Assembly: GCA_031459385.1 (NCBI GenBank) | Contig: JAVKIP010000004.1 | Span: forward strand, 64,001-128,000 | Direction of reading: 5' to 3' | From: Candidatus Fervidifonticultor secundus | GTDB taxonomy: Bacteria > Sysuimicrobiota > Sysuimicrobiia > Sysuimicrobiales > Humicultoraceae | DNA: 64,000 nt | In this document: piece by piece, positions 1-64,000 of the stretch | How positions within the stretch are numbered: the first letter of the stretch is position 1 | Layout of the letters: the number at the start of each line of letters is the position of its first letter | Position numbers and translations under genes: made by a program | The notes under the pieces: generated by a model | Told to the model about the DNA's origin: nothing | Databases searched by the model: none | Seen by the model: only the letters and a program-made list of their open reading frames with translations

Positions 1-917
1 ACCAGGCGCTCTATGACGAGTTCACGCGCCAGACCGGTGTCCGCGTGAACCTGATCCAGGGCGATGCCGACCAGCTCATCGAGCGGATCAAGGCCGAAGG
101 CGCGGGCAGCCCGGCCGACGTGCTGATCACGGTGGACGCCGGCCGGCTGTACCGGGCGCAGCAGGCCGGGCTCTGCCAGCGGATCGCCTCGCCGGTCCTC
201 TCCGCCCGTCTCCCTGCCAGCCTGCGCGACCCCGAGGGCGCGTGGTACGGCTTCACCAAGCGCATGCGGGTGATCGCGTACGCACGGGAGCGGGTGGCGC
301 GCGCAGAGCTCTCCACCTACGAGGACCTGGCCGACCCCCGCTGGCGCGGCCGCGTGCTCGTGCGCAGCTCGAGCCACGTCTACAACCAGTCGCTGGTGGG
401 CGCCCTGGTGGCGTGGCACGGCGAGCCGTTCGTGGCGCGCTGGGCCCGCGGGATCGTGCAGAACTTCGCCCGGCCACCGCAGGGCGGGGACACCGACCAG
501 CTCCTGGCGCTGGCCGCCGGCGAAGGGGACGTGGCGCTCGTGAACCACTACTACTACGTCCGGCTGCTGAACTCCCCGCGGCCCCATGAGCGCGCCGCCG
601 CGGCAAAGGTTGGCCTGTTCTTCCCCAACCAGGGGCTGGAAGAGCGCGGGGTGCACGTGAACCTGAGCGGCGCCTGCGTCGTCGCCACGGCGGCGCACCG
701 CGCCGCGGCCGTCGCGTTCCTCGAGTACCTAGCGTCCGACGGCGCGCAGGAGATCTTCGCCAGGGGGAACTTCGAGTTCCCGGCGGTCCGCGGCATCACC
801 AATCCCTTGGCCGCCATCGCCCCCGCCCTGCTCAGGGAGGACCCGCTGAACGCCCGCATCTACGCGGCTAACGGCGGCAGGGCGCTGCAACTCATGGTCG
901 GCGCCGGCTGGCGCTAG
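1..917 (+). CDS. fbpA: Fe(3+) ABC transporter substrate-binding protein (FbpA/FutA-like), 5' truncated by window edge
   Basis: Frame open from position 3. Motifs SPADVLITVDAG, YEDLADPRWRG, SSSHVYNQS, GGDTDQL and NHYY (Tyr-Tyr iron ligands); followed by permease and ATPase. Confidence 0.9.
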   Translation, partial: QALYDEFTRQTGVRVNLIQGDADQLIERIKAEGAGSPADVLITVDAGRLYRAQQAGLCQRIASPVLSARLPASLRDPEGAWYGFTKRMRVIAYARERVARAELSTYEDLADPRWRGRVLVRSSSHVYNQSLVGALVAWHGEPFVARWARGIVQNFARPPQGGDTDQLLALAAGEGDVALVNHYYYVRLLNSPRPHERAAAAKVGLFFPNQGLEERGVHVNLSGACVVATAAHRAAAVAFLEYLASDGAQEIFARGNFEFPAVRGITNPLAAIAPALLREDPLNARIYAANGGRALQLMVGAGWR

Positions 918-931
918 CAGGACGCCGCTCC

Positions 932-2596
932 GTGACGGGGCGGTCACTCTACCGGGTGCTGCCCGCGGCCGGCCTGGTCGTCGCCGGCGCGCTCTCGCTG
1001 CCCGTGCTGACCGTGGCGGGCAGTCTGCTCGTGCCGGCGGACGGCCCGTGGGTGGAGTTCGTCCGCCTGGTCCTGCCCCGCTACGTCGTCACCACCGTGT
1101 GGCTGGTGCTCGGGGTCGGTGCCGGGACACTTGTGATCGGCGTCGGGACGGCCTGGCTCGTCACGATGTGCCGTGTCCCCGGGCAGCGGATCTGGCAGTG
1201 GGCGCTCCTGCTGCCGATGGCGGTGCCCGCGTACCTGCTGGCCTACACCTACGCCGACCTGTTGCAGTACGCGGGGCCGGTGCAGACCGCGCTGCGGGCG
1301 TGGTTCGGGTGGAGCCGGGGCGACTACTGGTTTCCGCAGATCCGGTCCCTGGGCGGCGCCATCTTCGTCATGACCTGCGTCCTCTATCCGTATGTGTACA
1401 TCCTGGCCCGCGCGGCGTTCCTCGAGCAGTCGGGGGCCGTGCTGGAAGCCAGCCGCACACTGGGGCACTCGCCGTGGAGCACGTTCTGGCGTGTGGCGCT
1501 GCCGCTGGCGCGGCCGGGCATCGCCGCCGGGGTCGCCCTGGCCGGCATGGAGGTGCTCGCCGACTTCGGGACGGTCAAGCACTTCGAGCTCGATACCTTC
1601 GCCACGGGCATCTACGTGACGTGGTTCACCCTGGGCTCCCCGGTGGGCGCGGCTCGGCTGGCCGCCGGGCTCATGGTATTCGTGCTGGCCGTCATGAGCC
1701 TCGAGCGTGCCTCGCGCGGCAGCCGGCGCTTCCATCCGGCGGCGGCACCGCGGCGCGTGGCCGCGTTTCCGCTGCGCGGGTGGCGGGCTGGGGCGGCCGT
1801 CGCGGCCTGCCTGCTGCCGCTGCTGTGCGGCTTCGCGCTGCCGGCCGGGGCGCTGGCCCTGATGGCCGTGACCGCCGGCGACCCGCTGTTCGGGCCGGCG
1901 TTCCTGCGGCTCGCGGCCAACACGCTGCTGCTGGCGCTGCTGGCCGGGACGCTGGCGGTGGCCGTCGCCGCCCTGATCGCCTACGGCCTGCGCCTGGAGC
2001 CCTCTCCGCTCATGCGGGCGGCGGCGCGGGTGGCCGGCCTGGGCTACAGCGTGCCCGGCGCGGTGATCGCCGTGGGCGTCATGATCCCGTTCGGGTACGC
2101 CGACCGCGTCCTGGGCACCTGGCTGTACGCGGCGGCGGGCCGGCCGCCCGGGCTCGTCTTCAGCGGCACGATCTTCACGCTGGTGTACGCGTACCTCGTG
2201 CGCTTCCTGGCGGTCTCGTTGAACACGGTGGAAGCCGGGCTGGGGCGGATCAGACCCAGCATGGACGATGCGGCGCGGACGCTGGGCCATGGCCCCGGCA
2301 GCACACTGCTGCGCGTGCACGCGCCCCTCATGCGCGGCAGCCTGCTCGCCGCCGCGCTCCTGGTCGTGGTCGACCTGCTGAAGGAGCTCCCCGCCACCCT
2401 GATCCTGCGGCCCTTCAACTTCGACACGCTCGCGGTGCGGGTCTACCAGCTCGCGAGCGACGAGCGGCTGGCGGAGGCCTCCACGGCGGCGCTCGCGATC
2501 GTCGCCGTCGGCATCCTGCCGGTGCTCCTGCTGGACCGCACGATGGCGCGGGTGCGGGGGGCGCGCCACGACCCGCTGGAGGCCATGCGCCCGTGA
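932..2596 (+). CDS. fbpB: Fe(3+) ABC transporter permease
   Basis: 554 aa polytopic membrane protein with two EAA-type loops (LEASRTLG, MDDAARTLG), ADFGTV and KELPATLILRPFNFDTLAV. Confidence 0.9.
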   Translation: MTGRSLYRVLPAAGLVVAGALSLPVLTVAGSLLVPADGPWVEFVRLVLPRYVVTTVWLVLGVGAGTLVIGVGTAWLVTMCRVPGQRIWQWALLLPMAVPAYLLAYTYADLLQYAGPVQTALRAWFGWSRGDYWFPQIRSLGGAIFVMTCVLYPYVYILARAAFLEQSGAVLEASRTLGHSPWSTFWRVALPLARPGIAAGVALAGMEVLADFGTVKHFELDTFATGIYVTWFTLGSPVGAARLAAGLMVFVLAVMSLERASRGSRRFHPAAAPRRVAAFPLRGWRAGAAVAACLLPLLCGFALPAGALALMAVTAGDPLFGPAFLRLAANTLLLALLAGTLAVAVAALIAYGLRLEPSPLMRAAARVAGLGYSVPGAVIAVGVMIPFGYADRVLGTWLYAAAGRPPGLVFSGTIFTLVYAYLVRFLAVSLNTVEAGLGRIRPSMDDAARTLGHGPGSTLLRVHAPLMRGSLLAAALLVVVDLLKELPATLILRPFNFDTLAVRVYQLASDERLAEASTAALAIVAVGILPVLLLDRTMARVRGARHDPLEAMRP

Positions 2597-2685
2597 GGCC
2601 TGCCTTGTTGGGCGCACGGGGCTCTGGTACGCTGTCGGTGCAGATGCCGGCGGGTCGCGCCCCGCGCGGCCTACGTGAGCGGCAC

Positions 2686-3813
2686 ATGGCCATTGGCGAG
2701 GAGCGGGGGGCGCCCCCCGTCATCAGCATCCGCAGCGTGCTTCGGCGGTACGACCCCGCGGGACCGCCGGCCGTGGACCGCCTGTCGCTCGACGTGGCCC
2801 AGGGCGAGGTCCTCGCGCTGCTGGGTCCCTCCGGCAGCGGCAAGACCACGGTCCTGCGGCTCGTGGCCGGCTTCGAGCGGCCCGATGCGGGCGAAGTGTG
2901 GATCGCCGGGCGGCCGGTCGCAGGTGGCGGGGTGTGGGTTCCGCCCGAGGCGCGCAGCGTCGGCATGGTTTTCCAGGACTACGCGCTGTTCCCGCATCTG
3001 ACCGTCGAGGAAAACGTCGCCTTCGGCCTGCACTGTGTGCAGCGCGTGGAGCGCCCCCGGCGGACGCTCGAAGCGCTGGACCTGGTGGGGATGACGGCGT
3101 TCGCCGGCCGCTACCCCCACGAGCTGTCCGGGGGCCAGCAGCAGCGTGTCGCCCTGGCGCGGGCGCTGGCGCCGCAGCCGTTCGCGGTCCTGCTCGACGA
3201 GCCGTTCTCGAATCTCGACGCCGACCTGCGGGCGCAGGTGCGCGACGAGGTGCGCGGCATCCTGAAGCAGACCGGCACCAGCGCGATCTTCGTGACCCAC
3301 GACCAGCAGGAGGCCCTGGTGCTGGGCGACCGCGTCGGGGTGCTGCAGCAGGGTCGGCTCGAGCAGGTGGACACCCCGGAGCGCATCTTCCACATGCCCC
3401 GGACGCGCTTCGTCGCCCGGTTCTTGGGCCGGGCTGACTTCCTCCCCGCCAGGGTGACCGCACAGGGACTGCAGACCGAAGTCGGCGTTCTCCCTCAGCG
3501 CCCGCCACTCGGGAATGGCGACGACGTGGAGATCCTGGTGCGGCCGGACGACATCGCCATTGCGCCTGCGGCAGGCGGCGCCGGCATCGTCATCCGCCGC
3601 CTGTTCCAGGGCGGCGCAGTGCTGTATTGTATCGAGCTCCCCTCCGGCCGCCGCCTCCACAGCCTGCAGCCGCACACGGTGCACCTGGAGCCAGGCGCCC
3701 GCGTGGACGTGCGCCTGGCGCCGGGACACCCGCTGGCCTGCTTCCTCAACGGCCAGGCGGTTGCCGCTGTTACTGACGCCGCGCCCGGGGAACCTGCCCG
3801 GGCAGGCGACTGA
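2686..3813 (+). CDS. fbpC: ABC transporter ATP-binding protein (FbpC/PotA-like) with C-terminal TOBE-like region
   Basis: Walker A GPSGSGKT, signature LSGGQQQR, Walker B VLLDEP, VTHD. Start estimated at ATG 2686 within ORF 1048..3813. Confidence 0.88.
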   Translation: MAIGEERGAPPVISIRSVLRRYDPAGPPAVDRLSLDVAQGEVLALLGPSGSGKTTVLRLVAGFERPDAGEVWIAGRPVAGGGVWVPPEARSVGMVFQDYALFPHLTVEENVAFGLHCVQRVERPRRTLEALDLVGMTAFAGRYPHELSGGQQQRVALARALAPQPFAVLLDEPFSNLDADLRAQVRDEVRGILKQTGTSAIFVTHDQQEALVLGDRVGVLQQGRLEQVDTPERIFHMPRTRFVARFLGRADFLPARVTAQGLQTEVGVLPQRPPLGNGDDVEILVRPDDIAIAPAAGGAGIVIRRLFQGGAVLYCIELPSGRRLHSLQPHTVHLEPGARVDVRLAPGHPLACFLNGQAVAAVTDAAPGEPARAGD

Positions 3814-3820
3814 GCCGCGC

Positions 3821-4603
3821 ATGGCGGTCCGTCCCGCAGGATGGCTGCTGGACCTGGCGGAGGGTCCGGTGGACTACGGCGAGGCCTGGGCCCTGCAGCG
3901 CGCGCTGGTGGCCGCGCGGCAAGACGCGCGGGTGCCGGATCTCCTGATGCTGCTGGAGCACGCGCCGGTGGTCACGATCGGCCGCAGCGGGCGCCGGGGG
4001 AACGTGCTGATGCCGGCCGAGGAGCTGCGCCGGCGCGGTATCGCGCTGTACGAGGTCGAGCGCGGGGGCGACGTGACCTACCACGGACCCGGCCAGCTGG
4101 TCGGATACCCCGTTATGCACCTGCGCGCGCTGGGGGAGGACGTGGTACGGTACGTGCGGCTGCTGGAGGAGGCGGTCATCGTCACGCTGGCGTCGTTTGG
4201 CATCGCGGCGGGCCGCGAGCGCGGTTACCCCGGGGTCTGGGTCGGCGGCGCGAAGATCTGCGCGGTGGGTGTGGCGGTGAAACGAGCGGTCACCATGCAC
4301 GGCTTCGCCCTGAACGTCACCACGCCCCCCGAGGCGTTCGCCGCCATCAACCCGTGCGGCCTGGGCCGGCCGGTGACGTCCATGGCCGCGGTTCTGGGCC
4401 GCCCCGTCGCGCTGGCCGACGTGCGGCCGCGCTACGCGGCGGCGTTCTCCCGGGTCTTCCAGCTCCCGCTGCGGCCCGTATCCCTGCAGGCGCTGCCCGA
4501 CGAGGTGCGTGCCCGCGCCGCCTCCGAACGCGCTGCCCTGGCAGCGGCCACCCTGATGGCGGCCGCCGGGCACCCCGCCGGCCGGGCGCCGGCGCCTGCG
4601 TAG
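3821..4603 (+). CDS. lipB: Lipoyl(octanoyl) transferase
   Basis: LLEHAPVVTIG, RGGDVTYHGPGQ, KICAVG, HGFALN and PCG motifs. ATG 3821 lies just after the fbpC stop. Confidence 0.92.
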   Translation: MAVRPAGWLLDLAEGPVDYGEAWALQRALVAARQDARVPDLLMLLEHAPVVTIGRSGRRGNVLMPAEELRRRGIALYEVERGGDVTYHGPGQLVGYPVMHLRALGEDVVRYVRLLEEAVIVTLASFGIAAGRERGYPGVWVGGAKICAVGVAVKRAVTMHGFALNVTTPPEAFAAINPCGLGRPVTSMAAVLGRPVALADVRPRYAAAFSRVFQLPLRPVSLQALPDEVRARAASERAALAAATLMAAAGHPAGRAPAPA

Positions 4604-4614
4604 AGGCAGAGACG

Positions 4615-4890
4615 ATGGCCACCGTGCTCATCCCCGCGCCCCTGCGACGCCTGACCGCGGGGCAGGCGCGCATCGTGGTGCCCGCCGGATCGGTGGCGGA
4701 GCTGCTGGACCGGCTCGACGCCAGGTATCCGGGCATGCGCGCCTACCTGCTCGACGACGCCGGCACCCTCCGCGCCTACGTGAACATCTTCGTCAACAGC
4801 GCCGAGGTCCGCAGCCTGGCCGGCCTGCAGACACCGCTCGCCGACGGCGACGAGGTAGCGATCCTGCCGGCCATGGCCGGCGGCGCGTGA
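4615..4890 (+). CDS. Ubiquitin-like sulfur carrier (MoaD/ThiS/CysO family) ending ...AMAGG-A
   Basis: 91 aa beta-grasp pattern (VLIPAPLRRLT, YVNIFVN, TPLADGDEVAILPAMAGGA); upstream GAGG. Confidence 0.88.
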   Translation: MATVLIPAPLRRLTAGQARIVVPAGSVAELLDRLDARYPGMRAYLLDDAGTLRAYVNIFVNSAEVRSLAGLQTPLADGDEVAILPAMAGGA

Positions 4891-5735
4891 GCGAGCGCTC
4901 CGCCCGCGAGCCCCGCGGGCTGACCGCGCCGGTGCGGCTGCAGCTGCCCGACCTGCGGATCGTGCCGTCCGCGGCCCTGCGCCTGCACGAGGAGTGCGAT
5001 CCGGAGCGCGTCGCGCGCCTGGCCCGGCGCCTGGCGGCCGAAGGCGTGCTGCGCAACCCCCCTCTGGTCGCGCCGCTGGGTGACGACGCATACGTCGTCC
5101 TGGACGGCGCCAATCGCGTCACGGCCCTCCAGCAGAGCGGCGTGCCCCATCAGGTCGTGCAGGTCGTGGACTACGACGATCCCGCCGTCGTGCTCGACGT
5201 GTGGGCGCACCTGCTCTCCGACGATGCGGCGGCGGTGCGCGCGGCGGGCCCCTGGGAGACGCTGCCCACAGACGAGCTGCGCGCCGGACTCGCCGCCGGC
5301 CGCCTGGTCTGCGGGCTGCTGACGCGGGTCGGAGCGTTCGGCCTGCCCGGCCGGGCCGACCTGGCCGAGCGCGTGCGCAGCATGGCCGCGGTGGTGGCGA
5401 CATACAAGGGGCGCCAGACGATCTACCGCGTCCAGCCGGCCGACCTGGACGCGCTGGCGCGCGAGTACGGCCGGGCCGACGCCCTGGTGATCTTCCCGCG
5501 CCTGTCGAAGGCGGACGTCCGTGCCATTGCTCGGCTCCCCCAGAAGCTGCCGACGGGCATCAGCCGGCACGTCGTCCCGCTGCGCGCGCTGCGCGTGAAC
5601 ACGGACCTGGCGCTGCTGCGAGGCCCCGAGCCCACGGCGGTGAAGCAGGCACGGCTCGATGAGGCGATCCGGTCGCGGCTCCTCGAGCATCGCGTGCGCC
5701 ACTACCCCGAGCCCACCGTCCTCTACGACGAGTGA
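4887..5735 (+). CDS. ParB/Srx-fold protein resembling the free serine kinases SerK/SbnI
   Basis: LRLHEE, LRNPPLV, YVVLDGANR, VWAHL and C-terminal LPTGISRH; no HTH visible. GTGA overlap with both neighbours. Confidence 0.72.
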   Translation: MSERSAREPRGLTAPVRLQLPDLRIVPSAALRLHEECDPERVARLARRLAAEGVLRNPPLVAPLGDDAYVVLDGANRVTALQQSGVPHQVVQVVDYDDPAVVLDVWAHLLSDDAAAVRAAGPWETLPTDELRAGLAAGRLVCGLLTRVGAFGLPGRADLAERVRSMAAVVATYKGRQTIYRVQPADLDALAREYGRADALVIFPRLSKADVRAIARLPQKLPTGISRHVVPLRALRVNTDLALLRGPEPTAVKQARLDEAIRSRLLEHRVRHYPEPTVLYDE

Positions 5736-6730
5736 TGGCGTACCGGTTTCCGCCGTCCGCCCCGGCGCCCATCGCCGGCGACGTCCTGGGTCTCATCGGG
5801 AACACGCCCCTGGTCCGGCTCTCGCGGGTCGCCCCGCTGCGCGAAGGCGTCGAGTTGTACGCGAAGCTGGAGGCGCAGAACCCGGGCGGATCGGTCAAGG
5901 ACCGTCCGGTGCTGCGCATCGTGGAGGACGCCGAGCGCGACGGGCGGCTGCGGCCAGGCCAGGTCATCCTGGACTCCACCAGCGGCAACGCCGGCATCGC
6001 CTACGCCATGATCGGCGCCGCCAAGGGTTACCGCGTCACCCTCGTCGTGCCGGGCAATGCCAGCGACGAGCGCAAGGGCATCCTCCGGGCGTACGGGGCC
6101 GACCTGGTGCTCTCCGACCCCCTGGAAGGGTCAGACGGCGCCATCTTGGTGGCCCGGCGCATGGCGGCGGAGGCGCCGGAGCGGTACGCCTACCTCGACC
6201 AGTACAGCAACCCCAGCAACTGGCGTGCTCACTACGACACTACGGGCCCGGAGATCGTGCGCCAGACCCACGGCCGCATCACCCACTTCGTGGCCGGGGT
6301 GGGCACCAGCGGCACGGTCATCGGGGTCGGCCGCCGCCTGCGCGAGACGAACCCCGCAGTCGAGATCGTGGCCGTCGAGCCCGACGACGCGTTCCACGGC
6401 ATCGAAGGCCTCAAGCACCTGCCCACGGCCATCGTGCCGGGCATCTACGACCCGTCGGTACCGCACCGGACGCTGCGCGTGGCCACCGACGACGCCTACG
6501 CGTTCACTCGCCGGCTGGCCGTGACCGAGGGGCTCTTCGTGGGACCCTCGGCAGGCGCCGCGCTGGCCGCGGCGCTGGCGGTAGCGCGCGACCTGCGAGA
6601 GGGCGTCATCGTCGCCATCTTTCCGGACGCCGGCGACCGGTACCTGTCCACCAGCGTCTGGCGCCAGGTCGCGCGCGCCGGCCCGCCGGGGCCGGGGCCC
6701 GGAGGCCCGCCCGGCGCAACCGGTATATAA
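5735..6730 (+). CDS. cysM: PLP-dependent cysteine synthase, CysM/O-phosphoserine sulfhydrylase type
   Basis: IGNTPLV, NPGGSVKDR (PLP Lys), STSGNAG, GVGTSGT, GLKHL, FPDAGDRYLS. Confidence 0.85.
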   Translation: MAYRFPPSAPAPIAGDVLGLIGNTPLVRLSRVAPLREGVELYAKLEAQNPGGSVKDRPVLRIVEDAERDGRLRPGQVILDSTSGNAGIAYAMIGAAKGYRVTLVVPGNASDERKGILRAYGADLVLSDPLEGSDGAILVARRMAAEAPERYAYLDQYSNPSNWRAHYDTTGPEIVRQTHGRITHFVAGVGTSGTVIGVGRRLRETNPAVEIVAVEPDDAFHGIEGLKHLPTAIVPGIYDPSVPHRTLRVATDDAYAFTRRLAVTEGLFVGPSAGAALAAALAVARDLREGVIVAIFPDAGDRYLSTSVWRQVARAGPPGPGPGGPPGATGI

Positions 6731-6731
6731 T
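6726..6731 (+). promoter_or_regulatory. -10 box TATAAT; probable leaderless promoter for mec-rrf2
   Basis: Perfect TATAAT 7 nt before ATG 6739, in an AT-rich patch with no SD. Confidence 0.6.
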
Positions 6732-6738
6732 AAACTGA

Positions 6739-7152
6739 ATGGCCCTGATCCTGGAGCGGGCGCAGGTGGACGCCATGATCGAGCACGCGCGCGCCGAGCA
6801 CCCCAACGAGTGTTGTGGCCTGCTGGCGGGCCTCGGCGACCGCGTCGTGCGCGTCTACCGCGGCCGCAACGCCGATCGGAGCCCCTACACCTACCGGCTG
6901 GATCCCCAGGAGCAACTGCGCTTTTTCCGGGAGATCGACGACGCGGGGCTGGAGCTGGTCGGGATCTACCACTCGCACACCCAGTCGGCCGCCTACCCCT
7001 CGCGTACCGACATCGCCAAGGCGTACTATCCTGACGCGGCGTACGTCATCCTCTCGATCCTCGACCCCGCGGCGCCGGCCGCGGACGTGGAGATCCGGGC
7101 TTTCCGGATCCGTGACGGCGTGGTCACCGAAGAGGAGCTGGTGATCGCATGA
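6739..7152 (+). CDS. mec: JAMM/M67 metallopeptidase (Mec-like CysO-cysteine peptidase)
   Basis: PNECCGLL and IYHSHT...PSRTD (JAMM E...HxH-x7-S-xx-D); adjacent to cysM and the sulfur carrier. Confidence 0.85.
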   Translation: MALILERAQVDAMIEHARAEHPNECCGLLAGLGDRVVRVYRGRNADRSPYTYRLDPQEQLRFFREIDDAGLELVGIYHSHTQSAAYPSRTDIAKAYYPDAAYVILSILDPAAPAADVEIRAFRIRDGVVTEEELVIA

Positions 7153-7628
7153 AGGTCTCGACGCGGGCCGAGTACGGGTTGCGCGCCCTGCTGGACCTGG
7201 TGGCGCACTACGGCCAGGGGCCGGTGCACAGCCGCCAGATCGCCGAGCGCCAGGGCCTGCCCGAGCCCTACCTCAACCAGCTGATGGCCGCGCTGCGGCG
7301 CGCCGGGCTGGTCAGCAGCAAGCGCGGCCCGCACGGCGGGCATGTGCTCTCGAAACCGCCGGCGGCGATCACGCTGCGCGAGGCCTTCGAGGTGCTGGAG
7401 GGTACCACCGCGCCATGGTGGTGCGTCGAGGTCGACGATCCCGACTGCGCGTTCGTGGACGGGTGCGGGCTGCGTCCCGTCTGGCGCGCCGTGCAGGCCG
7501 CCGCCGACGGCGTCCTCAACCGCCTCACGCTGGCCGATCTGCGCCCCGCGCCTGCCCCGCTGGTGCCGGTCGGGGTCGGGGAGCGGTATCCCGTGCGCGG
7601 GCGCCGCCCTGCCGCACGGCGGCGGTAG
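7149..7628 (+). CDS. Rrf2 family transcriptional regulator with three Cys (putative Fe-S)
   Basis: MKVSTRAEYGLRAL, LVSSKRGPHGGH, and C-x7-C-x5-C (CVEVDDPDCAFVDGC). Confidence 0.88.
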   Translation: MKVSTRAEYGLRALLDLVAHYGQGPVHSRQIAERQGLPEPYLNQLMAALRRAGLVSSKRGPHGGHVLSKPPAAITLREAFEVLEGTTAPWWCVEVDDPDCAFVDGCGLRPVWRAVQAAADGVLNRLTLADLRPAPAPLVPVGVGERYPVRGRRPAARRR

Positions 7629-7634
7629 GCCCGT

Positions 7635-7661
7635 GGGAATGCGCGGCCCCCGACGGGCGTT
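7635..7661 (+). promoter_or_regulatory. SigR/SigH-type ECF promoter GGAAT-N18-GTT
   Basis: GGAAT 7636-7640, 18 nt spacer, GTT 7659-7661, directly upstream of the ECF sigma gene. Confidence 0.8.
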
Positions 7662-7676
7662 ATGGAGGAAGACGCC

Positions 7677-8372
7677 ATGGGTGTGTGCGCCGTGAACGCC
7701 GGTCGGCCGTCTACCGCGGTCTCCCAGGAAGACCGCGCCCGGTTCGAGACCCTGGTCAACGAGCACCTCGACAGCCTCTACGGCAGCGCGCTGCGCCTGA
7801 CCCGCAACCGCGCCGCAGCCGAGGACCTGGTCCAGGAGACGTTCCTCAAGGCCTGGCGGTCGTTCCACACGTTCCAGCCCGGCACGAACGCCCGCGCCTG
7901 GCTGTACAAGATCCTGATGAACGCCTACATCGACAGCTACCGCAAGGCCGCGCGCGAGCCGGAGCTGATCGACCAGGAAGACGTCGGCGACTTCTATCTG
8001 TACGCCAAGGCGCAGGAGAGCGACGAGTACCGGCGCGCTGGCGACCCCGAGGAGACGCTGCTGGCCCGGATCATGGACGCCGACGTCAAGGCGGCGCTGG
8101 AGCAGGTGCCCGAGCCGTTCCGCATGGCGGTGATCCTGGCCGACCTGGAGGAGTTCTCGTACCGGGAGATCGCCGAGATCCTGGGCATCCCCATCGGGAC
8201 GGTCATGTCCCGCCTCTACCGCGGGCGCCGGCACCTGCAGCGCCTCCTGTGGGACTACGCGAAGCGTGCCGGTTACGTCAACGGAGATACCGCCGCGCCC
8301 GGTGGCGGCGCGACGGCGGGGCACAGGCCCCCGGGGGCGCCGCCCAAACCGCGCACCGCAGGCGACCGATGA
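7677..8372 (+). CDS. ECF RNA polymerase sigma factor, SigR/SigH-like
   Basis: [61 protein letters not shown] 7664-7669. Confidence 0.9.
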
Positions 8373-8614
8373 CCGAGATCGACTGTCGGGAGTTGCTCCG
8401 CCAGCTCTGGATGTACCTCGACGGCGAAGCCGACGCGCCGGTGGGCCAGGACCTGCAGCGCCACATCGCCCGGTGCCTGCCGTGCCGGCAGCACGCCGAG
8501 TTCGAGCGCCGGCTGCGCGAGATCATCCAATACAAGTGCCGCGGCGAGCGCGCGCCCGACCCCCTCCGGCAGGAACTGGCCCGCCTCCTGCGCATCTCGA
8601 TCCAGAGAGGCTAG
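8369..8614 (+). CDS. Zinc-binding (ZAS) anti-sigma factor, RsrA/RshA-like
   Basis: IDC...YLDGE...HIARCLPC (HxxxCxxC), ERAPDPLR; soluble, 81 aa; ATGA overlap with the sigma gene. Confidence 0.88.
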
Positions 8615-8719
8615 CCCCGCGCCGGGCCGGGGTGCGGCCCGGCCGGCGGAGGAACGGCGCGCACCTGCGCGAACTCCGCAGCGGTGCGCAGGCTGCAGGT
8701 GCATGCGGGGAGGGAGTCC

Positions 8720-9103
8720 ATGCTGACCAAGGACGTCATCCGCAGCGACGGTGCGCCGCTTCCCATCGGCCCGTACTCACAGGCGATCCGGGCCGGCGGC
8801 GTGCTCTACCTCTCGGGGCAGGTCCCGCTCGACCCGGCCACCGGGCAGCTGGTCGGTGGCGACATCAAGACCCAGACCCGGCGCGTGCTGGACAATCTGC
8901 GCGCGGTGCTGGAGGCCGCCGGGTCGTCGCTGGACCGCGTGGTGAAGACCACGGTCTACCTCCGAGACCTGAACGACTTCGGGGCCATGAACGAGGAGTA
9001 CGCCTCGTACTTCCGCGAGGTGCCCCCCGCCCGCACCACGATCCAGGCCGCCCGCCTGCCGCGCGACGCGCTGGTCATGATCGAGTGCATCGCGCTGGGG
9101 TAG
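8720..9103 (+). CDS. ridA: RidA family reactive intermediate/imine deaminase
   Basis: [30 protein letters not shown] (catalytic Arg), [13 protein letters not shown]. Confidence 0.9.
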
Positions 9104-9117
9104 CCCGGTGCCCCCGG

Positions 9118-10098
9118 CTACAGGTCGACCCGGGTGCCCACGCCCCGGGCCACCGCCTTGCGGTACACGAGGGTCGCCGTGGCCACGTCCTCCACGGCGA
9201 CGCCCACCGACTTGAAGAGCGTGACCTGCCCGGGGTGCGTCCGGCCTGGCTTCGTCCCGCCGATCACCTCGCCGAGTTCGTCCGCGACCTGCGCGCGGGT
9301 GATGCGACCTTCCTGCAGCGGCACCAGGATGTCGCCACACTCAGTGAAGATGGCGTCGCGCGAGTCCACCACGACGCGCGCGCGGGCAACCGTCTCGGTG
9401 TCGAGCTCGCGGGCGCCCGGCGCGTGCGAGCCGACGGCGTTGATGTGGCAGCCCGGGCCGAACCACTCCCAGCGGACGATGGGCTGCGCGGCGGTCGTGG
9501 CCAGGACCACCAGGTCGGCGCCCCGGACGGCGGCTTCCTCCGAGTCGACGACGTCGATGGGCACGCCCAAGCGCGGCTCCATCTCCCGCTGGAACGCCTC
9601 GGCCTTCGCACGGGTCCGGTTGTAGATCCGGCAGCGGGTGACCTGAGCGACCTCCCGCATCGCCCACAGGTGGCTCTGCCCCTGGACCCCGGCGCCCAGG
9701 ATGCCGAGGACCTTGGGCCCGGGCGTGGCCAAGTAGCGCGTCGCCACGCCGGAGGCCGCGGCCGTCCGCACGGCGGTGAGGTAGGCGCCGTCCATGATCG
9801 CCAGCACCTGCCCCGTCTCCGGGTCGTTGACGACCACCACGGCGAGGATCGTCGGCAGGCCGCGCTGCGGGTTGCGCGCGTACACCGTCACGATCTTGCT
9901 GCCGAGCGCGTCGCTCCGGCTGAGGTAGGCCGGCATGGACAGCATGGCGCCGGCGTGGGGGGCCACGGTGGTCGTGCTGCGCACCGGCATCACCGCCTGG
10001 CCGGCCGAGAGCTCGGCCAGGGCCTGCGCACACGCGTCGATCGCCTCGCGCATGTCCAGCAGATCGCGGACCTGGGCCGCGGAGAGGATCAGAGGCAT
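9118..10098 (-). CDS. Ornithine cyclodeaminase/mu-crystallin family protein
   Basis: LTAVRTAAASGVA, Rossmann GILGAGVQG, HINAVGS, LFKSVGVAVED. Confidence 0.88.
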   Translation of the reverse strand: MPLILSAAQVRDLLDMREAIDACAQALAELSAGQAVMPVRSTTTVAPHAGAMLSMPAYLSRSDALGSKIVTVYARNPQRGLPTILAVVVVNDPETGQVLAIMDGAYLTAVRTAAASGVATRYLATPGPKVLGILGAGVQGQSHLWAMREVAQVTRCRIYNRTRAKAEAFQREMEPRLGVPIDVVDSEEAAVRGADLVVLATTAAQPIVRWEWFGPGCHINAVGSHAPGARELDTETVARARVVVDSRDAIFTECGDILVPLQEGRITRAQVADELGEVIGGTKPGRTHPGQVTLFKSVGVAVEDVATATLVYRKAVARGVGTRVDL

Positions 10099-10242
10099 GT
10101 GACCGCTCCTCGTGCGAAGGTGCCGACCAGTCTACCATCTGTTGCCGCCTGCGGCTAGCCGGGGCAATCGGGTACGGTCCGGGCGCGCACGCCGCGGTCA
10201 TGCGCAACGGCGCAGTGGCCGGCATGCCGGCCCGGGCTCCTG

Positions 10243-10255
10243 TGGTATCATACCA
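10243..10255. promoter_or_regulatory. Palindrome TGGTAT-C-ATACCA: overlapping divergent extended -10 boxes and/or operator
   Basis: Reads TGgTATCAT on + (toward the tRNA) and TGgTATGAT on - (toward the cyclodeaminase gene). Confidence 0.5.
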
Positions 10256-10320
10256 ATGGTGCGGCGGCGGAGATGCTCGTTGTCGGACCTGTGCCTGACG
10301 CACGGTGCAATGCCAGACGC

Positions 10321-10394
10321 TGGGGGGTCGGCTAACGGGAAGCCACAAGCCTTTGAAGCTTGGGATGCGGGTTCGACTCCTGCCCCCCCAGCCA
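10321..10394 (+). tRNA. tRNA-Gln (anticodon TTG)
   Basis: Acceptor TGGGGGG/CCCCCCA, D stem GGCT/AGCC, anticodon arm CAAGC-CTTTGAA-GCTTG, T arm GCGGG-TTCGACT-CCTGC, encoded CCA. Confidence 0.97.
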
Positions 10395-10550
10395 CGGTGA
10401 ATGACCCGGGATGCGCGGGCAGTAGACGCGCGGCACCGCGAGCTCGATGCTCATAGACAGGTCCACCTCCTGCGGTGAGATGGCCCCGGTCGGCCTGTGC
10501 CAGTGCTGCGCAGGCAGGCGTCGTCGCCCAGTGTCGGTGCGCAGCCGTCG

Positions 10551-11102
10551 ATGACCGGCCACGGCGCACCCGACAGCGGCCGCCCCGCGTCCCGGGCCCG
10601 GGCGCCGTCGGATGCCGCGCCGGCGCCGGCCGCAGGCCGCCCGCCCCGCGCGGGGCGGGCGGCACCCTCCGAGGCCGTACCCGCCCCGCACGCCGGTGAA
10701 GCGCTGGTCCGCCGCCAGGTCGACGCTCTCAACCGCCACGACCTGGACGCGCTGATGGCCACGTACGCAGACGCCGCGGTTCTCGAATACCCGGCCAGCC
10801 CCCCGGTCACCGGCAAAGCCGCCATCCGTGAGGCCTACGAGCGCTTCTTCGCCAGCTGGGACGAGACGATCGCGCTGGCCCACGTGGTGGCGACCGGCGG
10901 TGTCGTGGCCGCCGAAGGCGTAGTCCAGGGGCGCCACCGAACGATCCACCTGAAGATCCCCGGCCGCGTCGCCGTCGCGTCCCCGCGGGCCTACCGGCAC
11001 GGCTTCGCGGCGTTCTGGGAGATCCAGGACGGGCTGGTGGTCCGCCACCGCGTGTACTACGACGCCCGCGAGCTCGTGCGGCAGCTCCTCGGGCCTCGCT
11101 GA
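10551..11102 (+). CDS. NTF2/SnoaL-like protein (ester cyclase family); start uncertain
   Basis: LVRRQVDALNRHDLDALMATYADAAV, GKAAIREAY, FWEIQDGLVVRHRVYYD; low-complexity N-terminus. Confidence 0.75.
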   Translation: MTGHGAPDSGRPASRARAPSDAAPAPAAGRPPRAGRAAPSEAVPAPHAGEALVRRQVDALNRHDLDALMATYADAAVLEYPASPPVTGKAAIREAYERFFASWDETIALAHVVATGGVVAAEGVVQGRHRTIHLKIPGRVAVASPRAYRHGFAAFWEIQDGLVVRHRVYYDARELVRQLLGPR

Positions 11103-11217
11103 GACCGCGGCACTGGCGCCGCCGCGGACACCGCACGCACCGGAGGAATCCCTCGGGCCGCCAAGAATCCCCCAGGGGAACCGCCATCTCGATGTGCGCG
11201 GATCCCCGGGGCCGTTC

Positions 11218-12633
11218 ATGTCACAGGTCGAAGCCATCGTGCTCGCCGCCGGCAAGGGAAAGCGGATGCGCTCGGCGCTGCCGAAGGTGCTGCACCGGCT
11301 CTGTGGACGCCCCATGATCACCTACGTCCTCGACACGCTGGCGGAGGTCGGCGTGCCCTCGCCTATCCTGGTGGTTGGCTACGGCGCCGAGCAGGTGCGG
11401 GCGGCGCTGGGGGAGGGGCTGCGCTACGTGCAGCAGAACGAGCCGCTCGGCACCGGGCACGCGGTGCTGCAGGCGCTCCCGCTGCTGGAGGGCTTTGCGG
11501 GCACCGTCCTGGTCCTCTACGGCGATGTGCCGCTCCTGCGGCCCGAGACCCTCGAGACGCTGCTGGCGCACCACCGCCAGCAGGGCGCGGCCGCCACGAT
11601 CCTCACGGACGTGCGCGACGACCCGACGGGCTACGGCCGGGTGCTCCGCGACGCGCGCGGCAACGTCCTGCGCATCGTCGAGGAGCCCGACGCGTCGCCG
11701 GAGGAGCGTGAGGTGCGCGAGATCAACGCCGGCACCTACGCCTTCGAAGCCAGCGCGCTACGCGAGGCGCTGCGGGCCCTGCAGCCGGCCAACGCGCAGG
11801 GCGAATACTACCTCACCGACGCCATCGACCTGCTGCTGCGGGCGCGGCATACGGTGGCGGCGGTCGTGGCGCCGTCCACCCGGGAGACCCTGGGCATCAA
11901 CAGCCGGCGGGACCTGGCCGATGCCGAAGCCGTGCTGCGGGCGCAGCTCCTCGGGGACCTGATGGACGCGGGCGTCACCGTCGTGGATCCGGCCACAACC
12001 TACGTACACGCCGGCGTCCGGGTCGGGCGCGATACCGTCGTCTACCCCGGGTCGAGCCTGGAAGGCACCACGGTCGTCGGGGAGGGCTGCCACATCGGCC
12101 CCCACGCCCGGCTGGTCGATGCGGCGCTCGGCGACCGGGTCACGGTGGTGGCCTCGACGATCATCCAGAGCCACGTGGGCGACGACAGCCGCGTGGGCCC
12201 CTACAGCCACCTCCGGCCGGGCGTCCGCCTGGGGCGCGGTGTCGAGGTGGGCACCTTCGCCGAGATGAAGAACAGCACGGTTGGCGACGGCACGAAGGTG
12301 CACCACATGAGCTACCTGGGCGATGCCCTGGTGGGGGCCCGGGTCAACATCGGCGCCGGCACCATCACCTGCAACTACGACGGCCGCGCCAAGCACGTCA
12401 CCGTCATCGAGGACGGCGCGTTCATCGGCAGCGACACCATGCTCATCGCGCCGGTGCGGATCGGGCGCGACGCGGTGACCGGCGCCGGCGCGGTGGTGAA
12501 GCGCGACGTGCCGCCGCGCGGGGTCGCTGTGGGGATGCCGGCCCGCGTGATCCGCCACCGGCCCGACGCCGAGGTCGAGCCGACCCGCACCGAGGGCACC
12601 GACGCCGACGCTGCGCCGGTGGAGCCGCTGTGA
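11218..12633 (+). CDS. glmU: Bifunctional UDP-GlcNAc pyrophosphorylase/glucosamine-1-P N-acetyltransferase
   Basis: LAAGKGKRMRSALPKVLH, GTGHAV, GEYYLTD, hexapeptide repeats, GTITCNYDG. Confidence 0.96.
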   Translation: MSQVEAIVLAAGKGKRMRSALPKVLHRLCGRPMITYVLDTLAEVGVPSPILVVGYGAEQVRAALGEGLRYVQQNEPLGTGHAVLQALPLLEGFAGTVLVLYGDVPLLRPETLETLLAHHRQQGAAATILTDVRDDPTGYGRVLRDARGNVLRIVEEPDASPEEREVREINAGTYAFEASALREALRALQPANAQGEYYLTDAIDLLLRARHTVAAVVAPSTRETLGINSRRDLADAEAVLRAQLLGDLMDAGVTVVDPATTYVHAGVRVGRDTVVYPGSSLEGTTVVGEGCHIGPHARLVDAALGDRVTVVASTIIQSHVGDDSRVGPYSHLRPGVRLGRGVEVGTFAEMKNSTVGDGTKVHHMSYLGDALVGARVNIGAGTITCNYDGRAKHVTVIEDGAFIGSDTMLIAPVRIGRDAVTGAGAVVKRDVPPRGVAVGMPARVIRHRPDAEVEPTRTEGTDADAAPVEPL

Positions 12634-13616
12634 GGGACGTCCGCCTGAAGATCTTCAGCGGGTCCGCCAACCCTGCCCTGGCCGAAGAGGTCGCGGACCT
12701 GCTGGACCTGCCGTTGGGCGAGATGGAGGTGTTTCGCTTCGCCGACGGCGAGGTGAGCGTACGGATCGCCGAGAGCGTGCGCGGCGAGGACGTGTTCGTC
12801 ATCCAGCCCACCTCGCCGCCGGTCAACGAGAACCTGCTGGAGCTGCTGGTGATCCTCGACGCGCTGCGGCGGGCGTCGGCGGCCCGGGTCACCGCCGTGA
12901 TCCCCTATTTCGGGTACGCGCGCCAGGACCGCAAGACGAAGCCGCGGGAGCCTATCACGGCCAAGCTCGTCGCCAACCTGCTGGTCGCGGCGGGCGCCCA
13001 GCGCATTCTGGCCGTCGATCTCCACGCCGGCCAGCTGTGGGGTTTCTTCGACATCCCCCTCGACCACCTGCCGTCGCGGCTGCTGCTGGCGGCGTACGTC
13101 CGCGCCAAGGGCCTGCGCAACGTCGTGGTGGTCTCCCCCGACATCGGCGGGGTCGCCCGGGCGCGCGAGTTCGCCGCCGAGCTGGGCGCGCCCATCGCCA
13201 TCATCGACAAGCGCCGCGATCGGCCCAACCAGGTGAAGGAGGTCACCCACGTCATCGGCAAGGTGTATCGGCGGACGGCGATCCTGGTCGACGACATCGT
13301 GGACACCGCGGGGACGCTGACCATGGCGGCGCAGGCGCTGGTGGCGCGGGGGGTGGAGGGAGTCTACGCCTGCTGCGCCCACGCGCTCCTCTCGGGGGCG
13401 GCGGCAGAGCGCATCGCGCAGAGCCCCATCCAGGAGCTGGTGGTGACCAACACGGTGCCGGTCTCGGCCGCCCGGCGGCCGGACCGGATGCGCGTGGTGT
13501 CCATCGCGCCGATCCTGGCCGAGGCGATCCGGCGGATCCACGGCGACCGGTCGGTCAGCGAGCTGCTGAGCGCCGTCCCGGCGTCCGTCCCAGGGGCGCC
13601 GCTGCGCGTGGTCTGA
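12630..13616 (+). CDS. prs: Ribose-phosphate pyrophosphokinase
   Basis: FADGE, PYFGYARQDRK, VSPDIGG, VDDIVDTAGT. Confidence 0.96.
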   Translation: MRDVRLKIFSGSANPALAEEVADLLDLPLGEMEVFRFADGEVSVRIAESVRGEDVFVIQPTSPPVNENLLELLVILDALRRASAARVTAVIPYFGYARQDRKTKPREPITAKLVANLLVAAGAQRILAVDLHAGQLWGFFDIPLDHLPSRLLLAAYVRAKGLRNVVVVSPDIGGVARAREFAAELGAPIAIIDKRRDRPNQVKEVTHVIGKVYRRTAILVDDIVDTAGTLTMAAQALVARGVEGVYACCAHALLSGAAAERIAQSPIQELVVTNTVPVSAARRPDRMRVVSIAPILAEAIRRIHGDRSVSELLSAVPASVPGAPLRVV

Positions 13617-14695
13617 TGGCCGTCCCGCTGGTGCTGGCCCTGGTGGCGCTGGTGGTCACCAACGCGCTGACGCCCGCGGTGCGCCGCGTCGCGCGCCGCG
13701 TGGGCGCCATCGATTATCCTGGCGGCCGGCGCATCAATGCGCGGCCCACGCCGCGTCTTGGGGGCGTGGCCATCTACCTGGGCTTCGTCGTCGCCGCCCT
13801 GCTGGCCATGGTGGTCACGCGCCCGATCGAGCTGGTCCAGAGCGACGGCGCCACGTTCCTCCGGATCCCCATCGCGCTGCGCACCGATCGGGCCCTTGTG
13901 GGCCTCATGCTGGGCGGCACGTTTCTGCTGGGCGTCGGCGTCTACGACGACCTGCGCGGCCTGCACCCGGCGCTGAAGTTCGCGGCGATGGTGGTTGCCG
14001 CCGCCGTGCTGATTCCCTTTGGCCTGGCCACGCAGTTCGTGACACACCCGCTGACGGGGCGGACCGTGGCGGTGGGGCCGTGGGGCGCGGTGTTCACCAT
14101 CCTCTGGGTGGTGGCGGTGGTCAACATCATCAACTTCATCGACGGCGTCGACGGGCTCGCCGCCGGCATCGTGGCCATCGCCGGCACGACGCTGCTGCTG
14201 GTGGCTGCCCACAAGCACGACGCCGTGGCCACGTCGCTGGCGGCCGGGCTGGTGGGTGCGGCCCTGGGGTTCCTGCGCCACAACTTCAACCCGGCCCGCA
14301 TCTTCATGGGCGACTCGGGCTCGATGTTCCTGGGCTACGTCCTCGGGGGCCTGGCGGTGATGGGTATGTACAAGTCCTACACGGCCATCTCGCTCCTGGT
14401 GCCGATCCTGGCGCTGGGCGTGCCCATTGCCGATACCGCCTTTGCCATCGTCCGCCGTGCGCGCAGTGGCCGGCCCATCTACCTGCCCGACCGGGGCCAC
14501 CTGCACCATCGGCTGCTCGACCGCGGGCTCACGCAGCGGCAGACCGTGGTGCTCCTGTACCTGGTCAGCGCGGCGCTGGGGTTGGGCGCGCTGGCGCTGG
14601 CGGACATCAGCCGCACCACCGCCGTGGTCACCCTGGGCGTCATCACTGCGGTCCTGGTCATCGGCGTCCGGCAGATGCGGCTGCTGGCGCGCTGA
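13616..14695 (+). CDS. Undecaprenyl-phosphate GlcNAc-1-P transferase (WecA/TagO, GT4 family)
   Basis: PTPRLGGVAI, GVYDD, NFIDGVDGLA, NFNPARIFMGDSG, DRGHLHHRLL. Confidence 0.9.
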   Translation: MAVPLVLALVALVVTNALTPAVRRVARRVGAIDYPGGRRINARPTPRLGGVAIYLGFVVAALLAMVVTRPIELVQSDGATFLRIPIALRTDRALVGLMLGGTFLLGVGVYDDLRGLHPALKFAAMVVAAAVLIPFGLATQFVTHPLTGRTVAVGPWGAVFTILWVVAVVNIINFIDGVDGLAAGIVAIAGTTLLLVAAHKHDAVATSLAAGLVGAALGFLRHNFNPARIFMGDSGSMFLGYVLGGLAVMGMYKSYTAISLLVPILALGVPIADTAFAIVRRARSGRPIYLPDRGHLHHRLLDRGLTQRQTVVLLYLVSAALGLGALALADISRTTAVVTLGVITAVLVIGVRQMRLLAR

Positions 14696-15843
14696 TGGGC
14701 GATCGGCTGCCCATCATGACGGTGTTCGGGACCCGTCCCGAGGCGGTGAAGCTCGCACCCGTCATCGCCCGCCTGCGCGACAGCGCCGACTTCGTCCCCC
14801 AGGTGGTCGTGACCGCCCAGCACCGGGAGATGCTGGATCAGGTGCTGCGGCTGTTCGGCATCGTCCCCGAGCGCGATCTGGACATCATGCAGCCCGAGCA
14901 GTCGCTGTCCGACATCACCGCGCGGGCCATGGCGGGTCTGGACGCGGTGCTGCGCGAGCTGCGTCCGGCCATGGTGCTGGTGCAGGGTGACGCCTCGTCC
15001 ACGTTCCTGGGGGCGCTGGCGGCGTTCTACCACCGGGTGCCCATCGGCCACGTCGAAGCCGGCCTGCGCACCCATGACAAGTACCAGCCTTTTCCCGAGG
15101 AGATGAACCGCCGCCTGACGTCGGTGCTGGCAGATCTGCACTTCGCGCCGACGCCGCAGGCCCGGGACAACCTGCTGCGCGAGGGAATCCGGCGCGAGCG
15201 GATCGTGGTGACCGGGAACACGGTGATCGACGCGCTGCTGGAGGTGCGCGGCCGCCCCGACCTGCCGTGGCCTCCCGGGCTGCCCGCGCTGGACGGCCAC
15301 CGGGTGCTGCTGGTCACGACGCACCGTCGGGAGAACTGGGGGGAACCCCTGCGCCAGATCTACCTGGCACTCCTCGACCTGCTCAACCGCTTTCCGGACG
15401 TGGCCGTCGTCTTTTCGGTCCACCGCAACCCGGCCGTGCGGCGCATCGCCCAGGACGTGCTGGGCGGCCACCCCCGCGCCCACCTCATCGAGCCGCCCGA
15501 TTACGCGCCGTTCGTCAGGCTCATGGCCGACGCCTATCTCATCCTCACCGACTCGGGAGGCGTGCAGGAAGAGGCGCCGGCGCTGGGGACGCCGGTGCTG
15601 GTGCTGCGCGAGGTCACCGAGCGGCCCGAAGGCATCGCGGCCGGCACCGTGGAGCTCGTGGGCACGGCGCGCGCGCGCATCGTGGAGCGCGCGAGCCGGC
15701 TGCTGGCCGATCCGGCGGCCCGCGCGGCCATGGCCCAGGCGCGCAACCCCTACGGGGACGGACAGGCCGCCCGCCGCATCGTCGAGGCCCTCCGCCACGT
15801 GTTCGGACGCGCGCCCGCGCCGCCTGCGGAGTTCGTACCGTGA
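14695..15843 (+). CDS. wecB: UDP-N-acetylglucosamine 2-epimerase (non-hydrolysing)
   Basis: FGTRPEAVKLAP, TAQHREML, HVEAGLRT, PFPEEMNR, TDSGGVQEEAP, NPYGDG. Confidence 0.95.
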   Translation: MGDRLPIMTVFGTRPEAVKLAPVIARLRDSADFVPQVVVTAQHREMLDQVLRLFGIVPERDLDIMQPEQSLSDITARAMAGLDAVLRELRPAMVLVQGDASSTFLGALAAFYHRVPIGHVEAGLRTHDKYQPFPEEMNRRLTSVLADLHFAPTPQARDNLLREGIRRERIVVTGNTVIDALLEVRGRPDLPWPPGLPALDGHRVLLVTTHRRENWGEPLRQIYLALLDLLNRFPDVAVVFSVHRNPAVRRIAQDVLGGHPRAHLIEPPDYAPFVRLMADAYLILTDSGGVQEEAPALGTPVLVLREVTERPEGIAAGTVELVGTARARIVERASRLLADPAARAAMAQARNPYGDGQAARRIVEALRHVFGRAPAPPAEFVP

Positions 15844-15866
15844 ACCGCGAGGTCCCCGAGCCCGTA

Positions 15867-15875
15867 TGTTATAAT
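15867..15875 (+). promoter_or_regulatory. Extended -10 promoter TGtTATAAT at the head of the OM-biogenesis cluster
   Basis: Perfect TGnTATAAT about 60 nt upstream of ATG 15937. Confidence 0.75.
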
Positions 15876-15936
15876 CGAAGACACATCGGGCGTTGCGGTT
15901 GTGCTGGCAGCCCGGTGCGGCCGCGCAAGGGAGACG

Positions 15937-16245
15937 ATGCGCATCCCGGTGAGCCACTGGCTCGTGCTCGCAGTCGTCGTCATCATGCTGGGCACCGCGG
16001 TGCAGGCGGCGCCCCGGCTGGTGGACGTCCGGGCCACCCTCCGGGGTGAGGTGGTCGCCGACGGGCTGGCCAGGGTCGGCGACCAGGTGAGCGAGGGCGA
16101 TCCCCTGGTCTACGTGCGCACGCAGATCGGACGGGCGGTGGCGGCCCGCGCGCCGGTCGACGGCCGGGTGGCGGAGGTGCTGGTCCGCCCGGGCGCGGAG
16201 ATTCGGGAACTCGGCGCGGTCGTGGCGCGGCTGGAGCCCAGGTAG
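15937..16245 (+). CDS. Secreted biotinyl/lipoyl-attachment-fold protein lacking the acceptor Lys
   Basis: Signal peptide ending VQA-A; VGDQVSEGDPLVYV...ARAPVDGRVAEVLVRPG pattern; SD AAGGGAG. Confidence 0.7.
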   Translation: MRIPVSHWLVLAVVVIMLGTAVQAAPRLVDVRATLRGEVVADGLARVGDQVSEGDPLVYVRTQIGRAVAARAPVDGRVAEVLVRPGAEIRELGAVVARLEPR

Positions 16246-16355
16246 GCGGTGCCGATCCCCGCAGGGCGTCGTCCAACGGTGGCCGCCCGGCCACCGTTTC
16301 CCGCACGCAGGTCGGTAGCGGACGTCATGGCGCCACGGTCGAGAGGGGGCGAGGT

Positions 16356-18143
16356 GTGAACGTTCGTCCAGGCATGCTGCTGCTGGCGATCCTCCTGATG
16401 CTCCCGAGCCTCCCGGCGGCGGGCGCGCCGCAGTCGACGCCGCCCATCCTGCCCATCGACCAGGTCCGTCCGGGCATGCGCGGGATCGGGAAGACGGTCG
16501 TTACCGGTCAGCGCGTCGACGAGTTCCAGTTCGAAGTGATCGACATCCTGCGCGGCGCCGGCGGGCCCATCACCTCCGATCGGATGATTCTGTTCCGCAT
16601 GACCGGCCCGCTGGTGCAGCGCACCGGGGGCAGCGCCGCCGGCATGAGCGGCAGCCCGCTCTACGTCCACGGCCGGCTGATTGGCGCCCTGTCCGCCTCG
16701 TTCATCTGGCAGACGCCGCGCCGCGATATCGCCCTGGCGACCCCGATCGCCGACATGCTGAAGCTCCTGGAACGTCCGCCGGCGCGCCGCAGTGGCGCGG
16801 CGGTGTACCGCACGTCGCAGCCCTTCGTGCTCGACGGCCGCGCCTACGACCGGGTGGTCGTGGCGCCCACGCCACGCGCGGCGCAGTTCGCCGGCCGGCT
16901 GCCCGGTGTCGCCGTCGCCGCGCCCGCCGTGGCCGCCTACGCCCTGGGCCTGAGCCCCCGCGCGTCCCGCCTGCTGGCTACGCTCGTCCAACCCCAGGGG
17001 CTGGAGATCCTGCAGGGGTACGCCAGCAAGGGGACGTTTGCGGTGCACCCCGTGACCGCAGGGAGCACTGTGGGTGTCGAGGAAGTGCGGGGCGACGTCG
17101 AGTTCGGCGGAATCTGCACGGTCACCGTGCGGGTGGGTGCGCGCGTGCTCGTCTGCGGCCACCCCTGGGCGAACCAGGGCGATGTGGAGTACATCCTGAC
17201 GGCCGCCGAGGTCATCGCCGTGGTCAACACCCTGGAGCGGCCGTTCAAGGTCGGGAACCTGGGGAGCGTCATCGGCGTGGTGGACCAGGATCGCGGTACC
17301 GGCATCGTGGGCAGCCTGGGGCCGCTGCCGCGCCTGTTCAACCTCCGGGTGATCGTCACGGACCTGGACGCCGGGGGGCGCGTGCAGCTCGGCGCGCAGA
17401 TGGTGCGCCGCCGCGACATGGCCCGGGCGCTGGCGCCCCTGGTGGCGCTGTCGGCGGTGGAGCGGGCGCGCAACCAGGCCGCCGGGGAGGGCACTGCCAC
17501 GGTCCGGCTCACCCTCCGCGCGCGGGGGCTGGAGCGGTCCATCGTGCGCGAGAACATGTTTTACAGCACCCGCGACATCGCCACGGCGTCGGTGCTCGAC
17601 GTCGTGGACGCTATGGAACTCGCCTTCTACAACGACCTGCGCCGGCTCGAGCCGTACGATCTCACCGTGGAGATCTCGCTGGCCCGGCGGCGGGTCACTG
17701 CGTCCATTGTGGACGTGGCGGCGCAGTCGCGCGAGGTCAGCCCGGGGGAGACGCTGCGGGTGCGGGTGCGGCTCCAGCCCTATCTGGCCGACCGCGTGGT
17801 GACCCGGCTGGTCGAAGTTCCCGTGCCCGCCGACTTCCCGCGGGGCCCGGCGGTGGTCATCGTGCGCTCGGCCGGGGTGGACGAGCCCCGGGTGCCGGTA
17901 GAGGCGCGGCTGGCGAGCGCGCTGCAGGCCGAGCCGATCCCCTGGGGCGTGGACTCGCTGCAGGACGCGCTGCGGCTGTTCGCCGAGTTCGGCCGCAACA
18001 CCGACATCCTGGTGCGCATCGTCCCGTTCGGCCTGCCCGCCACACAGCTGGAGTTCACCAAGTTCGACGTGCCGGCGGCCAGGTTCGACCGCACGGAGTG
18101 GGTCATCCAGGGCTCGGAATCGATTCCGATCCTGATCCGGTAG
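16356..18143 (+). CDS. SpoIVB/peptidase S55 domain protein, copy 1 (secreted)
   Basis: Signal peptide, GMRGIGKTVV, TGGSAAGMSGSPLYVHGRLIGAL, later VCGHP. Confidence 0.82.
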   Translation: MNVRPGMLLLAILLMLPSLPAAGAPQSTPPILPIDQVRPGMRGIGKTVVTGQRVDEFQFEVIDILRGAGGPITSDRMILFRMTGPLVQRTGGSAAGMSGSPLYVHGRLIGALSASFIWQTPRRDIALATPIADMLKLLERPPARRSGAAVYRTSQPFVLDGRAYDRVVVAPTPRAAQFAGRLPGVAVAAPAVAAYALGLSPRASRLLATLVQPQGLEILQGYASKGTFAVHPVTAGSTVGVEEVRGDVEFGGICTVTVRVGARVLVCGHPWANQGDVEYILTAAEVIAVVNTLERPFKVGNLGSVIGVVDQDRGTGIVGSLGPLPRLFNLRVIVTDLDAGGRVQLGAQMVRRRDMARALAPLVALSAVERARNQAAGEGTATVRLTLRARGLERSIVRENMFYSTRDIATASVLDVVDAMELAFYNDLRRLEPYDLTVEISLARRRVTASIVDVAAQSREVSPGETLRVRVRLQPYLADRVVTRLVEVPVPADFPRGPAVVIVRSAGVDEPRVPVEARLASALQAEPIPWGVDSLQDALRLFAEFGRNTDILVRIVPFGLPATQLEFTKFDVPAARFDRTEWVIQGSESIPILIR

Positions 18144-18191
18144 CCCGGCGTCCGTCCGGGCAGGTGGGCATTGAGAACCATGAGGGGGCCG

Positions 18192-19955
18192 ATGACCGTG
18201 CTGCCACGGCTGGCCGGGCTCGTGCTGCTGGCGATGGCCGCACCGGGCGTGTCCGTGGCCGCATCTTTCGACTGGCTGCCCCTGCAGGCCGTCCAGCCGG
18301 GCATGCGGGGCGTGGCGCGCACCGTGGTACGCGGCACCACCGTGGAAGCGTTCGACGTGGAAGCGCTGGCGGTGGTGCCGGGCGCGGGGCCGGCCGGCGC
18401 GTTGATCCTGGTCCGCGCCTCGGGCCCGGTGATCCAGCGCACCGGCGGTATCGCCGGCGGGATGAGCGGGAGCCCGGTGTACTTCCACGGCCGCCTGGCC
18501 GGCGCGATCGGATTCGGCTGGACGTTCGCCGACCATTCGCTGGGTCTGGTCACGCCCATCGAGGTGATGCAGAGCGCGCTGCCGGCCCCGCGCCGCAGCC
18601 AGCTGCCGCCGACGATGGCCGGCCCCTGGACCCTGCCCGCGCCGGTACACGCCGGCGGGCGGCGCGTGGCGCGCATCGCGGTGGCTGCGTCCGCCGCCCC
18701 GGTCCCTCCGGCGGCCGCAGCCGCCGATGTGGCCGTGATGGTCCCGCTGGCCCGGCCGTTGCTGGTCTCGGGGATGGGCACCCGGGCCGCGGCGCTGCTG
18801 CAGGAGGCGCTGGGCCCGATGGGCGTGCAGCCGGTCCAGGGGGCGGCTGGCGGCTCCACCACCGACCGGCCGGTGCTCGTGCCGGGGAGCGCTGTGGGCG
18901 TGCAGCTGATCCGCGGGGATCTCAACGCCGTGGCCATCGGGACCCTGACCTACCGCGATGGCGAGCGCATACTGGCCTTCGGTCACCCGGTCCTCAACCG
19001 GGGCGACAGCGCCTACCTGCTGACGTCCGCCGTCATCCATGGCGTGGTGCCCAGCGCCTCATTTCCCTTCAAGATCGGCTCGGCAGGCGCACCGGTCGGC
19101 GTGGTCGCCCAGGACCGGCGGGCCGGCGTGGGCGGCATCATCGGCCGCCTGCCCCCGATGGTCGGCGTGCGCCTCTCGGTCCTCGATGGGGACAGGGGCC
19201 GCCGCGCGACCCTCGGCACGCAGGTCGTGCAGGATCCCCAGCTGGGGCCGATGCTCGCGCTGGTCTCGGCACTGGACGTTATCGACCGCGCGCTCGACCG
19301 GGTGGGCGGGGGCACGGCGCGCGTGCGGCTGACCCTGCGCGGCCGCGGCCTCGACGCGCCCATCGTGCGCGAGAACGTCTTCTACCACTCCCGCGACATC
19401 GGCTCCGCGGCCATGCTGGAGCTGCCCGAGGCGCTGCGCCTGCTGTTCGCCAACGAGTTCGTCCGCACCGGGCCCGTAGACGTGGCCGTGGAGGCCGAGG
19501 TCCGGCAGGCCCGGCAGACTGCGGCCGTGGTCGAGGCGGAGCTGGGGCGGCCGAGGCTGCGCCGCGGCGACGTCGCCAGCGTGCGGGTCACGCTCCGTCC
19601 CTTCCAGGGCGACCCCGTGGTGCGCGACGTGGAGCTGGCGGTCCCCGAGCAGTTCCCGGTCGGACCCGCCACGGTGCTGATCCGCGCGGGCGGGCGGCCG
19701 GTACCCGAGGGCGGGCTGCCGGCGGCGTTGCTGAGCGAACCGGTCGAGACGGCCGCGACCTCGGCTGCAGAGCAGCTGGCGGCCTTTGCCGACCGCGATC
19801 GCAACACCGATGTGGTCGTGGAGCTCGTGCCCGGCCCGGCGCGGTTTCCCGACATCACCGGCGCGGCAGCGACCCGCACCGCGAAGGTACGCGTCGCGAC
19901 GCCGTGGGTCGTCCGGGGCCGCGTGCAGCTCCCGACCGCGGTGGAGGGTCCCTAG
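18192..19955 (+). CDS. SpoIVB/peptidase S55 domain protein, copy 2 (secreted); start approximate
   Basis: GMRGVARTVV, TGGIAGGMSGSPVYFHGRLAGAI, IGTLTY...AFGHP; colinear paralog of the upstream gene. Confidence 0.82.
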   Translation: MTVLPRLAGLVLLAMAAPGVSVAASFDWLPLQAVQPGMRGVARTVVRGTTVEAFDVEALAVVPGAGPAGALILVRASGPVIQRTGGIAGGMSGSPVYFHGRLAGAIGFGWTFADHSLGLVTPIEVMQSALPAPRRSQLPPTMAGPWTLPAPVHAGGRRVARIAVAASAAPVPPAAAAADVAVMVPLARPLLVSGMGTRAAALLQEALGPMGVQPVQGAAGGSTTDRPVLVPGSAVGVQLIRGDLNAVAIGTLTYRDGERILAFGHPVLNRGDSAYLLTSAVIHGVVPSASFPFKIGSAGAPVGVVAQDRRAGVGGIIGRLPPMVGVRLSVLDGDRGRRATLGTQVVQDPQLGPMLALVSALDVIDRALDRVGGGTARVRLTLRGRGLDAPIVRENVFYHSRDIGSAAMLELPEALRLLFANEFVRTGPVDVAVEAEVRQARQTAAVVEAELGRPRLRRGDVASVRVTLRPFQGDPVVRDVELAVPEQFPVGPATVLIRAGGRPVPEGGLPAALLSEPVETAATSAAEQLAAFADRDRNTDVVVELVPGPARFPDITGAAATRTAKVRVATPWVVRGRVQLPTAVEGP

Positions 19956-19997
19956 ACCGCACAGGACGAGATCGCAGGCAGGAGCCCACCGGCCCGG

Positions 19998-22900
19998 ATG
20001 CGACGACCTTCTTTCGCTGCAGCGCTCATCCTGCTCCTCACCGGAGCCGGCCTGGTCGCCTGGGCGGCGTCTGCGCTTCCGCAGCGCGCGCGCGAGGCTG
20101 CAGTCGCCGCGCTCTCCGCTGTGCTGGGCCAGCCCGTGCGCATCGGCCGGGTCTCTGGCGATCCGTGGCGCGGCATCGTCCTGGACGACGTGGCGCTGGA
20201 CGGTCCTGCGTTCACCGGGGGCGCGCCGCTGCTCACCGCCCGGCGCGTTGTGGTGCATCTGGACGTCGGGATCCTCATCGCCGAGCTCTGGCGCCGGCGC
20301 CATCCAGCCGCGAGCATCGTGCAGGTCCTTCTGGAGGAACCGGTCCTGGCGCTCGCGCGCGACGCTGTCGGCCGCTGGAACCTGGATCGGCTGGGCCGCC
20401 TGCCCGCCGGGCCTGGCGGCGCGCCGGCCTTTGCAGGGCGCGTCATCGTGCTCCACGGGACCGTGCGCCTGGCTGACGCCCATCCCCTGCGGCCGCGCGT
20501 CTTCACGGCGCGCTTCGAGGACGTCAACGGTACCGTGGAGTTCTCGGCGTCGCCCCGGGTGCGGCTGCGCGCGTCGTTCGTCGAGGTGCGCGACGGCCGA
20601 CGGGTGCCGGGACGGCTCGCGGGCGTCCACCTCGCCACTACCGGGCACCTGGATCTCGACCTCGACGTGACCGACGGGGACCTGGCGGCCTGGGGGGGCT
20701 ACGTGCTCGCCACGCCCGGGTTCCGGCTGGCCGCCGGGCGGTTCGACGCGACCCTGCACATCGTGCGGTCGCCGCAGGCCCGGGGGACGGCGACGGACCT
20801 CTGGGGGCGCGTCAGGGTTCGCGGCGGCGCGGCGCACATTCCCGCCCGCGGAGCCGTCCTGCAGCGCGTCTTCGGCCTGCTGACCGTCCAGAACCGGCGC
20901 GTCGCCTTGGCCGATCTGCGCGGGACGCTGAACGGCGTGCCGCTGCGAGCGCGCGGCGAGATCAGCTTCGCGGGCGAGCCGTACCTCGATCTGGCCGTCC
21001 ACTCATCCCGCGCCGACCTGGAGGTATTGCGGCGGGTGTTCTTCCCCCGTGGGGGCCTGCCGCTCCGCGGGGTCGCCTCCGGCAGCGTCCGCATCATTGG
21101 CGCGGTGAGCGCACCCCGCCTGGCGGGCAGGGTGGACGCGGCCGCCGGCGAGGTCGCCCGGCGCCAGTTCGCGCGGGCCTCCGGGTCGTTCGAAACCTAC
21201 GGGTCGGTCGTGACCGTGCGAGACGCTGCGGCCGACGCCGCCGGCGGTTCAGTGCAGGGCGAGGCGTGGTGGCGACTGGGTGCGTCCCAGTTTCAGATGG
21301 TGCTGCGCGTCGCCGATGCCGACGCCACCGCGCTGGGCCGCTGGATGCCAGGAGAAGCGCCTGGCATGCGCGGGCGCATCACCGGTCACGTGGTGGCCCT
21401 CGGGCGCCCGGGGGGCCTGGAGGTTGCAGCACGCGCGCGCGTGGTCGCGCCGGAGGTGGGCGCCACGCGCCTGGATGCGCTCGGCGGCGTGTTCCGATAC
21501 GCGGGCGGCGTCGTCTACCTCGAGCACGCCACAGCCGAGGTCGGGCGCGCGTGGGCGTCCGGGCACGGGACGATCGGCCCTGACGGCACGCTGGCGCTGC
21601 GGGCCGTGGCTGGCGGGCTGGATCTCGCCGCGCTGCCCTCGGTGCGCTTGCCCGCGGACATCGCCGGGACGGCCGACTTCTCGGGCCGTGTGCAGGGGAC
21701 GCTGGCGGCTCCGGAGATCGCCGGCGATGCACAGGTCCGTCGCGGGCGGGTGCTGGGGCTCGCGCTGGACCACGCGGCAGGACGCGTGCACCTGCGCACG
21801 GGTCAGGTGCGCCTGGCGCAGGTGGCCGCCCGCGCGGGCCGGGCGCGGTACCTGGCCGACGGCACCGTGAGCTGGGCGCCGTCTGCCCGTGTGGACCTGA
21901 CGCTGGAGGCCGAGCGGGCGCCGGCCGAGACGCTGGCCCGACTCGGGGGGCTGCCGCTCGAGATCCGCGGCAGCGTGGACGGGCGGATGCGCCTCACCGG
22001 TCCGGCCGCGCGTCCGGCGGCGGAGGGCCGCGTGACGTTGCGCGACGCCGTGGTGCAGGACCAGCCTGTCGACCGGGCGGAGGCGGCGTTCCGGTGGAAC
22101 GGCACGCGCCTCGTGCTCAACGGGGCCTGGCTGGGCCGTCGCTCGTCCCGCCTGGAGCTGGCCGGCGCCATCGACCGGCACGCGGGATTCAACCTGACCC
22201 TGTCCGCCCGCGACCTGCAGCTGCGCGACCTGGCCCTCCCGCCCGTGGCCGGCGCACGGGTCGACGGCAGCGTCAGCCTCACCGGCCAGCTGCGCGGCCC
22301 CACTCATGCCCCCGACGTCACCCTCGCCGTACGGTCGAGCGATCTCGTCGTGAACGGCATACGCTTCGACGACGCCGCGGGAGAAGTCGGGTGGGGCGCG
22401 CGCACCCTCCGCCTGGCCCCGCTACGTCTGCGTCGTGGGGCCGAGACCTACCAGATGGACGGCACCGTCGGGTTCGGCCCCTCGCCGGTGATCGCCCTGA
22501 CCACGCAGGTCTCGCCCGGCAGGCTGTCCACGCTGCTCGGGCTCGGCAACGTGCGGATCAGGGCGCCGGTAGACGCCACCATCACGGGCGTGGCGGAGGT
22601 GCAGGGACCGCTGGGGAACCCCGGCGCGCGTCTCAACGTCACCGTCGACGGTGGTCACATCGGCGAGCACCGGCTGGTGGACGGCACCGTGGACCTGAAG
22701 CTCCGCGACGGCATCGTGAGCATCGACCGATTCCAGCTGCATCCGGCCCAGGGAACGGTGGCGATGCGGGGACGGCTGCACCTGCGGGGCGACAGCCAGC
22801 TGGAAGTGGCCGGCGCGGACCTGCCCCTCGACCTGCTGCGGCCGGTGCTGGGCCTGCGCCGCCCGCTGCGCGGTCGGTGGGAGTTCACGCTGCAGCTCGA

Positions 22901-24371
22901 CGGGCCGCTGGCCGCGCCGGAGATCGGGTTCTCACAGGAGATCACGGCCGGCGGCCTGGAGGGCGCGACGTTCGACCGGCTCGTTGCCAACGCGTTCTAC
23001 CGCGATGGGCTGCTCCAGGTGCCGCAGGCGTTCCTCGTGCAGGACGGCCACCGGTTGCGCGCGCAGGGCGCGATTCCCTTCAACCCGGCGCTGCTGCGCT
23101 TCGACGACCAGCGGCCCATGGAGTTCCGGTTCTGGCTCGTGGACGCCCATCTGGGCCTGCTCCGCCTGGTCTCCGACCGGGTGGAGGAGGCGGCGGGCGC
23201 CGTGGAAGGTGAGGTGCGCGTCGGCGGCACGGTCGCCGCGCCCGAGGTCAGCGGCGGGCTGCGCGTGCGCGACGGCCGCGTCCGGATCAGCGGCCTGCAG
23301 ACGCCGATCGAGGCCATACGCCTCGACGCGCGCTTCGATGGCTCGGCGATCCAGCTGGCCGAGGCATCGGCGCGCCTGGGCACCGGCACCGCCCAGGTGG
23401 AGGGGGCCCTGCGCCTGGCGTCGGTGTCAGGCGGCGGGCTCGCCCTCGGCGCCGGCGAAGACGCGCCGCTGCACGTGCAGGGCCGCAACCTGCGCATCAC
23501 GATCCCGCCGGTCATGGATGCGCTGGCGACCGGACAGCTGCGCGTCTGGGGCGCCGTGGGCGATCCACGCCGTCCGCCGACGGTGACCGGGCAGGTGACG
23601 CTCTCCGACGGCACGGTCGCCGTCGCCGCCGGCCCGCCAGGCGCGTCGGTGCGAGCGCCGCTGGTGTTCCGGACCGTGCGGCTGGAGGTTGGCCGCGACC
23701 TGGCCGTGCAGGCGGGCGGGCTCCGCTTCGACCTGCAGCCCGGGGGCGCCGTGGTGCTCGGTGGCACCCTGCGCGCACCCACGCTGGACGGCGCGATCGG
23801 CGCCCGCGACGGCAAGCTCGTCGCCCTGGGCACGACGTTCGACCTCGTCGAGGCCACGGCGGTCTTCCAGCCGCACCTGGGCATCGTGCCGCACGTCACG
23901 GCCACGGCCGAGACACAGATCGGCGCGACACACGTGACCCTGGCCGTGCGCGGCGTCCCGCCTGATGCGCTCACGCTGGACCTGCGCTCCGATCCCGAGA
24001 TGCCCCGGCAGGAGATCGTCGCGCTCCTGGGGCGGCAGGCCGGCATGGCACGGCTGCTGGAGGGCGACCTCGAAGGCGCCCTGCGGGCGGCGATCAGCCG
24101 GCGGCTGTTCGGCGGCGCGACGGGCACCGTCGGACGCCGCCTGGGGTTGAGCGAGCTGTCGCTGGAGTACGACTTCCAGGGACCGTTGGCCCTCCGGGCC
24201 GGCAAGCTCCTGGCGGGGAGGCTCTATCTGACGCTGGAGGCGACGTTCGCGGAGCAGACCCGGTATCTGTGGGGCCTCGAGTACCGCTTCGCGCCCGGGT
24301 GGCGGATCACCACCCGGGTGGGCTCTGACGGCAGCCGCGAGACGTTGTTGTGGTACACCGTGCGGTTCTGA
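19998..24371 (+). CDS. tamB: TamB/AsmA-like translocation-assembly protein
   Basis: 1457 aa with N-terminal TM anchor, AsmA-like RWNL motif, repeated GTLAAP/GPLGNP beta repeats, C-terminal LDLRSDPEMPRQEIVALL and terminal Phe; upstream of bamA. Confidence 0.82.
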   Translation: MRRPSFAAALILLLTGAGLVAWAASALPQRAREAAVAALSAVLGQPVRIGRVSGDPWRGIVLDDVALDGPAFTGGAPLLTARRVVVHLDVGILIAELWRRRHPAASIVQVLLEEPVLALARDAVGRWNLDRLGRLPAGPGGAPAFAGRVIVLHGTVRLADAHPLRPRVFTARFEDVNGTVEFSASPRVRLRASFVEVRDGRRVPGRLAGVHLATTGHLDLDLDVTDGDLAAWGGYVLATPGFRLAAGRFDATLHIVRSPQARGTATDLWGRVRVRGGAAHIPARGAVLQRVFGLLTVQNRRVALADLRGTLNGVPLRARGEISFAGEPYLDLAVHSSRADLEVLRRVFFPRGGLPLRGVASGSVRIIGAVSAPRLAGRVDAAAGEVARRQFARASGSFETYGSVVTVRDAAADAAGGSVQGEAWWRLGASQFQMVLRVADADATALGRWMPGEAPGMRGRITGHVVALGRPGGLEVAARARVVAPEVGATRLDALGGVFRYAGGVVYLEHATAEVGRAWASGHGTIGPDGTLALRAVAGGLDLAALPSVRLPADIAGTADFSGRVQGTLAAPEIAGDAQVRRGRVLGLALDHAAGRVHLRTGQVRLAQVAARAGRARYLADGTVSWAPSARVDLTLEAERAPAETLARLGGLPLEIRGSVDGRMRLTGPAARPAAEGRVTLRDAVVQDQPVDRAEAAFRWNGTRLVLNGAWLGRRSSRLELAGAIDRHAGFNLTLSARDLQLRDLALPPVAGARVDGSVSLTGQLRGPTHAPDVTLAVRSSDLVVNGIRFDDAAGEVGWGARTLRLAPLRLRRGAETYQMDGTVGFGPSPVIALTTQVSPGRLSTLLGLGNVRIRAPVDATITGVAEVQGPLGNPGARLNVTVDGGHIGEHRLVDGTVDLKLRDGIVSIDRFQLHPAQGTVAMRGRLHLRGDSQLEVAGADLPLDLLRPVLGLRRPLRGRWEFTLQLDGPLAAPEIGFSQEITAGGLEGATFDRLVANAFYRDGLLQVPQAFLVQDGHRLRAQGAIPFNPALLRFDDQRPMEFRFWLVDAHLGLLRLVSDRVEEAAGAVEGEVRVGGTVAAPEVSGGLRVRDGRVRISGLQTPIEAIRLDARFDGSAIQLAEASARLGTGTAQVEGALRLASVSGGGLALGAGEDAPLHVQGRNLRITIPPVMDALATGQLRVWGAVGDPRRPPTVTGQVTLSDGTVAVAAGPPGASVRAPLVFRTVRLEVGRDLAVQAGGLRFDLQPGGAVVLGGTLRAPTLDGAIGARDGKLVALGTTFDLVEATAVFQPHLGIVPHVTATAETQIGATHVTLAVRGVPPDALTLDLRSDPEMPRQEIVALLGRQAGMARLLEGDLEGALRAAISRRLFGGATGTVGRRLGLSELSLEYDFQGPLALRAGKLLAGRLYLTLEATFAEQTRYLWGLEYRFAPGWRITTRVGSDGSRETLLWYTVRF

Positions 24372-24446
24372 ACGCCTGACCAGGAGTTCACGCCGCCGAC
24401 GCGAAGCCTCCCTCGGCCGGCGGAGGGATGGCCGGAGGGTGTGCGT

Positions 24447-25091
24447 ATGCTGGCCGACTATCTGCGCGAGCTGCAGCACGTGGTCCTGCTGGCCCCCGCC
24501 GAGGAGGCCGACCTCTGGCGGGCCTACCGTCGCCGGGGCGAGGCTGCCGCGCGGCAGCGGCTCATCGAGGCCTATCAGCCCCTGGTCTTCAAGGTCGTCA
24601 TGCAGCTCCGGCCGCCGGAGCCGCTGGTGATGGACCTGATCCAGGAAGGGCTCGTGGGCCTCATCGAGGCTGTGGAGCGCTTCGACCCGGAGCGCAGCGT
24701 GCGGTTCTCGACCTTCGCCACGTATCGCATCCGGGGGCGCGCGCTCAACGCGCTGGACCGCGTGCGGCCCGAGGTGTCGCTGGACCAGGTCCTGGGGGAC
24801 GAGGGCGCCCCGCTGGCGCGGCTGGTGGATCCGGCAGCGGCGTCGGCGCTGGCCGACGTCGAGGACCGCGCGCTCGTGGACGCGGCGGCGCGGGTGGTTG
24901 CCCAGCTCCCGCCGCGCGAGCGGCTCGTGCTGGCCGCCGTCGTCGGCCTGGGAGAACCGCGGCAGATCGCGAGGGACCTGCGCATCAGCCTCTCCCACTT
25001 CTACCGGCTGCAGAAGCAGGCGATCGCGCGCCTGCGGGTCCTGCTGGGCCTGGTCGGGGTGCACCAGCCACAGCGCGTCTCGGGATATTAA
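24447..25091 (+). CDS. Sigma-70 family alternative sigma factor (regions 1.2, 2, 4)
   Basis: YLRELQHVVLL..EEADLW, DLIQEGLVGLIEAVERFDPERSVRFSTFATYRIRG, QIARDLRIS HTH; SD GGAGGG 7 nt before ATG. Confidence 0.85.
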   Translation: MLADYLRELQHVVLLAPAEEADLWRAYRRRGEAAARQRLIEAYQPLVFKVVMQLRPPEPLVMDLIQEGLVGLIEAVERFDPERSVRFSTFATYRIRGRALNALDRVRPEVSLDQVLGDEGAPLARLVDPAAASALADVEDRALVDAAARVVAQLPPRERLVLAAVVGLGEPRQIARDLRISLSHFYRLQKQAIARLRVLLGLVGVHQPQRVSGY

Positions 25092-25125
25092 GGGGTGTAG
25101 AGGGGTGCGTGCCGGGGGGATCCGC

Positions 25126-25791
25126 ATGGACGAGCGACGCACGCTGCAGATCGATCGCATCGCGTACGCTGCCGACTGGCTGGTGCGTGCCCGCCAGCGG
25201 GTCGAGGACGGCGATCCCGCGCGGGGCCTCCTGGCGCTGCTGCTGGCGCAGGCCGAGGTGCGGCGAGCGACGGACGCAGGGCTGGCTGGTCTCTTGCCGC
25301 CCCGACGGGTCGAGCGCGATGCTCTCCTGCTGGTCGCGAGCGTCGCTGCGGTGCTGGCTGCGTCGGCGATCGTGCTCGCCACCGGGCTCGCCCAGATCGC
25401 CAGCCTCCCTCCGGAGGTCCCGCTGCCAATAGTGAGGCTGCCGCAGCCGGCGGAGACGATGCTGCAGATCGTCCAGACCGCGCCGCCGGCGCCCGAGCGC
25501 ACCGTCCGGGGAATCGCTCTCCGGCCGGCGCCCGTCCCGGCACCGGCTGCTCCTGCCGCGCCGCCGGCAGCCGACATGCGGCTGCCGGCGGCGCCGAGCG
25601 TGTCGATCGCCCCGGTGGCGGTGCCCGCGGCACCGGTAGCATCGTCCGCGCCCGCAGCGGCTGCTCCCGCGGGGGCCGCGCCCGGACCGACGATAGCCGC
25701 GCCCGCGCCTCCGTCCGTGCTGAGCGAGGCTGACCTGATCGATCTGGTGCTGGCCGCGGAGCGCTCGCTGCGCCGAACAGTCAACCAGTAA
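25126..25791 (+). CDS. Single-pass membrane protein with Pro/Ala-rich linker; candidate anti-sigma factor
   Basis: Helical N-terminal domain, hydrophobic segment ALLLVASVAAVLAASAIVLA, PA-rich tract, C-terminal amphipathic helix; SD GGGGGA. Confidence 0.65.
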   Translation: MDERRTLQIDRIAYAADWLVRARQRVEDGDPARGLLALLLAQAEVRRATDAGLAGLLPPRRVERDALLLVASVAAVLAASAIVLATGLAQIASLPPEVPLPIVRLPQPAETMLQIVQTAPPAPERTVRGIALRPAPVPAPAAPAAPPAADMRLPAAPSVSIAPVAVPAAPVASSAPAAAAPAGAAPGPTIAAPAPPSVLSEADLIDLVLAAERSLRRTVNQ

Positions 25792-25822
25792 CCGGTCCGC
25801 GCGCGGCCCGGAGCACGCCTGC

Positions 25823-25851
25823 TTGCGAGCGAGGAGTTCGGGTGCTACTCT
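25823..25851 (+). promoter_or_regulatory. Sigma70-like promoter for bamA
   Basis: TTGCGA-N17-TACTCT with extended TG. Confidence 0.55.
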
Positions 25852-25916
25852 GGGCGGGTGCGCGCGCGCCGCGGCGCACCGCGGCAGCCCCTGTCATGCG
25901 CGTAGGATCGTTCGCG

Positions 25917-27872
25917 ATGCACCCGTCGTCGAGGAGGTCTGGCTTGCCCGGCCGCCGTCCGTTCCGCCGTCCCGCCACCCTGCCCACCGCCAGCCTGATC
26001 CTGGGGCTCCTGGCATTCGCGTGGCTGGTCGGGCCCATCGCGGCGCAGCAGCCCGCACCGACCCCGGCGCCATCTCCTGTCCAGACGCCTGCGCCACCTG
26101 CGCCGTCACCGGCACCGTCGCCCGCGCCCAGCCCCGCGCCGTCTCCTGCGCCAACGCCGGCGCCGGTACCATCGCCCACACCGGCGCCCAGCCCGACACC
26201 GCAGCCCAGGATCGTCGAAGTCGTCGTACGGGGCATCGAGCGCGTACCCCAGTCCGTCGTCATGGACTCGGTGGGGGTGCGCGCAGGCGAACTGCTCTCC
26301 GACGAGCGCCTGCGCGCCGACGTCGCGGCCATCATCGCCACCGGGTGGTTCGCCGATGCGAACGTACGGGTGGAACCGGCGGCAGACGGCGTGCGCGTGG
26401 CCTTCATCGTCGTCGAGAATCCCGTCATCGAGGCCATCGCCGTGGAAGGCAACACCGTGGTCCCCACGCCAGAGGTGGAACGGGCGCTGGACGTTCCCAC
26501 GGGTCAGGTGTTGAACATCGTCCGGCTGCGTGACGGCGCGCGTCGCATCGAGCGGCTGTACGAGGAGCGCGGCTATGTCCTGGCCCGCGTGGCCGACATC
26601 GACGTCGCCGGCAACGGCACCGCCCGCCTGCGCCTGCGCATCGCGGAAGGCAAGGTCGAGGCCATCGAGTACAAGGGCCTGACCAAGACCAGGCGCTTCG
26701 TCGTGGAGCGGGGGGCGCTGGTCCGGCCCGGGGTGGTCTTCAACGTCAACGACCTCAACAAGGATCTCCAGCGGCTGTTCAACCTGGATCTGTTCGAGAG
26801 CGTGCAGGCGCGGCCGCGACCGGGCAGCGCCCCCGAGACGGTGATCGTCGAGATCGAGGTGAAGGAGCAGCGCACGCAGCAGGCCCGCTTCGGGCTCGGC
26901 TACAGCGACCGCACCGGCATCGTGGGGTTGGTCGAGTATTCGGAGAAGAACTGGCAGGGGCGCAACCAGTCGCTCACGCTGCGGGTGGAGCGCGGGCTCG
27001 GTGAGCGCAACGTCCCGCTGACCAGTCCGGCCGGCACCAACTTCGCCCTCATCTTCCGGGAGCCGCACCTGGATGCGCGACCCACGGCCATGGAAGTCGC
27101 CCTCTACCAGAACTCCAGTATCGAGCTCGAGTACAGCGGCACCGACGTCTTCTCCCGCTTCCAGCTCGACCGCCTGGGCAGCAGCATCACGTTCACCCGG
27201 CCGCTGGACCCCCAGGTGCTGGTGACGCTGCGCCTGCGGTCGGAGAAGGTGGACATCACGGCGCTGCCCAAGCTCACGACGGATACCTGTCCGCCCGATC
27301 CGTGCACCCCACCGAGCCTCCTCACGCCGGGACGGACCATCGCCCTGGCGCTCGCGGGCGCCCGCGACCGTCGCGACAACCGGCTGAATCCCACCCGGGG
27401 CGACCGCGTCGGGCTCACGCTGGAGGTGGGGCTGCCGGTGCTGGGCGGGGACTTCGGCTACGGGAAGTACATCGCCGAGTACACGCGCTACGTCGCCCTC
27501 GGCCCCGGCGTGCTCGTGGGACGCGTGCTGGGCGGCTGGAGCCACGGAACCCTGCCGCTGCAGGAGCAGTTCCTGCTCGGCGGGCCGTCCACCCTGCGGG
27601 CGTTCAGCTACGGGCAGTTCCGGGGCAACAGCGAGGCGCTGGTGAACCTCGAGTACCGGCTACCGCTGGGCGTCGTGCTCCGGCAGCTGCGGGACATCAC
27701 GGGCGCGCTCTACGTCGACGCCGGCGCCGCGCCGGTCGTCGCGGGCGCGGGCGGGGTGGGCTATGGCGTCGCGGTGATGGTCTCCACCCCGGTTGGGCCG
27801 GTTCGCATCGACTACGCGGTCAACGCGCAGGGAGGACGGCAGACCTGGCTCACCATCGGTCCGCCCTTCTGA
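25917..27872 (+). CDS. bamA: Omp85/BamA outer membrane assembly factor (about 3 POTRA domains plus barrel)
   Basis: POTRA signatures (IVEVVVRG..TGWF..VVENPVI; IEYKGL..LDLFESV..VKE), EKNWQGRNQ, LGGPSTLRAF, STPVGPVRIDYA, terminal Phe. Confidence 0.9.
   Translation: MHPSSRRSGLPGRRPFRRPATLPTASLILGLLAFAWLVGPIAAQQPAPTPAPSPVQTPAPPAPSPAPSPAPSPAPSPAPTPAPVPSPTPAPSPTPQPRIVEVVVRGIERVPQSVVMDSVGVRAGELLSDERLRADVAAIIATGWFADANVRVEPAADGVRVAFIVVENPVIEAIAVEGNTVVPTPEVERALDVPTGQVLNIVRLRDGARRIERLYEERGYVLARVADIDVAGNGTARLRLRIAEGKVEAIEYKGLTKTRRFVVERGALVRPGVVFNVNDLNKDLQRLFNLDLFESVQARPRPGSAPETVIVEIEVKEQRTQQARFGLGYSDRTGIVGLVEYSEKNWQGRNQSLTLRVERGLGERNVPLTSPAGTNFALIFREPHLDARPTAMEVALYQNSSIELEYSGTDVFSRFQLDRLGSSITFTRPLDPQVLVTLRLRSEKVDITALPKLTTDTCPPDPCTPPSLLTPGRTIALALAGARDRRDNRLNPTRGDRVGLTLEVGLPVLGGDFGYGKYIAEYTRYVALGPGVLVGRVLGGWSHGTLPLQEQFLLGGPSTLRAFSYGQFRGNSEALVNLEYRLPLGVVLRQLRDITGALYVDAGAAPVVAGAGGVGYGVAVMVSTPVGPVRIDYAVNAQGGRQTWLTIGPPF
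26052..26207 (+). repeat. Pro-Ala-Pro-Ser/Thr-Pro coding repeat at the BamA N-terminus
   Basis: PAPTPAPSPVQTPAPPAPSPAPSPAPSPAPSPAPTPAPVPSPTPAPSPTP, encoded with varied codons. Confidence 0.8.
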
Positions 27873-29158
27873 CGGGAGGACCCGCCCGGCGTGCGGTAGC
27901 GGCCCTGGTCGCGGGGGCGGTGCTGGCCGCGGCACTGCCCGTGGCCTGGGCCGCCGAACCCATCCAGCGGGTCGACGTGCGGGTGGTGGTGGCCGGCGGC
28001 GACCCGGCGGCCGCCGTCACCCGCCGCCTGCAGGAGGTCGCGGCGACCGCAGCCGAGCGGCTCCTGCTCGGACGCGACAGCGCGGTGGTCACCCAGCAGC
28101 AGGCGATGCTCGCCGGGGTGCTGCGCGAGGTGATCGACCGCGTGGTGGCCGGGTACCGGGCGCGCGCGGTGAGCTTGCAGCCGGGGGGGACCACCGCGGT
28201 TCTGGTCGGGCTCGAGCCCCAGCCGCCCATCCTCGGCGCCCTCCCGGTGCAGGTGGCCTACGCGGACGTGCACGCCGACGTGCAGCCGCTGGTCCACCGC
28301 ACCCTGGCATCGGCGCTGCCGGAGGCGTCCGCGCTCACGGTCCGGCTGCCCGCCGCGGCCCTGGAGTGGGCGGGCCCCCTGCTGCAGCAGGAGGTCGCCG
28401 CGCTCGTGGAGCGAGCGGTCGCGGGGTTCACCGGCACGGGGCGGGTCGACGGCACCCCGCCGCGGCTCGTGCTCACGGTGCGCGTGCGCGACGCGCGCGT
28501 CGTGCGCGATATCGGCGTGCGGTTTCGGTCGTCCTCGATCCCCTACTGGCTGCTGAACCAGCACACGCCGCAGGTGCTCTCCATGGCCGAGCCGCTGCGG
28601 GGCCTGCCGGTGACCTTCGCCAGCGCGCACCGGACCGAGCTGGAACGGCTCCTGGCCGGGCGCCTGGCCGCCTACCCGCCGGCGGTGGAGTACGGCGTCG
28701 CGGCCCGTCCCCAGGTACAGGTGGCGGAGGTCACATACGTGACGGTCGTCGCCGACTCGACCCTCTACCGCGGGCGCGTAGAAGCCCGGCTCAACCTGGG
28801 CACGCATGCGCCGGTGCCCGACGTGCGCGCGCAGCTCGGCCGGGCGCTGGGGGGCCTGGAGCCGTTCGTCGAGCTCACCCTGATCCCGTCCAATCTGGCC
28901 TGGCGGTGGGCGGTGGGGGTGCGCGTCGAGCTGGGGAGCAGCGTGGCCGTGGGGGTGCGCACGCGACTGGACGGCGAGGACAGCGAGACGTTCCTGCAGT
29001 ACCGCCTCTCGCCGGATCTACAGCTGCGGGCCGGACACTTCGCCCGCGCCGGGCAGGTAGAGACGGCGCTGTCCTACCGGCTCAATGAGTTCGTCTCGTG
29101 GGAGGCGGTGGTCACATCACGGGGCGACATGTGGCTGCGGCTGGTCACGAACCTGTAG
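27869..29158 (+). CDS. Hypothetical exported protein with C-terminal beta-strand (possible barrel) domain
   Basis: Open frame with signal peptide (RRAVAALVAGAVLAAALPVAWA-A) and alternating strands ending WLRLVTNL. Start uncertain (CTG 27869 or GTG 27920). Confidence 0.7.
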   Translation: MTGGPARRAVAALVAGAVLAAALPVAWAAEPIQRVDVRVVVAGGDPAAAVTRRLQEVAATAAERLLLGRDSAVVTQQQAMLAGVLREVIDRVVAGYRARAVSLQPGGTTAVLVGLEPQPPILGALPVQVAYADVHADVQPLVHRTLASALPEASALTVRLPAAALEWAGPLLQQEVAALVERAVAGFTGTGRVDGTPPRLVLTVRVRDARVVRDIGVRFRSSSIPYWLLNQHTPQVLSMAEPLRGLPVTFASAHRTELERLLAGRLAAYPPAVEYGVAARPQVQVAEVTYVTVVADSTLYRGRVEARLNLGTHAPVPDVRAQLGRALGGLEPFVELTLIPSNLAWRWAVGVRVELGSSVAVGVRTRLDGEDSETFLQYRLSPDLQLRAGHFARAGQVETALSYRLNEFVSWEAVVTSRGDMWLRLVTNL

Positions 29159-29178
29159 CCGTCGCGCTGCGGCGCGGT

Positions 29179-29212
29179 TTGCCCGCCTGCGCGGCGCACG
29201 GTAAGGTACAAT
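29179..29212 (+). promoter_or_regulatory. Putative promoter for skp-lpx genes
   Basis: TTGCCC-N17-TAAGGT, overlapping TACAAT 29207-29212. Confidence 0.5.
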
Positions 29213-29276
29213 GGGCCTGTGCAGGGCACGCATGCCGATGCATCGCGTGCCCGCACGGCGAAAGGAGGTCGAAACG

Positions 29277-29726
29277 ATGCGCATTGACGGGCGAAAGGTG
29301 GCGGTGGCGGCCGGGGTGCTGGTGATCGCCGCCGTCGTCGTTGGCCTGCTGATCCAGCGTACGCCTGCGCTCGGCCAGTCGTTTGCCGTCGGGTACGTGG
29401 ATATGCAGCGGGCGCTGGACAACCATCCCCGCAAGGCCAGCTCCGAGCGCGCGCTGCAGGAGTTCTTCCAGGCCAAGCAGCGTGAGTTCCAGGAGCGCAG
29501 CAAGGGCATGACGGCGTTCCAGCGCCAGGAGCTCGACCGCCAGTTGCAGCAGCAGATCCTGGACAAGCGGAGCGAACTGCTGGGCGGGCTGGACCGCGAG
29601 CTGCGCGCCGCGGTCGAGACGGTGGCCAAGCAGTCCGGCGTGACGATCGTGCTCGATCGCTCGGTCGTGCTGTACGGCGGCACCGATCTGACCGACGCGG
29701 TCATCAAGCAGATCAAGGGGAAGTGA
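29277..29726 (+). CDS. OmpH/Skp family chaperone, copy 1
   Basis: SD AAGGAGG; VGYVDMQRAL..HP, coiled coil, VAKQSGVTIVLDRSVVLYGGTDLTDAVI. Confidence 0.88.
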   Translation: MRIDGRKVAVAAGVLVIAAVVVGLLIQRTPALGQSFAVGYVDMQRALDNHPRKASSERALQEFFQAKQREFQERSKGMTAFQRQELDRQLQQQILDKRSELLGGLDRELRAAVETVAKQSGVTIVLDRSVVLYGGTDLTDAVIKQIKGK

Positions 29727-30865
29727 CGGTGCGACGCGCGGTCCTGGCCGCCGCCGGGCTGGCGGCGGTGGCGCTTGCGGGGGGGTGCCAGCGGCCCGCG
29801 GCGCAGGGGCCGGCTCCCAGGGCGGCCTCCCCGACGCCTGCGGTGGCCCCCACCCCGGCCGCGCCGGCGGTGGGGGTTGTAGATCTCCAGGCCGCGCTGC
29901 GCGCCCACCGCCGCTGGCCACAGCTGGAGGCGCTGCTCAAGAAGATCGAGGCGCTCGAAGTGCGGCTGGCCACCCCCCCGCTCCCGCCGCCGGTGCCGCT
30001 TCGGGACGTCCGCCCCGAGCTGCAGGCCGAGGCAGACCGCCTGGCGGCGGGGTATCGGGCCGAGCTGGCGGCCATGGAGGAGCAGGCCCGCCAGCGACTG
30101 GACGCGTTCGCCGCCGACGTGAAAGCCGAGCAGGAGGCCAAGCTGGCCGAGGAGCACCGGCGCCTCAACGAAGACCTGAGACAGGTGATCGAGGCGAAGC
30201 GCGACGAGATGCAGCGCGAACTGGACCGGTTCGAGGTCCAGACCATGGCGGAGTACCGGATTCCGCTGCTGAACCTGCGGCTGAAGGGCGACGTGGTCGG
30301 CATCGCCAACGAGGAAGAGGCCAGGCGGATCGCCGCCGAGGCCGAGCGCCTCACGAAGGAGCGCGACGAGAAGATCCGGGCCCGGGCCCGGACGCTGGAG
30401 CAGCAGCTCGACGCGTTCCAGAAGGCGCGGACCGCCGAGGCAGAGGCCAGGTTCAAGGAGCTGGTGGCCGCGCTGGAGGAGGAGGGCCGCCAGAAGATCG
30501 AGGCCCGCCAGGCCGAGATGCGCGCCGAGCTGGAGGAGGCCGTGCGGGAGCGGGACCGGCTCCTCCGGCAGGCCGTGGAAGAGCGCCGGCGCCTGCTGGT
30601 CGGCGGGACCGAGGAGCAGATCCGGGTAGCCCAGGAGCAGTACGCGAAACAGCTGCGAACGGAGGGCGCCCGGCTGCGGGCCGAGCTGGAGGCGGTGCAT
30701 CAGGAGCGCCTCCGGCTCGAGGGCACCATGCTGGCCGAGGTCAAGATCGAGGTCGCGACGGTGGCCCAGGAGCAGAAGATCGACGTGGTCCTGGCGCGGG
30801 TCGTGGCCAACGCCCGCGCGGTGGATCTCACCCAGGCGGTCATCGCCCGCCTCCGGCGCCCATGA
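29723..30865 (+). CDS. Elongated OmpH/Skp-like lipoprotein, copy 2
   Basis: Lipobox-like LAGGC, VGVVDLQAAL..H, very long coiled coil, VAQEQKIDVVL..VDLTQAVI. Confidence 0.75.
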   Translation: MTVRRAVLAAAGLAAVALAGGCQRPAAQGPAPRAASPTPAVAPTPAAPAVGVVDLQAALRAHRRWPQLEALLKKIEALEVRLATPPLPPPVPLRDVRPELQAEADRLAAGYRAELAAMEEQARQRLDAFAADVKAEQEAKLAEEHRRLNEDLRQVIEAKRDEMQRELDRFEVQTMAEYRIPLLNLRLKGDVVGIANEEEARRIAAEAERLTKERDEKIRARARTLEQQLDAFQKARTAEAEARFKELVAALEEEGRQKIEARQAEMRAELEEAVRERDRLLRQAVEERRRLLVGGTEEQIRVAQEQYAKQLRTEGARLRAELEAVHQERLRLEGTMLAEVKIEVATVAQEQKIDVVLARVVANARAVDLTQAVIARLRRP

Positions 30866-31320
30866 CGGTGCAAGGGCAGCGCCGCAGCACCGTGCACCGG
30901 CGGGCAGCGGCAGGATCCGTGATGCTGGTGGGTTTCGTGGTGGCCGTGCTGGCCTCGGCGTGCACGGCCGGTCGCGTCGGGCTCGTGGAGACCCGGCGGT
31001 TGCTCACCGAGAGCGCGCTGGCACTGCGCTACCAGAAGGAACTGGACGACCGGGAGCGCGCCATGACCACCGACCTGCAGCTGCTGGCGCGCCAGCTTCC
31101 CCGGGAGGACCTGGAAGCGCGACGGGCCCAGTACATCCGCGAGCTCCAGGTGATGCGGGTCCAGCTCGAGGAGAACCTCAACCGGGCCATCCGCGACGTC
31201 ATCCAGCAGATCGTGCGGGAGAAGCGGCTGCGCGGCGTCATCGTCAAGGGCCCGGTCATCTACAGTCAGCCCGGCAGTACCGTGGACATCACCCAGGAGG
31301 TTATCGACCGGCTCAAGTAG
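30862..31320 (+). CDS. OmpH/Skp-like lipoprotein, copy 3
   Basis: Lipobox-like LASAC, RVGLVE, coiled coil, KGPVIY..VDITQEVIDRL; ATGA overlap. Confidence 0.75.
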   Translation: MTVQGQRRSTVHRRAAAGSVMLVGFVVAVLASACTAGRVGLVETRRLLTESALALRYQKELDDRERAMTTDLQLLARQLPREDLEARRAQYIRELQVMRVQLEENLNRAIRDVIQQIVREKRLRGVIVKGPVIYSQPGSTVDITQEVIDRLK

Positions 31321-31332
31321 CCGGGCTATTGC

Positions 31333-32373
31333 ATGAGGCTCGCGGACCTCGCTCGCCTGGCGCGCGCGGAGCTCTCCGGGCCGGGTGACGCGGATATCCA
31401 GGCCGTCACCGACCTGGCGGCTGCACACCCGGCTGCGCTGGTGTTCGTGGCAGACCTTCGCCGCCTGCCCGAGGCCGAAGCGTCCGCTGCCGGCGCGCTG
31501 CTCGTGGCCGCGGACGCGCCGCCGGTGCGCAAGCCGGCCTTGCGTGCCCCAAACGCCCGCGCCGCCTTCGCCAGGGTGCTGGCGGCGTTCGCGCCCGCGC
31601 CGCCCATCGGGCAGGGGATCCACCCTACGGCCGTGGTGGCGCCCGACGCCCGTCTGGGGGCGGACGTCACGGTGGGTCCGTTCGTCACCATCGGCCCGGG
31701 TGCGGTTGTCGGTCCTCGCACCGTCCTGGACGCTGGCGTGGTCGTGGGGGCGGAGGTCGAAATCGGTGCCGACTGTCGCCTCTATCCTGGCGTTGTCCTC
31801 TACCCGCGCTCGAGGCTGGGCGACCGCGTGATCGTGCACGCGGGCGCCGTGCTGGGCGCAGACGGCTTCGGCTACGCCGCCGACGACGAGGGAGCCGTAA
31901 AGATCCCGCACCTCGGCCGGGTCGTGGTCGAGGACGACGTCGAGATCGGTGCCAACACCTGCGTGGATCGGGCCACGCTCGGCGAGACCCGGATTGGCCG
32001 CGGCACCAAGATCGACAACCTGGTACAGATCGGGCACAACGTGACCATCGGGCCGGGCTGCCTCATCGTCGCCCAGGTCGGGATCTCGGGCAGCGTCACG
32101 ATCGAGGCCGGCGCGGTGCTGGCCGGGCAGGCCGGCGTTGGCGACCACATCACCATCGGCGCGGGCGCGCGGGTGGGCGGCCAGGCGGGCGTGACGCGAA
32201 ACGTGCCGCCTGGCGTCACGGTCTCCGGCTACCCGGCCCGCGAGCACCGCGAAGAACTGCGGCTGCAGGCCGCGCTGCGGCGGCTGCCGGGCCTGCTGGC
32301 GCGCGTGGCCGCGCTCGAGGCACGCCTCGCGGCCGCGGATGACGGGCCCCCGAAGGGCCCGCGAGGACCGTGA
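31333..32373 (+). CDS. lpxD: UDP-3-O-(3-hydroxyacyl)glucosamine N-acyltransferase
   Basis: IHPTAVV hexapeptides, [31 protein letters not shown]. Confidence 0.95.
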
Positions 32374-34178
32374 CCCCCGCGCGAGCATCCCTGCTGGTCG
32401 CCGTGCTGGCCGCCACGGCGGCAGCGCCCCCTCCGGCGGTGCTGGCGGCCGGCCGGCCGTCGTGGCTGGCCGGGGAGGTCGTCGCCTGGCGGGCGTCGCC
32501 CCGTGCGCAGGAGGCGGAGCTGCGGGTGCGGGGGATCGTCGTGGCCCGCCTCTACGGCCCTACGGCCTGGCCCCGCGCGGCCGCCGCGGCCCGCGCCCTG
32601 CGCCGGCCGCTGTGGCCCTCGCCGGCTGTGGCGGTGCGGCCGTGGGGCCAATCCGCCGCGCTCGCGCTGGACGGCCGGGTCGTCCTCGTGGCTGGCGGGC
32701 TGGACGCCCGCCAGGAGGGCACCGATGCCGTGACGCTGGCGTCGCGCTGGGCCGAGCGACTCCGGGAGGCGCTGGCGGTCCCCCCGCTGGCGGTGACGCC
32801 ATCGAGTGTCGTGCTCTCGCCGGACGGTGTCGCCACGCTGCGGGTCGCCACGGCAACGCCGGGCCCGCTGTCGGTCGGGGAGGCGGATCGGCGGGTGGTG
32901 GCGGTACGCCTGCTCCGCGGGGCGATCGAGCTCCGGGGCCGGGCCTTGGGCGCCACGGTGGTGCCGGTATACCTTGGACCCTACCAGGCGGCGGTGCCGG
33001 TGTCGGTCCGGCCGCCGGCCGGGCACATCCCCCCTGAGGTCGAGGTGGTCGTGACCGGCACGCCTGCGTCCGTGGCCGTCGTCCGCGAGGCGGTGGTGCG
33101 CCAGCTCGACGTCTCCGTGGCGCGCACGCCGGGCGCCGTGCTGCGCTGGTCGGCGATCCCGGTGGACGCGCCGCTGGCGGCGGGCGCCGCCGTCACGGTC
33201 CACGTGCCAGTCAGCGTCCGCAGCCCCTACGCCGGGCCGGTGGAGCGCCGCATGGCCGTTACCGTCCGCAACGAGCCGCTGGCGCTGCGCGATCCGGAGA
33301 TCCTGCTGGTCAGCAACCGCCCCGAAACGATCACCGGCAACGGCCTGCTCTTCGAGGAGACGCTGCAGCCCCGGCGGGGTGCGCGCCTGCTCTACCATCA
33401 CATGAACGGGTCTCCCGGGCAGGCCCGCATCCTGACCATCACCCTGATCAACCCCGGCGCGACCCGGGCTCGCGTGCACTATCTCAGCGGCCACGCCGGG
33501 CCGTCGCCCGACCCCTTGCAGGTGGGGTGGCTCGCGACCGGCCGGTTCCTGGCCGCGCTGGGCGTCGGGCAGGGCTATCTCGTGGAGGTGCCGGCGCGTG
33601 GCGCCACGACGTTCACCGCCTATGCCCTGCCGCCGCTGGCGCTGGTCTCCGGGCTGATGCAGTTCCAGGTGATCGACGGCGGGCCGGTCCACCTGCGCGT
33701 GGCCGTCCGGGTGCCGTGGCTGCTCGACCGCACGGTGACCGGCGACCTGGGCCCCTACGCGTTCCCGCACCCGCGGGGCACGTTCCCCGGGGCCACGGTG
33801 GACGTGGCGCGAGAGGTGACGCTCGACCAGCGGGCCGATGTGGCCGAGCTGGGCATCATGGCCGACCTCAAGGACCTGCGCACGGGCGAGGCGCTCGTCG
33901 GCGACTACGGCGTGCTCTACCGGCTACGGCTGCGCCTGCGCAACCCGACCCCCGGCGAGGTGACCGCGGCGCTGGTGGCGAATGCCGCGGGGGGCCCGGC
34001 CCGCGGCGTGTTCGTGATCGACGGCACCATGACAGACGTCGGCCTGCTGACACCCAACGAGGACCGCACGGTGGCAACGTTCGCCGTGCCCCCGGCCGGC
34101 GCGCGCGACGTGACCGTCGTGACCATGCCCGTGGCGGGGTCGTTCTATCCCGTCCGGCTCTCGGTGCGACCGCAATGA
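32370..34178 (+). CDS. Hypothetical exported beta-rich protein
   Basis: 602 aa ORF with stop/start overlaps to lpxD and lpxC; signal peptide; [16 protein letters not shown] and GDYGVLY segments. Confidence 0.75.
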
Positions 34179-35032
34179 CGGCCTCCGCGGCCCAGCGGAC
34201 GATCGCCCGCCCCGTGACCGTCACGGGCACCGGCCTGCACACCGGCGAGCCCGTCACTGCCCGCCTGCTGCCGGCGCCCGAACACCACGGCGTGACGTTC
34301 CGACGCGCCGACGTGCCGGGCGCGTCGGTGATCCCTGCGTGCCTGGGGGAAGTGGTGGCGACCGATCGCGGCGTCGTGCTCGGCCGCCGGGTGCCCGTGG
34401 CCACCGTGGAGCACCTGCTCTCGGCGGCGCGGGGGCTCGGCATCGACAACCTGGCGGTGGAGGTAGAGGGCGAGGAGCTGCCCTGCGGGGACGGGAGCGC
34501 GCAGATCTTCGTGGACGCGTTGGGGCGGGCCGGCACCGTCGCCCAGGCCGCTGCGCGGTCGCCGATCGCGCTCACCGCGCCGGTCTGGGTCGGCGGCGGC
34601 GCCAGCGTCATCGTGGCGCTGCCCGCGCCCCGGCTGCAGGTCACGTACATCGCCACCGCCAACGGGGTGGCTCTGGCGCCGCAGATGGCGGAGTTCGACG
34701 CCGACCGCGACGACTACGCCACGACCATCGCACCGGCGCGGACGTGGGGCCTGCTGGCCGAGGCCGAGCAACTGCGCGCCCGGGGCCTGGCGCGGGGCGC
34801 CTCCCTGGCCACGACGCTGGTGATCGGCGTGGAGGGCTTCATCAACGAGCCGCGGTTCCCGAACGAGATGGCCCGCCACAAGATCCTCGACGCGCTGGGC
34901 GACCTCTCGCTGCTGGGCCGGCCCCTCCACGCGCAGATCCTCGCCGTGCGCGCGGGCCACGGGTTGCACATTGCGCTGGCTCGAGCCATTGCCCGCCAGA
35001 CCGGCGCGGGCGACGGCAGTCAGGACACCTGA
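34175..35032 (+). CDS. lpxC: UDP-3-O-acyl-GlcNAc deacetylase
   Basis: QRTIA, GTGLHTG, TVEHLLSA, DGSA, ARTWG, HKILDALGDL, GHGLH. Confidence 0.95.
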   Translation: MTASAAQRTIARPVTVTGTGLHTGEPVTARLLPAPEHHGVTFRRADVPGASVIPACLGEVVATDRGVVLGRRVPVATVEHLLSAARGLGIDNLAVEVEGEELPCGDGSAQIFVDALGRAGTVAQAAARSPIALTAPVWVGGGASVIVALPAPRLQVTYIATANGVALAPQMAEFDADRDDYATTIAPARTWGLLAEAEQLRARGLARGASLATTLVIGVEGFINEPRFPNEMARHKILDALGDLSLLGRPLHAQILAVRAGHGLHIALARAIARQTGAGDGSQDT

Positions 35033-35033
35033 C

Positions 35034-35867
35034 GTGGCGGAGCCCGGCCGCGCAGCCCGCGGCCCCCGGATCCACCCCACGGCGGTCGTGCACCCGGACG
35101 CGTGGCTCGACGACGGCGTCGAGGTCGGACCGTACGCGGTGATCGGCGCCGACGTCACCGTGGGGGCCGGCACGAAGATCGGGCCGCACGTCGTGATCCA
35201 CGAGGGCGTGACGATCGGCCGCGACAACGTCTTCGCCGCGCACGTGGTGCTCGGCGGCCGGCCGCAGGACCGGGCCTGGCGCGGGGAACGTACCCGGATC
35301 GTGATCGGGGACGGCAACATCTTCAGCGAGTTCGCCAGCGTCGACCGGGCCACCGGCGAGGGACACGAGACGCGGATCGGCAACGGGACCTACATCATGT
35401 CCGGCGTGAAGATCAGCCATAACTGCCAGGTGGGCAACGGCGCGGTCATTGTGAGCGCGACGCAGCTCGGCGGCTGGGTGCGGGTGGAGGAGGATGCCTA
35501 CATCGGCGGCGTCTCCGGCGTGCACCAGTTCGTGCACGTGGGCCGCCTGGCCATGGTAGCGGGGATGACCGCCGTGCGTCAGGATGTGCCTCCCTACGTG
35601 ATGGTCGCGGGGCTGCGCACGCGGGCGATCGGCCTCAACGTGGTCGGCCTGCAGCGCCACGGCGTTCCGCCCTCGGACCGCATGGCGCTGCGGCGGGCGT
35701 TTCGCATCTTCTTCCAGGCAGGGCTCTCCATGGACGACGCCCTCGCGGCCCTGGAGCCCGAGGCCGCCGCGAGCCAGCCGGTCAGGCACTTTGTGGAGTT
35801 CATTCGCGCCGCTAGGGCGCGTAAGCGGGGGATCGTACGGTGGCACCCGGGCGAGACGGCATGGTAG
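35034..35867 (+). CDS. lpxA: Acyl-ACP--UDP-GlcNAc O-acyltransferase
   Basis: IHPTAVVHP, PQD, SHNC (catalytic His), VHQF, QDVPPY, GLNVVGLQR. Start GTG 35034 after AGGA. Confidence 0.93.
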   Translation: MAEPGRAARGPRIHPTAVVHPDAWLDDGVEVGPYAVIGADVTVGAGTKIGPHVVIHEGVTIGRDNVFAAHVVLGGRPQDRAWRGERTRIVIGDGNIFSEFASVDRATGEGHETRIGNGTYIMSGVKISHNCQVGNGAVIVSATQLGGWVRVEEDAYIGGVSGVHQFVHVGRLAMVAGMTAVRQDVPPYVMVAGLRTRAIGLNVVGLQRHGVPPSDRMALRRAFRIFFQAGLSMDDALAALEPEAAASQPVRHFVEFIRAARARKRGIVRWHPGETAW

Positions 35868-36679
35868 GTCTGCTGGCGGGCACGGGCGCGCTCCCCGAGG
35901 TGATCGCCGCGGCGGTGAAGGCGCGCGGCCTGCGCCTGGTGTGCGTGCAGGTTGGCGAAGAGTCCGCCACGCTCCCCGGCATCGCCGACCACTACCGGCG
36001 CTGCGCGCCCGGCGCGCTGCGCGAGGTGCTGGAGACCCTGCGGGCGCACGAGGTGCGCGAGGTGCTCGTGGCCGGGCGGTTCCTGCGCGCCAACCTGCTC
36101 GTCCGGGGCGACGAGCTGCACGACGCGGTCTTGCGGGGCCACCTGGACCACCGCGACGTGCCGCTCCTGGAGCGGCTGGCGGCGCTGCTGGCAGAGATGG
36201 GCATGGCGCTGGTGGAGCAGACGCGCTTCGTCGGTAACCTGCTGGCGCCGCCGGGCCTCCTGACCACCCGGCCGCCCACGCCCGAGGAGCTGTCGGACCT
36301 GGCCTTTGGCCGCGCCGTGGCCCGGCGGCTGGCCGACCTCGATGTCGGGCAGACGGTCGTCCTCCGCCGCGGCATCATACTGGCCGTTGAGGCGGCGGAG
36401 GGCACCGACGCCACCGTGCGCCGCGGCGGGGCCATGGCGCAGGAGGCGGTGGTGGTCAAGGCCAGCCGCAACCGCCAGGACCCGCGCTTCGACATCCCCG
36501 CGGTGGGTCCCGGGACCGTCGCCGCCATGTGCGAGGTCGGCGCGCGCGTCCTTGGCATCGACGCGCGGCGCACGCTGCTGCTGGAGCGGGAGCGCATGCT
36601 GGCCGACGCGGAGGCAGCAGGCATCACGATCCTGGCTGCCGACGTCCCTCCGCTGGGCACGCCGGTGCATGACGGGTAG
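35861..36679 (+). CDS. lpxI: UDP-2,3-diacylglucosamine diphosphatase LpxI
   Basis: GLLAGTGALP, LDVGQTVV, AVEAAEGTD, QDPRFDIPAVG. Confidence 0.92.
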   Translation: MVGLLAGTGALPEVIAAAVKARGLRLVCVQVGEESATLPGIADHYRRCAPGALREVLETLRAHEVREVLVAGRFLRANLLVRGDELHDAVLRGHLDHRDVPLLERLAALLAEMGMALVEQTRFVGNLLAPPGLLTTRPPTPEELSDLAFGRAVARRLADLDVGQTVVLRRGIILAVEAAEGTDATVRRGGAMAQEAVVVKASRNRQDPRFDIPAVGPGTVAAMCEVGARVLGIDARRTLLLERERMLADAEAAGITILAADVPPLGTPVHDG

Positions 36680-37820
36680 CGGTCCCCGGATCGTGCTGGT
36701 GGCCGGCGAGGTCTCCGGCGACCTGCAGGGGGCAGGCCTGGCGCGGGCGCTGCGGGCGCTGGAGCCGTCCGTGTGCCTGGAGGGCGTGGGCGGACACCGC
36801 ATGGCGGCGGCGGGCGTCCGGCTGGTCGCCGACAGCAGCGCGTGGGGGCTGGTCGGCTGGATGGAAGTCGCGCGCGAGCTGCCGGCATTCGCACGCCGGC
36901 TGCGGGAGCTGACGGCGTGGCTGCGCGCCCGGCCGCCCGACGTCCTGGTGCCCATCGACTTCCCGGGGTTCAATCTGGCGCTGCTCCAGCGCGTGCGTGG
37001 CCTCTGCCCGGTGGTGTACTACCTCCCGCCGATGGTGGCCATTCGCCGCGGCCGCCGCGCCGAGCGCGTGGCGCGCCTGGGCGCCCGACTGCTGCCGGTG
37101 TTCCCGTTCGAGGCCGAGGCGTACCGGCGCGCCGGTGCCGACGCGGTCTTCATCGGGCATCCGGCGGTCGACCAGCTGCAAGACGACGAGCCCGAGGACG
37201 CCGTGCGGCGGCGCCTGGGCCTGCCGGCCGGTGCGCCGGTGCTGGGGCTCCTGCCGGGCAGCCGCCACCAGGAACTGGCCCGGCTGCTCCGACCCATGAT
37301 CGCGGCGGCCGTCTACCTGCGTGAGCAGCGGCCCGACCTGGCGATCGTGCTGGCGCGCGCCGCGCCGGTCTTCGCGGCACAGCTCGAGGGCGCGCTGCAC
37401 GCGGCCGACCTCCCGGCCGTGGTCACCGACGGCGCGCGCGACGCGTTCGCCGTGAGCACCGTGCTCCTGATGGCGTCGGGCACGGCGACCGTGGAGGCGA
37501 TGCTCCGGGGCGTGCCGATGGTGGTGGCGTACCGGACCTCGTGGTCGACCCGCTGGCTGGCCCCGATCGTCTGGAACGTCCGCTGGCTGGCGATGCCGAA
37601 CATCCTGGCGCAGGAGCGCGTCGTGCCCGAGGTGCTGCAGCGCCACGTGACACCTGACCGGTTGCGCGCTGCCGTGGAGTCCCTGCTGGCCGATCCCGGG
37701 GCGCGGGCGCGCATGCGCCAGCGGCTGCTCGCCCTGGCCCGGGAGTTGGGGCCGCCCGGCGCCGTGAGCCGGGCAGCGGCGGAGGTGCTGGCGGCCAGCC
37801 GGCGCGGACCCGCGCGGTGA
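36669..37820 (+). CDS. lpxB: Lipid-A-disaccharide synthase
   Basis: VAGEVSGDL, IDFPGFN, FPFE, FIGHP, LLPGSR, SGTATVE, MPNILA. Confidence 0.94.
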   Translation: MTGSGPRIVLVAGEVSGDLQGAGLARALRALEPSVCLEGVGGHRMAAAGVRLVADSSAWGLVGWMEVARELPAFARRLRELTAWLRARPPDVLVPIDFPGFNLALLQRVRGLCPVVYYLPPMVAIRRGRRAERVARLGARLLPVFPFEAEAYRRAGADAVFIGHPAVDQLQDDEPEDAVRRRLGLPAGAPVLGLLPGSRHQELARLLRPMIAAAVYLREQRPDLAIVLARAAPVFAAQLEGALHAADLPAVVTDGARDAFAVSTVLLMASGTATVEAMLRGVPMVVAYRTSWSTRWLAPIVWNVRWLAMPNILAQERVVPEVLQRHVTPDRLRAAVESLLADPGARARMRQRLLALARELGPPGAVSRAAAEVLAASRRGPAR

Positions 37821-37877
37821 ACCTTGCGGGGCGATTTCCCCGTCTAGTACCATGAGGCGGACGTCGAAGGAGCGCGC

Positions 37878-38474
37878 ATGACGGCACGCAGATGGCGGCG
37901 GCTCCTGGCTGCGCTGGCAGTAGGGCCGCTGGCAGCAGCCGCGGTGCTCCACGCGCTGGCGGTGTCGTCCCGCCCGCTGGCTGCCACCTCCACCGCGCGG
38001 TCCGCGCCGACGGCGCCGCCGGCCAGGCCGCCTGCGGTGCCGCCGCTGGAGGTCCAGCAGACCGCCATCACCTCGGTCGACGCGCAGGGCGACCGGCAGT
38101 GGGAGCTGCGGGCGCAGACCGTCGTGGTGGACAACGCCGCCGGTGTAGCCGTGCTGACCGCGGTGCAGGGCACCTACTACAAGACTGGCGAGCCCGCGAT
38201 CACGTTCTCGGCGCCCCGCGGCCGCTTCGAGCTCGCCTCGCGCAACGTCACCCTGACCGGGGGCGTGCGCGCCCGCTCCACCTCGGGCCGGCGCGTCTCG
38301 GCAGACACCGTGCGATGGTTCCCGAAGACCCACGAGCTGGAGGCCACGGGACACGTCGTCCTGGAGCAGGGGGCCTGGACGATCCGCGCCGACTACCTGC
38401 GGGCCGACGTGACGCTACAGAAGACCACGCTGCGGGGCAACATCCGCGCGACCGTCACCGAGGGGGGCCGGTGA
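37878..38474 (+). CDS. lptC: LPS export protein LptC
   Basis: N-terminal TM plus beta-jellyroll (WELRA, VTLTGGV, ATGHVVL); SD AAGGAG; operon position. Confidence 0.75.
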   Translation: MTARRWRRLLAALAVGPLAAAAVLHALAVSSRPLAATSTARSAPTAPPARPPAVPPLEVQQTAITSVDAQGDRQWELRAQTVVVDNAAGVAVLTAVQGTYYKTGEPAITFSAPRGRFELASRNVTLTGGVRARSTSGRRVSADTVRWFPKTHELEATGHVVLEQGAWTIRADYLRADVTLQKTTLRGNIRATVTEGGR

Positions 38475-39313
38475 TGCGCGCCGCGCCCGGCTCGCAGCGC
38501 TGTGCCGGCCGTCGGAGCCCGCCCGCCGCCGTGGTGGCGGCACTGGTCCTGCTGGCCGCTGGGGGGGCGGCCGCGCAGGCGCCGGCGCGTGCCGGGCCGG
38601 TGGAACTCAGCGGCGCAACGCGCGTGGAGCTGGACGATGCCCGGGGCATCTGGCGGGCTGAGGGCGCGCCCGTAGAGCTCGTGCGGGACGGCGCGCGCCT
38701 GCGTGCGCCGCGGCTACGCTACGACGCGCGGGCAGGGGTGGTGGCGGCCGAGGGGGGTGTGGAGGTGGCGGCGCCGGGCGTCGAGGCGCGGGCCGAGCGC
38801 GCGGAGCTCCGGCTGGCGGACGAGTGGCTGCGGGCGAGCGGCGATGTCCGGCTGACGGCGACGCAGGGAGAGGTGCGGGTGCGGGCGCCCGAAGTGCAGG
38901 GCTCGCTGCGCACGCGGCGGTTTGTGGCCACCGGTGGGGTCGCGCTCGCGCGCGGGGAGGCCGTGCTCACCGGCCGGCGGGTGGACTACGACGACGGCGC
39001 GCGCACCGCGATCGCAACGGGCGAGCCTGAGCTGCGCCTGCGCGAGACACGCCTGCAGGCGCAGACGCTGGTGCTGCTGGTGGACCAGGAGCGCATCACC
39101 GGCGAGGGCGACGTGCGCGTGCGGCGGGGCGACCTGCTGGCCACGGCCCCCCGGGTGGATCTGCGGCTGCGCGAAGGCGCCGCGACCCTTGCGGGCGGCG
39201 CGCGAGCCCAGCGGGGAGGCGACGTGATCGTGGCCGAGGAGATCGTGGTGGCGCTGGACGGCTCGTCCATCGTCGCGCGCGGCTCGCCCCGCCTCACCGT
39301 CACGACACCGTAG
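38474..39313 (+). CDS. lptA: LptA/OstA family protein (extended jellyroll)
   Basis: Signal peptide and repeated jellyroll strands (AEGGVEV, ASGDVRL, ATGGVAL, GEGDVRV); lies between lptC and lptB. Confidence 0.7.
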   Translation: MRAAPGSQRCAGRRSPPAAVVAALVLLAAGGAAAQAPARAGPVELSGATRVELDDARGIWRAEGAPVELVRDGARLRAPRLRYDARAGVVAAEGGVEVAAPGVEARAERAELRLADEWLRASGDVRLTATQGEVRVRAPEVQGSLRTRRFVATGGVALARGEAVLTGRRVDYDDGARTAIATGEPELRLRETRLQAQTLVLLVDQERITGEGDVRVRRGDLLATAPRVDLRLREGAATLAGGARAQRGGDVIVAEEIVVALDGSSIVARGSPRLTVTTP

Positions 39314-39322
39314 GGCGCCGCG

Positions 39323-40039
39323 ATGCTGGCGGCCCGGGGGCTCGTCAAGCGGTTCGGCCGGCGCACCGTGGTCGACGGGGTCGATCTTCAGGTCGAGCGC
39401 GGGGAGATCGTGGGGCTCCTGGGGCCCAACGGCGCCGGGAAGACCACCACGTTCTACATGATGGTTGGCCTGATCCGCCCGGACGCCGGCGAGGTGTGGC
39501 TCGACGATGTGCCCATCACGCTGTGGCCCGTGCACCTGCGTGCGCGCAAGGGCATCGGCTACCTGAGCCAGGAGCCGTCGATCTTCCGCGGCCTGACCGT
39601 CGAAGAGAACATCCGGGTGGTCCTGGAGATGAACGGGGTGCTCCCCGACGAGCATGCCGAGATCGTCGCGGCGCTGCTGGAGGAGTTCGACCTGGTGCAC
39701 CTGCGCCACCAGGCGGGCGGCACCCTGTCTGGCGGCGAGCGGCGCCGCGTGGAGATCGCCCGGGTGCTGGCCATGCACCCGTCGTTCATCCTGCTGGACG
39801 AGCCGTTCACGGGCGTGGATCCCAAGTCGGTGGCCGAGATCCAGGAGATCGTGGTGCGGCTGCGGGAGCGGGGGCTTGGCGTCGTTATCACCGACCACAA
39901 CGTCCGCGACACTCTGGCCATCACCGACCGGTCGGAGATCATGCACGAGGGACGCATCTTGTTCGCCGGGACCGCGGAGGAGATCATGGCCAGCGAGGCC
40001 GCACGCCGGTTCTACCTGGGCGAGCGCTTCCGGCTCTAG
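39323..40039 (+). CDS. lptB: LPS export ABC ATPase
   Basis: GPNGAGKTTTFYM, QEPSIFR, LSGGERRRVEIAR, LLDEPF, ITDHNVR, YLGERF. Confidence 0.96.
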   Translation: MLAARGLVKRFGRRTVVDGVDLQVERGEIVGLLGPNGAGKTTTFYMMVGLIRPDAGEVWLDDVPITLWPVHLRARKGIGYLSQEPSIFRGLTVEENIRVVLEMNGVLPDEHAEIVAALLEEFDLVHLRHQAGGTLSGGERRRVEIARVLAMHPSFILLDEPFTGVDPKSVAEIQEIVVRLRERGLGVVITDHNVRDTLAITDRSEIMHEGRILFAGTAEEIMASEAARRFYLGERFRL

Positions 40040-40044
40040 CGGCC

Positions 40045-41118
40045 ATGCGGCGGCTGGACCGGTACATCCTCCGTGAGGTTGGCGGGGTCTTCGTCTTCGG
40101 CATCGGCCTGTTCACGACCCTGCTGGCCCTGAACCACATCTTCTTCCTGGCCCGGGTGACCGCCGACGCGGGCGCCCCATGGCGCGCCATGTTCACGCTG
40201 CTGGTGCTGCGCCTGCCCTACTTCGTCAGCTACAGCCTCCCCATGGCCATGCTGCTGGCGACGCTGCTCGCCTTCGGCCGGCTCTCGGACAGGAACGAGA
40301 TCACGGCCATGCGCACCAGCGGCTGGAGCCTGGGGCGCGTGGCGCTCCCGGTGCTGGTGGCCGCCGGGGTCATCGCGGGCGTCGCGCTGGGTGCCAACGA
40401 GTGGGTGGTGCCAGTCAGCGAGAGCCGCTACCGCGCCGTGCTGGCCGAGGTCGTGCGGGCCCCGCGGCGGCAGGTCCAGGAGCACGTGGTGGTCCGCGAG
40501 CCCATCGACGGCCTCGAGTCGCTGGTCTATGCCCGTGAGCTGCACCCGGCCGACGGGGCGATGCGCCAGGTCGTGATCGTCCAGTTGGTCGACGCGCGGC
40601 CAGCGCGCGTGATCGAAGCCGAGGAAGCCCGCTACGACCCGCAGGAGGGCTGGACGCTGCGCCGCGGCGTTGTCCACCTGTTCGCCGCCGACGGCGCCAT
40701 TGCCACCCGCTTCGTCGCCCTGCGCGTGCGGCTGGCGCGCACGCCGCCGCAGATCGCCGCGGCCCGCCGCGACCCCGCCGAGATGACGATCCGCGAGCTG
40801 CGCGACCAGATCGCCCGCCTGCGCGCGACCGGCGAGAACGTCGCCCGCTATGCGGTGAACCTGCATGCGAAGGTCGCCCTGCCCCTGTCCGCCGCGATCT
40901 TCGCCCTGCTGGCGGTGCCGCTGGGGCTGCGGCCGCACCGGTCGGGTCGCTCGGTGGGCCTGGGGCTGACGATCCTGATCCTGCTCGTCTACTACTTTGC
41001 CCTGTCCATGACCATCACCCTGGGCGAGCGCGGGCGCCTCCAGGCGTTCTGGGCGGCATGGACCCCCAACCTGATCGTGGCCGCCGCTGGCGTGCTGCTC
41101 CTGTGGCGGGCGCGCTGA
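40045..41118 (+). CDS. LptF/LptG family permease (single copy here)
   Basis: LDRYILRE, LPMAMLLATLLAFGRLSDRNEITAM, PAEMTIREL, AAWTPN. Confidence 0.9.
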   Translation: MRRLDRYILREVGGVFVFGIGLFTTLLALNHIFFLARVTADAGAPWRAMFTLLVLRLPYFVSYSLPMAMLLATLLAFGRLSDRNEITAMRTSGWSLGRVALPVLVAAGVIAGVALGANEWVVPVSESRYRAVLAEVVRAPRRQVQEHVVVREPIDGLESLVYARELHPADGAMRQVVIVQLVDARPARVIEAEEARYDPQEGWTLRRGVVHLFAADGAIATRFVALRVRLARTPPQIAAARRDPAEMTIRELRDQIARLRATGENVARYAVNLHAKVALPLSAAIFALLAVPLGLRPHRSGRSVGLGLTILILLVYYFALSMTITLGERGRLQAFWAAWTPNLIVAAAGVLLLWRAR

Positions 41119-41164
41119 GCGGCCCCGCGGGGGCATCCCCGCGGGCGGCGGGGGCCTGCGGCCG

Positions 41165-42790
41165 ATGAGCGGCGGCGAGTGCCGGCAGATGCTGGCCGTC
41201 ACGCTGGCCGCGCTCCTGCTCTTCACCTACGGGCTCGGCGCGGGCAGCCTGTGGGACCAGGACGAGGCCAAATACACGCAGGTGGCCGCGGAGATGCTGG
41301 CCACGGGCGACTGGTGGACGCTGCGCTGGAACGGCGAGCCGTGGTTCGTGCACCCGCCGCTGTTCATGTGGCTCCAGGCCGCCACGGCGCGTCTCGTCGG
41401 TCTGACCGAGGCCACGGCGCGCTGGTGGTCGGCGGTTTCCCAGGCCGTGGTCGTGGGCGTGACCTCCCTGCTGGGTCGTCTGCTCTACGATGCCCGGACA
41501 GGGTGGCTGGCCGCTGCGGTTGCGGCCACCATGTTGCAGATGGTCGTGCAGGCCCGGCTCGCGGTCTTCGACCCCACCCTGCTGGCCGGCATGCTGGCCG
41601 CACTCTACATGGGTCTGGTGGCCCACGCCACGGCCAGCCGCCGCGCCCAGCACTGGGCCTGGGCGTGGGCGGGGCTGGCCACCTCGGCCAAAGGGCCCAT
41701 CGGCCTGCTCCTGCCCGCCGTGGTCTTGGTGGCGCTGGGCATGCGCGCCAGGCGCCTGGGCATCTGGCGCGCGTCGCTCGTCACGGGCCCGTTGCTCTAC
41801 GCCGCAGTGGGCCTGCCCTGGTATGTCGTCGAGACCGTCCGGCACGGCTGGACGTTCCTCCGCCCGGTAGTCGGCTACTACCTGATCACGCGATTCGTCG
41901 GCGTGGTCGAGGAGCAGCCCGGCCCGTGGTGGTACTACGCGCCGGTGCTGGCCGCCGGCGCGTTCCCCTGGACGGCGCTGGCGCTGCCCGCGGGGGTCTA
42001 TCTGGCGCGCCGGGCGTCCGCCTCCCACCAGGTGATCCTGCTGTGGGTGGGGCTGGTGGTGGTCTTCTACTCCATCGCGGGCACGAAGCTGCCCAACTAC
42101 GTGCTCCCGGTCTACCCCGTGCTCGCCATCGGCATCGCGCGCTTCTGCCTGGATGCCCTCGCCGACGCGCCCGGTACGCGCCGCCTCTTCCAGGTGTCGG
42201 TGGGGCTCCTCGTCGCCACTGCCGTCTTCCTCGTCGTCGGCCTGCTCGCCTTCGGGGCGCGGCAGTACCCCGCAGAGACCGCGGCGCTGCTCCCGGCGCT
42301 GCTGCCGGCCCTGGCGGTGCTGGCCGCAGGCCCCCTGAGCGCGGCGCTGCTGGCCATCCTCGGAAGCCGGCGGGCGGCGCTATGCGCGCTCCTGCTGACC
42401 ATGGTCGTGGCCACCCCGGTGCTGGTGCACGTCACCCTGCCGGCTGTCGAGCGGCAGCGCCCGATCCCTCGCCTGGCCGCCCTCCTGCGCGGGCAGATGC
42501 AGCCGGGCGATGCGCTCGCCGCGGTGCAGATGCGCACGACCCCGTCACTCGTCTACTACGCGGGCACGCGGGTGCAGTTCCTGCGCACGCGCGACGACCT
42601 CGCGCAGGCGCTGTGCGCCCACTCCCGGCTGTTCGTCGTCGTCCCCGACGGGCTGTACCGCTCCTGGTTCGCCGCCGGGCTACCTCCCGACGTGCGCACC
42701 GTCGGACAGGAGGGAACCTATCGCTTGTTGCGGAAGGACGGCCCGGCGCCCTGCGCCGGCACGCGGCCCGCCTCCCCGCCCCGCCCGTAG
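41165..42790 (+). CDS. ArnT/PMT-like membrane glycosyltransferase (GT-C)
   Basis: LWDQDEAKY, MLATGDW, HPPL, AKGPIG, PWWYY, TKLPNYVLP. Confidence 0.85.
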   Translation: MSGGECRQMLAVTLAALLLFTYGLGAGSLWDQDEAKYTQVAAEMLATGDWWTLRWNGEPWFVHPPLFMWLQAATARLVGLTEATARWWSAVSQAVVVGVTSLLGRLLYDARTGWLAAAVAATMLQMVVQARLAVFDPTLLAGMLAALYMGLVAHATASRRAQHWAWAWAGLATSAKGPIGLLLPAVVLVALGMRARRLGIWRASLVTGPLLYAAVGLPWYVVETVRHGWTFLRPVVGYYLITRFVGVVEEQPGPWWYYAPVLAAGAFPWTALALPAGVYLARRASASHQVILLWVGLVVVFYSIAGTKLPNYVLPVYPVLAIGIARFCLDALADAPGTRRLFQVSVGLLVATAVFLVVGLLAFGARQYPAETAALLPALLPALAVLAAGPLSAALLAILGSRRAALCALLLTMVVATPVLVHVTLPAVERQRPIPRLAALLRGQMQPGDALAAVQMRTTPSLVYYAGTRVQFLRTRDDLAQALCAHSRLFVVVPDGLYRSWFAAGLPPDVRTVGQEGTYRLLRKDGPAPCAGTRPASPPRP

Positions 42791-42838
42791 CCTGCGGGGG
42801 CAGCGGCGCAGCGTCTGGCGGCGGGGCGGGGAGGCGCA

Positions 42839-43747
42839 GTGGAGTCCGGGCTGATCTTGATCCCCATCCTGATCCTGGCGGGCGGTGCGATCGCCTATGT
42901 GGGCAACGTCGTCGGCCGGACCACCGGCCGGCGGCGGTTGACCCTCTTCGGCCTGCGGCCCCGGCATACGGCGCAGGTGATCACCGTCGCCACCGGCGTG
43001 CTCACCACCGTGGTCACCGTCGTGGCGATCCTGCTGGCGTCCAGCGACGCGCGCACAGGCCTGTTCCACCTGAACGCGCTGCGCGAGCAGATCCGGCAGG
43101 CCGAGGCCCGGCTCGAGCAGATCAAGCAGGGAGACATCGCCTACCTCCGCGCCCAGGAGGTGCTGCGGGAGGTCATCGACGGTCGGCGGCCGGTGGAAGA
43201 GATCCAGGCGCGGCTGGACGCCATGCGCCTGCGCGCCGTGGACCTGGCCGTGGCCAAAGGCATCGCCCCGGATCTCGTCAGCGGCGCGGTGCTCTTCCTC
43301 GACCCGCCCAACGTCACGTGGGAGGCGATCGCCCGCCTGGTCGCGAGCCGGCGCGGCGAGACCATCGTGCGCATCGTCGCGGCTGAGAACACTCTGCGAG
43401 GCGAGGCGCTCCGGGTCTTCGTCATGCGACATGACCGCACGCTGGCGTATCGGGCGGGCACGCGCCTGGGCAGCGGGGTCATCGATGGACGGGTCGGCCG
43501 CGAACGCGTGGGCCTCGAGCTCCTGGCTCTGGTGGATCGGGTGACCGAAGGCGCGGCGTCCAGGCTGCTGTCCCCGCCGTTCGCACGCATCACCGACCCG
43601 CCCCCGACCCAGGTGGACGTGGACGAGCACCGCCGCGCCGTGACCGAGATCCTACGCCGGGGCGGCGAGGTGCGCGTCGACGTCGTCGTCCGACGCGATG
43701 TGACCACCGAGATGCCGCTCGTCGTGGGCTTCGCGCTGAGCCCCTGA
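42839..43747 (+). CDS. DUF3084-like protein
   Basis: GGAIAYVG...GRRRLTLFGLRPRHTA..ITV.TG N-terminus, AAENT motif. Confidence 0.78.
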   Translation: MESGLILIPILILAGGAIAYVGNVVGRTTGRRRLTLFGLRPRHTAQVITVATGVLTTVVTVVAILLASSDARTGLFHLNALREQIRQAEARLEQIKQGDIAYLRAQEVLREVIDGRRPVEEIQARLDAMRLRAVDLAVAKGIAPDLVSGAVLFLDPPNVTWEAIARLVASRRGETIVRIVAAENTLRGEALRVFVMRHDRTLAYRAGTRLGSGVIDGRVGRERVGLELLALVDRVTEGAASRLLSPPFARITDPPPTQVDVDEHRRAVTEILRRGGEVRVDVVVRRDVTTEMPLVVGFALSP

Positions 43748-43824
43748 GCGCACCGGCCGCGCCGCCGGCAGGAGGCGGGGGGCCGAGGGCGAAGAGAGAA
43801 AGTAAGATCAACCGCATAGCGAGC

Positions 43825-44016
43825 GGCGCAGGTGGACGGGGGAACGTGTGGGGTGTCCCCGTCAGAATAGGGAAGTCCGGTGATCCCGGCTTTGGGAGAA
43901 GCCGGCGCGGTCCCGCCGCTGTGACGGAGAGTCCGGCAGCCGCACGTGCCACTGGGAGGAGTCCCGGGAAGGCCGGCTGCGGGCGATGACCCGAAGCCAG
44001 AAGACCTGCCTGCGCC
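43825..44016 (+). ncRNA. Cobalamin (B12) riboswitch
   Basis: P1 GGCGCAGGT/GCCTGCGCC; AATAGGGAA, CCGGTG, GTCCCGCCGCTGT, GCCACTG..GGGAAGG, B12 box AGCCAGAAGACCTGCC; -10-like TAAGAT at 43803; upstream of a TonB receptor. Confidence 0.95.
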
Positions 44017-44055
44017 CATGCCGCACGCCTTCGAGGCAGAGGAGGTGGGCAGGAG

Positions 44056-45900
44056 GTGTGTCTCTCCCGTTGCGTGGCGGCCCGCGGGGCCGCCGTGTTC
44101 GTTTTCGTGACGTCGCTCGCCGGCGCGCCGCAGCCCGTGGCAGCGGTGGCGTTGCAGGAGCCCCCGGTCTTCGAGTTGCCCGACGTGGTGGCGCCGGGTC
44201 GTCGCCTCCAGCCACGCACTGCGACGCCGGCGAACGTCTCGGTGCTGACCGCCGCCGATCTCGCCCGCCTGGGCGTGCGCACCGTCGGCGAGGCGCTGGC
44301 CTACCTGCCCGAGGTCTACGTGCGCAGCCTGGGCGGGCCGGGCGCGCTGCAGGAGATCAGCATCCGCGGCACCAGCTCCGCCCACACGTTGGTGCTGCTG
44401 GACGGTGTGCCGCTCAACAGCCCGGCGCAGGGGCTGGCCCAGCTCAACACCATTCCCGTCGACATCGTCGAGCGCATCGAGGTGCTGCGCGGGCCGTTCT
44501 CCGCCATCTATGGCAGCGGCGCGCTCGGCGGCGTCGTGCGCATCGTCACGCGTCGCGCGCCGGGGGGGGCAGCCCGCGCGGGCGCCGGGACCCAGGGCAG
44601 CGCGCACGCCATCACGACCTGGGGGTGGCGGCGGGACGGCGCCGGCGTGCGCCTGGACGCGGTGCACGATCGCAGCCAGGGCTTCCGCCCCAACAGTGAC
44701 TACGCCGGGTCGACGCTCGCCGGGCGGCTCACCCTCGATCTGGGCACGGGCCGCACCTTCTCCCTCGGCCTCTCGCAGTTCTGGGCCGACCAGGGCGTGC
44801 CGGGTTCCACGGCGTTCCCCTCGCCCCTGGCCCGCCAGCAGAGCGGCCGGACGGCGCTCGATGCCGTCTGGCGGCTGGAGGGGCCGGCCGACCACCGCCG
44901 CACGCTGCGCGCCTGGGGCCTCGCCGACGACATCACGTTCACCGATCCGGCCTTCGCCGCAACGACCCGCACGCGCGCCACCGCCCTGGGGCTCGAGGGG
45001 CAGGCGATCCGCTCGCTGTCGGCCGCTCACGTGGTCACCGTCGGGTGGGAGGTGCAGCGGCACGCCGTGGAGATGCAGTCGAGCTCGCTGTTCGGCACGA
45101 GCGCGCTGGTCCGGGACGCCTGGGTGGGCGCCCTCTACGTCGCGAGCGACCGCACCCTGGATCCGGCGACCCTGCTGTCGGGCGGCCTGCGGGTCGACCT
45201 CCACAGCGTCTACGGCAGTCAGCTCAACCCCCGCGTCGGGCTGGTCCGCCAGCTGGACGATCGGACCGTGCTGCGGGCTGCGGTGGGCCACACGTTCCGC
45301 GGCCCCTCGTTCCTGCTGTTGTTCTTCCCGGGGTGCAGCAACCCGGCGCTGGCCCCGGAGCGCGCCTGGGCGGCTGACGCAGGCCTCGAACGCACGCTGG
45401 CCCCGGGACTGGTGGGGCGGCTCGTGGCATACGCCACGGTGGCCACCGATCTGATCCGGCCCGGCTGCCCGCCCGTCAACGTCGACCGCGCCACGATCGT
45501 CGGCGCCTCTGCCGAGCTCGAGGGCCGGCTGGCACCCGCGCTCGCGCTGCGCGCGCACGTCACCACTACCAACGGTCGCGACGGCGCCGGCGGCGCCCTG
45601 ATCCGCGTGCCGGCCTGGAGCGCCGCCGCCACGCTGCACTGGACGGTCCGGCCGCAGACGACGCTGAGCCTGCTGGCACTCTACGCCGGTGCGCGGCCCG
45701 ACCTCGACTTCTCCACGTTTCCCGCCACGCCCGTCGTGCTGCCGGCCTACACCGTGCTCGGCCTGCGCTACACGCTGGCGACCGGCGCCGGCACGTGGCA
45801 GCTGGGCGTCGACAACCTGCTGGACGCGCCGTATGAGCCGGTGGCGGGCTTTCCGGCGCCCGGTCGGACGGTCTTCGTGTCGTACGCGACCAGCTTCTGA
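44056..45900 (+). CDS. btuB: TonB-dependent receptor, probable cobalamin transporter
   Basis: Plug motifs ISIRG, LVLLDGVP, IERIEVLRGPFSAIYGSGALGGVV; NPALAPE, VDNLLD, PGRT, terminal Phe; riboswitch upstream. Confidence 0.9.
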   Translation: MCLSRCVAARGAAVFVFVTSLAGAPQPVAAVALQEPPVFELPDVVAPGRRLQPRTATPANVSVLTAADLARLGVRTVGEALAYLPEVYVRSLGGPGALQEISIRGTSSAHTLVLLDGVPLNSPAQGLAQLNTIPVDIVERIEVLRGPFSAIYGSGALGGVVRIVTRRAPGGAARAGAGTQGSAHAITTWGWRRDGAGVRLDAVHDRSQGFRPNSDYAGSTLAGRLTLDLGTGRTFSLGLSQFWADQGVPGSTAFPSPLARQQSGRTALDAVWRLEGPADHRRTLRAWGLADDITFTDPAFAATTRTRATALGLEGQAIRSLSAAHVVTVGWEVQRHAVEMQSSSLFGTSALVRDAWVGALYVASDRTLDPATLLSGGLRVDLHSVYGSQLNPRVGLVRQLDDRTVLRAAVGHTFRGPSFLLLFFPGCSNPALAPERAWAADAGLERTLAPGLVGRLVAYATVATDLIRPGCPPVNVDRATIVGASAELEGRLAPALALRAHVTTTNGRDGAGGALIRVPAWSAAATLHWTVRPQTTLSLLALYAGARPDLDFSTFPATPVVLPAYTVLGLRYTLATGAGTWQLGVDNLLDAPYEPVAGFPAPGRTVFVSYATSF

Positions 45901-46041
45901 GGTCAGGCACCCCGTGCGCGTGGTGCGCACGCAAGGAGCCGCGCCCGGGCCTGGTCGAATTGCACAGCGAGATCGTCCGGCGGCGGGTGCGGCCGCGTGG
46001 CGTGCCGGCTGTTCGGATCGCGCTGAACCGGGAGGACGCAG

Positions 46042-46569
46042 ATGCACAGACGGTGGATCGTCATCGCGGGGTTGATCGCCGCTGCGGCCGCGAGCCGGCT
46101 GCTGCCCCACCCGCCCAACGCCACGCCCATCGCGGCGATGGCGCTGTTCGGCGGCGCGCACCTGGCCGACCGGCGGCTGGCGCTCCTGCTGCCGCTGGCC
46201 GCCATGCTCGCCAGCGACCTGGTGCTGGGGCTCCACGCCCTGCTGCCGGTGGTCTACGGCGCGTTCGCGCTGATCGTCTGGATCGGCACACGCCTGGCCG
46301 GGCGCATCACGCCGGTGCGCGTGGCGGGCGCGACCCTGGCGGGATCGGTGCTCTTCTTCGTCGTCACCAACGTCGGCGTGTGGGCGCTGGGCGGGCTCTA
46401 TCCGCGCACGGCGGCCGGGCTCGTCGCCGCGTACGTGGCGGCGGTGCCGTTCTTCCGGAACATGCTGCTCGGTGATGCTGCGTATGCGCTGCTCCTCTTC
46501 GGCGGCTACGCGCTGCTGGAGCGGACGCTGGCGACCGCCCCGCATCCCGCGCAGGCCGATCGGACCTGA
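46042..46569 (+). CDS. DUF6580-like small membrane transporter (ECF S-component/BtuM-like)
   Basis: SRLLPHPPNATPIAAMALF, SDL, FFVVTN, PFFRN; about 6 TM segments; SD GGAGG. Confidence 0.75.
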   Translation: MHRRWIVIAGLIAAAAASRLLPHPPNATPIAAMALFGGAHLADRRLALLLPLAAMLASDLVLGLHALLPVVYGAFALIVWIGTRLAGRITPVRVAGATLAGSVLFFVVTNVGVWALGGLYPRTAAGLVAAYVAAVPFFRNMLLGDAAYALLLFGGYALLERTLATAPHPAQADRT

Positions 46570-47519
46570 TGGGACCACGGCTCCCCGTGCTGCTGCTCGT
46601 CGCAGGTCTGGGGGCTGCGGTCGCGGGCATGCGTCCGACCGCGCCGCAGCGGCCGTGGCCGCCGGCGGCGGGCCAGACTCCCATCCCGGTTGGATCTCCC
46701 CGGGGCGGGATGGCGACATCCGGCGCCGGACCGACCGCCGTCGAGGAGGCGGGCCTGCGCGGCGAGACGTCGGCCGTGGGCCCGTCCTCCGACGCCGCGC
46801 CACCCCGACCCCTGGTCGCCACACGGCCCCGCCCGCGGGCGGGCAGCGCGCGACGTGTGGTTCCCCCGGTGCCGCAGCGGCTGGCGGCAGCGCAGGCCCG
46901 GGCCCAGCGCGCCACGACTGCCGCCACGCAGAGCCGGCCGGGGTCCACCCGGGACGCGCCGGCGCGGACCGCTCCCGCCGGGCCGATTCCACCGCAGGCG
47001 GCGCCTGGCCCGGCCGCCCGGCCGGGAGGGCATGCCGCCGACGCGGGCTCGACGCCCGGGCAGCCGGCTGGCGAGGCCGGGGCCACCGGGGCCTCCTCGG
47101 CGCCCGCGCCCGACGAGCCGGCATCGTCCGGTGGGCCTGCGCCTGCGCCGGTACCTGATATGCCGCCGGCGAGCCGCCCGCCAGCGGGCGCGCCGCGCGC
47201 GCCCACGCTCACGCCGCCGGTGCCGGTCGACCTGGCGCCGCCGCACTATCCCGGACCGTCCCGCATGGTCGTCGAGGCTCCCGGCGTGGTGGCATCGGCG
47301 CGCGTCGAGCCGGCCGATGCGCGCGTCCGGCTGCGGCTGGTCGTGCTGGCCGATGGCACCGTTGGGAGCGTGGCCGTCGCGCTGTCATCCGGCCGCGCCG
47401 ACCTCGACGCGGCCGCGCTGCGGGCCGCGCGCGCCTGGCGGTTCCTGCCGGCGCGCCGCGACGGTGTGCCCGTCGACAGCGTGGTGCTGATCTGGGTGCT
47501 GTTCACCGCCGCGCCCTGA
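46569..47519 (+). CDS. tonB: TonB family energy transducer
   Basis: N-terminal TM, Pro/Ala-rich linker, YP...VRLRLVVLADGTV..SSGRADLDAAAL..WRFLPARRDG. Confidence 0.85.
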   Translation: MGPRLPVLLLVAGLGAAVAGMRPTAPQRPWPPAAGQTPIPVGSPRGGMATSGAGPTAVEEAGLRGETSAVGPSSDAAPPRPLVATRPRPRAGSARRVVPPVPQRLAAAQARAQRATTAATQSRPGSTRDAPARTAPAGPIPPQAAPGPAARPGGHAADAGSTPGQPAGEAGATGASSAPAPDEPASSGGPAPAPVPDMPPASRPPAGAPRAPTLTPPVPVDLAPPHYPGPSRMVVEAPGVVASARVEPADARVRLRLVVLADGTVGSVAVALSSGRADLDAAALRAARAWRFLPARRDGVPVDSVVLIWVLFTAAP

Positions 47520-47520
47520 G

Positions 47521-47946
47521 GTGTCCTCGCGCGTCGTCCTGGCGATCGACCCCGGACGGCAGAAGTGCGGGGTGGCCGTGTGCGCGCCGGGCCGCGTGCT
47601 GGCCAGGACCGTGGTGGCCACGGAGCACCTGGCAGACCTCGTGCGCGAATGGAGCGGCCGCTTCGGCGTCACCGAGGTGGTGATCGGCGACCGCACCGGA
47701 GCAGCCGTCGTGGCGCGGATGGTGGCGGGCATCCTTACCGTGCCGCAGCGGCTCGTGGACGAGGCTGGCACGACGCTGCGCGCGCGGTTCCGGTACTTCG
47801 CCGAGCATCCGCCGCGCGGCTGGCGCCGGCTGATCCCGCGCGGCCTGCAGATCCCGCCCAGGGCCTACGACGACTACGTCGCGGTGCTCCTGGCCGAGGC
47901 GGCCCTGGCCCAGGACGCGCCCCCCGGCGCGCACGGGAACGGATAG
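47521..47946 (+). CDS. YqgF/RuvX-like RNase H-fold protein
   Basis: VLAIDPGRQKCGVAV, VIGDRT, VDEAGTTLRAR, DDYVAVLLAE. Confidence 0.8.
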   Translation: MSSRVVLAIDPGRQKCGVAVCAPGRVLARTVVATEHLADLVREWSGRFGVTEVVIGDRTGAAVVARMVAGILTVPQRLVDEAGTTLRARFRYFAEHPPRGWRRLIPRGLQIPPRAYDDYVAVLLAEAALAQDAPPGAHGNG

Positions 47947-48026
47947 GACCGCGCGCGGCCGTGCGGTACACTGAGTGGGGTTTTGAGCCCCGTCGATTCG
48001 GCCGGCAGGCTCCAAGAGGCGACAGC

Positions 48027-49382
48027 ATGAGCGAGCGTGCACACTTCACGGCCCCGGTACTGCGGCGCCCTGCGGTACTGCAGCGCCCCGCGGCGCTGCT
48101 GCTTCTGGCCGCGGCCAGCGCGCTGGTAGCGACACAGGCGGGCGCGCAGGCACCGGTGCCCGCGGCGGCCCTGTGGTGGCTGGGCGGGGCGAACCTGCAA
48201 CGCGTCAACTTCACGCCGAAGCCGGGCGGGTTGACCGCCCCCCACGTCGCCTGGCGCCTGGCCTTCGAGACCACGGCATCGCCGGCGTCGGTCTCCCCGC
48301 CGGCGGCGGCGGACCTTGACGGCGACGGGCGCGTCGAGCTCGTCTACGGCGAGGGCGTGCGCGTGGTGGCCCTCGAGCCGCCGTTCCCCCGCCGCCGCTG
48401 GGAGTACTCGGTCTACGAGATCCGCGGGTTGATCCTCATGCAGCCGGCCGTCCTCGACGTGGACGGCGACCGGCGGCCCGAAGTCTTCTTCGCGCCGTAC
48501 CAGTCCGGCGGGAACTCGATGTTCTTCCGCCTCACCAGCCGCGGGCAGGTCGTCTGGAGCTTTCCGGTGCGGGCCTACACGAGCTACGCGAGCCCCGCCG
48601 TCGCCGACCTCGACGGCACCGGCCGCTACACCGTGATCTTCGCCGACACGCAGGGCACGGTCTACGCGCTGGACGCGGCCACCGGACGGCCGCGGTGGAC
48701 CTTCCCCATGGGGGGGAGCGCCGACATGAACGCCGCTGCCGTCGTCGACCTGGACGGCGACGGCAGGCGCGAGATCGTCATCGGCAACCACGGCAACGGT
48801 CAGATCTACGCCCTCGACAGCGAGGGCCGGCACCGCTGGGTCTACAACACCCACGGGTCGATCTATGGCGTCTCGGTCGACGACGCCGACGGCAACGGCG
48901 AGCTCGAGATCTACGCCGCCGACTGGAACGGCGCCGTGCACTCCCTGACGCCCCAGGGCCGGCTGCGCTGGACCTACAGGACCCCGGGCCCCGTGACCGC
49001 CTACAACGGCCTCGCCATCGCCGACCTCAACGGCGATGGCGTCAAAGAGGTCGTCTTCGGCGTCCAGAACGGCTGGGTGGTGGCACTGTCGCCCGCGGGC
49101 CGGGTCGTCTGGCAGTTCCAGCGCCGCGGCCACATCAGCGGGTCGGTGATCGTCGCCGACTTTGACCGCGACGGCCAGCTGGAAGTCTTCGCGGGCAGCC
49201 ACAGCGGAGCGGTCTACCTGCTGGCCGGCCGCACCGGCGCCCCCAAGTGGGAGCAGCAGCCCGGCGGCCGGATGGCCTACATGGGGATCACGGCCGAGGA
49301 CCTCGACGGCGACGGGCTCGTCGAGGTGCTGATCAACAACGACGAGCACCTCTACGCCTTCAGCCGGCCGCCGGCGCGCTGA
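48027..49382 (+). CDS. Secreted FG-GAP/PQQ-like beta-propeller protein
   Basis: Signal peptide, about 8 DLDGDG Ca-binding repeats, YALD..TG..RW blades; -10-like TACACT at 47967. Confidence 0.82.
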   Translation: MSERAHFTAPVLRRPAVLQRPAALLLLAAASALVATQAGAQAPVPAAALWWLGGANLQRVNFTPKPGGLTAPHVAWRLAFETTASPASVSPPAAADLDGDGRVELVYGEGVRVVALEPPFPRRRWEYSVYEIRGLILMQPAVLDVDGDRRPEVFFAPYQSGGNSMFFRLTSRGQVVWSFPVRAYTSYASPAVADLDGTGRYTVIFADTQGTVYALDAATGRPRWTFPMGGSADMNAAAVVDLDGDGRREIVIGNHGNGQIYALDSEGRHRWVYNTHGSIYGVSVDDADGNGELEIYAADWNGAVHSLTPQGRLRWTYRTPGPVTAYNGLAIADLNGDGVKEVVFGVQNGWVVALSPAGRVVWQFQRRGHISGSVIVADFDRDGQLEVFAGSHSGAVYLLAGRTGAPKWEQQPGGRMAYMGITAEDLDGDGLVEVLINNDEHLYAFSRPPAR

Positions 49383-49544
49383 GGGGCGCTGCGGGCGTCA
49401 GGACCGCGCGCCCTCTCCTGGAAGATACCGGGACGTCCGGCGGTGCGCCCGCGGCGAGCGCCTACTGTCGGGGCCCTCCCCGGGGTCGTCGTGCCTGTCA
49501 AGACCGTGCTGTGACCGCCCGAAGCCGCGGTTTCCGGACGCGCC

Positions 49545-50222
49545 CTACGTCGGGAACGATCGGTCGCGCAGCCAGCTCAGGGCGCCGGCTACCAGCGCGA
49601 CGTAGAGGACCGCCAGGCCCGCGTACTGCGCCGGCCGCGGCAGGGCAAACAGGGGCGCGAACGGCCTGACCAGCGCCCGGGGAACCAGCGGGATCAGGAA
49701 CGGCACGCGCTCCCGGTACGCCAGGTACCCCTCACCGAAGCGGCGCTCGTTCTCGCCCTCCTCGTGGATCATGAGGGCCAGGTAGGTACAGCACGCGGTC
49801 ACGAAGGCGATGACCGAGATCGGCCGCACGCCGACCAGCGAGAACCCGGCCAGCCCCAGGAAGATCCCCAGGTACTGCGGGTGGCGGACCACGGCGTACG
49901 GCCCGGAGGTGACCAGGCCCAGGCGGCCGCGGACGCTGTAGAAGTAGGCGTACGACCCCAGGAAGACCACTAGCCCCAGGGCAATGAGCGCCAGCCCCGC
50001 GTAGAACAGCATGACCCGCGTCTCCCGCGGCATCCAAATCGTATGGGTCACCAGCCAGCGGGTCTGCGGAAACCAGACGAACGGTGTCCACGGCGCGTAG
50101 ATGGCCACGAAGATGCCGACCGGCAGGAACATGTATCCCTGGATCACGAGCACCAGGCCCGGGGAGGCGAGAATGACCGGGGTCGCCTGGACCACGGCAC
50201 GCCAGATCTTGCGGATCGACAT
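49545..50222 (-). CDS. ICMT/PEMT family membrane methyltransferase
   Basis: LVTSGPYAVVRHPQYLG, EE..RFGEGYLAYRERVPFLIP; SD-like AGGGTGA. Confidence 0.82.
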   Translation of the reverse strand: MSIRKIWRAVVQATPVILASPGLVLVIQGYMFLPVGIFVAIYAPWTPFVWFPQTRWLVTHTIWMPRETRVMLFYAGLALIALGLVVFLGSYAYFYSVRGRLGLVTSGPYAVVRHPQYLGIFLGLAGFSLVGVRPISVIAFVTACCTYLALMIHEEGENERRFGEGYLAYRERVPFLIPLVPRALVRPFAPLFALPRPAQYAGLAVLYVALVAGALSWLRDRSFPT

Positions 50223-50490
50223 CGTGCAGTCACCCTGCATGTGGAGTCGGGGAGCGCCCCGCCACGGGGAGGACGTATTCGGGAGCCAGCGGGGTCTTCC
50301 TCCCCGGCGACCCCCTGCCTGCTCGGGGAACCTGGGGTCGGCCAGGGGACGGCGCCAGGCGGGCCCGGGTGAGCGCGATGGGACGGGTCCCCTGCCTGTG
50401 GGCCGGGCGGGTCGCCACAGAGGAGTCTGGCCGCCCCTGTCGAAGGATAAGCATGGTTGTAGAGCCTGCGAGCCGCCCGATGCCGGAGCC

Positions 50491-50532
50491 TTGCCGAGAA
50501 AGGGGGCGGAACGCTAATGTATACGTGGCGTT
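50491..50532 (+). promoter_or_regulatory. Candidate overlapping sigma70-like (TTGCCG-N18-TAATGT) and ECF-like (GGAAC-N17-GTT) promoters
   Basis: TTGCCG 50491, TAATGT 50515; GGAAC 50508-50512, GTT 50530-50532; AT-richer patch. Confidence 0.45.
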
Positions 50533-50539
50533 GTTGCGC

Positions 50540-50808
50540 TGCGTTCTCTGACTCCCGGCAGACTCCCGCATCCGGGGTGCCAGGTAAGTAGGTCTGGGCA
50601 GTTGTCACAGCGTGTCCGCTGCCGCGGCCGCAGAGGCTAAGCGGCCTTCCCGGAAAGGAGGGGTGAGCCAGGCAGGGAGGCGCGACGGCGGCGGGACGGC
50701 GGGCTGATCGGGAGAGACCGCGGAGGAAGAGGAAACACGCACACTCGTTCCCCCGCGGCGGCATTCCGTGACGCCCGTACTACCCAACAAAGGGGGAACG
50801 GACCAACG
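50540..50808 (+). ncRNA. Long structured 5' leader of the SLH-barrel gene; family not recognised
   Basis: Nested complementary segments and an anti-SD (see findings). Confidence 0.5.
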
Positions 50809-52539
50809 ATGAAGCAGTTAGCTGTGGTGCTCGCAGCGATACTGACGCTCACGCTGGTCGCACCCGCCTTCGCGCAGCCGTTCGCGGACGTGCCCACGGA
50901 CCACTGGGCGTACGACGCGATCGCCGAGCTGGCGGCGAAGGGCCTCATCGAGGGCTATCCCGATGGGGCGTTCCGGGGCGACCGCGCCATGACCCGCTAC
51001 GAGATGGCCATGGTGGTGGCGCGCCTGCTGGCGCGCATCGAGGCCATCAAGATCCCGCCGCTGCCGCCCGACCTGGTGCGCCGCGCCGAACTCGCGAAGG
51101 CGCAGGCGGCCGAGGCGGCGGCGCGCACCGCGCTCGACAAGCGCCTGACCAGCAAGCTCGCCACGATCCAGCGCCTGGTCGCCGAGTTCCGCGCGGAGCT
51201 CGCAGCCCTGGGCGTGCGGGTGACCGCGGTGGAGGAGGAACTGGCGGCGATCCGGGCGCGGCTCGACAACACCCGCATCGCTGGTGATCTGCGGTTCCGG
51301 TACAACGTCTCCGAGGCGGGCACCTCCGACGGCCGGCTGCGGACCCGGATTCAGTTCAGCGGCCGCGGCGGCCCGAACACCGAAGTGGTGGTGCGGCTCT
51401 TCACGGCCAACAACGCCGGCGTGGGCGGATCCTACGACACCCGGTTCGGCCTGCACACGTTCTTCGGGAACGTGTCGTTCGACCGTCTGTACCTCGACAT
51501 CCGGAACACCTGGGGCGCGACGCTGTGGCGGGCCGGCCGGCAGCACTACACGCTGAACGGCCTCGGCCCCTACGGCACCGGCCTGCTCTACGACCCGCAG
51601 AACGCCGTGGGGTTCGCGGGGTTCCAGGGCCGGCATCAGGTCTCGGCAGCCAACGCCGCGCTCGACGTTCCCTACACCGCGGGCATTCCCGGCACCAGCG
51701 ACGGGCTGCGCTCTGACTGGGCGCTCGGGCCGCTGAACGTGACGGCCGCGGTCTTCGTCGAGCGCGCCAACGTCGCCCTGCCGGCCGCCGGCGGAGTCAG
51801 CGCGGCGGTCGTGCGCGACAACCAGATCCTCACCGTCTCCAGCAGCCAGCTGCTCCCCGGCTGGACGCTGGCGGGCAGCTACTACAACCAGGCCATCAAC
51901 CCCGTCAACCCCGCGAACTTCGGCGGGCGCGGCTGGGAGTTCGTGGCCACCGGCACGCTGTTCCCGGGCCTGTCGGTCTACGGCAACTACGCCTCGTGGA
52001 ACGGCAGGCCGGTCGCAGGCGGCCCCGACTGGGGGTCGGCGAACGCCTGGCGTGTGGGCGGGAACCTGAACCTCGCCCAGATCGCGGGCATCGCCGCCTG
52101 GAACCCGACCCTGGACTTCCAGTACCACCAGTACGGTCCGCTGCCTGCCGCCTGTGCCACGGCGCTGACCGTCGGCGGTGGCGGCTATAGCGCCGCCGGC
52201 GGCGGCTGCTTCCCGTCCCACACCTACGCCACGACCATCGTCGGGCAGGCGTTCGCCTTCAACATGCGGGGCTGGCTGGCGCGGCTGAACCTGACGATCA
52301 CGCCGCGCACCGTGGCCAGGATCCTCTACGAGGGCGGGACCGTGCTGTGCGCGAGCGCGGGCTGCGCCACGACCGGGAGCTACTACGAGTGGTGGCTGCG
52401 GCTCGAGCACACCGTGGCGCCCAACACAACCCTGACCCTGAACTACTACAAGGCCAACGCCTCGCCGGCGGCCCTGGCGGGGACCGCCACCGGCGACTAC
52501 CTGAACTTCTACCGGGCTGAGCTGCTGTACTCCTGGTAA
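50809..52539 (+). CDS. SLH domain + coiled coil + beta-barrel protein (OmpM/SlpA-type OM-peptidoglycan tether/porin)
   Basis: Signal peptide AFA-Q, single SLH (FADVPTDHWAYDAI..GYPDG.FRG..MTRYEMA), coiled coil EFRAELAALGVRV, beta strands, terminal LLYSW. Confidence 0.88.
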   Translation: MKQLAVVLAAILTLTLVAPAFAQPFADVPTDHWAYDAIAELAAKGLIEGYPDGAFRGDRAMTRYEMAMVVARLLARIEAIKIPPLPPDLVRRAELAKAQAAEAAARTALDKRLTSKLATIQRLVAEFRAELAALGVRVTAVEEELAAIRARLDNTRIAGDLRFRYNVSEAGTSDGRLRTRIQFSGRGGPNTEVVVRLFTANNAGVGGSYDTRFGLHTFFGNVSFDRLYLDIRNTWGATLWRAGRQHYTLNGLGPYGTGLLYDPQNAVGFAGFQGRHQVSAANAALDVPYTAGIPGTSDGLRSDWALGPLNVTAAVFVERANVALPAAGGVSAAVVRDNQILTVSSSQLLPGWTLAGSYYNQAINPVNPANFGGRGWEFVATGTLFPGLSVYGNYASWNGRPVAGGPDWGSANAWRVGGNLNLAQIAGIAAWNPTLDFQYHQYGPLPAACATALTVGGGGYSAAGGGCFPSHTYATTIVGQAFAFNMRGWLARLNLTITPRTVARILYEGGTVLCASAGCATTGSYYEWWLRLEHTVAPNTTLTLNYYKANASPAALAGTATGDYLNFYRAELLYSW

Positions 52540-52566
52540 CAACCGGGAGACGCAACTCCGTTGACC

Positions 52567-52598
52567 GAGCCCCCGGAGGCGCAGGCCTCCGGGGGCTC
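52567..52598 (+). terminator. Perfect 14-bp hairpin after the SLH-barrel gene (terminator or 3' stabiliser)
   Basis: GAGCCCCCGGAGGC-GCAG-GCCTCCGGGGGCTC; no U-tract. Confidence 0.7.
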
Positions 52599-52724
52599 AT
52601 GCGTTCCGGCGCCGGCGTCTGCGGTGCGTGCGTGGTTCCCTGCGCGGGCGTCGGCTGTCGCCGCCCCCATCGGTCGTGTACAATGGGGCGGGTCCGCATG
52701 TCTGCGAACTGGTGGTGAGAGGCG

Positions 52725-53006
52725 ATGCTCAAAGTGCTGGCCGTGGTGGCGCTGGTGGCGGTGGCGCAGATCCTGCCCAGCTGCGGAGAGCGCGGGGACC
52801 AGGAGTCCGGCGCTGCCAGCCAGCCCCAGGTCATCGGATGGGTCGACGAAAAGTACACCCGCATGGCCGAGACCTCGCCCTACCTCATCGTCATCAACCA
52901 GGTGGAGTACGGCGTGCCCTTCGAGTTCTGGCGCACCGTCGACGTCGGGGACCTCGTGAAGTACCAGGACGGCAGGTGGTCCATCGTGCGCCGGCGCGCC
53001 CGCTGA
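52725..53006 (+). CDS. Small hypothetical lipoprotein
   Basis: Hydrophobic leader with LPSC lipobox-like site, SD GAGG, TACAAT at 52679; OB-fold-like tail FWRTVDVGDLVKY. Confidence 0.7.
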   Translation: MLKVLAVVALVAVAQILPSCGERGDQESGAASQPQVIGWVDEKYTRMAETSPYLIVINQVEYGVPFEFWRTVDVGDLVKYQDGRWSIVRRRAR

Positions 53007-53031
53007 GGTCGGGCGCGGGCAGGCACCGGCC

Positions 53032-53424
53032 GTGGAGCGCAGCCGCGACTGGCTCGACGCAGCGCTGGCCGACCTGGAGCACGCGCGCAGCGACCGCGCG
53101 CGGGGGTTCTACAACTGGGCGTGCTTCTCGGCCCAGCAGGCCGCCGAGAAGGCCGTCAAAGCGGTCTTCCAGAAGCTGGGGGCCGAGGCATGGGGCCACT
53201 CCGTGGCCGACCTGCTGCGGGAACTCGACAGGCAGCGGCCCGTGCCGGCGGAACTGATGGATCGCGCCCTCGAGTTGGACAAAGCGTACATTCCGACCCG
53301 GTATCCCAACGCGCATCCCTCCGGCTCGCCCGCGGACCGCTATACCGACACGGAAGCCGGACGCCTCATCGGTCATGCCCAGGCCATCGCGGAGTTCTGT
53401 CAGGGTCTCGTATCCACGCTTTGA
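53032..53424 (+). CDS. HEPN domain protein (toxin-like)
   Basis: WL..A..DL..A, YNWACFSAQQAAEKAVKA, GHSV, YIPTRYPNAH (Rx4H). Confidence 0.9.
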   Translation: MERSRDWLDAALADLEHARSDRARGFYNWACFSAQQAAEKAVKAVFQKLGAEAWGHSVADLLRELDRQRPVPAELMDRALELDKAYIPTRYPNAHPSGSPADRYTDTEAGRLIGHAQAIAEFCQGLVSTL

Positions 53425-53749
53425 CCGGGACCAGCTGCTGGCGCTGCTTCGCCAGCGACTTCCGGCGCTGCAGGCGCGCCTGCCCCTCCGCCGCGTCGTG
53501 CTGATCGGCTCGTGGGCGCGGGGGCGGCAGACCGCCGCGAGTGACATCGACCTGCTGGTCGTCTACGACGGACCGCCCCGCGAGGACGCCTTCGCCACCG
53601 TCAAGCGCGCCCTGGGGATCTCCCAGCTGGAACCGCACGTCTACAGTGCTGCCGAGGCCAGGGCGGTGCGCGACCGGCTTGCCCGCATGGCCGCCGGCGG
53701 GGTGGTCGTGTTCTCCGACCCCGACCGTCCCTCCGTGAACTCGCCTTGA
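53375..53749 (+). CDS. Minimal nucleotidyltransferase (MNT) antitoxin-like protein
   Basis: VVLIGSWARG....SDIDLLVV (GSx10DxD); overlaps the HEPN 3' end. Confidence 0.88.
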   Translation: MPRPSRSSVRVSYPRFDRDQLLALLRQRLPALQARLPLRRVVLIGSWARGRQTAASDIDLLVVYDGPPREDAFATVKRALGISQLEPHVYSAAEARAVRDRLARMAAGGVVVFSDPDRPSVNSP

Positions 53750-53779
53750 GTGCGCACGGGCACACGCGCTGCCGGCATG

Positions 53780-53808
53780 TTGACCCCGACAGGGGCGCCG
53801 GGTATGCT
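53780..53808 (+). promoter_or_regulatory. Sigma70 promoter TTGACC-N17-TATGCT
   Basis: Near-consensus boxes with 17 nt spacing, followed by AGGAGG and GTG 53831. Confidence 0.75.
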
Positions 53809-53830
53809 CGCACCACAGGAGGGAGTCGCG

Positions 53831-54436
53831 GTGGCCCTGGAGCAGCGGGTCGACAGGTTGGAGGCAGCGCTCACGCGGCTGGCGGAGGCCCAGGCCCGCA
53901 CCGAGGAGCGGGTCGGCCGGCTGGAAGAGCGCATGGGCCGGGTGGAAGCGGCCCTGGCGCAGCTAGCGGAAGCGCAGGCCCGCACGGAGCGGCGGGTGGA
54001 AGAACTGGCCCAGGCCCAGGCCCGCACGGAGCAGGCAGTGCTGACCCTGGCCCAGCAGGTCGGGCGGCTCAGCGAAACGCTCGGCTTCACCCTGGAGGAC
54101 GTCGCCCGCGAGTTGACGCCGTCCTACCTGGCACAACGGTATGGCATCACGGTGGCCTTGCTCGAGCGGAGGTTCTTCCTCGTGGACGGCGAGGAGGTCG
54201 AGGTCGACTTCTACGGCGAGGGAATGCGGGACGGTCAGCGCGTGGCTGTGATCGGTGAAGTCCGCACCCGCATCTACGGGCGCGACGTCGAGGCCGCAGT
54301 GCGGACGGCTGAGCGGCTGAGGCTGCAGGTGCCCGGGGTGCCGGTCGTGGTGCTCTTCGGGTTCGTCATCCACCCGTCGGCGCGCGAGGCGGCGGCCCGC
54401 ACGGGGGCCATTGTGATCTCGTCGGTCGGGCGCTGA
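53831..54436 (+). CDS. Heptad-repeat coiled coil plus PD-(D/E)XK-like domain protein
   Basis: Three LA(E/Q)AQARTE repeats, then GFTLED, EVD and IGEVR motifs. Confidence 0.75.
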   Translation: MALEQRVDRLEAALTRLAEAQARTEERVGRLEERMGRVEAALAQLAEAQARTERRVEELAQAQARTEQAVLTLAQQVGRLSETLGFTLEDVARELTPSYLAQRYGITVALLERRFFLVDGEEVEVDFYGEGMRDGQRVAVIGEVRTRIYGRDVEAAVRTAERLRLQVPGVPVVVLFGFVIHPSAREAAARTGAIVISSVGR

Positions 54437-54454
54437 TCCTGCGCATCGGCGCCA

Positions 54455-54488
54455 CCTTTAATCCGGTCCGGTGAGGCCGGGAAGGAGG
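54455..54488 (+). promoter_or_regulatory. PyrR-binding RNA element overlapping the pyrD ribosome-binding site
   Basis: CCTTTAA-TCCGGTCCGGTGAGGCCGG-GAAGG matches the CUUUAA...RUCCnGnGAGGY stem-loop; upstream of pyrDFE. Confidence 0.85.
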
Positions 54489-54494
54489 GCCCAG

Positions 54495-55535
54495 ATGGGT
54501 TCCCGCAAGGCGGCCCGCAACAGCGCCGCGACACCGACACGAGTGCAGGCACCATCGTGCGACGTGCTCGCCGCTCCCTCCCTCGAAGTCACCGTCGCGG
54601 GTATCGTGTTTCCCACTCCGGTCCTGGCGGGCCCCGGCCCCGTCGAGTTCGGCCGGCAGGTCCAGGCCGTCTACGACCTGCGCGCCTTCGGCGGCATCAT
54701 CACCAAGTCGGTGAGCCTGGAGGCCCGGCCCGGGTATCCCGGGCCCACGATCGTCGAGACCACCGCCGGCTGGCTCAACGCCGTCGGCCTGAAGAACCCC
54801 GGGCTGGCGGCGTTCCTGGCGCGCGACCTGCCGTTCCTGCGCGCGCTCGGTCGCCCGGTGGTCGTCAGCATCGTCGGGCACGCCGTAGAGGAGTTCGCGG
54901 AGATGGCCGCCGTGCTCGACGACGAGGCGGGCGTGGCGGCGCTTGAGGTCAACGTTTCCTGTCCCAACGTGGCCGACGGGCTCTGGTTCGGCACCGATCC
55001 GGCGCGCACGTTCGCGCTGGTGGCGGCCGTGCGCCGCGCGACCCGTCGGCCGCTCTTCGTGAAGCTGGGCCCCAACGTGACCGACATCGTCTCGATCGCC
55101 CGGGCGGCAGCCGACGCCGGCGCCGACGGGCTCTCGCTGGTCAACACGCTGCAGGGGCTGGCGGTCGACGCCCGCACGCGCCGGCCGCGCCTGGCTGCGG
55201 GCCTGGGCGGGCTCTCCGGCCCCGCGATCAAGCCCGTGGCGCTCCGCATGGTGTGGGAGGTCGCGCAGCACCTGCGGCTGCCCATCATCGGGATGGGCGG
55301 AGTGCAGACCGCCGAGGACGCCGTCGAGTTCCTGCTCTGCGGTGCCCGCGCTGTGGCCGTGGCCTCGGGGCTCCTGGCGAATCCCCGGGTGGCGGAAGAG
55401 ATCACCCGTGGGCTGTGCCAGTTCCTGGTCGAGCAGGGCGTGGCGCGCGTCACGGATCTGGTGGGCCAGCTGGAGTTCCCGGGTGCCGTCACCGGGCCTG
55501 TGCCCGCGGGCGGCGCCCGCGCGGGCCGGGGGTGA
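54495..55535 (+). CDS. pyrD: Dihydroorotate dehydrogenase, family 1
   Basis: ITKS, NAVGLKNPG, NVSCPN, VKLGPN, LVNT, GGLSGPAIKP, IIGMGG; SD AAGGAGG. Confidence 0.93.
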   Translation: MGSRKAARNSAATPTRVQAPSCDVLAAPSLEVTVAGIVFPTPVLAGPGPVEFGRQVQAVYDLRAFGGIITKSVSLEARPGYPGPTIVETTAGWLNAVGLKNPGLAAFLARDLPFLRALGRPVVVSIVGHAVEEFAEMAAVLDDEAGVAALEVNVSCPNVADGLWFGTDPARTFALVAAVRRATRRPLFVKLGPNVTDIVSIARAAADAGADGLSLVNTLQGLAVDARTRRPRLAAGLGGLSGPAIKPVALRMVWEVAQHLRLPIIGMGGVQTAEDAVEFLLCGARAVAVASGLLANPRVAEEITRGLCQFLVEQGVARVTDLVGQLEFPGAVTGPVPAGGARAGRG

Positions 55536-55600
55536 TGCGCCCCGACGCGCTCTGGCCGGCACCGCCCCCGTCCGAGGCGTCCGCCCCGGAGGCGCGTCGC

Positions 55601-56308
55601 GTGACGTCGGCGTCACCGCCCCCGCTGGTGGTCGCGCTGGACGTGCCGTCGCTGCAGGAGGCCGTGCGTCTGGTCGAGGGCCTGCGGCCGGCAACGGACT
55701 GGTTCAAGGTGGGGGCGATCCTGTTCACGACGGCCGGGCCCGACGCCGTGCGCTCGGTCCACGCGGCCGGCGGACGCGTCTTCCTGGACCTGAAGTTCCA
55801 TGACATCCCCCAGACCGTCGAGGGTGCGGTGGCCGCGGCCGCCGACCTGGGCGTCGCCCTCGTCACGGTCCATTGCGCCACCGGGCCCGCGGCGCTCGAG
55901 GCAGCGGTCCGCGCCGCGCGGCGCAGCCCGCGCCTGCGCGTGCTGGGTGTGACGCGGCTCACCAGCGCGCGGGGGCGGGGCGGCGTCCTGGCCGCGGCCC
56001 GGGTCGCCTTCGCAGCCGGCCTCGACGGCGTCACCGCGGCCGCCGGCGAGGTCCGCGCGGTCAAGCGTGCCTGCGGCGCGGGGTTCCTGGTGGCGACGCC
56101 GGGGATCCGGCCTGCCGGCACCGACACCGGGGACCAGGCACGCACCGCCACGCCGCGGGCGGCGGTGCGCGCCGGCAGCGACTTCCTGGTGGTGGGCCGG
56201 CCAGTGGTGGCGGCGCGGGATCCGCTGGCCGCGGCCCGCGCGATCCAGGACGAGATCGCCGCGGCATGGGGCGATCCTGCCGCGCCGCCGTGGGGGGCAG
56301 CGACGTGA
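55601..56308 (+). CDS. pyrF: Orotidine-5'-phosphate decarboxylase (alternative start 55535)
   Basis: VVALD, FKVG, FLDLKFHDIPQTV, TPGIRP, GDQAR, VVGRPV. Confidence 0.93.
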   Translation: MTSASPPPLVVALDVPSLQEAVRLVEGLRPATDWFKVGAILFTTAGPDAVRSVHAAGGRVFLDLKFHDIPQTVEGAVAAAADLGVALVTVHCATGPAALEAAVRAARRSPRLRVLGVTRLTSARGRGGVLAAARVAFAAGLDGVTAAAGEVRAVKRACGAGFLVATPGIRPAGTDTGDQARTATPRAAVRAGSDFLVVGRPVVAARDPLAAARAIQDEIAAAWGDPAAPPWGAAT

Positions 56309-56354
56309 GCCGACAGCCCTCCATCGCGCGGACCGCGGTGGGGCGGAGCCACCT

Positions 56355-56942
56355 GTGAGCGACCGGTGGCTCGAACGCCTGCGGCAGCGCAAAGCCGTGC
56401 AGGAGGGGCACTTCCTGCTGACCTCCGGGAACCACAGTTCCGTGTACGTTCAGAACGCCCTGATCCTCCAGTATCCGGAGGACGCAGCCGCGATCGGCCG
56501 GGCGCTGGCGGCGCAGGTCCGCCACCTCGCACCCGAGGTGGTCCTGGGCCCGGCGCTGGGGGCCGTGATCGTCGTCCACGAGGTGGCCAGGGCGCTCGGC
56601 ACGCGCGGCATCTTCGCCGAGCGCGTGGACGGGCGCATGCGGCTGCGTCGGGGGTTCGCGCTCCGGCCCGGCGAGCGGGTGCTGCTGGTCGAGGACGTGA
56701 TCACCACCGGTGGCTCCCTGGCTGAGGTCGCCGACGTCGTGCGCGAGGCCGGGGGTCGCGTCGTCGGCGCAGCCGCGATCGTGGACCGCAGCGGGGGCAC
56801 GGTTGCGCTGGGCGTGCCGCTCGCGGCCCTCGTGACCCTTGACCTGCCGGTGTTCCCGCCCGACGGCTGCCCGCTGTGCGCGCAGGGGCTGCCGGTGGAG
56901 AAGCCCGGGAGCCGGGCCCGGCCGGGTGCCCGGGCCGGATAG
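56355..56942 (+). CDS. pyrE: Orotate phosphoribosyltransferase
   Basis: GHFLLTSG, LRRGF, VEDVITTGGS, IVDRS, PVEKPGSR. Confidence 0.93.
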   Translation: MSDRWLERLRQRKAVQEGHFLLTSGNHSSVYVQNALILQYPEDAAAIGRALAAQVRHLAPEVVLGPALGAVIVVHEVARALGTRGIFAERVDGRMRLRRGFALRPGERVLLVEDVITTGGSLAEVADVVREAGGRVVGAAAIVDRSGGTVALGVPLAALVTLDLPVFPPDGCPLCAQGLPVEKPGSRARPGARAG

Positions 56943-56948
56943 GGCTCC

Positions 56949-56995
56949 GCACAACATCTTGATGGTTCCCAGCGGATTTCCCCAATATCTGGGAG
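56949..56995 (+). promoter_or_regulatory. Tandem NrdR-box-like operators, 31 bp apart
   Basis: gcaCaAcATcTtGatg (56949-56964) and cccCaAtATcTgGgag (56980-56995) both fit acaCwAtATaTwGtgt at the strongly conserved positions. Confidence 0.72.
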
Positions 56996-57004
56996 TACGG
57001 TCAT

Positions 57005-57034
57005 TTGACGCGACCGCGACAGGGCGTCTATAAT
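57005..57034 (+). promoter_or_regulatory. Sigma70 promoter TTGACG-N18-TATAAT
   Basis: Near-perfect boxes upstream of the hpt SD AAGGAG. Confidence 0.85.
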
Positions 57035-57066
57035 GGCCCCAATCCCCTCCAGAAGGAGCCCGTCCG

Positions 57067-57618
57067 GTGGGCCTGGCGGACGACGTCGAAGAAGTCCTCA
57101 TCCCGGAGGAGGTCCTCCTGGACCGAATCCGGGAACTCGGGCGGCAGATCTCCGTCGAGTACGACGCCAAAGAGCCCCTGCTGATCGGCATCCTGACAGG
57201 GGCGTTCGTGTTCATGGCCGATCTGCTGCGCGCCATCACGATCCCCTGCCAGGTCGACTTCATGGCCACGGCCTCCTACGCGGGCACGGAGTCCAGCGGG
57301 ATCGTCCGCATTCTCAAAGACCTCGACCAGACCATCGAAGGTCGGCACGTGCTGGTGGTCGACGACATCATCGACACCGGCCTGACGATGGACTACCTCC
57401 TTGAGACGCTCAAGGCGCGCTACCCGGCCTCCCTGCGCGTCTGCGCCCTCCTGGACAAGAAGCCGCGCCGGCGGCGCGAGATCCCCATCGACTTCGCCGG
57501 GTTCGTCATTCCCGACCGGTTCGTGGTCGGCTACGGCCTGGACTTCGCCGGCCGCTACCGCAACCTGCGCTACATCGGCGTGCTCAAGCCCGAACTGTAC
57601 GGGATCCCCCCAGCGTGA
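57067..57618 (+). CDS. hpt: Hypoxanthine phosphoribosyltransferase
   Basis: GAFVFMADLLR, VVDDIIDTGLT, LLDK, FVVGYGLD..RYRNL. Confidence 0.95.
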   Translation: MGLADDVEEVLIPEEVLLDRIRELGRQISVEYDAKEPLLIGILTGAFVFMADLLRAITIPCQVDFMATASYAGTESSGIVRILKDLDQTIEGRHVLVVDDIIDTGLTMDYLLETLKARYPASLRVCALLDKKPRRRREIPIDFAGFVIPDRFVVGYGLDFAGRYRNLRYIGVLKPELYGIPPA

Positions 57619-57628
57619 GGTGAGCCAG

Positions 57629-58843
57629 ATGGCGACGCGCGTGGAAGCACCGGCAATCGGCGCTGGCGCGCTCGGCGGCGGTGAGTGGCTGGGCCGCGGC
57701 CGCCTGGTCCGGCGCACGTACAGCCTGGAGGACGTGGCGCTGGTGCCGGCGACGTCGACACTCGATCCCGAGGACACGGACACGTCCTGGCAACTCGGGC
57801 CCCATGTCTTCCGCCTGCCATTCGTCGCCTCGGCGATGGACAGCGTCGTCGACGTGGGCATGGCCGAGGCGATGTGGCGCCTGGGCGGGCTCGCCGTGCT
57901 GAACCTCGAGGGGCTGCAGACGCGCTATCCCGACCCGGCCGAGCCGCTGGCGGCCATCGCGGCCGCAGCGCAGGACGAGGTGGTCGCGCTCATGCAGCGC
58001 CTGTACCAGGCGCCGATCCAGGACGACCTGGTGGCTGCGCGCGTCGGCGCCATCAAGGCGACCGGAGCCATCTGCGCGGTCTCCGTGACACCGGCCGCGG
58101 CCGCGCGCCTGGCGCCGCTGGCGCAGCAGGCCGGGGCCGACCTGGTGCTGGTGCAGTCCACCGTGATCACCGAGGCCCACCGCTCGACCCGGGGGCGCGC
58201 GCTGTCGCTGCGGCAGCTGGCCGCCCAGCTGGGCGTGCCCGTGCTGGCCGGGAACTGCGTGTCGTATGCCGCGGCCCTGGGCCTGATGGAGGCGGGCGCG
58301 GCGGCGGTCTTCGTCGGCGTCGGCCCTGGCGCGGCCTGCACCAGCCGCCGCGTGCTCGGCATCGGCGTCCCCCAGGCCACGGCGATCTGCGATGCGGCTG
58401 CCGCGCGCGCGGACTTCCTGGCCCGCACCGGTCGCTACGTCCCCGTGGTGGCCGACGGCGGTATCGCCACCGGCGGCGACGTGGCGAAGGCCATCGCCTG
58501 CGGCGCCGACGCCGTGATGCTGGGCTCGGCGCTGGCGCGCGCGGCCGAGGCGCCCGGGCGCGGCTTCCACTGGGGCATGGCCACGCCCCACGCCGCGCTG
58601 CCTCGCGGCACGCGCATCCGGGTGGGCACGACCGGCACCCTGCGCCAGATCCTGCTGGGACCGGCGGCCACCGACGATGGCTCGCACAACCTGGCCGAGG
58701 CCCTGCGGACTGCCATGGGGATGTGCGGCGCGGCCACGATTCGCGAGATGCACCAGGTCGAGCTGGTCCTGGCTCCGCAGCTCGGCGCCGAGGGCAAGGC
58801 GGCGCAGTTCAGCCAGCAGGTGGGGCAGGGGCGGGCGCGGTGA
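57629..58843 (+). CDS. guaB: IMP dehydrogenase, GuaB3-like (no CBS domains)
   Basis: [28 protein letters not shown] (catalytic Cys), VADGG, HWGMATP..LPRGTR. Confidence 0.85.
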
Positions 58844-60420
58844 CGACCCGGGCTGCCCTGCAGGCGCAGCCGTCACCGGCCTCCGCGGCCGCGGAGCGGC
58901 CGGTCATCGTGCTGGACTTCGGCGCGCAGTACGCCCAGCTCATCGCGCGCCGCATCCGCGAAGCCCGCGTCTACAGCCTGATCCTGCCCTACGACACACC
59001 GGTCGCCCGGCTCCTGGCCTACCGGCCGCGGGGCATCCTGCTCTCCGGCGGGCCGGCCAGCGTCTACGAACCTGCCGCGCCGCGCGTAGATCCCGCGCTC
59101 TTCGCGGCCGGCATCCCCATCCTGGGCATCTGCTACGGCATGCAGCTCATGGCCCACCTGCTCGGCGGGCAGACCGCGGCGGCCGACCAGCGCGAGTACG
59201 GCCGCACCCGGCTGTTCGTGGACGACGGGGCAGATCTCTTCGCCGGCCTGGAGCCGCGCCTCATCTGCTGGATGAGCCACGGCGACTCGGTCGTGGCCCT
59301 GCCGCCGGGCTTCGTCGCTCTGGCCCACACCGACCGCAGCCCCGTGGCGGCGATGGCCGACCGTTCCCGCCGGCTCTACGGCCTGCAGTTCCACCCCGAG
59401 GTCTCGCACACGCCGTGGGGTCTCGAGGTGCTGCGCAACTTCCTCTACGGGATCTGCCGCTGCGAGCCCACCTGGACCATGGCGTCGTTCGTGGACCGGG
59501 CGGTGGGCGCCATCCGCGCGCAGGTGGGCGCCGGCCGTGCGCTGTGCGCCCTCTCGGGCGGGGTGGACTCGGCCACCGCCGCCGCGCTGGTCCACCGCGC
59601 CATCGGCGATCAGCTCGCGTGCGTCTTCGTCGACCACGGCCTGCTGCGCAAGGGCGAAGCCGAGCAGGTGATCGCGACGTTCCGGGACACCTTCCAGATC
59701 CCGCTGGTCCACGTGGACGCCCGCGAGCGGTTCCTGGCCCGTCTGCGGGGCGTGGTCGATCCCGAGCAGAAGCGTCGGATCATTGGGGAGGAGTTCGTGC
59801 GCGTCTTCGAGGACCAGGCCGCGCGGGTGGGGACGATCGACTTCCTCGTGCAGGGGACGCTGTATCCCGACGTGATCGAGAGCGGCACGCGCACCGCGGC
59901 GCGCATCAAGACCCACCACAACGTCGGCGGGCTCCCCGAGCGCATGCCCTTCCAGCTGGTGGAGCCATTCCGCGACCTCTTCAAGGACGAGGTGCGCGAG
60001 GTAGCGCGCCAGCTGGGGCTGCCCGACCGCATGGTCATGCGGCACCCGTTTCCGGGGCCCGGGCTGGCCATCCGCGTGCTGGGCGAGGTCACGGCCGAGA
60101 AGCTGGCGCTGCTGCGCGAGGCCGACGCCATCATCCTCGAGGAACTGCGGGAGGCCGGGTGGGCCGGGCAGCTCTGGCAGGCGTTCGGCGTACTGCTGCC
60201 CGTGTACACGGTCGGGGTCATGGGCGACGCGCGCACCTACGGGCAGGTGGTGGTCGTCCGCGCCGTCACCAGCGAGGACGGGATGACCGCCGATTGGGCG
60301 CGCCTGCCCGACGACGTCCTGGAGGCGATCGCCAGCCGCATCACCCGCGAGGTCCCGGGCATCACCCGGGTCGTCTACGACCTCACCAGCAAGCCGCCCG
60401 CGACGATCGAGTGGGAGTAG
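58840..60420 (+). CDS. guaA: GMP synthase (glutamine-hydrolysing)
   Basis: [43 protein letters not shown]. Confidence 0.97.
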
Positions 60421-60458
60421 CCCGCGAGGCCGCCGGCCGATATAGTGGACGGCGGACG

Positions 60459-62612
60459 ATGGACCTGCTGGCCGACCTGAACCCCGAGCAACGCCAGGCG
60501 GTCACGCACCCCGGGGGCCCGCTGCTGGTGCTCGCTGGCGCCGGGTCCGGCAAGACCCGGGTGCTGACCTACCGCATCGCGTACCTGATCCGCGCCCGGG
60601 ACGTACCGCCGGCGCGCATCCTGGCCGTGACGTTCACCAACAGGGCCGCGGCCGAGATGCGCCAGCGGCTGGCGCTGCTGCTGGGCGGCGCCGTGGCGCG
60701 CCCCATGTGGATCGGCACGTTCCACGCCACCTGCAGCCGCATCCTGCGCCACCACGGCGCAGCGATCGGCATCCCGCCGACGTTTGCGGTCTACGACGAG
60801 GAGGATCAGCGCGGGGTGCTGCGGGAGGCGATGGAGGCCCTGGGCCTGGACGAGCGCCGGTACCCCCCGCAGGTACTCCACGCCCTGATCGGCCGGGCCA
60901 AGGACGAGGCGCTGGATGCCGACCGCTTCGCGGCGCGCGCGCGCACCTTCCTGGAGGAGGCTGCGGCGCGGGTCTGGCGCGTCTACGAGACGACGCTGCG
61001 CGCGCGGGGCGCGTTGGACTTCGACGATCTCATCTGCGAGGTCCTGCGGCTGTTCGACGCGCACCCGGACGTCCTGGCGACGTACCAGGAGCGCTTCCTC
61101 CACGTGCTGGTCGACGAGTACCAGGACACCAATCACGCGCAGTACCTGCTGGTGCGGGCGCTCGCCGGCCGACACCGGAACGTGACCGTCGTGGGCGATG
61201 ACGACCAGAGCATCTACCGGTGGCGCGGCGCCGACGTCCGCAACATCCTGGAGTTCGAGCGCGACTACCCCGACGCCACAGTCATCACCCTGACCCAGAA
61301 CTACCGCTCCACCAAGACGATCCTGGCTGCCGCGCACGGGGTGATCCAGCACAACCCGCACCGCCATCCCAAGGACCTCTGGACCGGGAACGAGGCCGGC
61401 GTGCCGATCACCGTCTACGAGGCCGCGGACGGCGCCGATGAGGCGCAGTTCATCGTGGACGAGATCGTCTCGCACCGCGCAGCCGGCGGCCGGCTGCGCG
61501 ACGTGGCGGTCCTGTACCGCACCAACGCCCAGTCCCGGTTGCTGGAGGAGGCGTGCCTGCGCGCCGGCCTCCCCTATCAGGTCGTGGGCGGGGTGCGGTT
61601 CTACGAACGCCGGGAGGTCAAGGACCTGCTGGCGTACCTGCGCCTCGTGGTCAACCCCGACGACCTCACGAGCCTGCGGCGCGCCCTGGCCGCGCCCAGG
61701 CGCGGGGTGGGTGAAACCTCCCTGCAGCGCGTGATCGCCTACGCGCAGGCTGCCGGCTGCCCGGTGCTGGAGGCGATGCAGCGCCCCGAGGCACTGGCGG
61801 AGGTGGCGCGGCCTGCCGCCCGGGCGCTGGAGGCCTTCGCCCGGCTCATCGGCGAGTTGCGGGCGCTGGCCGCGCGGCTCCCGGCCAGCCAGGTCATCGC
61901 GCAGGCCATGGTCCGCACGGGCTATCAGGCCATGCTGGAGGCCGAGGGCACCGATGATGCGCTTTCGCGGCTGGAGAACCTCCGTGAGCTGGTCACCGTA
62001 GCGCAGGAGGTGGAGGAGGCCACGGGCGAGATCGAGCTGGTGGCGTTCCTCCAGCACCTGGCGCTGGTGGCCGACGTGGACACGTACCGCGACGACCTGG
62101 ACCGGGTGACGCTCATGACCCTGCACAGCGCCAAGGGGCTGGAGTTCCCCGTGGTCGTCATTGCGGGCCTGGAAGAGGGTCTGTGTCCCCACGCGCGGGC
62201 CATAGAAGAGGAGGGGGGCCTGGACGAGGAACGGCGCCTGTGCTACGTGGGGTTCACGCGCGCCAAGCGCCGCCTGATCCTCACCCATGCCCGGACCCGC
62301 GTGGTCTTCGGCACCACCCACCTGGCCATCCCGTCGCGGTTCCTGGACGAGATCCCCGAGGCGCTGGTCGCCGTGGCGCCGCCCCGCGAGCAGTGGGCCG
62401 TCCCCGCGGGCGGCGCCGCGCGTGCGGGGGGCGCTCCCCGCGGTACCGTCCGGACGCCGGACGTCGGCGCCCGCGTCCGCCACGCCAGGTTCGGTGAGGG
62501 GCAGGTGCTGGAGGTGGAAGGTGAGGGCGCAGGGGCGATCGTCACCGTGCGCTTCGCGGGCGCGGTCAGGCGCCTGGCGCTGGCCTATGCTCCGCTCGAA
62601 CCCGCCGACTGA
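60459..62612 (+). CDS. pcrA: ATP-dependent DNA helicase PcrA/UvrD
   Basis: LNPEQ, AGAGSGKT, VDEYQDTN, VGDDDQSIY, NYRST, TLHSAKGLEF, EERRL, C-terminal Tudor-like VRHARFG. Confidence 0.95.
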   Translation: MDLLADLNPEQRQAVTHPGGPLLVLAGAGSGKTRVLTYRIAYLIRARDVPPARILAVTFTNRAAAEMRQRLALLLGGAVARPMWIGTFHATCSRILRHHGAAIGIPPTFAVYDEEDQRGVLREAMEALGLDERRYPPQVLHALIGRAKDEALDADRFAARARTFLEEAAARVWRVYETTLRARGALDFDDLICEVLRLFDAHPDVLATYQERFLHVLVDEYQDTNHAQYLLVRALAGRHRNVTVVGDDDQSIYRWRGADVRNILEFERDYPDATVITLTQNYRSTKTILAAAHGVIQHNPHRHPKDLWTGNEAGVPITVYEAADGADEAQFIVDEIVSHRAAGGRLRDVAVLYRTNAQSRLLEEACLRAGLPYQVVGGVRFYERREVKDLLAYLRLVVNPDDLTSLRRALAAPRRGVGETSLQRVIAYAQAAGCPVLEAMQRPEALAEVARPAARALEAFARLIGELRALAARLPASQVIAQAMVRTGYQAMLEAEGTDDALSRLENLRELVTVAQEVEEATGEIELVAFLQHLALVADVDTYRDDLDRVTLMTLHSAKGLEFPVVVIAGLEEGLCPHARAIEEEGGLDEERRLCYVGFTRAKRRLILTHARTRVVFGTTHLAIPSRFLDEIPEALVAVAPPREQWAVPAGGAARAGGAPRGTVRTPDVGARVRHARFGEGQVLEVEGEGAGAIVTVRFAGAVRRLALAYAPLEPAD

Positions 62613-62660
62613 GCACGGCGTGACCGCGACGCCGCACGGGGTTTCGGTGACCGACGATCC

Positions 62661-62680
62661 TGCTATGCTGGTGGTACGAT
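62661..62680 (+). promoter_or_regulatory. Two tandem extended -10-like boxes (TGcTATGCT, TGgTACGAT)
   Basis: Located 60-80 nt upstream of ATG 62743. Confidence 0.45.
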
Positions 62681-62742
62681 CACCGCGCCGACGCCCGTGG
62701 CAGCGGCGGAACGGGCGACGGCAGGGAGGGCGAGCGCGTCCC

Positions 62743-64000
62743 ATGGTGTCGAGACGGCTGATGGTGGTGCTGGTCGTGACAGCCGTGGCCCTGGCTCCGG
62801 CGATGGCGCAGGGTGGCGCCGCGCCGGGGCTGTCGGCGCCCAAGGTGATGGAGGCCCCCGACGTGGGCAGGGCCGGGGGCACCTTCGTGGTGACCTCGAT
62901 CTCCGACCCCCGCACCTTCAACCTGATCGTCGCCCAGGAGACCTCGTCCACCGTGCCGCTGGGCTATCTGTTCGAGAGCCTGGCCGAGACGAACCGGATC
63001 ACGACCGAGGTCGAACCCAACCTGGCCGAGTCGTGGACGGTGAGCCGGGACGGGCGCACCTGGACGTTCACGCTGCGCCGCGGCGTGCAGTGGTTCGACG
63101 GCCGGCCGGTCACGGCCGACGACGTCGTCTTCACCATGGATGCGATCTTCACCCCGGGCGTGCAGTCCAGCTACCCTGACGTGCTCACCATCGCCGGCAA
63201 GCGCATTCAGTACCGGAAGGTCGACGACTACACCGTCGAGTTCCGTACCGAGCAGCCGTTCGGTCCCTTCCTGCGCACGGTGGGTGGCATCGCGCCCATC
63301 CCCAGACACCGGCTGGAGCCGGTGCTGCGGGCGGGCGCCGCCGAGTTCAACCGGGCCTGGGGCATCAACACGCCGCCGCGCGAGCTGATCGGCAACGGCC
63401 CCTTCGTGATGCAGACCTACACGCCCGGCCAGCGGATCGTCTATCTGCGCAACGACAAGTACTGGAAGGTGGACAAGCGCGGGCAGCGGCTGCCCTACCT
63501 GGCCCGGCTGGTGATCGAGATCGTGCCCAACCTGGACGCTGCCCGGCTGAAGTTCCTGGCCCGCGAGACCGACGTCTACGGTGCCCGGCCCCGCGAGTAC
63601 GCCGAGTTCCGGGCGATGCAGCAGCAGCACAACTTCACGATCTTCGACGGGCCGCCGGCGTTCGGCACCGAGTTCCTGATGTTCAACCAGAACCCGGCCG
63701 GCGTGCGCCCGCCCAAGCTGACCTGGTTCCAGAGCGTCAAGTTCCGCCAGGCAGTGAGCCACGCCATCGACCGGGACGCCATCGTGCGGCAGGTGTACGC
63801 CGGGCGGGCCACGCCCCAGTTCGGACCGGTGAGCCCCGCCAACAAGTTCTTCTTCAACCCCAACGTGCGCAAGTATCCGTATGACCTCGCCCGGGCCGAG
63901 GCTCTGCTGCGCGAGGCCGGGTTCGCCAGGGGGGCCGACGGCCTGCTCCGCGATGGCCAGGGGAACGTCGTGGAGTTCACCATCGCCACCAACGCGGGCA
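62743..64000 (+). CDS. ABC transporter substrate-binding protein, family 5 (peptide/nickel type); 3' truncated by window edge
   Basis: Absent from the ORF track (no stop in window). Read manually: signal peptide MVSRRLMVV, DPRTFN, LAESWTVS.DG..WTFTLR.GV.W.DG.P.TADDVVFT, GNGPF, FRQAVSHAIDR. Confidence 0.9.
   Translation, partial: MVSRRLMVVLVVTAVALAPAMAQGGAAPGLSAPKVMEAPDVGRAGGTFVVTSISDPRTFNLIVAQETSSTVPLGYLFESLAETNRITTEVEPNLAESWTVSRDGRTWTFTLRRGVQWFDGRPVTADDVVFTMDAIFTPGVQSSYPDVLTIAGKRIQYRKVDDYTVEFRTEQPFGPFLRTVGGIAPIPRHRLEPVLRAGAAEFNRAWGINTPPRELIGNGPFVMQTYTPGQRIVYLRNDKYWKVDKRGQRLPYLARLVIEIVPNLDAARLKFLARETDVYGARPREYAEFRAMQQQHNFTIFDGPPAFGTEFLMFNQNPAGVRPPKLTWFQSVKFRQAVSHAIDRDAIVRQVYAGRATPQFGPVSPANKFFFNPNVRKYPYDLARAEALLREAGFARGADGLLRDGQGNVVEFTIATNAG

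Follow-up and report, generated by a model that had tools for sequence, protein, structure and literature searches.

Gene content of the locus

We analysed a 64,000-nucleotide stretch of DNA, referred to as the window, in which five translationally coupled genes lie on the + strand at positions 4615-7628, in the order cysO-serK-cysM-mec-Rrf2 according to the ORF calls. These genes and their conserved upstream neighbour are as follows.

3818..4603, + strand: LipB octanoyltransferase (NF010925 LipB, 4.2e-52; PF21948)
4615..4890, + strand: CysO-like sulfur carrier of the ThiS/MoaD fold, 91 aa (PF02597, 3.7e-15; NCBIfam matches of the SAMP1/MoaD family)
4887..5735, + strand: SerK/SbnI-family protein, 282 aa, putative free L-serine kinase (NCBIfam, PDB, AF2, Foldseek)
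5732..6730, + strand: CysM-type PLP-dependent cysteine synthase, 332 aa (TIGR01138, 396.6 bits; PALP, 5.1e-71)
6739..7152, + strand: Mec-like JAMM zinc peptidase, 137 aa (PF14464, Prok-JAB, 4.7e-27; desampylase NF041370, 6.2e-27)
7149..7628, + strand: Rrf2-family regulator (PF02082, 1.9e-36; CymR NF047409, 1.2e-27, under its cut-off)

An initial reading of the letters and their translations (the sequence-only reading) had placed a ParB-fold gene between a CysO-like carrier and a CysM, overlapping both. The DNA bears this out, as stop and start codons overlap in GTGA at 4887-4890 (cysO/serK-like) and again at 5732-5735 (serK-like/cysM), and in ATGA between the Mec and Rrf2 genes. Family profiles (PF02597, TIGR01138 and Prok-JAB) likewise uphold the carrier, CysM and JAMM identities given there. 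The Rrf2 gene (7149-7628), whose closest families are CymR and IscR, lay within the range described but had gone unnamed; its position after Mec is conserved in loci L001-L011 and L022. Upstream, the LipB gene is separated from cysO by 11 nt, also precedes the SerK-like gene in L001-L010 and G029, and is probably co-transcribed with cysO. A role for LipB in a cysteine pathway is not obvious. A redox-type ECF sigma/anti-sigma pair adjoins the operon.

Family, fold and conserved residues of the 282-aa protein

Sequence profiles and a predicted structure place the 282-aa protein in the SerK/SbnI family of free-serine kinases. It has two domains, a ParB/Srx-like one at the N-terminus and a SerK-type one at the C-terminus, and residues 1-17 are disordered. 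NCBIfam models for SbnI (1.4e-14 over residues 22-263) and SerK (5.4e-9) matched the protein, and a single-sequence phmmer search of the PDB found SbnI at 1.2e-11. A profile of 44 family members, run against the PDB, gave 1.3e-30 for SbnI and 1e-14 to 2e-12 for SerK/PF0380; the next match was a ParB at E 0.035. The AF2 model (pLDDT 91.3) was compared with the PDB in Foldseek, where the nine best matches were exclusively SbnI and SerK structures aligned at full length over 231-270 columns (TMt 0.70-0.83). For ParB, Noc and Srx the alignment is confined to the N-domain, with TMq <=0.26 and either ~80-90 residues aligned or an rmsd >18 Å. Neither the model nor the searches contained the canonical ParB features of an HTH and a C-terminal dimerisation domain, and the protein has DGANR, with a single Arg, where canonical ParB proteins have a GERR-type arginine patch. 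The SerK/SbnI membership that the sequence-only reading had proposed for the ParB-fold gene, along with the missing HTH, is therefore supported by sequence profile, fold and catalytic residues, and the closer similarity to other ParB/Srx families that it had named as contrary evidence was looked for and not seen.

That reading had also picked out four motifs, namely the HE glutamate, DGxxR, a downstream Trp and a C-terminal (T/S)RH. All are present, and H34-E35, D73-G74-A75-N76-R77, W106 and R227 are invariant in the 44-sequence alignment; however, H228, the His of 'SRH', varies in it. E35 aligns with SerK E30 and SbnI E20, D73 aligns with SbnI D58, and both E35 and D73 are invariant in 44/44 family members. 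SerK E30 is the residue mutated (E30A, E30Q) in PDB entries 5x0e/g/j/k according to their titles, and we take E20 and D58 to be the essential residues of SbnI. The family of the 282-aa protein carries an additional invariant C-terminal motif (R271, Y273, E275, L279 and D281). Scores remain far under the equivalog cut-offs for both SbnI (NF033589, 54.1 vs 350 bits) and SerK (NF053625, 35.6 vs 380 bits), and a Pfam scan with E up to 0.01 returned no family, the SerK_C model included. The protein therefore belongs to a separate, unnamed subfamily that is the equivalog of neither SbnI nor SerK; identity to solved relatives is ~20%.

Carrier, cysteine synthase, peptidase and activating enzyme

The carrier ends in AMAGG-A, a di-glycine capped by one Ala. 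In orthologues the GG is followed by V, by RR or by 8 residues, or the carrier and the downstream gene are fused. Among the 120 homologues listed, eight are in-frame CysO::SerK-like fusions, and in the five of these where the junction was read it falls in frame directly after the di-glycine.

The genome has no second cysK/M-family gene (a single match exceeds the cut-off), and CysM scores 396.6 bits with TIGR01138 against a cut-off of 394.2. Its best PDB match is Salmonella/E. coli CysM (279 bits), compared with 232 bits for 3dwg/3dki, entries titled Cysteine synthase B / O-phosphoserine sulfhydrylase, whose chains we take to be mycobacterial. The alignments show SVKDR, TSGNAG and GVGTSGT, presumably the PLP-lysine, the asparagine loop and the glycine loop of CysM. 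The sequence-only reading had treated the basic residue of GLKH as a marker of O-phosphoserine use. The residue does not tell O-phosphoserine from O-acetylserine use, since 'EGLKH' is matched in the alignment by 'PGIRR' in the E. coli/Salmonella enzyme (the CysK loop is longer there), and E. coli CysM, which uses O-acetylserine, is thus also basic at this position.

Mec has the JAMM motif in its translation (E23 and H78-S-H80-x7-S88-x2-D91) and no other strong JAMM match occurs in the genome. The lack of a MoeZ/ThiF activator noted for the window extends to the whole contig, where none was found. The suggested genome search for moeZ did locate a single MoeZ-like E1 with a rhodanese domain on another contig (G000:C58:125429-126757; ThiF 281.9 bits; MoeZ NF005902 422.8 bits, below the cut-off of 647; rhodanese-domain matches).

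Distribution and neighbourhood of the SerK-like gene

To place the locus in context, the phylum was surveyed in 94 genomes, 54 of them high-quality. The SerK-like gene occurs in 88/94 genomes and in 53/54 high-quality ones, and is a core gene of its phylum. A cysK/M-family gene follows it on the same strand within 191 bp in 77/88 gene-bearing genomes, a recurrence that puts the arrangement far beyond chance, and a cysO homologue lies upstream in 69/88. The neighbourhood survey that had been proposed thus links the SerK-like gene to cysO, cysM and mec across the whole phylum. In one genus, represented by 8 genomes, the SerK-like, Mec and Rrf2 genes stay together but neither cysM nor cysO adjoins them.

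Three Eisenbacteria-type loci (L016, L020 and L028, by Pfam) have a Zn-ADH after the SerK-like gene and no adjacent PLP enzyme; the other Eisenbacteria-type loci were compared by BLASTP with the window's genes only. Among Anaerolineae, the SerK-like domain is fused to SerA-like dehydrogenases at 9 loci and to PALP plus a dehydrogenase at 2 loci, and a SerC-like gene lies upstream, within 1-kb flanks, in 3/11 of these fusion loci.

A proposed route from serine to cysteine

Bacterial cysteine synthesis is taught as the work of CysE and CysK/M, with the mycobacterial O-phosphoserine/CysO route, in which SerA and SerC provide the O-phosphoserine for CysM, as the exception. A search for cysE, also suggested from the sequence, found none in the genome that carries the locus (97.6% complete), and CysE was detected in 1/94 phylum genomes, 0/54 high-quality ones and 0/10 SerK-like-bearing genomes of two other phyla. 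In a sample of 151 Anaerolineae genomes, CysE is missing from 40/53 with the SerK-like gene vs 39/98 without it; the remaining 13/53 carry both. We consider that the SerK-like gene probably supplies activated serine for cysteine synthesis in a lineage without CysE.

We hypothesize, with fair but far from full confidence, that the SerK-like enzyme converts serine to O-phosphoserine, that CysM uses it with CysO-thiocarboxylate, and that Mec both frees cysteine and matures the capped carrier. The five genes would then form one operon leading from serine to cysteine. The SerK/SbnI-family enzyme would phosphorylate free L-serine on its hydroxyl, with ATP or ADP as the nucleotide donor and Glu35 as the base, giving O-phospho-L-serine. 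CysM would turn this into an aminoacrylate that is attacked by the thiocarboxylate at the CysO C-terminus, and Mec would hydrolyse the CysO-cysteine adduct to cysteine and free CysO. In an earlier step, Mec would remove the cap after the di-glycine of CysO, here one Ala, and CysO would be adenylated and sulfurated by the MoeZ-like E1/rhodanese enzyme. The Rrf2 protein probably regulates the operon.

Several observations are counted against this proposal. CysM scores nearer to E. coli CysM than to 3dwg/3dki; O-phosphoserine may already be available from a SerA/SerC-like pair (below); the lack of classical SerB in 94 genomes leaves room for a reverse, SerB-like role; some Anaerolineae have CysE or SerA-like fusions, and some loci have no adjacent cysM; and the protein has low equivalog scores, low identity to solved relatives and no Pfam match.

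If the proposal is true, serine activation in an entire phylum, and in parts of at least two more, would proceed through phosphorylation by a bacterial SerK/SbnI-type enzyme, from a family whose known members come from a few archaea and a single siderophore cluster of staphylococci. It would name a family of at least 540 homologues labelled 'hypothetical' or 'ParB-like', close the 'no CysE' gap in pathway reconstructions of uncultured groups, and define a compact four-gene module from serine to cysteine. The capped and fused carrier precursors would add a clear case of bacterial ubiquitin-like precursor processing. We speculate further that, in several lineages of uncultured bacteria, the metabolism of sulfur amino acids and C3 compounds could centre on O-phosphoserine that the kinase makes from free serine. 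These lineages would make serine from glycine (reductive glycine pathway/GlyA) and do without CysE and SerB. In CSP1-3-type bacteria, cysteine would be made by no other route, and the kinase would catalyse its committed step. The enzyme would be produced together with a capped ubiquitin-like carrier (the two are fused in some relatives), which a JAMM peptidase would have to release. In Anaerolineae, the SerA-like and CysK/CBS-type fusions would also drive ATP-powered assimilation of serine to 3-phosphoglycerate. Taken as a whole, this wider picture is tentative and rather doubtful.

Alternative functions of the SerK-like enzyme

The reaction could run in the opposite direction, with SerA and a SerC-like enzyme making O-phosphoserine, the SerK-like enzyme turning part of it into serine and CysM taking the rest. 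The enzyme would then replace SerB, via phosphate transfer to a nucleotide or via hydrolysis, and the gene would sit in a cys operon because O-phosphoserine is a branch point. The search for serA and serC that the sequence-only reading had suggested returned a SerA of full length (659 bits) and, directly upstream of it, a class-V (SerC-like) aminotransferase, on a contig other than the operon's, so the kinase need not be the sole source of O-phosphoserine. Classical SerB was found in 0/94 phylum genomes, nor did the genome that carries the locus yield one. With the SerA::SerK-like fusions of Anaerolineae, some with a SerC-like gene upstream, this lends a reverse or serine-catabolic role some plausibility, as does DUF1015, a remote structural relative of SbnI in serA-serC operons that complements an E. 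coli serB mutant (GapMind 2026, PMC13759103). However, phosphatases of another type may be present, since the search model TIGR00338 finds SerB in only 8/14 control genomes, and serine can come from GlyA, which the genome encodes. The gene also travels with cysM and cysO in the phylum, not with serA. The reverse kinase reaction is strongly unfavourable (estimated K ~4e-4, PMC13759103) and would follow an already unfavourable dehydrogenase step, and both characterised family members act as kinases in vivo (Makino 2016, PMC5120207). We regard the opposite direction as unlikely.

A forward kinase might instead serve mainly in serine assimilation, from serine through O-phosphoserine and 3-phosphohydroxypyruvate to 3-phosphoglycerate, with the aminotransferase and SerA run in reverse and cysteine as a side branch. 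Such a route is proposed for archaea, and Desulfurococcales serK adjoins dehydrogenase and aminotransferase genes (Makino 2016, PMC5120207). The same association recurs as fusions in Anaerolineae, and use of the serine-yielding reductive glycine pathway has been reported for relatives in the phylum (PMC11604079). Yet in this genome and phylum the gene shows translational coupling with cysO and cysM, SerA and the aminotransferase being encoded on a different contig, and the phylum-wide lack of CysE would be left unexplained. We give this possibility little weight as the main function; it is compatible with the cysteine-pathway reading and not exclusive of it.

The protein might also be no serine kinase at all but an SbnI-like DNA-binding operon regulator, or an enzyme that depends on ATP but has a different substrate, for example another hydroxy-amino acid or the CysO C-terminus. 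NCBIfam names SbnI as bifunctional, a regulator and O-phospho-L-serine synthase; the CysO::SerK-like fusions indicate close coupling to the carrier; identity to characterised enzymes is low; and a SerK-like archaeal protein is reported to bind CTP, not ATP (PMC12704722). Against this, the invariant residues are the catalytic ones and do not form a DNA-binding surface, and the operon already contains an Rrf2 regulator. ThrB homoserine kinase is encoded elsewhere in the genome, and a MoeZ-like E1 is available for carrier activation. The gene is kept without cysO in one phylum genus and two other phyla, so the carrier cannot be required for its function. On balance such a function seems improbable. 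Very much less probable is an ordinary ParB, nuclease or sulfiredoxin homologue lying here by chance: some sources label homologues 'ParB-like' or 'ParB N-terminal domain-containing protein', and the N-domain shares the ParB/Srx fold, but the protein has neither HTH nor dimerisation domain, and the idea is refuted by the profile values (ParB 0.035 vs SbnI 1e-30), the N-domain-only structural matches and the cysM synteny.

Comparison with known systems

For the serine-to-cysteine route that we favour, we found no published description of this wiring of a serine kinase with cysO, cysM and mec. The closest sequence relative of the 282-aa protein is SbnI of S. aureus / S. pseudintermedius (PDB 5ujd, 5uje and 6nr6; profile E 1e-30, ~21-22% identity), which shares the two-domain fold over its full length (TMt 0.80-0.83) and conserves the Glu of LHE and the Asp of DGxxR. 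SbnI phosphorylates free L-serine for the synthesis of staphyloferrin B, and its gene adjoins that of SbnA, a PLP enzyme of the CysK family with O-phosphoserine as substrate. Whereas SbnI belongs to a siderophore cluster and also regulates transcription, the enzyme here is paired with a CysM of primary metabolism that would take its sulfur from a protein thiocarboxylate. Unlike SbnI, the gene described here is a phylum core gene, and its product has the extra C-terminal motif.

The mycobacterial mec-cysO-cysM cluster groups the same three protein families, and in both cases the E1/rhodanese (MoeZ) is encoded elsewhere. The mycobacterial pathway is regulated by SigH, to which the ECF sigma/anti-sigma pair beside the present operon may be a parallel. 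The order differs here (cysO-serK-cysM-mec), the carrier is capped after GG, and CysM scores nearer to E. coli CysM; in the literature, we found no description of a serine kinase gene in the mycobacterial cluster.

SerK of Thermococcus kodakarensis (TK0378; PDB 5x0b and others) and Pyrococcus PF0380 (1vk1) share the fold (TMt 0.70-0.80), with E30 of the former aligned to E35 and its TRH matching (T/S)RH. SerK is an archaeal, ADP-dependent free serine kinase for Cys synthesis, with 18-20% identity to the 282-aa protein. T. kodakarensis serK lies outside any cys operon and feeds a sulfide-using CysK rather than a CysO-dependent CysM. The shared logic, on our proposal, is that serine is activated via phosphorylation and not acetylation (PMC5120207).

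A more distant likeness is DUF1015 'SerBK', a remote SbnI-like fold beside serine-pathway genes for which interconversion of serine and O-phosphoserine is proposed (GapMind 2026, PMC13759103); it is a different family, detected there by structure only, that lies in serA-serC operons and complements serB, whereas the window's gene lies in a cys operon. Its setting resembles that of the Anaerolineae SerA::SerK-like fusions.

Parallel logic is also seen in the MetM/MetO route, which likewise combines a phospho-amino acid made by a kinase with a PLP enzyme, a carrier of the ThiS type and a JAMM peptidase. There, O-phosphohomoserine and a carrier thiocarboxylate give homocysteine. This route of Streptomyces, listed in PMC13759103, differs in serving homoserine and methionine and in using a PLP enzyme of the ThrC family. 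A comparable cluster of ThrB, ThrC-like and carrier (GG-AAAW) genes lies on contig C23 of the genome studied here.

The SerK-like gene lies in a compact cysteine operon

As read from the open reading frames and the DNA, window 3818-7628 holds six plus-strand genes with hardly any intergenic DNA. The third of these, which encodes a 282-aa ParB-fold protein that we call SerK-like, lies between the genes for a CysO-like carrier and CysM.

Genes of the cysteine operon (window coordinates, strand, product, profile match)
3818-4603, +, LipB
4615-4890, +, ThiS/MoaD-fold carrier (CysO-like), 91 aa; PF02597, 3.7e-15
4887-5735, +, SerK-like protein, 282 aa; NCBIfam SbnI and SerK, sub-threshold
5732-6730, +, CysM; TIGR01138, 396.6 bits, cut-off 394.2
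6739-7152, +, JAMM peptidase (Mec); PF14464, 4.7e-27
7149-7628, +, Rrf2 regulator; PF02082, 1.9e-36; among named models closest to CymR and IscR, both below cut-off

The carrier stop overlaps the SerK-like start in a GTGA, as does the SerK-like stop with the CysM start, and an ATGA is shared by the stop of Mec and the start of Rrf2. The coordinates and gene order proposed in an earlier sequence-only reading agree with these frames, and its range also takes in the Rrf2 gene, which it had left unnamed. An Rfam scan found no riboswitch near the operon.

Directly 5′ of lipB, translations alone indicate an iron-type ABC transporter (window 3-3813, +) with a periplasmic binding protein, a two-domain permease and an ATPase. 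Right after the operon come an ECF sigma factor gene (window 7662-8372, +), a small anti-sigma gene with an HxxxCxxC zinc motif (window ~8372-8614, +; its counterpart in another genome, G029, is zf-HC2) and a RidA gene (window 8684-9103), a trio that is kept 3′ of the operon in the fetched loci L001-L011. Such a thiol-redox pair of sigma and anti-sigma factors next to cysteine genes is reminiscent of SigH/SigR control. The window also contains a tRNA gene (10321-10391, +; RF00005, 59.2 bits) and a cobalamin riboswitch (43813-44027, +; RF00174, 94.8 bits).

The SerK-like protein belongs to the SerK/SbnI superfamily

Pfam gave no match to the SerK-like protein at E up to 0.01. Two NCBIfam models matched below threshold: SbnI at 1.4e-14, where residues 22-263 cover positions 7-237 of the 254-position model, and archaeal SerK at 5.4e-9. 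Scoring 54 bits with SbnI (cut-off 350) and 36 bits with SerK (cut-off 380), the protein is not an equivalog of either. Searched against the PDB as a single sequence, it matched SbnI (1.2e-11 to 1.4e-8) and SerK/PF0380 (3e-7 to 5e-5) and no others. A profile from an alignment of 44 family members matched SbnI at 1.3e-30 and SerK/PF0380 at ~1e-14 to 2e-12, the next match being a ParB at E 0.035. An AlphaFold2 model made from the same alignment had a mean pLDDT of 91.3 and a pTM of 0.87, with disorder confined to residues 1-17. When this model was compared with the PDB using Foldseek, the best nine matches were all SbnI or SerK (231-270 columns, TMt 0.70-0.83), followed by Noc, ParB, sulfiredoxin, PadC and KorB at TMq 0.26 or less, in matches that cover the roughly 80-residue N-domain alone or have an rmsd above 18 Å. 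The profile search and Foldseek rule out that the protein is a canonical ParB, a nuclease or a sulfiredoxin.

E35 of the SerK-like protein aligns with SbnI E20 and with SerK E30, which PDB entries show replaced by Ala or Gln (E30A, E30Q), and D73 aligns with SbnI D58. E20 and D58 are the essential residues of SbnI. All 44 aligned members share H34, E35, D38, R41, D73-G74-A75-N76-R77, W106 and H108, as well as P222, G224, R227, R233 and a C-terminal R271/Y273/E275/L279/D281 motif. Because profile, fold, and aligned and invariant residues agree, membership of the SerK/SbnI superfamily is well founded. The kinship to SerK and SbnI that had been recognized from motifs is therefore borne out, and neither the profile nor Foldseek revealed a closer likeness to other ParB/Srx families.

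Annotation of the family is sparse. At least 540 SerK-like homologues are mostly unnamed, "hypothetical" or "ParB-like", and in a protein atlas the nearest clusters carry the label "hypothetical protein"; an archaeal cluster named "ATP-dependent L-serine kinase family", ranked 20th with a score of 0.95, is a lead only. In the accessible text of a ParB-fold survey, SerK and SbnI appear merely as known outliers (PMC12704722).

The operon is conserved across the phylum

The SerK-like gene is present in 88 of the 94 genomes of the phylum Sysuimicrobiota and in 53 of the 54 that are of high quality (≥90% complete and ≤5% contaminated). Among the matches listed, a cysK/M-family gene starts 11-191 bp 3′ of it on the same strand in 77/88, a cysO homologue lies directly 5′ in 38/88, and in a further 31/88 cysO lies 1.4-3.9 kb 5′ with a CBS-type gene between. 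In 35/88 another, longer PALP gene is found 5′, which in the one genome checked encodes PALP plus CBS domains; this gene and the cysK/M-family gene together flank the SerK-like gene in 33/88, again among the matches listed. The other 19/88 have no cysO homologue within 5 kb 5′ on the same strand among those matches; one genus within them has the order LipB, SerK-like, JAMM, Rrf2, and several lineages keep the SerK-like gene while having no cysO. Two genomes flagged as unpublished (G016 and G024) are part of these counts; when they are left out, the SerK-like gene is present in 86 of 92 genomes, with cysK/M-family genes 3′ in 75/86 and cysO 5′ in 67/86 among the matches listed. The cysteine operon with its SerK-like gene, first noticed in the window, is real and strongly conserved.

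A common operon variant, L074 (G039:C21:119500-125800), encodes CysO, a PALP+CBS-domain enzyme, the SerK-like protein, CysM and a two-domain rhodanese, and no JAMM was found in the stretch fetched. Outside the phylum, the gene directly 5′ of the SerK-like gene is a CBS-type PALP gene in 12 Anaerolineae-type loci. By Pfam, the Eisenbacteria-type loci L016, L020 and L028 have a Zn-dependent alcohol-dehydrogenase-family gene 3′ of it and no adjoining PLP enzyme; genes for a CCG/4Fe-4S protein and an AlkZ-like glycosylase come after the dehydrogenase gene. BLASTP with the window's genes found none of them in the remaining Eisenbacteria-type loci.

CysE is rare in the phylum

The source genome is 97.6% complete, and the window's CysM is its single cysK/M-family gene. 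The sequence-only reading had seen no MoeZ/ThiF activator in the window; the genome holds a single ThiF-family E1, whose C-terminal part is a rhodanese domain (C58:125429-126757), a MoeZ-like gene scoring 447 bits with MoeB PRK08762 and 423 bits with MoeZ, both below cut-offs. CysE was not found in this genome, where the best match reached 31 bits and the matches were hexapeptide-repeat proteins. A full-length SerA (659 bits) is encoded with a SerC-like class-V aminotransferase gene immediately 5′, so the proposed kinase is not the sole possible source of O-phosphoserine. GlyA is present, and a TIGR00338-type SerB was not found in the genome.

Across the phylum, CysE occurs in 1/94 genomes (0/54 high-quality) and SerB in 0/94. 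Long ACT-type SerA is present in 47/94 (35/54 high-quality). Since 92/94 genomes have short 2-hydroxyacid dehydrogenases that match the core of SerA with E values up to 1e-45 (42-51% identity among those listed), every genome of the phylum may have a phosphoglycerate dehydrogenase. An argument that SerA is missing from many kinase-bearing genomes was dropped because of these matches.

In ten SerK-like-bearing genomes of two other phyla, of unstated completeness, no CysE was found (0/10). All five Eisenbacteria-type genomes have cysK/CBS-family genes; the genomes of L016, L020 and L028 have no CysE and carry their cysK/CBS-family genes elsewhere.

CysE (counted when over cut-off) in 151 evenly drawn Anaerolineae genomes
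SerK-like gene present (n=53): CysE present 13; CysE not found 40
SerK-like gene not found (n=98): CysE present 59; CysE not found 39

The odds ratio is 0.21 among genomes that are related; because these are not independent, the SerK-like gene tracks CysE absence in Anaerolineae as a tendency and not as a statistical test. Thirteen genomes have both, so the two genes are not mutually exclusive. With the SerB profile, the 151 genomes gave nothing over cut-off and just weak HAD matches, which is hence uninformative.

Anaerolineae fuse the SerK-like domain to SerA-like dehydrogenases

Long open frames hold 11 of the 53 Anaerolineae SerK-like matches (L063-L073, in genomes G148, G190, G202, G236, G162, G208, G225, G169, G238, G150 and G227). 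By Pfam, nine join a D-2-hydroxyacid dehydrogenase to the SerK-like domain (589-641 aa), and two are PALP::dehydrogenase::SerK-like frames (915-922 aa). Compared with residues 1-280 of the source genome's SerA, the dehydrogenase region shows 47-52% identity in the nine and 37-38% in the two. Within the 1-kb flanks fetched, a class-V aminotransferase gene lies 5′ in 3 of the 11 loci. These fusions mirror the Desulfurococcales, where, in the available text of Makino et al. 2016 (PMC5120207), serK adjoins phosphoglycerate dehydrogenase and aminotransferase genes and is read as part of a serine to 3-phosphoglycerate route. They also resemble the serA-serC-DUF1015 operons in which, according to the available text of GapMind 2026 (PMC13759103), a remote SbnI-like protein complements serB. 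Because each of these partners acts on O-phosphoserine or on the compound directly before it, they strengthen the claim that the SerK-like family would interconvert serine and O-phosphoserine. We consider some other function of the protein improbable.

Direction of the reaction and supply of CysM

The SerK-like enzyme probably runs forward, from serine to O-phosphoserine, and feeds CysM. The forward direction is favoured because both characterized relatives act as kinases in vivo in the available text of Makino 2016 (PMC5120207), and because the reverse reaction is thermodynamically poor, with an estimated equilibrium constant of ~4e-4 (GapMind 2026, PMC13759103, as far as available). From established thermodynamics, the reverse step would also come after an unfavourable dehydrogenase step and have no hydrolytic pull. 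A SerB-like role, in which the enzyme would run in reverse, has in its favour that the missing SerB calls for an explanation; given these energetics, we regard it as unlikely. GlyA can supply serine, and the reductive glycine pathway has been reported for relatives in the phylum (PMC11604079, in the text available), which again favours the forward direction. So does the coupling, in the phylum, of the SerK-like gene to cysO, cysM and mec and not to serA, as well as the retention of CysM in a lineage without CysE. A mainly catabolic forward role, the direction read from the Desulfurococcales, seems quite doubtful.

Other points stand against a forward, CysM-feeding role. SerA and the SerC-like enzyme could yield O-phosphoserine without a kinase, and the lack of SerB has to be accounted for. 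By score, CysM is also nearer E. coli CysM, an O-acetylserine user (279 bits), than the mycobacterial chains 3dwg/3dki of O-phosphoserine sulfhydrylase (232 bits; 8th and 17th among its PDB matches). Arg220 of mycobacterial CysM selects phosphoserine, and a basic residue supposed to stand at this position in the window's CysM had been offered as a sign of phosphoserine use; the argument fails as a discriminator, since the window's "EGLKH" is aligned to "PGIRR" in the O-acetylserine-using enzyme of E. coli.

Relatives are known for all the parts (SbnI/SerK, CysO, CysM, Mec, MoeZ), and the novelty is the combination. A full-text literature search found no paper in which a cysO-cysM-mec cluster includes a homologue of SerK or SbnI. 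By term search, the main texts of two papers on the phylum mention neither a serine kinase nor CysM, which their supplementary tables may list (PMC11962464, PMC11604079), and the available text of Makino 2016 (PMC5120207) states that clear SerK homologues were not found in bacteria.

Capped and fused carriers

The CysO-type carrier is always capped or fused. In the window it ends in AMAGG-A, and orthologues end in GG-V, GG-RR, GG-TTVARPRR or GG-IAAARPRP. A ThiS domain is present in 8 of 120 listed SerK-like homologues (P0015, P0027, P0033, P0034, P0040, P0042, P0058 and P0064), which are CysO::SerK-like fusions of 370-376 aa; in the five read, the carrier continues in frame via GG into the kinase domain. 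Release from such a fusion would need a JAMM-type cut, as in a ubiquitin precursor. In ThiS, MoaD and CysO it is established that adenylation needs a free Gly-Gly carboxylate, and maturation of the carrier must therefore involve a peptidase. Mec, encoded in the operon, is the sole strong JAMM of the source genome, and we infer a dual role in which it would cut the cap or fusion from CysO besides releasing Cys.

The source genome has three ThiS-family carriers: that of the window, a MoaD-MoaE fusion and one ending in GG-AAAW, which comes after ThrB and a ThrC-family gene. The fusion (G000:C58:142092-143231) joins the small and large subunits of molybdopterin synthase in one frame, and is a third carrier that would need cutting after Gly-Gly in a genome with one strong JAMM. 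The last carrier belongs to a tightly packed minus-strand cluster (L060, G000:C23:56324-58841) of ThrB homoserine kinase, a ThrC-family PLP enzyme (TIGR00260, 265.7 bits) and the carrier, ending in AMAGG-AAAW. In MetM/MetO-type routes, O-phosphohomoserine and a carrier thiocarboxylate give homocysteine, and the L060 cluster looks like such a route, a methionine-side parallel to the window's operon.

Follow-up and report, generated by a model that had tools for sequence, protein, structure and literature searches.

Within the 5′ leader of a gene of the OmpM type, positions 50612-50783 of the window, by which we mean the whole 64,000-nt stretch of DNA that was analyzed, encode an RNA structure of about 172 nt that is conserved and present in a single copy. 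This leader is a real, uncatalogued, and widely kept structured RNA, and the role that we favor for it, tentatively and with rather less than even confidence, is that of a constitutive leader that docks the 30S subunit, stabilizes the message, and offers a factor-binding P5 loop, rather than that of a switch. The long structured leader that an earlier note on this DNA had placed before an OmpM/SlpA-type gene is confirmed by covariation across 51 leaders, and its standing as a candidate new cis-acting RNA is strengthened by a conserved fold that finds no match in Rfam. Indeed, a permissive E-value scan of positions 49800-51200 against Rfam 15 returned a best E of 0.37, with all hits far below gathering, and the leaders of 20 orthologous loci of many phyla were likewise without a match in Rfam 15, in agreement with the previous statement that no known riboswitch is matched here.

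The leader lies in a 568-nt intergenic gap between divergently oriented genes, the GC content being of about 66-74% across the intergenic region and its neighbors. The gene that follows it encodes a 576-aa protein in which Pfam SLH is matched at residues 24-67 (E 9.7e-13), and whose N-terminus resembles both the SLH-domain chains 8bys and 8bym of the PDB (E 4.7e-23 and 9.6e-21) and SlpA (7zgx, E 1.3e-13); a Pfam search beyond SLH gave no further match. From this resemblance, which is read from the N-terminal SLH part, the gene served by the leader is probably of the OmpM/SlpA type, an assignment that we regard as partly supported. Relatives of the protein occur in 41 of 41 related genomes, with an almost invariant N-terminus. 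In diderm bacteria other than Proteobacteria, proteins of the OmpM type anchor the outer membrane to the cell wall and are among the most abundant proteins of the cell.

The features of the locus are given below, where R1 is a covariance model built from 12 cores of the family, with P3 added by eye, and where A5 is an alignment of 51 distinct leaders to R1, a fitting that favors structure in the pairing figures marked with it.

49545-50240, minus strand: PEMT/ICMT-like methyltransferase gene, the other flank of the divergent intergenic region.
50491-50520, plus strand: putative promoter, with a -35 element TTGCCG (50491-96), an 18-nt spacer, and a -10 element TAATGT (50515-20).
50523-50544, plus strand: 5′-proximal hairpin ACGUGGCGU-UGUU-GCGCUGCGU, directly after the predicted transcription start site (TSS).
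50612-50783, plus strand: conserved structured core, 172 nt, the extent of the match to R1 (142.7 bits).
50616-50694, plus strand: domain 1, a three-way junction in which P1 encloses hairpin P2 and stem P3.
50616-24/50686-94, plus strand: P1, found de novo by RNAalifold on 28 leaders, 82-86% paired (A5).
50626-29/50635-38, plus strand: P2 hairpin, 91% paired (A5).
50644-50/50675-83, plus strand: P3, 78-93% paired (A5), closing the loop 50651-74.
50651-50674, plus strand: P3 loop; its SD-like run, GGAAAGGAGGGGUG at 50652-65, is complementary to the 3′ tail of 16S rRNA.
50699-50778, plus strand: domain 2, a single long hairpin P4-P4b-P5, whose MFE structure is the consensus.
50699-704/50773-78, plus strand: P4, 97.5% paired, with covariation.
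50709-13/50764-68, plus strand: P4b, 92% paired, with covariation.
50718-31/50744-58, plus strand: P5, 78-100% paired (A5), with covariation.
50732-50743, plus strand: P5 loop GAAACACGCACA, 12 nt, cross-phylum consensus R-N-A-A-C-N-N-G-N-N-N-A with AG/CU closing.
50779-50791, plus strand: A/C-rich linker from the fold to the SD, defined by composition over 51 leaders.
50792-96 and 50809-11, plus strand: true SD GGGGG and start codon ATG, read from the sequence, their position being kept in orthologues.
50809-52539, plus strand: SLH-domain protein gene of the OmpM/SlpA type, 576 aa, with Pfam SLH and PDB matches.

The evidence for the fold comes in the first place from covariation. In A5, with its bias toward structure, 88.2% of cells are paired, against 67.5 ± 0.7% in shuffles (a value reached by none of 500), 36 of the 38 pairs show double changes, including every pair of domain 1, and the covariation score amounts to 0.453, where shuffles give 0.155 and slid partners 0.05-0.09. 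The same helices are obtained from MAFFT-only alignments as from the model-fitted one. Furthermore, RNAalifold recovered P1 and the tip of P5, with compensatory changes, from 28 order-wide leaders, and P1, P2, P4, P4b, and P5 from the 12 family cores, and 13 leaders of the family can be aligned over about 300 nt, where they share the invariant block GAGGAAAC..CG...ACTC. When all positions were scanned against all others, leaving out six badly aligned rows (L059, L062, L070, L071, L029, and L023), the pairs of the model ranked highest, and none of the additional tertiary, pseudoknot, or antisense pairs looked for was convincing.

Folding energies tell a more graded story, and the z-score check proposed earlier came out differently according to the segment taken: over the whole 340 nt delimited by the earlier note, the z-score is −1.10, no better than shuffles, when it reaches −2.33 for the 172-nt core (3 of 200 shuffles being as stable) and −3.13 for domain 2 (50696-50780), the latter being present in the free MFE of 8 of the 8 leaders inspected. 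The poor score of the whole segment, together with the mechanical ORFs that overlap the leader region, is what could be put forward for chance pairing in GC-rich noncoding DNA, or for an unrecognized coding region. Such an explanation is contradicted by the covariation, by the single-copy specificity, and by the recurrence across phyla described below, and we hold it to be extremely improbable; the overlapping ORFs, which have no Pfam family above the cutoff, were rejected as genes.

All the pairings listed in the earlier note are present as standard pairs in this sequence, at the positions given there, and they fare unequally in A1, the MAFFT alignment of the 13 family leaders. Two of them are helices of the present model, with double changes in A1: 50616-24/50686-94, which is P1 (81-86% paired), and 50718-31/50744-58, which is P5 (78% paired, double changes in four pairs). 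Conversely, two of the five upstream helices were rejected as not conserved, namely 50552-57/50709-14, with 31% of cells paired and a clash with P4/P4b, and 50565-69/50699-703, with 65.5% paired, two of its five pairs kept, and a collision with P4. The others hold in part: 50626-31/50641-46 is 81-85% paired in A1, but mostly through G-U pairs and in competition with P2, the rival pairing of its 5′ strand, which displays true compensatory changes (e.g., GGUU/AACC), and the small CCC/GGG helix around GGAAAGGA is 87% paired in A1 but never covaries, its 5′ strand covarying instead with a partner further downstream, in what we describe as P3.

The structure is as specific as it is conserved. R1 matches the genome under study exactly once, at the core, and detects orthologues on which it was not trained down to an E of 2.9e-8. 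At E <= 0.01, a single site each is found in 43 of 94 genomes, a set that corresponds to the order and that is identical at phylum scope, with 20 of 33 genomes in family f1, 9 of 22 in f2, 13 of 23 in f4, and 0 of 12 in f5; these tallies count two unpublished genomes (G019 and G010) as nonmatches. All 43 of these sites directly precede an OmpM-like N-terminus. In four leaders (L013, L017, L020, and L026), R1 found no match significant at E 0.1, and P5-like hairpins are visible there by eye.

Beyond the phylum, a protein-based scan keeping one genome per species gave a sample of 80 OmpM-like loci, whose record titles name Armatimonadota, Bacillota, Vulcanimicrobiota, Xenobia, Dialister, and others. 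At E < 0.05, R1 matches 26 of these 80 loci, always just upstream of the gene and on the same strand. The P5-loop pattern is found in 52 of the 80 upstream regions (29.2 kb), against none on the minus strand, none in 67.9 kb of downstream sequence, and one in 28 kb of far-upstream sequence. A second cross-phylum hallmark accompanies it, a loop GAAAGGAGG(U)G that is enclosed by a stem and has complementarity to the 16S 3′ tail: a purine-rich SD-like run lies 30-140 nt upstream of the P5-loop pattern in 39 of the 52 loci, and when this run is held unpaired, at least six enclosing pairs can form in 38 of the 39 (mean z −0.96).

The P5 regions were compared in A8, a gapless and structure-blind 50-nt alignment of 51 distinct sequences from many phyla. 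The P5 stem is 73.2% paired in it, against 61.7% in shuffles (none of 500 reaching the observed value), and the loop positions A22, A23, C24, and G27 never vary, when the stems around them span from GC-rich to pure A/U. A 50-nt P5 model built from A8 (R2) yielded 11 sites in five whole genomes, that is, one in the genome under study, three in the genome of L140, five in that of L106, and one in each of two others. Eight of these 11 sites lie 26-95 nt before SLH genes, two precede signal-peptide proteins without a Pfam family, and one is doubtful. Within the phylum itself, 60 of the 94 genomes have a single R2 site each, by a tally of model matches. Only P5 has been modeled across phyla, so the membership of distant taxa in a two-domain class rests on the pattern counts and on the constrained folds.

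The constancy of this loop can be accounted for in another way, by supposing that P5, perhaps together with the purine loop, is the operator of a trans-acting regulator, either a conserved protein or a small RNA, that would couple OmpM synthesis to the state of the envelope. An example of such a device would be autogenous feedback by the unassembled protein, which has reportedly been found for slpA of Thermus. The operator would make sense of four invariant nucleotides (A22, A23, C24, and G27) over 51 sequences of very different GC content and with unrelated stems, as well as of the occurrence of the motif before several paralogous OMP genes of one genome (3 of 3 R2 matches in G094) and before two signal-peptide proteins without SLH in G095, which fits a regulon-type signal. 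Yet no candidate factor was found, the all-against-all scan gave no covarying tertiary or antisense partner, and literature searches on OmpM untranslated regions, RNA motifs, mRNA hairpins, and the Thermus slpA leader mRNA returned no report of such regulation and nothing otherwise relevant. CsrA was rejected as the factor of the P5 loop, PF02599 being absent from the genome under study and from three of five carrier genomes, and GAAACACGCACA being devoid of GGA. On balance, we take an operator to be rather unlikely, if worth keeping in mind.

In a broader extension of these data, which we regard as possible but somewhat unlikely in its entirety, the leader would belong to an ancient, hitherto undescribed class of leader RNAs that serve outer-membrane protein genes in diderm lineages of the Terrabacteria type, in which the 30S subunit would be captured by the loop complementary to the 16S tail and a conserved factor would be read via the P5 loop, the synthesis of the tether being thereby set by a dedicated ribo-regulator and not by an ordinary RBS. 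MAGs carrying this proposed class are labeled Armatimonadota, Bacillota, Vulcanimicrobiota, and Dialister.

The complementarity of the P3 loop to the ribosome deserves a quantitative look. The 3′ end of the 16S rRNA is unassembled in the genome under study (the model match covers positions 9-873), and on account of this truncation the tail of G002, a genome of the same genus whose 16S rRNA ends in GGAUCACCUCCUUUCU, was taken for the duplex calculations. The predicted duplex with this tail amounts to −18.0 kcal/mol for the P3 loop versus −10.7 kcal/mol for the true SD, and a value of −18.0 kcal/mol is reached by just five distinct sites on both strands of the 64-kb window. By the same prediction, 44 of 51 leaders have a P3 loop that outbinds the true SD; the seven exceptions are for the most part loops that R1 truncated. 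In the free MFE of the leader under study, the SD-like run pairs with a CCUUCC strand, so its exposure in a loop rests on covariation and not on energy; this pairing also weighs against a docking role.

An SD-like run of this strength might be thought to drive a short upstream ORF that controls the main start or is coupled to it, as in a leader-peptide device, and nine relatives do possess an ORF of 44-48 codons that begins 3-13 nt downstream of the run and ends within an AUGA overlapping the main start. A start codon stands within this range in just 17 of 51 leaders, though, and in the leader under study none was found 3-13 nt after the run; moreover, conservation tracks base pairs rather than codons, and open frames are expected at 70% GC. 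A conserved upstream ORF was accordingly rejected on these start-codon counts, and we deem a device of this kind very unlikely.

The central claim of the earlier note was that of mutually exclusive folds sequestering the SD. As we would phrase it, the 3′ strand of P5, CGUUCCCCC (50746-54), would act as an anti-SD, pairing either with the 5′ strand of P5, in an ON state that leaves the SD free, or with the true SD, in an OFF state, the choice depending on a ligand or factor sensed by the fold. The leader does contain a perfect 9-bp anti-SD:SD helix, a P5 5′ strand (GGAGGAAGAG) that is itself SD-like, and, in its core, a structured domain of sensor type with covariation, as a switch would possess. 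In one genus, a joint change can even be seen by eye between the partner and the SD flank (GUGUCCCC/GGGGACAC vs. CUCGUCUU/GGGACGAG). The covariation of the orthologous leaders nevertheless sustains the core fold and not an anti-SD:SD helix in a fixed register: the pairing 50746-54/50792-800 is 70.2% paired in A1, where shuffles give 66.9 ± 1.6% (the observed value being reached by 16 of 500) and a one-column slide gives 65.8%. The complementary partner shifts between the 3′ strands of P5 and P4b among lineages, the C-tract is missing in one family, and neither a terminator nor a riboswitch match accompanies the fold.

Energetically, the alternative is disfavored as well. Enforcing the anti-SD:SD helix raises the energy from −44.6 to −33.3 kcal/mol in a 120-nt context, a cost of 11.3 kcal/mol, and from −133.6 to −128.0 kcal/mol in the 289-nt leader, a cost of 5.6 kcal/mol, so the two folds lack the closeness in energy that an exchange would need. 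The anti-SD strand is indeed the 3′ strand of a covariation-supported hairpin within a very stable domain, and P5, P4b, and P4, all supported by covariation, would have to be broken. What survives is a weaker form of the idea, in that many relatives show, between the RBS and the 3′ half of domain 2, a complementarity that slightly exceeds what is expected from composition. In a free register over 51 leaders, the RBS pairs with its own domain-2 3′ half at −16.4 kcal/mol versus −14.2 kcal/mol with swapped ones (0 of 5,000 permutations, kin not being independent), and the complementarity has a mean z of −0.88 against dinucleotide shuffles, with 23 of 51 leaders below −1 and the leader under study at −1.42. 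A G-rich SD and the C-rich strand of a GC-rich helix are, for their part, complementary by composition. Given the missing fixed-register signal, the energy cost, and the weak free-register excess, a switch is not supported, and we judge it doubtful, below the operator in our estimation. The slight excess over composition is likewise unneeded by an “always on” leader, and counts against the docking role.

A related matter is the accessibility of the SD itself. It sits 3′ of the fold, in a linker that is rich in A and C and poor in G, the core ending about 8 nt short of the SD region; across 51 leaders, the median linker is 15 nt long, with an A+C content of 80.5% and 11% of G against 39% in the core, and the distance from the core end to the start codon is of 16-34 nt in the 51 distinct leaders. 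In predicted ensembles, the SD is unpaired for 35% on average, and 45 of 49 leaders favor a state in which it is paired, frequently within a weak CCC/GGG hairpin formed locally, the mean advantage being 3.1 kcal/mol, figures that come with no baseline from other genes and that leave out L061 and L068, both missed by the SD pattern. Both figures speak against a docking leader with a permanently open RBS.

Returning to the constitutive docking and stabilizing leader, the following mechanism may be envisioned. The P3 loop would be a high-affinity docking site for the 30S subunit, of the “standby” or STAB-SD-like kind, a reading that follows from a loop–tail duplex predicted to be stronger than that of the SD, from an enclosed run in 38 of 39 loci, and from the lack of a conserved upstream ORF. 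The docked 30S subunit, the stable helices, and the 5′-proximal hairpin could together shield the leader from 5′-end-dependent decay, and ribosomes would be kept beside an open RBS, an arrangement suited to a very abundant envelope protein. That the RBS may be open is suggested by the A/C-rich linker and by the presence of domain 2 in the free MFE of all eight leaders mentioned above. The invariant P5 loop, finally, would be a sequence-specific contact for a conserved partner; a plain stabilizer would leave this 12-nt cross-phylum loop unexplained, which counts against a docking role stripped of such a partner. The fallback option of the earlier note, a stabilizing S-layer-type leader, comes near to this best reading.

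As for the decay machinery, RNase E/G and RNase Y are present in the genome under study. A search of this 97.6% complete genome for RNase J (TIGR00649) gave a best score of 23 bits against a cutoff of 400, and a strictly RNase-J-dependent STAB-SD was rejected since no RNase J stands above the cutoff. The classical STAB-SD blocks RNase J1, for which no counterpart was found in this genome, a point that tells against the docking role.

The 5′ end of the leader is placed less firmly. The putative promoter block keeps its position across the 13 family leaders of A1 but its sequence is non-consensus, which is another point against the docking role. From this block, the TSS is predicted at about 50527. 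A scan of 50100-50900 for sigma-70 promoters and terminators returned 0 sites, and in a strict scan, 10 of 51 leaders had a promoter-like site that matches at least 9 of 12 positions and lies 35-201 nt upstream of the core. At the place aligned with the 5′-proximal hairpin, RNAfold predicts a hairpin in 12 of the 13 family rows, the stems being unrelated in sequence and the segment being missing in one row; the protective role assigned above to this hairpin is a presumed one.

Transcription of the leader is weakly suggested by RNA-library contigs of relatives. A 354-nt contig from a hot-spring RNA library, originating from a relative, spans P5 together with 135 nt of sequence upstream of it and the start of the coding region, and a second contig of this library matches the leader of L008, DNA carry-over being possible for both. 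The RNA run X2 provided a single contig, covering 50799-51082, and the run X1 provided none; coverage of the leader began no further upstream than 50724 in any run, a gap that we do not count as evidence against transcription. That the library contigs derive from relatives and may reflect carried-over DNA also counts against the docking role.

From a wider perspective, a leader conserved from genomes of about 25% GC to genomes of 75% GC, and across phylum labels, represents a new RNA family to catalog. Its displayed “super-SD” within a fold offers a natural case for testing standby-site and STAB-SD ideas outside Bacillus, and its P5 loop would provide a sequence handle for a factor coupling envelope growth to outer-membrane protein synthesis. 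The motif also flags OMP genes in uncultured lineages.

Among known systems, SD-sequestering riboswitch platforms share with this leader a fold located upstream of the RBS and an anti-SD-like strand with an alternative partner; unlike them, it has no Rfam match, and its alternative helix is both non-covarying and energetically disfavored. The stabilizer of the E. coli ompA 5′ UTR consists of a 5′-terminal stem-loop and ribosome binding. The ompA system resembles the present one in having a long leader that precedes the gene of a most abundant outer-membrane protein, in the hairpin, here predicted, at the 5′ end, and in the RNase E/G found in the genome. To our knowledge, no sequence or structure homology is to be expected between the two leaders, and that of ompA differs in that it is not known to have a displayed super-SD loop or a loop sequence kept across phyla.

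The STAB-SD, as presented in passages of PMC4113751, is an SD-like sequence of the 5′ UTR that binds the 16S 3′ end and the 30S subunit and stabilizes the mRNA, as in the cry3A mRNA of Bacillus thuringiensis (Agaisse and Lereclus 1996; Mathy et al. 2007, as cited in PMC4113751). Unlike the STAB-SD of these passages, which mention no accompanying conserved structure, the run described here is held in the stem-closed loop of a conserved two-domain fold, some 125 nt downstream of the predicted 5′ end, and the blocking of RNase J1 by a bound 30S subunit does not carry over to a genome in which no RNase J was found above the cutoff. The likeness to what these passages describe lies elsewhere: in both cases, an SD-like sequence with complementarity to the 16S 3′ end stands far upstream of the real start, does not initiate translation, and precedes a very highly expressed gene, and a 16S-complementary, noninitiating SD-like run of this kind is precisely what the present leader contains.

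In the alignment of the 13 family leaders, two further conserved blocks were found upstream of the putative −35 element (TTGCCG, 50491–50496), and a hairpin is predicted near the 5′ end of the putative leader transcript:

Features flanking the putative promoter
50421–50445, block 1, GGAGGAGTCTGGCC...CGTCGAAGG, conserved in the 13 family leaders
50473–50490, block 2, GCCGCCCGATGCCGGAGCC, adjoining the putative −35 element, conserved in the 13 family leaders
50523–50544, 5′-proximal hairpin, just 3′ of the predicted transcription start

Read on the minus strand, block 1 resembles TTCGAC-N17-CAGACT, a possible promoter for the divergent methyltransferase gene, and block 2 could be a regulator or UP-type site. 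The segment aligned with the 5′-proximal hairpin is predicted to form hairpins in 12 of the 13 family leaders, albeit with unrelated stem sequences, and is missing from the remaining one; such a predicted structure would fit a role in 5′-end protection. As for the enzymes and regulators of RNA turnover, the organism's own genome (97.6% complete) encodes an RNase E/G, scoring 488.7 bits, as well as an RNase Y at 730.6 bits, the loci concerned being C1:257169–258491, C2:33185–34417 and C12:158958–160472 (contig:position), and neither an RNase J above the cut-off nor CsrA was found in it.

Closer to the main gene, the spacer between the Shine–Dalgarno (SD) sequence and the start codon (50789–50811 in the window) is kept within families as AACGGACCAACG, UAACGAGCAG and AAUGGGCAGC, and ACGAG recurs in it, here and in the orthologues, a motif complementary to the CUCGU that is near-invariant in the 3′ strand of the tip hairpin P5. 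In the leaders of nine relatives (L002, L008, L010, L011, L012, L018, L019, L041 and L058), a frame of 44–48 codons starts 3–13 nt 3′ of the SD-like run in the P3 loop and terminates within an AUGA overlapping the start codon of the main gene. The window's own leader has no comparable start at this distance behind the run, and these frames may be a chance product at 70% GC.

With regard to sampling, the order-wide and phylum-wide searches cover the identical 94 genomes; the phylum, as sampled here, amounts to just one order. The nearest public records bear no more specific title than "bacterium", "Armatimonadota bacterium" or "Bacillati bacterium ANGP1". Upstream of the leader neighbourhood, the ORF at 43141–47124 (minus strand, 1,327 aa) matched no Pfam family.

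Finally, in one carrier genome (G095), a P5-type hairpin lies 49–50 nt upstream of two genes for signal-peptide proteins (L165:3–458 and L169:843–1442), which have neither an SLH domain nor a Pfam family. Since the hairpin also precedes such non-SLH genes, the P5-type motif may be a mark of outer-membrane proteins in general, beyond OmpM.
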